Origin: Octopus sinensis
Taxonomy: Eukaryota
Assembly (NCBI RefSeq): GCF_006345805.1
Contig: NW_021836508.1
Span: forward strand, 1 to 23,916
Direction: 5' to 3'
Length of the DNA: 23,916 nucleotides
The notes beneath the pieces were generated by a model, which saw only the letters and a program-made list of their open reading frames with translations, was not told the origin of the DNA and did no database searches. The position numbers and the translations under genes are program-made. Positions 1 through 23,916 of the stretch are shown piece after piece; the stretch's first letter is position 1; each line of letters starts with the position of its first letter.

Positions 1-1432
1 TCTCGTCGCTTCTGTACGTATTGACTCTAGAGCTACGACTGCGAGAACTGGCGACGCTGAGAGGCATCCCGTGAGAACTGGGGTGCGGGAGGAGCATGTC
101 TGCATACAGACGATATTACCGTCATAGTGTCGAGCCACAGGCATATCGACCTCGTCCGCGAGACACTAAAGGAATACGAAGCGCTAACGAGAGGAAAAAT
201 TAACTGGGAAAAGTCTGGGATTGGGGCTCGGAACCTGGAGAAGCAAGCCCATGCCGTCCAAAAGCGTCTCCATCGTGAGACGCTTGATCGACGGACCGGT
301 TAAATTGCTCGGGGTCTGTTTCGGTCCGGACCTCCAAATGGAGAAGAACTGGGACGAGATAACGACTAGGGTGGCCATTCTCACCTAGCAATGTGCCGAG
401 AGGAAGCTATCCTTAAAGGTCGGGTTGAGGTGGTGAACGCGTACATCGCATCCGTCATCGATTACCGTCTGACCGTCGTACCTTGTCCCGACCCTACCAT
501 CACCAAACTGGAACGCATACTACTCCGCTTTTTGTGGAAGGGAAGCCTTCCGATGTTTAGGTGATCCATTTGCTGTCAACACCCGCTAAATGGAGGGCTG
601 GGCATGCCGTAGTTGATGCGCAGACATGCGCTGACACTGCGACATCTCCGGCGCTTCACAGACGACGGTGAAGAGGAGTGGTTGCCGTTCGTGCGGCGCG
701 CTTTCCCGCAGCTCGTCTCTTAGGCCGAACTGCAGTCGTGGGTCAAACAGAGACCGAGGCTAGGCGAATGGCACCGCGAGTGCTGCCTTGCTCTCAAACA
801 ACCCTGCCGTCCGGGACGAAACTTTAATTCTACGAAGGCGTTCTATAGAGGATTAGTGGAGGGGAGGTGCAACGACGTTCTCGGGGAGAATCTGGGCATC
901 GACGAGTAACACCTGACTTGCCTTTTCAGGACAACTTTCGGGCCGGGACCTATGGACAATCACCAGAGATCCCTGGCCTGTCAGTGCTTTCGAGGCGTAT
1001 TGCTCGTTCGAGATAAGCTCTACAGGCACAGTTCGAGAGACACCGGACCGACTTGCCTGAGTTGCGGTTAGAACGACGAAACCGTTCTGCACGCACTCCA
1101 ACCATTTCGGACCCGTGTGCTTATGCCGAACGACTGCTGTTGTGTGTGGGACGAATTCGGTTGTCGGCCGAGGATATTGTGAAAATTCCTCTGCCACCTT
1201 CCCGGGAAGGCTAGGCAGTTTTCATTGCACTGGTGGCTATGGTGAAAGAATGTGTGTGGTGGACACGAGCGAGAGGTTTACAGACAAGCACTGTCCTCTC
1301 TGGCCAATCGCTCATCAACCTTTTCAAGTACCACTTGAAAAGGAAGGTGAGAATAGATTGAATAAAAGGTGGGTGAATGTAGAAAAGATGGTACGCGCGA
1401 ATGACGAAACCACTTTGAGCATGATCCTGTAA
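1..1432 (+). pseudogene. LINE ORF2 remnant: reverse transcriptase C-terminal half and Cys/His zinc-binding domain, with stops and frameshifts
   Basis: SAY(A)DDITVI at 99-126 (2-nt deletion in YADD), YEALTRGKINWEKS, FLWKG, NGGLGMP (~589-609), CLSCG*NDETVLHAL (~1054-1098); ends ...LSMIL* at 1432. Confidence 0.85.
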
Positions 1433-1436
1433 ATCC

Positions 1437-1498
1437 GAGAGAGAGAGAGAGAGAGAGAGAGGAGAAAGAGAGGAGAGAGAAGAAGAGAGAAGAGAAAG

Positions 1499-1533
<35 letters not shown>
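1437..1533. repeat. (GA)n purine microsatellite in the LINE 3' UTR
   Basis: Direct reading. Confidence 0.95.
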
Positions 1534-1534
<1 letters not shown>

Positions 1535-1799
1535 ACTTTGCTCTTATGTTTTTTCCCCCTGCTTGAGGTTACCGCAGTTTTTTTCGTAGGCTTTTCTTTC
1601 CACTGATAAACGTAATCTGTTTTTTTTTACATTTTTACTCTGTTATGTGATAGAGGATCCCTTTTGATCGGATCATTTTCTTTTTGAACGACCCCTTTTG
1701 ATCGGAATTTTTTCTTCCCTTTTTTTTTCTATTTTCAAAGCTCTATATTGTATTTTGTCCCCTCTGTGTTCGGCCCTGTGTGCCTAATAAAGAAAGATA

Positions 1800-2340
<541 letters not shown>

Positions 2341-2412
2341 GCATAAATAGAAATATATACATACACGCAACACGTGGGTTGCCACTATGAAAGATCGCAT
2401 GAGTGATAGGTT

Positions 2413-2671
2413 GCGTGTGTGTGCGTGTGCATGTGTATACGTGTGTGCTGCTTGTTTGTTTGTGTGTGTTCGTGCGTGTGTGTGTGTGTGTGTGTGTGTG
2501 TCCTGCTTGTTTATGTGTGTGTGTGTGTGTGTGTAAGCGTGAACCTCTGAGTAAGGAGCAAGTGAATCACTGTTTGTATATATGTTTATATATATGTATA
2601 TGTGTATCTATTTATACATATGAAAACACATACATACATATGCATACAGCATACATACACACACCATGCAT

Positions 2672-2704
<33 letters not shown>

Positions 2705-2824
2705 TATTATAATATATATATATTATATATATATATATATATATTGTATGATGTAATATATAATATCTCATATATAATATCATATATATATATATATATA
2801 TATAGATATATACATACAGATATA

Positions 2825-2857
<33 letters not shown>

Positions 2858-3300
2858 CTAATATATATCTATATATATATATATATATATCTATATATAT
2901 ACTATATATATATATACATATATATATATTTATGCGTGTGTGTGTATGTGTGAGTGTACATATGCAAACATGCATATGTCTTATATAACATGGAGATACA
3001 CACATATAATAATACCTATAAATGCATTTAAACACATATATCTACATGCATACATATTACCGCATACATGTTTTAAATACATACATACACATACGTACAC
3101 ATGCACACGCAAGTACACACACACACGCACACACACACACAAACACATATGTACATAGACAACGGTATTTTGTCTTCGAATGCGTCTTCGTTTCCATTCT
3201 CATATTCTCTCGTACATCACACACTTCGCACTCACAGACACACACACTCACACTTGCTCTTTTCTCCCCCCCCCTCTCTCTCTCTGTGTCTCTCTCTTTC
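2413..3300. repeat. Compound (GT)n/(TA)n/(CA)n/(CT)n low-complexity tract
   Basis: Direct reading. Confidence 0.92.
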
Positions 3301-3478
3301 TTTCGTTTTAGAATGCCAAATCTTCATGGTAGATAAACGTGTTATTAATGACTTCAATTGTTGCTGTACATTTTGATAGACCATTAATCTTCTCGCCAGA
3401 AATCTTTGGATTTTCCAAAGTATTGTACATCTATGACATCTACAGAGAAAGCAGATAAAGAAGCAAAAAACAAAAAAG

Positions 3479-3494
3479 AACAACAACAACAACG

Positions 3495-3528
<34 letters not shown>
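3479..3528. repeat. (AAC)n microsatellite
   Basis: Direct reading. Confidence 0.95.
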
Positions 3529-4051
3529 AAAGCAAACTGCATTTCATGCAATGATTCTTAATGTAGGCCCAGGTCACGCACGTTTAGAGAGGGTTGGGAC
3601 GGAGTTTGGAAAGGTGCAACCCATTATAACTCAGCTCCACTCTCCTCTTCTCGTCAGCCATATTGTGTGCATTAACTCTTATAGCCACGTTACTTCCTCC
3701 TCAGAACGTTTCCACCCTCTGGACTTATTTCCCTGTCAATGTTTATCCACAGCTGTTGACTTCAAGGTGAACATTAAGGCCGTTGACCATACCGGTCTAG
3801 GGTAGGGGCCTACCAAAACCTGGATACACCGTCTTTCTACAAAGACAGAAAAAAAGTGAAAGATGCAACAACACATTGATCAGTACTTGATTGGTTATTA
3901 TTTTATCGTGTATAATGAACGAATCGTAAACTCAGTCTATTCGAGAATCGAGCTCATAAGATTGAGATCTTGCTATTACACAAAGTAAGCATTATGTAGT
4001 CGTGAGTCGAGCATTATGTAGTCGAGTAGCCATGGCTGCCAATATACCGAG

Positions 4052-4450
4052 GCGGGCTGGCAGAATCGTTAGCACGCCGGGCAAAATGCTCAGCGGTATT
4101 TCGTCAGCCGTTACGTTCTGAGTTTAAATTCCGCCGAGGTCGACTTTGCCTTTCATCCTTTCGGGGTCGATAAATAAGTACCAGTTACGCACTGGGGTCG
4201 ATATAATCGACTTAATCTGTTTATTTGTCTTCTCTGTGTTTATCCCCTTGTGGATAGTAAAGAAATAAGTATTTCGTCAGCCGTTACGTTATAAGTTCAA
4301 ATCCCGCCGAGGTCGACTTTGCCTTTCATCCTTTCGGGGTCGATTAAATAAGTACCAGATCACATCGACCCCAATGCGTAACTGGTCGGTCCTTTGTCTG
4401 TTCTTGTTTGTCCCCTCTATATTTAGCCCCCTGTGGGCAATAAAGAAATA
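4052..4450 (+). mobile_element. SINE family 1 (ggcggcgagctggcagaa head), dimeric copy: one full unit plus a head-less second unit
   Basis: Matches the other copies in the window; 11-bp TSD aatataccgag at 4041-4051 and 4451-4461; ends taaagaaata. Confidence 0.9.
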
Positions 4451-4629
4451 AATATACCGAGTCTATCAACGATCATAGCCTCAAGATAGATGCTTAGTTA
4501 AGCCCCAAGAAAATTATTTTAAGTCAACATGGCTACCGCTACTCTAGTTGATATCCCTACTCAGCGTTGATGGTTTGCATTAATGATACATGCTGTGAAA
4601 CCATAATTTAGTTTTGTCACTTCACTACC

Positions 4630-4860
4630 TGTTTCTTTACTACCCACCAGGGGCTAAACACAGAGAGGACAAACAAGGACAGACAAATGTATTAAGTCGA
4701 TTACATCGACCCCAGTGCGTAACTGGTACTTAATTTATCGACACCGAAAAGATAAAAGGCAAAATCGACCTCGGCGGAATTTAAACTCAGAACGTAACGG
4801 TAGACGAAATACGGCTACGCATTTCGCCCGGCGTGCTAACGGTTCTGCCAGCTCGCCGTC
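4630..4860 (-). mobile_element. SINE family 1, full-length copy
   Basis: Reverse complement of the family sequence; 16-bp TSD ttgtcacttcactacc at 4614-4629 and 4861-4876. Confidence 0.93.
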
Positions 4861-5912
4861 TTGTCACTTCACTACCGTCTGGTTGTTATTGCTAGCGTTG
4901 TTGATGAGGCCAAACTCAGAGTCAGGTCTGATGGATCCGACTAATAGACTCTCCAATCCGGTTTATCCACTTTGAAGGTTTTATGATGATATAATGTCCA
5001 TTGCAGGTTACTCAGCTGCCCTTTCTAACATACTGAGCAACAACACGAGAACTCCTATATTGGTTTGACTGCAAACTTGTTGGTTAAGTTCGTGAACAAT
5101 GCTCAACACTAGTTAATATTACTCGTGTTAGCTGGTCTAATTAATCTACGTCTCATCACTGATGTTGAAAGTGGGTCACTAAAAAGGAAAAATGATTTCA
5201 GATATCCATTAATAGTTTGAATTTGAGATGAAACTGGTTTGATTTCTGTTTTTTTAAGATGCCTCTGCGGTCTTTGAATTAAATCTTTTCAGGTATTTTA
5301 AACTAAACGTCTTTAGGTCTTTGAGAGAGAATATTGAAATTGTGAGTTGGCATTACAATATGAGATAATGAAGGAGCAGTATCTCCAAGGCTGAAACCCC
5401 TTAGAAATTGTTGCTAAATCTCCCTTGAATCATACGACACTGCCTTTAAAAACAACAGATTAGAAAATATAGTCGTAGGTGCCTTAATTGCGACATATTG
5501 TTCTAGATATATTAGGTCTGAATAAATGGTGGGATGGTCAAAAGTGGAACCCCAGCGATCATAGAACTACTCAATCGAAGATGTTCTGCGGTGTGTGGCA
5601 TGTAAGCAGTAACAACAAGAACGACAATAATTGCCACATCATCGACAACAGCATCACTCATCAGTGTGGGTCAAAGACAGTTTTGATATTTATCGAATTT
5701 TTACTAATAGAAGAATGATCGCCCACCCGTCTCCCCTATGACACAAAAAGCGAATTAAGTATCATGTAGCATCAAAGTTCAACATTGGCTTAATGGTTTT
5801 TTTAATGTTTTTTTTTAATGGCTTTTAATGGAGCTTTGAACTTGTACATTTTGACAAGACACGTCTATACTGTTGGTAGAAACGACACTGTAATAAGATT
5901 CATATTTATTTA

Positions 5913-6160
5913 AACACGCATGCGCACACACACGCACACATACACATACACACGCACGCGCACACATATACACATACACATACACGCACACACACACGTA
6001 CATACGCATACACACGCGAACACAACCGCACACCCAAACACACACGCGCGCGCACATACACACGCACAAGCACGTACACACGCACACTCGCACACGCGCA
6101 CACACATACACACACGCACGCACACACACACCCGTGCACACAAACACATTCACAAGCGTA

Positions 6161-6194
<34 letters not shown>
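5913..6194. repeat. (CA)n/(CG)-mixed and (TA)n microsatellite
   Basis: Direct reading. Confidence 0.95.
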
Positions 6195-6197
<3 letters not shown>

Positions 6198-7824
6198 TTG
6201 CGGTCAAAATGTTCAGAACGGCATTGTTTTTGTCAGAAAAGTAGGTATAAGTTTTTATTAAAGTTGTTTTATATTCTATAATTTTCACAGACAATAAATA
6301 CGATATTATTTGTTATTGTCTGAGATTTTGGTGTAATTTGAGAGGATAATAAAAAAGTTATGGATGATTTAGTGATTTACTGCAAAACCCATGGCGGCCA
6401 AAATGATCAGAACGGTTGCTTTTACTCCATGTTTTAGTATATTTAACCGTCGAACTCTAATGTTTTGAATTTGTTTACGTGACGGTTCGTTTACTAAACA
6501 TTAGTAAGAATATCTGCAGTGTACTTTGTTAATATAATGCCACTTACTCCGTTACCAATTCGTCAGCAGATTATTAAGCTTCGAAAGAAGGATAATTTAA
6601 GTATTAGGTCTATGGCAAAGATTGTTAACAAGTCAAAAAGTGTTGTTCACGGTATTCTTAAGGTCTACGATGATTGTGGTTCGTGTGAAGCAAGAAAGTC
6701 TACAGGTAGGCCAAGAAAATCGACCAAGAGAGAAGATCGTGCTATGGTAAAGTTGGTTAAAAAGAACAGACTTAAAACTGCTGCTGCTGTTTTTCGGTAA
6801 ATGAGCATTGTACCGAAGAAAACTTTATCTCGAAAAACTGTGTCTCGTCCTTTAGTTGAACATGACTTACAAGCAAGAGCACCTGCAGTGAAGCCACTGA
6901 TCAGCTCCAAGAATAAAAAGTGTCGTCTTACCTTTGCAACCGAACATGTGTTGTGGTCTCAAGAAAAATGGCAAACGGTGCATTTCAGTGATGAATCTAA
7001 GTCTATGTTATTTGGCTCAGATGGGAAAAGGTACGTTCGTCGAAAAGCAGGTGAAAAATTGTCACCTAAATGCCTTAAGACTAGTGTTAAATTCGGTGGA
7101 GGAAGTGTCATGGTTTGGGGGATGATATCTGGAGATGTTGTGGGCCCTTTGCTGCGATTACATGGAAAGGTAAATACAGGAGTTTATAAACAACTTGTAG
7201 AAGATCATGTCTTGCCTGTGCTGAGAAATTCAACTAAGCGACCACCCATATTCATGCAGGACAATGCCCCATGTCACAAGGCTAAGGTGGTCATGAACTT
7301 CCTCAAAGCTGAAAAGGTTGTTGTTATGGATTGGCCTGCTCAAAGCCCAGACCTCAATCCTATTGAAAATGTGTGGAATATTCTAGGAGAACGTTTGAAA
7401 GCCAGAAATCCTAAAACAACCGAGCAATTATGGAATGCCCTTTAGGAAGAATGGAATAAGATCCCCCAGCAAGAAATTGAAAATTTAATTTCCCCATGCT
7501 GTCGAAAATGTCAAACTTTGATTGAAGCTAAAGGGCTTCACACTAAATATGAAGTTATTCCAGCATTCTCTGTCACTTTTTGATTATTTTGTTATTTTTT
7601 CAACCATTCTGATCATTTTGGCCACCATGGGTTTTGCAGTAAATCACTATATTATCCATAACTTTTGTATTATCCACTCAAATTACACCAAAATCTCAGA
7701 CAATATCAATTAATATGATATTTATTGTCTGTGAAAATTATAGAATATAAAACAACTTTAATAAAAACTTATACCTACTTTTCTGACAAAAACAATGCCA
7801 TTCTGAACATTTTGGCCGCAACTG
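6195..7824 (+). mobile_element. Full-length Tc1-family DNA transposon (DD34E, IR/DR type), inactivated
   Basis: Starts CAGTTG and ends CAACTG, with TA on both sides; ~224-bp TIRs (6195-6418 and 7601-7824); internal transposase. Confidence 0.97.
6537..7550 (+). pseudogene. Tc1 transposase with two in-frame premature stops (6798-6800, 7443-7445)
   Basis: HTH region with GRPRK, catalytic FSDES / QDNAPCH / SPDLNPIE with 34 residues between the second D and E; the frame continues EEWNKIP...AKGLHTKY past the second stop. Confidence 0.95.
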
Positions 7825-7828
7825 TATA

Positions 7829-8074
7829 TGTGGAGGCACAATGCCTAGTGGTTAGAGCAGCGGACTCGTGATCCAGGGATCGCGGGTTCGAATCTCAAAC
7901 CGGGCGATGTGTGTGTTTATGAGCGAAACACCTAAGCTCCACGCGGCGAACTTCAGCTGACTCTTTCGCCTCTACTTTCTCTCAACTCACCTGCGACGGA
8001 CCGGCGTCCCGTCCAGGTGGGGAACCTAAACCTGGAAACCGGCCCTTATGAGCCAGACGTGGCTCGAGAAGAAA

Positions 8075-8087
<13 letters not shown>
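7829..8087 (+). mobile_element. tRNA-headed SINE family 2, variant a, with (AAC)n tail
   Basis: A-box-like tagtggttagagc and B-box ggttcgaatc; head shared with the copies at 13510-13898 and 18337-18724. Confidence 0.8.
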
Positions 8088-8106
<19 letters not shown>

Positions 8107-8590
8107 AACACACACACACACACACACACACATTTAAACTCCATAGCGATCTAAATACGGGTATACATACACACGCATACATACATGCATACATTCATAC
8201 ATATACACATAGATGTAGACATAGAAACATAATATATACACAAACCGCATTGTGTCACACATAAATATATCCATGCACGAATACATTACGTACATCCATA
8301 TGTATACATACGTGGATACATATATAAAAATATACTTCCATACATACATGCATACATACATAAAAATATACTTCCATGCATACATATATACATATACATA
8401 CATGCATACATGCATAGATACATAGTTCTATGCATACATACATATATATACATGCATTCTTACATTCATGCATACATACATACATGCGTACATACATACA
8501 TGCATGCATACATACATACATGCATGCATACATACATACATACATGCATACATACATACATATATACATACGCGCATGCGCACATACAAC
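8088..8590. repeat. (TA)n/(CA)n/(TACA)n/(TGCA) low-complexity tract
   Basis: Direct reading. Confidence 0.9.
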
Positions 8591-9260
8591 TTGTTGGGTC
8601 CTTTGTGTCTCCGTCTCTCTTCAAGTTTACTTAACATTCTCATTCTCAGTCAGTTTGTACTTTAATCTATTATTCTCATTCGTCAATAACGTCTCCCTTT
8701 ACACTTAGCTCTATGAATTCATTCATTCATTCACACATTCTTTCATTCGTGCATTCACTCGTTCATTTTATCTCCTTTAGAAATATTGCCCTTTTGAACT
8801 TTAATTCATCCATTCGATGGAAAGCAATGTTTTCTGGAGCACTAGAACACAAGATTAAATTCTTCATAGTATTTTCTCTCGCTCCTCTGAGTTAAAAATT
8901 TTCGCTCTAATCAATTTTTACCTCGCAGCATCGAGATCGATTCAATGAACTATAGACATGCATTGAAGACTGTTCAATGGAACACAGTTCTACTCCTACA
9001 AAGTTTTATGCCTTCAACCAACGAGAGAAACATAAAAGTTTCTCATTTATCCATATTAATGGTAGGTAGAGAATAGTGTTAAGATCTTATCAAACCAAAT
9101 TCGCAATCCACTTTCGTGTTCATTTCAATGAATTCACATCTGTATACATTTTCCATACGTCATTTATTCTGCTGGATTTCAAGAAATATTCAATATCGCA
9201 AATCTGATCTCGCAACCTTTTCTTTAAACTCATTACGTCAATTATCGGCTAGCCTTTATC

Positions 9261-9263
<3 letters not shown>

Positions 9264-9338
<75 letters not shown>
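9264..9338. repeat. (TA)n microsatellite
   Basis: Direct reading. Confidence 0.97.
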
Positions 9339-9340
<2 letters not shown>

Positions 9341-9551
9341 AAAATGGAGAAAAAGTTTAGTTTGTTCATCAACTTTCGGATATTAGAATTTTGGATTATT
9401 TATTCATTCAACAAAATGAGAACCTCTGCATTATACATATATATCATATAATTCGATACACATAAGATAAGAATACAAGTTATAAAATCAATATAAATTA
9501 TGGAAATCATTAAAATCTTACTTTATATATATATATATATATATAAACTCA

Positions 9552-9582
<31 letters not shown>

Positions 9583-9587
<5 letters not shown>

Positions 9588-9877
9588 TGTGTGGTAAGTA
9601 GCTTGCTTATCAACCACACGGTTCCGGGTTCAGTCCCACTGCGTGGCACCTTGGGCAAGTGTCTTCTACTGTAGCCTCGGGCCGACCAAAGCCTTGTGAG
9701 TGGATTTGGTAGACGGAAACTGAAAGAAGCCCGTCGTATATATATATATATATATATAGAATAAGTACTAGGCTTACAAAGAATAAGTCCTGGGGTCGAT
9801 TTGCTCGACTAAAAAAAAGGCGGTGTTCCAGCATGGCCGCAGTCAAAATGACTGAAACAAGTAAAAGAGTAAAAGAG
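9583..9877 (+). mobile_element. SINE family 3 (degenerate tRNA head, CORE-like ccttgggcaagt, internal (TA)n, gtaaaaga tail), internally deleted
   Basis: Matches 15340-15680; lacks the segment seen at ~15460-15568. Confidence 0.8.
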
Positions 9878-9895
9878 TATATATATATATATATA

Positions 9896-10055
9896 CTTTA
9901 TTTAAAGCAGCAGAAAATTCAACAAAACCTGTTACTCTGAGTTTCCCGTTGCCGTTCATCGGACAGTTTTGATTCTAGCAAAAAATGTCCGATGAACGGC
10001 AACGGGAAACTCAGAGTAACAGGTTTTGTTGAATTTTCTGCTGCTTTAAATAAAG
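9896..10055. repeat. Perfect 70-bp inverted repeat with a 20-bp spacer
   Basis: 9896-9965 is the reverse complement of 9986-10055. Confidence 0.95.
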
Positions 10056-10167
10056 CATATTACTCTACCCATGGTATTTGAGTACTCTTTTTTCCACCTT
10101 GTTTCACATTTATGTGTTTACTCCGGTATATATATATATATATAGAAGGACGAGATGTAAACTCACT

Positions 10168-10228
<61 letters not shown>

Positions 10229-10595
10229 CACAACTTGACTACACACTCAATAACACTATAAAATGGTCAAAACTTTTCCACAAGAACATAGTTGAATTTG
10301 AAAATTCCACTAGAATGGACAAAAGCGCTAATAATGATATGATATAAGTTATATGATGTATAAAAACATATAATATACAAATAAATATCTGTAAATATAA
10401 AACCATCCGAATTTCTGAGTACCTCATTTCTTCTAATATAAAATACCTGTACATCATCTCCAAACCTTCTAATATATATATAGTCAATATTAATAAGGGT
10501 AACATTAATTAATTAATTAATTAGTAATTAATAATTTTAGCAAGCAATGTTCAGTATGTAAAAGGACCATTTACGGTAAATTTAAACATTATTTT

Positions 10596-10862
10596 ATATA
10601 ATTAGGGTTTAGCAAAAAAACTTGCTTTACCACACACCGAACTATTTAGCTATTTCCTCTACGTGTAATGTTTTTGAGTATACATTATCTAGGAGACTCT
10701 TCTTAAGGTAGAGGAAATAGCTAAATTCTTTGGCTGCTATTTCTAATAGTTCGGTGTGTGGTAAAGCAATTTTTTTGCTGAACCCTAATTATATATATAT
10801 ATATATATATATAATATATTAGGGTTCAGCAAAAAAAATTGCTTTACCACACACGAACTATT
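10596..10862. repeat. Three copies of a ~50-65-bp unit in +,-,+ orientation (overlapping inverted repeats)
   Basis: attagggtt(t/c)agcaaaa...tgctttaccacac...gaactatt at 10601 (+), 10745-10790 (-) and 10818 (+). Confidence 0.9.
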
Positions 10863-11016
10863 ATATATATATATATCTATATATATATATATTATATATA
10901 TATATTCTATATATTATATCATTTAAAAGGAGAAAAGAAAATAGAGATAAGGAAGTTAATAGTTGCTTATTATTGACAAATTAGTCATCTTCGTTTCTTA
11001 CTGACGTTTCAATTAA

Positions 11017-11368
11017 TTTGAACTGTTATCCTCATTAAGAGGAAAAAAATTTAGGGGTTTCCCGTTTTTTGGGATAAGCAATTTATAATTGCGAGAAAAA
11101 TTAAATTTTAGCCGTTGTAGGCTCTATTGTGGCATCAGCCACTAGCGTGGGTGAGATTTGAACTGTTGTCCTCGTTGTGAGGAAAAAAAAATATTATAGG
11201 TTTCCCGTTTTTTTGGATTCTATATTTTATTACTGTGTGAAAAAAAAAAATTTCGAACGTTGTGGGCTTTGTTGCTACGTCTCGCCCCCGCCCCAGCAGG
11301 GGTGGGATTTGAACTGTTGTCCTCGTTAAGAGAAAAAAAAGTATAGGTTTCCCTTTTTCTAGGATTAA
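11017..11368 (+). repeat. Three degenerate tandem units (~140-150-bp period) upstream of an ORF1-like gene
   Basis: tttgaactgtt(a/g)tcctc...gaaaaaaa...gtttccc at 11017, 11157 and 11308. Confidence 0.85.
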
Positions 11369-11395
11369 ATTGTGTATCATTTATTTCGAACGAAT

Positions 11396-11910
11396 ATGTC
11401 GGTCGAAATAATCCAAGAAACGAACCAGCTGCATGAGCCTGCAAAAAAGTTCGCGGCAGTAGCCGCTGTAACTTCTAAAAGTATTGTTATAGAAATGGAG
11501 AAGCTCTCCGAGCTTTTTGAGAGAATGAAAGAGGAGGGTAGGGATATAAAGATCTCACCCTCCCTAGTGTTGATAACCAGAAGAGAAGGACTGTCGTTTA
11601 CAAAACGTACTGTCCTTCATCGAAGAAATTCAAGCACTTCGAAAAGTACGAAATAGAAAAATGCCTGGCCCCTATATGGAAAGATATAAAATACATAGCG
11701 AGGGGCCGGGCATATGGAACAATAGAGGACAGATTTGAGACGGCCGAAAAAGACCAAGAGCACTCAGTGAGTCCTCTGAAAACGAAGGAGGTGGTGCTAC
11801 TCCCAACATACATGGGAAGGAGAACAGCACGCGTCCGAATAAACGAAGTACCACCAGAAATTGAGGCAAGGGAGGTGATGGCCGCCCTGTTCTATAACAG
11901 GACGGACAAA
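11396..11910 (+). pseudogene. Divergent, frameshifted, 3'-truncated Tx1/L1-type ORF1 (relative of the ORF1s at 19.4-23.9 kb)
   Basis: IKYIARGRAYGTIEDRF...VVLLPTYMGRRTARVRINEVPPEIEA aligns with INFLTRGSKYGTVVVHF...VTLLPTYLNRRITRIRVEGVPPNVEA; cut off by a minus-strand SINE fragment at ~11914-11957. Confidence 0.85.
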
Positions 11911-12000
11911 TTCCGACCGCGGCGGAATTTGAACTCAGAACGTAGCGGCAGACGAAAGAAAGGATGGATTTCTAAATGAAATAACACTGAAACCATACCT

Positions 12001-12232
12001 ATTTCTTTACTACCCAAAAGGGGCTAAACACAGAAGGGACAAACAAGGAGCGACAAACGGATTAAGTCGATTACATCGACCCCAGTGCGTAACTGATACT
12101 TAATTTATCGACCCCGAAAGGATGAAAGGCAAAGTCAACCTCGGCGGAATTTGAACTCACAACGTAACGACAAGCAAAATACCGTTAAGCATTTCGCCCG
12201 GCGTGCTAACGTTTCCGCCAGCTCGCCGCCTT
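12001..12232 (-). mobile_element. SINE family 1, full-length copy
   Basis: 21-bp TSD aataacactgaaacca(t/c)acct at 11980-12000 and 12233-12253. Confidence 0.93.
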
Positions 12233-12894
12233 AATAACACTGAAACCACACCTCAAAGATGTGTAATTTTAGACCTGTGTTTTTTGCTCTCACTGGTTTT
12301 CTGTTCTTTCTTGCTTAAATATGTCAGGCTTTTCTTTTCTTAGATTTCAATCTGTAGCTCTACATCTTTCAGATTTTAATATCAGCCGCCGCCTGAGATT
12401 GAAAAAGACAACATTTCTTACATTTTAAATTCTGCATTGTCTTCTCATTTTTTTTTGTTTTGTTTACTTTATCTCATCATATCTATAAATAAAACCATAT
12501 TTCCCTACAAAACCTCAAAACTGGAGACACTGGCTTTCAGTATGCAGACTCACAAACAACAACAATAATAATATAAAAAAGCTGGTAAAATATACTATTT
12601 TTCTTTCCATTCCATTTGTAGTTGTTGAACTTTCAAATGGAATAAATTAATATCGTGAAAAATAAACATGCAAAGGTTTCTCTCCACTGCAAAATCCCTA
12701 TGCAAAATAACTCTTCAAATAAATTTAAATAGTTGAACGTAGCGTTTGTATCAATATTTCCAGATGTTAAGGACAATTTTAGTTCTTCTTTCAGACAGTT
12801 AAACAAAATGTTCACCCGGTATGGTTGATTAAGTAATATGGCGCCGAGAACTGTCTATATTCGCTAACATATACATTAACATACTCATATGTTG

Positions 12895-13440
12895 AGGCGG
12901 CGAGCTGGCAGAAACGTTAACACGCCAGGCGAAATGTGGAGCCGTATTTCGTCTGCTGCTACGTTCTGAGTTCAAATACCGCCGAGGTCGACTTTGTTTT
13001 CAAATACCGCTGAGGTCGACTTATTTCGGGGTCGATTAAATAAGTACCAGTTATGCACTGGGGTCGATATAATCGACTTAATCCGTTTGTCTGTCCTTGT
13101 TTGTCCCCTCTGTGTTTAGCCCCTTGCGGGTAGTAAAGAAATAGGTATTTCGTCTGCCGTTACGTTCTGAGTTCAAATTCCGCCGAAGTCGACTTTGCCT
13201 TTCATCCTTTCGAGGTCGATTAAATAAGTACCAGTTACGCACTTGGGTCGATGTAATTGACTTAATCCGTTTGTCTGTCCTTGTTTGTCCTCTCTGTGTT
13301 TAGCCCCTTGTGAAATAGGTATTTCGTCCGTTCTTACGTTCTGAGTTCAAATTCCTCTGAGGTCTACGTTGCCTTTCATCCTTCCGGGTCAATAAAATAA
13401 ATACCAATTGAACACTGGGGCTGATGTAATCAACTTATTC
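12895..13440 (+). mobile_element. SINE family 1 trimer: one headed unit and two head-less units
   Basis: Units restart at ggtatttcgtc (13144, 13318); internal ~24-bp duplication at 12971-13022. Confidence 0.88.
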
Positions 13441-13509
13441 CCTACCTCAAAAACGCTGGCCTTGTACCAACATTTCAAACCAGTATACATGTGCGTTGCT
13501 GCTGCTGTT

Positions 13510-13898
13510 TGTTTGTTTGTTTGTTTGTTGAACGAAGCAGTCTTCGTCCCAGAGCTCGCAAGATCGCGCCTCTGTAATGGGAGAAGTCCGAAACGTGGTC
13601 CTTTGCTATTCGTAAGACCCGCAGAAGAGAAAGCAGGTCAACCCCCGACACCGAGAGCATCGACGGATGGATGAACGCGCATCCAGGCTCAGTGGTTGCG
13701 TAGGAAGTCGGGGACAAGAAACAGGAAGAAAGAGTGAGAGAAAGTTGGGGCGAAAGAGTACAACAGGGGTCACCACCACTCCCTGCCGGAGCCTTGTGGA
13801 GCGTTAGGTGGTTTCGCTCAATAAACACACACAACGCCCGGTCTGGGAATCGAAACCGCGAGTCCGCTGCCCTAACCATTGGGCCATGGCACCTCCAC
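13510..13898 (-). mobile_element. tRNA-headed SINE family 2, variant b, with (AAAC)n tail
   Basis: Reverse complement of the family 2 head at ~13810-13898; probable TSD tgct(g/t)ctgctgtt at 13497 and 13899. Confidence 0.8.
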
Positions 13899-14555
13899 TG
13901 CTTCTGCTGTTGGCTTTACTCGAACAGACTTATGATGAAAGACATTCCGTCCGTAGAAATTCCGTCATATTCTAAATCTGGTTTATGTCACACTGAATTA
14001 TCTAACATGTCCACTTTGAAGTGGTAGCATATAGCTTGAGGGTGCTTTGCTTGCTATTTCTGTCGTTGTGGTTGTCAAAAGTGTCGTCTGCTATGTTAAT
14101 TTTCTTCGCTGAAATGTCATTAGTTTATCCTTTTCTATTATTTATTTGTGTATTCATTAATATTATTTTTGCATTTTGCTTTCATTTTGTTTGATAGCTG
14201 GATTGCTTTGTTCAATGTTATTTGTATCAGAAGTTAGTTTACGAAACTCGAGCAGCCATTTTTTAACGTACACATAGAGGGTAGAATAAAAATGTTGTCT
14301 AACCCCAGTACAGGGTTTACTTACCAAAATGTTCAGCAATAATCCTCGTTTGAAAGAAGCTTTAAAATAAAAATGAAATCCTTTGATTACAATTGAATAA
14401 CGTTGTAGCTAATTCTCTGAGCAAAATTTTTAACCATCTAAATGAGTTAGAAGGAAACAACAACGACAACCACAACAGCAACAACAAAAACAACAAAAAA
14501 CAATAGCAGCAATAATTATTATAGAGGGGCTGTCCTGGTGAGTGATTATCGCTGG

Positions 14556-14923
14556 ATTTTATAGGATTTCTCCATAGAGATTGATCATTGCTATTGAAGC
14601 AAAGAAACCGGATATGAGCGTGGAGAACAGAAAACAACAACAACAACAACAACAAGAAAATGTAAGATCATAGAATTTGCAAAGCCATATGATAGCAAAG
14701 TGGATATTTCGGAAACTGAGAAAATTGAGGAACATCAAGACCTTGCCAGAGAGATGAAGAGGTTGCGAAACACGAAGTGTAAAGATTGTTTCTACTTGAA
14801 GCAATGGCGAAACTGCTACTTAAGAAACTGAAGGATATTGGGAATGAGACACGTCTTGTTGACCCGCTGCAAAGTGCTGTACTGTCTTCTGTGAGAATTC
14901 TAAGAAAGATTCTTGAAATTTGA
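14556..14923 (+). pseudogene. 3' fragment of an REL-endonuclease non-LTR retrotransposon (R4/Dong/CRE-like)
   Basis: IL*DFSIEIDH-AIEAKKPD...KCKIIEFAKPYDSKV...EKIEEHQDLAREMKRL...LQSAVLSSVRILRKILEI*, the typical PD-(D/E)xK C-terminus; interrupted by (AAC)n. Confidence 0.8.
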
Positions 14924-15228
14924 GGAGACTTTTAGTAACCAAGTCTCAAAATAGCATAGCTGCTAATTAAATTAGTGAGTAAAAGCATTTGTACGAATAT
15001 GTAATAGCTTTCGTTGTTGTAGAGCAACGATAGTAATAATGGTTTTTAAATATTGGCTGAAGGCCAGAAATTTCGGGGGAAGAGGTAAGTCGATTACAGC
15101 GACCCCCAGTGAGCAATTTGAACTTCAGAACGTAAAGACGAAGGAAATACCGCAAAGTATTTTACGTGGTGTGCTAACGATTCTGCCAGCTTGCTGCCAT
15201 ACAATAATAATAATAATAATAATAATAC

Positions 15229-15680
15229 GCTCTTTACTCTTTTACTTTTTTACTTGTTTCAGTCATTTGATTGCGGCCATACTGGAGCACCGCCTTTAAT
15301 TGAGCAAATCTACCCAAGGACTTATTCTTTGTAAGCCTAGTGGCACCTTGGGCAAGTGCCTTCTACTATAGCCTCGGGCCGACCAAAGCCTTGTGAGTGG
15401 CTTTGGTTGACGGAAACTGAAAGAAGCCCGTCGTATATATATATATATATATATATATTCATGTGTGTATATGTTTGTGTGTCTGTGTTTGACCCCAGAT
15501 TCGCTTGACAACCGATGGTGGCGTGTTTACGTCCCCGTAACTTAGTGGTTCGGCAAAAGAGACCGATAAAATAAGTACCAGGTTTACAAAGAATAAGTCC
15601 TGGGGTCGATTTGCTCGACTAAAGGCGGTGCTCCAGCATGGCCACAGTCAAATGACCGAAACAAGTAAAAGAGTAAAGAG
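15229..15680 (+). mobile_element. SINE family 3 copy whose 5' head is replaced by an inverted copy of its own 3' end
   Basis: 15229-15341 is the reverse complement of ~15575-15680. Confidence 0.85.
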
Positions 15681-16284
15681 AAGGGAGTTAGTCGATACTA
15701 TCGATTGGTACATTTTTTTGTCGATTTCGGAAAAATGAAATGCAAAGTTAACCTCTGCGGGATCCGAACTCAGAGCCGGAATAAATATCGCAGAGTATTT
15801 TGTTCGACGCTCTAACAATTCTGCCAGGTCACCGCCAAGACATGAATGATTCTAGTCACAGTTAGAAACAAGCGGGGAGTCGACCTCAAACAATGAAACG
15901 AATGAAGCACTCATTAATTATATAATTATATCATGGCTCTGTTGTTTAATTACTGTGGATGATACCTATTAACGAGCTTGTTAGACTGATTCAGTTCGAG
16001 TCACGTTCCTTGGGGGTGTGTCCTGTGCAGAACGCTGTCAGAGGTAGAGCAATTTATGGACATTCGATATATCGACCGATTACTGGATATTATCTGGTAT
16101 CGGCCAGCTGAGACTTCCACACGTTTGGCCTTCACGAAACCGAAGAAAACATTATAAAAAGCACTGGATATTCCAGAGATCGAACTTACGAACAACAAAG
16201 CCAAGAAAAAAATAAAAAGAAAAAAGCCCCGAAACATTATCTCTATGTTCAATCATAGTGACTTTTCCATACTCTCGAACTATA

Positions 16285-16517
16285 TATTTCTTTATTTCCC
16301 ACAAGGGGCTAAACACAGAGGGGACAAACAAGGACAGACAAACGGATTAAGTCGATTACATCGAACCCAGTGCGTAACTAGTACTTAATTTATCGACCCC
16401 GAAAGGATGAAAGGCAAAGTCGACCTCGGCGGAATTTGAACCCAGAACGTAACGGTAGACGAAATACGGCTACGCATTTCGCCCCGCGTGTTAACGTTTC
16501 TGCAAGCTCGCCGCCTT
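16285..16517 (-). mobile_element. SINE family 1, full-length copy
   Basis: TSD ata(c/a)tctcgaactata at 16269-16284 and 16518-16533. Confidence 0.93.
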
Positions 16518-16682
16518 ATAATCTCGAACTATAAAGCTGGCGAATCACCCTCGAGTTTACTAACAAGAATCTTTGATTAATTTAAAATTACAGACTTCGA
16601 TATTTGGTCAATGAGAGCAAATTAGCTTTCGTTTGGTGACATCATGCATGTGTCATGGCAACGATAAAGTTATAGTCGACGA

Positions 16683-16732
<50 letters not shown>

Positions 16733-17004
16733 GCATGTATGTGTATGTATTCACACATGTATGAATGTATGTAACACATATATCTGTGTATATAATGCAC
16801 ACACGCGCACTCACACAAACATATATAGATATATATATGTATAAGTATGTATTATAAAATGGTGATTAAATCAAATTTCCAGTTCGTTGACAGCAACTAA
16901 TAATTAATTTTATTAGCAATACAAACTGGTTATCCTTGGGGGTTATGCAATAAATTTGATTTACATATAATTCAACTTGTGTGATAAAATATAGCTTTAT
17001 GCCG

Positions 17005-17005
17005 C

Positions 17006-17051
<46 letters not shown>

Positions 17052-17084
17052 CTATATCTATCTATCTATCTATCTATCCGTCTG

Positions 17085-17125
<41 letters not shown>

Positions 17126-17477
17126 GTGTCTTTCTATAACTATGTTTCTGTATGTATGTATGTATGTATGTATGTATGTATGTATGTACGTACGTACTTA
17201 TCTCTGTATCTGTTTGTCTGTCTATCCGCTTGTCTATCTCTCTCTCTATCTATCTTTACCTACCTATCTATATATCAGCCTCTCTCTCTGTCTCCCATTC
17301 TCCCCACCTCTGTAAATATGAGTACGCACACACCTATTTACAAATACACACTATTATAGAACCTTCATTATCGCTCCGAGTTTCCAGCTTAATTAAACAA
17401 TTAATTAAGTGTTCATCAGACAATTTACTTGATCCAATTCGAATATGGAATTGGATCATGTATTTGTCTGACTAGTG

Positions 17478-17517
<40 letters not shown>

Positions 17518-17665
17518 GTGTATATATATATATATATGTATGTGTCTTTGTGTGTGTATATATGTATATATGTATATATATGTATATATGTATATATACA
17601 TATATATATATATACACACACAGATACAAATAAAGCACATGTGTGTCTGTGTGTCTGTGTGTGCG
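17005..17665. repeat. (TATC)n, (TATG)n and (TA)n microsatellite cluster
   Basis: Direct reading; short unique spacer at ~17350-17480. Confidence 0.88.
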
Positions 17666-18152
17666 TATTACCTCAGGAACTTTTAATTCGTTTGACGTAA
17701 ATACGCCGTATCAGAGAGCAAGTAAATGGAATTACATAAAAATGTAGTTATCTCGTCTCCTCAAAGTCTTTTACAATACACAAGATTACGTTTCCATTTT
17801 ACAACTGTATATATAGCTAGATATGTACGGTTGTGTGGTTAACTTAAGAAATTTGTTTCTCGATCACAGCGTCCCGAGATCCATCCCAGTTCGCAATACT
17901 TTAGGAGTGTTTGTTTTAGAATAGCTTCAGAGTGTGGTAGAAACTTATTGCAAAAATTGAGCAGAAATTCGTCACACAGAATTCGTTACACGCAAACACA
18001 TACGTATATATAGTTTATAGATGAGAGACAGATATTCTCCGTATAGAATACACCTCGTAGTGCTCAACAGCTTTAAACTTGAGCAGCTAGAGGAGCAAAT
18101 GTAAGGATGTTTTGTATATCGACTTGCCTAACCTGCTTCTCCTTAAATTTAC

Positions 18153-18238
<86 letters not shown>

Positions 18239-18336
18239 TTAATCATATGAAAGGGAAATGGAAATTAATTAAAATTTCCATTTCCAGTGGCCTAACGTGT
18301 AAAAATGTAGTCCAAAGACTATGTATTAGTCATAAG

Positions 18337-18724
18337 GTGGAGGCGCAATGGTCCAGCGGTTAGGGCAGCGGGCTCGCAGTCGTAGGATCGCGGTTTCGAT
18401 TCCCAGACCGGGCGTTGTGAGTATTTATTGAGCGAAAACACCTAAAAGCTCTACGATGCTCCGGCAGGGGATGGTGGTGATCCCTGCTGTACTCTTTCAC
18501 CACAACTTTCTCTTACTCTTACTTCCTGTTTCTGTTGTACCTGTATTTCAAAGGGCCGGCCTTGTCACTCTCTGTGTCACGCTGAATATCCCCGAGAACT
18601 ACGTTAAGGGTACACGTGTCTGTGGAGTGCTCAGCCACTTACACGTTAATTTCACGAGCAGGCTGTTCCGTTGATTCGGATCAACCGGAACCCTCATCGT
18701 CGTAACCGACGGAGTGCTTCCATC
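18337..18724 (+). mobile_element. tRNA-headed SINE family 2, variant c
   Basis: 12-bp TSD attagtcataag at 18325-18336 and 18725-18736; A-box-like and B-box-like (gtttcgattccc) motifs. Confidence 0.9.
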
Positions 18725-19220
18725 ATTAGTCATAAGATACAGTGTACATTTAAACACATAAGGAATCCACTCGTGGGATTCAACACGCTAGAAAGAACAG
18801 CTAGGTTCTATAACCACAAAATTAGGGATAAAATTCGACAGGAACGAAATTTCATGGCTGATACATTATTTTATCGACGAAGGAAGAAATTGACGCCGGA
18901 GGCATCCGAACTCAGATCGTAGAGATCCAGAAGAAATACCGCAAAGCAGTTTTCCAACGCTCTCACAATTGAGCTAATCCATCGTGCTTTGCTAAATGAA
19001 GTATGGGTACCTTAGGGTGTTAGGAAGATAGACTGACAGCAAAACAAACAATGAAGTGAATAGTTTTTAAACGCACAATACCAATATTTAGTCTTAATAT
19101 ATATGAAATCACCCAAGCACATTAACAGAGAAATTACTGAAAAGGGGAGCAAAAAAAGGAAGTAACATTTTTGTGTTAGTAGAATAAAGAGCGCGCCATG
19201 GCAGCGAGTTGGCAAAAACG

Positions 19221-20970
19221 TCACCACTTCGTTTGACGTCGGTTGTGTTTTTTTCGGCTCCTGAAAATTCGGTAAAAAAGAACAAAAAGCGTTGTTGTTG
19301 TTGTGGAAATTCTGAACGGCGTTGACGCGGTTTCGCGTTTCGCTCGTTCAGCGCGTTAAACTTTTTTCTGTTTTGGCGGCCGTTTTCGGTCTGTCAGACA
19401 GAAGGAAATGGACTATGAGTCTCTAACAGACTTGTCCACGACAGATGAGGAACTAGAACAGGCAATTGCAGTGAAGCTGATGGAGGAAAAGGCTGGAGTT
19501 TTCGAGTCTTTATCAGACTCGCCTACGTCTGAGAAGGAGCTAGAAATGGCAGCGAGGAATTTGGAAAAGAAGCTGAGTTATACTTATGCCGGTGTAACCA
19601 AGAAGGCGGAAGAGAAAGGGGTCGACTTGGCCAAGCTACCAAGTTACCAGAAACACATGAAAAGGAAAGCGGTGAGGTGGAACTATCACCGACACCCAGG
19701 AGAAAAGAATGGTATGATAAGAGGACCATTGTTTACAGGGTGTGCGCAAACGAAAGGAAGAGGGTAGAAGTTGTATCCATGGAATGGATAGAGGAAGCCC
19801 TGCGAAGAACTGAGGAGGAAATAAATTTTCTGACTCGAGGATCCAAGTATGGGACCGTAGTTGTGCATTTTAAAAGTGAATCTGCAGCGAGGAAGATGGC
19901 GGCGAAGGCGGTGAAGTCGGAAAAGGTAACACTGTTACCTACGTATTTAAACAGGAGGATTACACGAATAAGGGTGGAGGGAGTGCCACCAAACGTGGAG
20001 GCAGAATGGATTGTGGCGGCTGTGATCAGCGGCCACGAGGACGAAGTAGATATTCTCCATGCCTCGGTTAAGTCCGAGGGCTGGAGAGGCGTAACAGTGG
20101 AGCTGAACGTACAGGCAGAGACCGAGGTACTGGTGGACCTGACGGAAAGCATCAGACTGGGAGAAGTGATCATGAGAGTGTGGGTGGAGGGCAGGGCTCC
20201 ACGTTGTTACAAGTGTGGCCTGAGGGGTCACATAAGAGCCTTCTGCCCTCCCCCAGGGAAAGAAATGGATCCCGAACCAGAGAGAGAGAAGCAGAAACCA
20301 GAGGAGAAGGAAACAGAGGAAGAGAATACACAGAAATGGAAGGAAGCTGGAAGTAAGAGAAGAGAAGAATACGTGGAAAAGAAAATAATATGGAACTCCA
20401 ATCCACCCCAAAACCACCCACGCCCTCTGAGTCCCACCCTATCCATGCAGACATTGAACCCACCGCTCCCCCCCCCCAAAAAGAAAACAAAAGAAAAAAA
20501 AGAATACACACACACAAGAGATTGAAATCGATATCAGGCCGTACATTTGTACTATGACTGAACAGAAAGAAGTTAAAAGTCTAATGGAAGAGTATAAATG
20601 GTATGATGTTGGTGAGACTAGGTATGCTGTGATTGAAAAGAAGAACATAGGTGACTTTATGGTGATGTGTGAATGCGAGAATTGGGAGGTGAAAGATATA
20701 AGAATGAGCGATGAATTCGTGGAAAATATGGATGAGTATTTCGGAGTAAGAATGGATATGGAATTTATTCGTATTGGCAAAGAACATTCAAGTGACTATG
20801 AAAAACAAAGGACAGGTAAGTGATGCTGACGGACGGGGCCGTTGGTATCGCTTTCATTTAATCATTTTTTCGTTTAACAATTCATGTTCATAAAGTTTAA
20901 TTATAATGTTCTATGTCCCCATGTCTTTTGGTGTCCCCTTCTGTGTCGCCCCTAGTGGGTAATAAAGAAA
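19221..20970 (+). mobile_element. ORF1-only non-autonomous non-LTR element (HAL1-like, Tx1-related), copy A
   Basis: Starts tcaccacttcgtttgacg, ends cccctagtgggtaataaagaaa; encodes ORF1 only, with no RT or endonuclease. Confidence 0.85.
19408..20823 (+). pseudogene. ORF1 protein (RRM-like domains and CX2CX4HX4C knuckle), frameshifted
   Basis: Collinear with copies B and C; frameshifts near 19663, ~20360 and the C-run at ~20470; CYKCGLRGHIRAFC. Confidence 0.85.
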
Positions 20971-22642
20971 TCACCACTTCGTTTGACGTCGGTTGTGTTT
21001 TTTTCGGCTCCTGAAAATTCGGTAAAAAAGAACAAAAAGTGAATGGTTGTTGTTGTGAAATTTTGAGCGTAGTTGATGCGGTTTCGCGTTTCACTGGTTC
21101 TGCGCGTTGCACTTTTTCGGTTCGGGAGGCCGTTTTTCGGTCTGAGGCGATTATGAGCCGCCTCCATCAAACGGAGGAGATGGAAGGGAGAAATTTCTCT
21201 GAAATTTCGACGGAAGTATTGACATCTGAGGAGGAGTTGGCGGTGAGGGGGATGGAGGGCACCTGCGCGGGTGTGACGAGGAAGTCGATGGAAGGAGAGA
21301 TGGACCTGGCTAGGTTGACGGGCCTCCGGGAGTTTGTGAAGGAGGACGAGAGCGGAGAGGTCGAGCTGCTGCCTCCGGTGGGGCGCGGAGGCTGGTTCCA
21401 TCGTGGAACCGTTGAATGTGAAGTGTTTATGAATGGAGGTGGAAAGATGGAAGTGGTTAACATGGAAGCGGTTGAAGGGGCTCTCAGGCGGACGGGAGAG
21501 GAGGTTGTGTGCTTGACGGGAGGATTGCAGTGCGGAGCCATAGCGGTGCAGTTTAGAAGTGAGGGGGTGGCCAGGAATGTGGCAGCCGGGGTGGTGAGTG
21601 CAGAGGGGTTTTACTTGTTGCCCTCGTGTCTGAATGGGCGGACGGCCGGAATTGGGGTGGAAGGAGTGCCTCCGCGCCTGGAGGGCGAATTGATGGCGGC
21701 TGCGGTTGTGAAAGGAAGTGAAGATGGAGTGGACGTCCTCCACGCCATTATGAAGTGTGAAGGCGTGAGAGGTGCCACACTAGTTATGAACATTCAAACG
21801 GAGGCGGATGTTATAGAGAGGATTACGGACAGCATAAAAACTGGAAATATTATTATGAGAGTGTGGGTGGAGGGTAGGGCGCCCAGGTGCTACAAGTGTG
21901 GCCAAAGGGGTCACATAAGAGCCTACTGCCCTCCCCCACCAAAGGAAAAAGAAAAGGAAAGCGTTGAGGAAGCCTCAGGAGAGGAAGAAAATAAACAGAA
22001 ACAAACAGAGAAGGAAACGACAGAAGAAGAGATGCAACAAGAGTGGAAAGAAGGGGGAACAAAGAGAAAAAGAAAGAAAAAGAAAAACTGTGCGAAGCCC
22101 CAACCCACCCCGACACCACCCATACCCTTGGAGTCCCATCCTTCCCCTGCAAACAGTGATTCCACCCACTCCCCGCCTACAAGAAAATCAAAAAAAACAG
22201 ACACACAGAGCAAAGAAAGTCCCAAGACCCATTTTTTATGTGTTATACATGGGAAAGACATACAAAACGTTAAAAAACAGGTGTTAACCAAGTGGTACGA
22301 ACACGAAGATTGTAGCTACACGGCTGTGGATAGTGATGATACGGGTATATTGGCGAGAAGGTTTGAGGAAGAGGGTGTGTGTTGGAGGTCAGTGGAAATG
22401 AAAGATGAATGGATAGAGATGGCTAATAGAAAAACGAATGTTGTGATAGGAAAACAAGGAATACTAATTGGAAATGGGTGAAGAAGGACAGATAAGTGAT
22501 GCTGGCGGATGGGGCCGTCGGTATCACTCTCATATATCATTTTCATATTCCATTTTGCTCATATATATGTAATTGTGATGTTCTATGTCCCCAATGTTTG
22601 TAATGTCCCCTCTATGTAGCCCCTAGTGGGTAATAAAGAAAT
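20971..22642 (+). mobile_element. ORF1-only element, copy B (A-to-G hypermutated)
   Basis: Same 5' and 3' termini as copy A; fused directly to the copy A tail. Confidence 0.9.
21153..22481 (+). CDS. ORF1/gag-like nucleic-acid-binding protein, 442 aa from the first ATG
   Basis: Open frame; CYKCGQRGHIRAYC knuckle, basic KRKRKKKK patch, Pro-rich linker; ATG shared with copy C. Confidence 0.8.
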   Translation: MSRLHQTEEMEGRNFSEISTEVLTSEEELAVRGMEGTCAGVTRKSMEGEMDLARLTGLREFVKEDESGEVELLPPVGRGGWFHRGTVECEVFMNGGGKMEVVNMEAVEGALRRTGEEVVCLTGGLQCGAIAVQFRSEGVARNVAAGVVSAEGFYLLPSCLNGRTAGIGVEGVPPRLEGELMAAAVVKGSEDGVDVLHAIMKCEGVRGATLVMNIQTEADVIERITDSIKTGNIIMRVWVEGRAPRCYKCGQRGHIRAYCPPPPKEKEKESVEEASGEEENKQKQTEKETTEEEMQQEWKEGGTKRKRKKKKNCAKPQPTPTPPIPLESHPSPANSDSTHSPPTRKSKKTDTQSKESPKTHFLCVIHGKDIQNVKKQVLTKWYEHEDCSYTAVDSDDTGILARRFEEEGVCWRSVEMKDEWIEMANRKTNVVIGKQGILIGNG

Positions 22643-22650
22643 CAGAAACG

Positions 22651-23916
22651 TCACCACTTCGTTTGACGTCGGTTGTGTTTTTTTCGGCTCCTGAAAGTTC
22701 GGTAAAAAAGAGCAAAAGGCGTGGTTGTTGTTGTGGAAACTCTGAACGGCGTTGACGCGGTTTCGCGTTTCGCTCGTTCAGCGCGTTAAACTTTTTCGGT
22801 TCGGGAGGCCGTTTTTCGGTCTGAGGCGATTATGAGCCGCCTCCATCAAACGGAGGAGATGGAAGGGAGAAATTTCTCTGAAATTCCGACGGAAGTATTG
22901 ACATCTGAGGAGGAGTTGGCGGTGAAAAAGATGGAAGGCACCTACGCAGGTGTAACGAAGAAGTCAATGGAAAGAGAGATAGACCTGGCTAAGTTGACGG
23001 GCTTCCAGGAGTTTGTGAAGGAGGACGAGAACGGAGAGGTCGAGCTGCTGCCTCCAGTAGGGCGCGGAGACTGGTTCCATCGTAGAACCATTAAATATAA
23101 AGTATTTATGAATGGAGGTAGAAAGATGGAAGTAATTAACATGGAAGCAATTGAAGAGGCTCTCAAGCAGACAGGAGAGGAAATTGTGTACATGACAAAA
23201 GGATTACAATACGGAACTATAACGGTGCAATTTAAAAGTGAAAAAGTAGCCAGGAATGTAGCAGCCAAGGTGGTGAGTACAGAAAAGTTTTACTTGTTAC
23301 CCTCGTATCTGAATAGGCGGACAACCAGAATTAGGGTGGAAGGAATACCTCCACACCTAGAGGGCGAATTAATAACGGCTGCGGTTATAAAAGGAAATGA
23401 AGATAAAGTGGACATCCTCCACGCCATTATGAAGTATGAAGGCGTGAGAGGTGCCACACTAGTTATGAACATTCAAACGGAGGCGGATGTTATAGAGAGG
23501 ATTACGGACAGCATAAAAACTGGAAATATTATTATGAGAGTGTGGGTGGAGGGTAGGGCGCCCAGGTGCTACAAGTGTGGCCAAAGGGGTCACATAAGAG
23601 CCTACTGCCCTCCCCCACCAAAGGAAAAAGAAAAGGAAAGCGTTGAGGAAGCCTCAGGAGAGGAAGAAAATAAACAGAAACAAACAGAGAAAGAAACGAC
23701 AGAAGAAGAGGAGATGCAACAAGAGTGGAAAGAAGGGGGAACAAAGAGAAAAAGAAAGAAAAAGAAAAACTGTGCGAAGCCCCAACCCACCCCGACACCA
23801 CCCATACCCTTGGAGTCCCATCCTCCCCCTGCAAACAGTGATTCCACCCACTCCCCGCCTACAAGAAAATCAAAAAAAACAGACACACAGAGCAAAGAAA
23901 GTCCCAAGACCCATTT
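22651..23916 (+). mobile_element. ORF1-only element, copy C (runs off the window end)
   Basis: Same 5' end; nearly identical to copy B outside the hypermutated block and part of the 5' UTR. Confidence 0.9.
22832..23916 (+). CDS. ORF1 protein, unedited version, open to the window end (missing from the ORF track because it has no stop)
   Basis: MSRLHQTEE...YAGVTKK...QYGTITVQFKSE...LPSYLNRRTTRIRVEGIPP...CYKCGQRGHIRAYC. Confidence 0.85.
   Translation, partial: MSRLHQTEEMEGRNFSEIPTEVLTSEEELAVKKMEGTYAGVTKKSMEREIDLAKLTGFQEFVKEDENGEVELLPPVGRGDWFHRRTIKYKVFMNGGRKMEVINMEAIEEALKQTGEEIVYMTKGLQYGTITVQFKSEKVARNVAAKVVSTEKFYLLPSYLNRRTTRIRVEGIPPHLEGELITAAVIKGNEDKVDILHAIMKYEGVRGATLVMNIQTEADVIERITDSIKTGNIIMRVWVEGRAPRCYKCGQRGHIRAYCPPPPKEKEKESVEEASGEEENKQKQTEKETTEEEEMQQEWKEGGTKRKRKKKKNCAKPQPTPTPPIPLESHPPPANSDSTHSPPTRKSKKTDTQSKESPKTH

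What the first reader, a model, noticed from the sequence alone, without database searches (positions are those of the whole stretch)
21247..21757. ADAR-type A-to-G hyper-edited retroelement RNA fixed in the genome
Seen: codon-by-codon alignment of copy B with copy C (offset 1679) gives by hand count about 80 A(C)-to-G(B) differences in this ~510-bp block, no G-to-A and only ~3 other changes. The ~480 bp downstream differ at only ~3 places. Only ~2 changed As have a 5' G; in GA(A) runs the first A is spared (gtgaaaaag to gtgaggggg). Outgroup copy A agrees with C (YAGVTKK, DLAKL, YGT, FKSE, YLNRR), so B is the derived copy. Established: sense-strand clustered A-to-G with 5'-G avoidance is the ADAR hyper-editing signature, inosine is reverse transcribed as G, and coleoid cephalopods edit RNA extensively. 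Inference: an edited transcript was reverse transcribed and inserted, making RNA editing heritable.
Basis: partly seen in the sequence, partly recalled or inferred. Interest (0 to 1): 0.95.

Follow-up and report, generated by a model that had tools for sequence, protein, structure and literature searches.

The report
ADAR-edited retrotransposon copies in octopus DNA
Several copies of a young octopus jumping gene carry dense blocks of A-to-G changes with the fingerprint of RNA editing, which suggests that edited RNA was copied back into the chromosomes, so that a normally temporary RNA change became a DNA mutation.

Summary
Confirmed and extended. Copy B differs from copy C at 80 of 184 adenosines (all A>G) in 21247-21757, with 3 other changes and no G>A. 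As with a 5' G are spared (2/53 against 78/131, p=1e-13). 38 other family copies read A at these sites (2999 of 3040 cells), so B is the derived copy. The unit is a non-autonomous ORF1-only (two RRM-like domains plus CCHC knuckle) L1/Tx1-type element. It sits in tandem arrays inside a SINE and shares both ends with an APE-RT partner. Six more heavily edited copies lie on chromosomes, in both subfamilies tested, with the same 5'-G avoidance (pooled 31/408 against 407/765). The five C-type ones do not form a clade (AU p=9e-47). No G>A, T>C or C>T clusters occur in 141 units. One edited copy matches public-run contigs letter for letter, and a run labelled as a second organism holds four other G-rich alleles. 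B itself was not seen in four runs, so 'fixed' is unproven. Best reading: ADAR hyper-edits sense RNA, which is then reverse transcribed into the genome. The double-stranded partner was not found. No report of this for germline non-LTR copies turned up in 10 literature searches.

The parts
19181..19195 (+). Left 15-bp target-site duplication of the host SINE; the right copy follows the SINE 3' part in contig C9380
   Evidence: ties the window contig to C9380 as one locus
19200..19221 (+). 5' end of the host SINE, ending in the 9-bp word (19213-19221) duplicated by the element's insertion
   Evidence: four uninterrupted SINEs in the window show the empty site
19222..20971 (+). Unit A: ORF1-only unit of the A subfamily, without an A>G cluster; ORF1 from ATG 19408 is split over three frames (frameshifts)
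20972..22642 (+). Unit B: ORF1-only unit of the C subfamily (shared 5' head, ORF1, shared 3' tail ending in AATAAAGAAAT); joined to A without the duplicated word
21153..22481 (+). ORF1 of B, open, 442 aa; 49 of the first 216 residues differ from C; two RRM-like domains, a CCHC knuckle, then a charged and proline-rich tail
   Evidence: domains from the model of C and Pfam
21247..21757 (+). Hyper-edited block: 80 A>G of 184 As, 5'-G As spared; covers codons 32-202 of ORF1 (most of the RRM-like region)
22643..22651 (+). Target-duplication word between B and C
22652..23916 (+). Unit C: unedited ORF1-only unit (ATG 22832), cut by the contig end; continues in C9380 (minus strand) with one more unit and the SINE 3' part
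16279..16517 (-). Uninterrupted copy of the target SINE (others at 4624-4862 -, 12000-12233 -, about 12895-13152 +); shares its 3' tail with the element

Best explanation
B is a retrotransposed copy of an ADAR-hyper-edited RNA. SHOWN: B is a unit of a young non-LTR family of the L1/Tx1 kind. ORF1-only units share their 5' head and 3' tail with an autonomous APE-RT element and insert at one site of a SINE, building tandem arrays. A few percent of units carry 200-790-nt blocks of sense-strand A>G with 5'-G avoidance, each with its own pattern, next to unedited neighbours. INFERRED: (1) the sense RNA paired over its 5' half with an antisense RNA from another copy; (2) ADAR deaminated 17-46% of the As in that duplex; (3) the partner's ORF2 reverse transcribed the RNA by target-primed RT, reading I as G; (4) this happened in the germ line or early embryo, so the copy reached a genome assembly. 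The likely effect is damage: the ORF1 start codon reads GTG in 4 of 5 edited C-type copies, and B's ORF1 has 49 changes in 216 residues. A>G makes no new stop, so B stays open.
For: Spectrum and context of B; polarity. Six more copies: C5:19.15 Mb 116/254 As, C30:4.28 Mb 90/198, C9:0.479 Mb 30/68, C9:76.2 Mb 19/66, C5:48.44 Mb 67/182 with no other private change, and C5:48.43 Mb 37/222. Pooled 5'-G 31/408 against 407/765, p=5e-61. Runs of 10 or more of one change: A>G in 7 of 141 units; G>A, T>C and C>T in 0 of 141. The five C-type copies fall in five lineages on a tree built without A/G columns, and one clade is rejected (p-AU 9e-47; B with the C5 copy p=0.007). RT partner: Exo_endo_phos, RVT_1 and zf-RVT, about 40 copies at 96-100%. 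Deaminase (A_deamin) matches in the genome. The C5:19.15 Mb copy matches contigs of runs X1 and X4 in 24/24 and 38/38 differences and in 18 of 18 listed letters. 5'-G depletion is the shared ADAR motif across animals, and octopus has an exceptional hyper-editing rate (PMC5625713, passages).
Against: B's own allele was not seen: at its private base 21513 all covering contigs read A (X1 40/40, X3 85/85, X4 16/16; X2 had no cover there). No source of double-stranded RNA was found: no inverted repeat over 19 nt in 18700-23916, only short stems on folding (z=-2.0), and no close opposite-strand pair among the first 100 of 226 family matches. PMC5625713 reports a 3' A preference in invertebrates; here there is none (hand sums: 3' A 124/406, G 158/381, C 87/182, T 69/204). 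Edited sites overlap between copies more than a flat model predicts (B and C5: 62 shared, 48 expected); I put this down to site preference. No edited RNA was observed. 0 of 30 autonomous ORF1 copies were edited. In human cells L1 RNA was not detectably edited by ADAR1 (PMC5224506, passages).
Confidence: 0.87

Rival explanations
1. Same editing, other route into DNA: cDNA of an edited RNA recombined with (gene-converted) a resident copy instead of inserting as a new unit.
For: The blocks have sharp edges with near-identical flanks. In 3 of 5 C-type cases an unedited unit of the same array is among the closest relatives (B with the C9380 unit; the C5 and C9:0.479 Mb copies with their neighbours).
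Against: New insertion is the family's normal route (target duplications). The C30 edited copy stands alone in a SINE with its own duplication. Local relatedness also follows from repeated insertion or RT template jumps from one source.
Confidence: 0.06
2. ADAR deaminated DNA directly in an RNA:DNA hybrid (an R-loop or the insertion intermediate).
For: ADARs can edit dA in DNA/RNA hybrids in vitro (PMC12925331, passages). It would give the same 5'-G avoidance.
Against: In the insertion hybrid, and in R-loops of sense transcripts, the DNA strand is the minus strand, which predicts T>C on the sense strand; 0 of 141 units show that. It would need antisense-only R-loops and up to 46% conversion escaping repair (reasoning from my own knowledge).
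Confidence: 0.03
3. Copy B is an assembly, polishing or somatic-only product (for example contamination by cDNA), not an inherited allele.
For: The window is an unplaced contig. B is not in the four runs laid. Contig C9380 begins exactly at the position equivalent to B's first edit.
Against: Six other edited copies lie on chromosome-scale contigs. One is reproduced exactly by contigs at depth 16-21 in two runs. B lies inside an array bracketed by SINE halves and a 15-bp duplication. The known cluster artefact is G>A in capillary traces (PMC2873906, passages). This rival could at most remove B, not the phenomenon.
Confidence: 0.03
4. Error-prone reverse transcription (dNTP imbalance) or G>A editing of the other copies (APOBEC-like, CpG decay).
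For: Clustered single-type changes after RT are known for G>A (PMC4866542, passages).
Against: A is the majority at 80 of 80 sites in 38 copies. Read as G>A from B there is no GG/GA or CpG pattern. I know no RT bias that spares 5'-G As and stops at block edges.
Confidence: 0.01

Closest known systems
[quoted passage not shown]
   Same: Clustered A>G in DNA after reverse transcription of edited RNA; nearly 50% of As in RAV/ALV (PMC12925331, passages); integrated BLV proviruses with 7 or more A>G in about 70 bp (PMC8025556, passages).
   Different: Those are infectious LTR viruses in somatic cells or culture, with mostly short LTR windows. Here it is a non-LTR host element in a genome assembly, with blocks of 200-790 nt in the coding region, recurring in two subfamilies.
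APOBEC G-to-A edited LTR retrotransposons in vertebrate genomes (Knisbacher and Levanon, PMC4866542)
   Same: Host deaminase marks preserved in single genomic copies against an unedited family; strand-biased, with a sequence motif.
   Different: Enzyme and substrate (cytidine in cDNA against adenosine in RNA), change (G>A against A>G) and element class. That screen covered LTR elements, selected for G>A over A>G, and found 19 invertebrate genomes at noise level; the word ADAR does not occur in its main text (passages; supplements not read).
ADAR hyper-editing of repeat RNA in cephalopods (PMC5625713, PMC9068888)
   Same: Same change and 5'-G depletion; repeat-directed editing is widespread in coleoid tissues, and a role against transposons is called unexplored there (passages).
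   Different: Those are RNA-DNA differences. Here the marks are in the genomic copies.
ADAR1 restriction of human LINE-1 (PMC5224506)
   Same: ADAR acting on a LINE.
   Different: That restriction was editing-independent and no edits were seen in L1 RNA (passages); here the edits are the evidence.
Target-specific Tx1-clade non-LTR retrotransposons
   Same: APE endonuclease, RT, and insertion into one site of a multicopy repeat (PMC4640811, passages); a named relative of ORF2 is a TX1 149 kDa protein.
   Different: The target here is a SINE that shares the element's 3' tail, and most copies are ORF1-only units of several diverged types in tandem. I found no paper on this family; Repbase could not be searched.

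Membership tests
ADAR A-to-I hyper-editing signature | Dense cluster of A>G only, on one strand | tested here: met
   80 A>G, 0 G>A, 3 others in 511 nt; 7 of 141 units A>G, 0 for the other transitions
ADAR A-to-I hyper-editing signature | Depletion of G 5' of edited A | tested here: met
   2/53 against 78/131 in B; pooled 31/408 against 407/765
ADAR A-to-I hyper-editing signature | 3' neighbour preference (A in invertebrates per PMC5625713) | tested here: not met
   No 3' bias in B; hand-pooled rates A 0.31, G 0.41, C 0.48, T 0.34. The paper's normalisation may differ.
ADAR A-to-I hyper-editing signature | A long double-stranded RNA covering the block | tested here: inconclusive
   No cis inverted repeat; no close inverted pair among the first 100 of 226 matches; a partner in trans could not be tested
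ADAR A-to-I hyper-editing signature | Host encodes ADAR-type deaminases | tested here: met
   17 PF02137 matches over the cut-off, on 7 contigs. The family also includes ADAT1 and ADAD (own knowledge); genes were not assigned.
ADAR A-to-I hyper-editing signature | Inosine or A>G reads in the element's RNA; loss on ADAR knock-down | not testable with these tools
   No run on record as RNA was listed
L1/Tx1-group non-LTR retrotransposon | ORF2 with APE endonuclease, RT and C-terminal zinc-binding domain in the autonomous partner | tested here: met
   Pfam; best solved relative human L1 ORF2p E=1e-60 against R2 1e-22
L1/Tx1-group non-LTR retrotransposon | ORF1 with RRM-type domains and a CCHC knuckle | tested here: met
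   zf-CCHC in 7 of 7 members at E<=1, under the curated cut-off for C; model pLDDT 72 matches tandem-RRM structures, E about 3e-5, low TM-scores; Atlas leads agree
L1/Tx1-group non-LTR retrotransposon | No LTRs; target-site duplication; shared 3' end between autonomous and non-autonomous copies | tested here: met
Tx1 clade specifically | RT phylogeny places it with reference Tx1 elements | not tested
   No reference set was on hand; only a named TX1 homologue at 32% identity
Tx1 clade specifically | Sequence-specific insertion into a multicopy repeat | tested here: met
   Of 17 array-start junctions, 11 were classed as SINE 5' end by motif and 4 more look like it by eye; 10 of 26 array-end junctions were classed as SINE 3' part
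APOBEC-type G>A DNA editing | G>A on the sense strand against the family state | tested here: not met
tRNA-derived SINE (host repeat) | tRNA-related head | tested here: inconclusive
   ARAGORN and Rfam found nothing on the SINE 3' part in C9380; an intact copy was not scanned; A/B-box-like words seen by eye only

The most novel reading that the evidence does not exclude
In octopuses, ADAR editing is a routine germ-line mutagen of mobile elements, an invertebrate counterpart of APOBEC editing. A few percent of new insertions arrive with tens to over a hundred A>G changes in one step. Most are disabled (start codon lost), but because A>G makes no stops some, like B, keep an open, heavily recoded ORF1. 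Those could seed the family's unusually diverse ORF1 types. The genome would then hold a fossil record of germ-line RNA editing, readable across cephalopod assemblies and perhaps in retrocopies of host mRNAs.
Probability: 0.4. Interest if true: 0.92.

Novelty: new variant of a known kind. Interest (0 to 1): 0.8.

Why it matters
Cephalopod RNA editing is treated as not directly inherited (PMC7703385, passages), and its role against transposons is called unexplored (PMC9068888). These copies are DNA-level evidence that ADAR-type editing acts on retrotransposon RNA that is on its way into the genome. That makes the question testable from assemblies alone, by scanning repeat families for sense-strand A>G clusters with 5'-G avoidance. 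The marks also trace the RNA step: edited units between unedited neighbours indicate that array units pass through RNA one by one. They warn that repeat ages, subfamily calls and RNA-editing calls in octopus can be distorted by genomically encoded 'edits'.

Tried and rejected
C as the mutated copy: rejected. One ancestral edited copy for all C-type cases: rejected. Codon-level selection as the cause: edits fall evenly on the three positions. Fold-back in cis: not found. An empty allele of the window's site elsewhere in the assembly: not found, but the search scored only 40 of 1691 candidates, mostly a repeat in the query. 'Edited copies are always first in an array': 4 of 7 are first or alone, but B is second, the C9:76.2 Mb copy follows a full element and one C5:48.4 Mb copy is fourth of seven. 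Editing as the driver of subfamily divergence: inconclusive, because A/G differences avoid 5' G (37/256) but the mirror control T/C avoids 3' C as well (10/127). No RNA holder listed, which says nothing on expression. Run X2 (kind unknown, small) gave one partly G-rich contig and was not used. The shares of words (0.17, 0.08, 0.04) are small and were not taken as support for B. Three weak candidates among 42 further units (C4:73.58 Mb 5-7 A>G, C2:193.36 Mb 5, C2:157.26 Mb 24 among many other changes) were not counted. A search with an edited A-type copy brought no further edited copy in its top 40. Earlier scan findings: none. Three papers recalled as relevant were not held, so I could not check whether they describe A>G-edited genomic copies.

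Full report
OBSERVATION. The window is a whole unplaced contig (G000:C12979) of a 2.72-Gb genome. The only database relative of the unit's protein is labelled Octopus sinensis, and an ORF2 relative is labelled Argonauta hians, so the host is taken as an octopus. Three tandem units end the window: A (19222-20971), B (20972-22642) and C (22652 to the contig end). Aligned with C at offset 1679, B has 80 A>G among 184 As in 21247-21757, with 2 T>C, 1 A>T and no G>A. The 136 nt before the block differ once; the 480 nt after it differ by two substitutions and one 3-nt indel. As after G are spared (2/53, against A 34/67, C 15/27, T 29/37; p=1e-13). There is no 3' bias, and the three codon positions are hit alike. 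At B's 80 sites, 38 other C-type units read A in 2999 of 3040 cells and G in 11, so B is derived.

THE ELEMENT. Each unit is a shared 5' head, one ORF and a shared 3' tail ending in AATAAAGAAAT. The ORF has a CCHC knuckle, and its model (pLDDT 72) matches tandem RRM structures with low TM-scores: an ORF1-type RNA-binding protein. Elements with the same ends carry a second ORF with Exo_endo_phos, RVT_1 and zf-RVT. Its closest solved structure is human L1 ORF2p (E=1e-60; R2 1e-22), it has a relative named TX1 149 kDa, and 40 of 40 scored matches are 96-100% identical. A 27-nt ORF1 pattern has 226 exact matches and its reversed control none. Arrays start after the first ~20 nt of a 240-bp SINE and often end before its remainder, with a ~9-bp duplication that recurs between many units. 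Four intact SINEs in the window show the empty site, and the SINE shares the element's 3' tail. The window's array continues in contig C9380, which overlaps C by about 990 nt with one substitution; a 15-bp duplication brackets the split SINE across both contigs. I call it a non-autonomous L1/Tx1-type unit. No RT tree against Tx1 references was made.

B IS NOT ALONE. A search with B's block ranked two other loci above the unedited copies. Five C-type copies are hyper-edited: B (79/183 private sites in this count), C5:19.15 Mb (116/254), C30:4.28 Mb (90/198), C9:0.479 Mb (30/68) and C9:76.2 Mb (19/66), each with 5'-G avoidance; six control copies have 0-3 private A>G. Two A-type copies in one seven-unit array, units 1 and 4, have 67/182 and 37/222, the first with no other private change. 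Pooled, 31 of 408 As after G are changed against 407 of 765 others (p=5e-61). Runs of 10 or more identical changes: A>G in 5 of 43 C-type, 2 of 68 A-type and 0 of 30 autonomous ORF1 copies; G>A, T>C and C>T in none of the 141. These sets are enriched, because two searches used edited queries. A fairer figure is about 3%: 3 of the first 100 listed pattern matches are heavy cases, and of the 46 that I had not held before, 42 could be scored and none was heavy. The other 126 matches were not listed.

INDEPENDENT EVENTS. The edited site sets are not nested (B and the C5 copy: 62 shared, 15 and 19 private; 48 expected on a flat model). On 853 columns without A/G variation, the five C-type copies sit in five lineages, each closest to unedited units. 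Forcing them into one clade is rejected (p-AU 9e-47; B with C5 p=0.007; quick tree). The excess sharing is best read as site preference of one enzyme on one substrate. For the two A-type copies (24 shared, 43 and 13 private) a partly shared history was not excluded. All main blocks lie in the 5' half: C positions 22746-23534 and A positions 19443-20129. The A-rich 3' half is untouched in B and carries at most six scattered A>G in the others. The A of the start codon reads G in 4 of 5 C-type copies, but not in B, whose ORF stays open with 49 changes in 216 residues.

PUBLIC RUNS. B's block shares none of its 481 31-mers with C, so it can be tested separately. Five runs were listed, none on record as RNA, and four were laid on 20900-22000 (all are assembled contigs, with kind guessed as DNA for X1, X3 and X4). 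Against B: where contigs cover its private base 21513, all read A (X1, X3, X4). The tool warns that records are filtered, and I cannot tell whether these runs come from the assembled animal. For the phenomenon: X4 record 28 (369 nt, depth 16) and X1 record 4 (230 nt, depth 21) differ from B at 38 and 24 places, exactly as the C5:19.15 Mb copy does, and 18 of 18 listed letters agree. X1 and X4 are one sample and may be the assembly's source, so this shows the copy is in raw data, not that it is shared between animals. X3, labelled as another organism, has four G-rich contigs over the block (depths 37.2, 13.4, 19.2, 15.6). By my arithmetic on table 3 they differ from each other, from B, and from the C5 and C30 copies. 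Identical patterns at such depth point to DNA templates rather than to freshly edited RNA (inference).

MECHANISM. Shown: strand, spectrum, context, polarity, recurrence, an RT partner, insertion hallmarks and deaminase-domain genes. Inferred: an antisense RNA pairs with the 5' half of unit RNA, ADAR converts many As, and ORF2 copies the RNA into the SINE target in germ-line or early cells. 5'-G depletion is the motif common to all animals examined, and octopus is an extreme hyper-editor (PMC5625713, passages). That paper's invertebrate 3'-A preference is not seen here. The duplex was not found in cis. Why the 3' half is spared is unexplained: a partial antisense partner, protection by bound protein, or selection for an intact 3' end are all possible. 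Direct DNA editing in a hybrid predicts T>C on the sense strand, which is absent. cDNA-mediated conversion of a resident copy remains a minor alternative that still makes edited RNA heritable.

COMPARISON AND NOVELTY. A>G-hypermutated DNA after reverse transcription is known for retroviruses (PMC12925331, PMC8025556; passages). Deaminase marks in inherited retroelement copies are known for APOBEC G>A in vertebrate LTR elements, with invertebrates as a blank control (PMC4866542; passages). Human L1 RNA was not detectably edited by ADAR1 (PMC5224506; passages). Cephalopod papers describe repeat editing at the RNA level only (PMC9068888, PMC7703385, PMC9115989; passages). Ten searches listed no paper reporting ADAR-edited non-LTR copies in a genome. 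I judged most hits from listings and abstracts only, read no supplements, and three recalled papers were not held; subscription journals are largely missing from the library. The parts are known chemistry; the combination (ADAR, non-LTR, invertebrate genome, recurrent at percent level) appears undescribed.

VERDICT. Real, correctly read by the first stage, and larger than one copy. Confidence in ADAR-edited RNA written back by retrotransposition: 0.87. 'Fixed' is not shown for B. New variant of a known kind; interest 0.8.

Noticed in passing
window 19200-23916, C9380 and about 25 other arrays: A family of ORF1-only units of several diverged types (32-91% identical to C) with common ends, in tandem arrays of up to at least 9 units inside one SINE site. 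Junction words are often array-specific (for example C6:70.54-70.56 Mb), which suggests repeated local insertion or RT template jumps.
   Followed up: partly
window 4624-4862, 12000-12233, 12895-13152, 16279-16517: The target SINE shares its 3' tail with the element that inserts into it, so the LINE probably mobilises its own target.
   Followed up: partly
L187 (G000:C9:102290001-102300000): Two autonomous elements lie head to head as a roughly 10-kb near-palindrome, 96-98% identical: either a real source of long dsRNA for the autonomous type or an assembly fold-back artefact.
   Followed up: partly
G000:C9380:29512 (minus strand start): The contig begins exactly at the position equivalent to B's first edited base (C 22926), as if the assembler broke where B-type and C-type reads diverge.
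   Followed up: no
G000:C5:14122032-14122184 and C30:4282301-4282458: Small A>G clusters confined to the 5' head (9 in 23 nt; 6 in 14 nt), so editing can reach the untranslated head.
   Followed up: partly
L218, L209, L207: Possible lightly edited or old edited units (5-7, 5 and 24 A>G with few or no 5' G); not counted.
   Followed up: partly
window 6498-7445: Tc1/mariner-type transposase remnant (HTH_Tnp_Tc3_2 and DDE_3), with inverted repeats at 6190-6418 and 7601-7829.
   Followed up: no
window 1-303 and 11369-11979: A weak RT fragment at the window start (RVT_1 E=0.19) and a decayed ORF1-like piece resembling this family by eye, followed by a SINE on the other strand.
   Followed up: no
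G000:C2502:263721-264758: A full-length adenosine-deaminase-domain match in about 1 kb with six stops; may be a processed pseudogene of an ADAR-family gene.
   Followed up: no
runs X1 and X4: Though listed as one sample, the two runs differ in subfamily make-up (a 9-nt deletion type at high depth in X1, none in X4).
   Followed up: no
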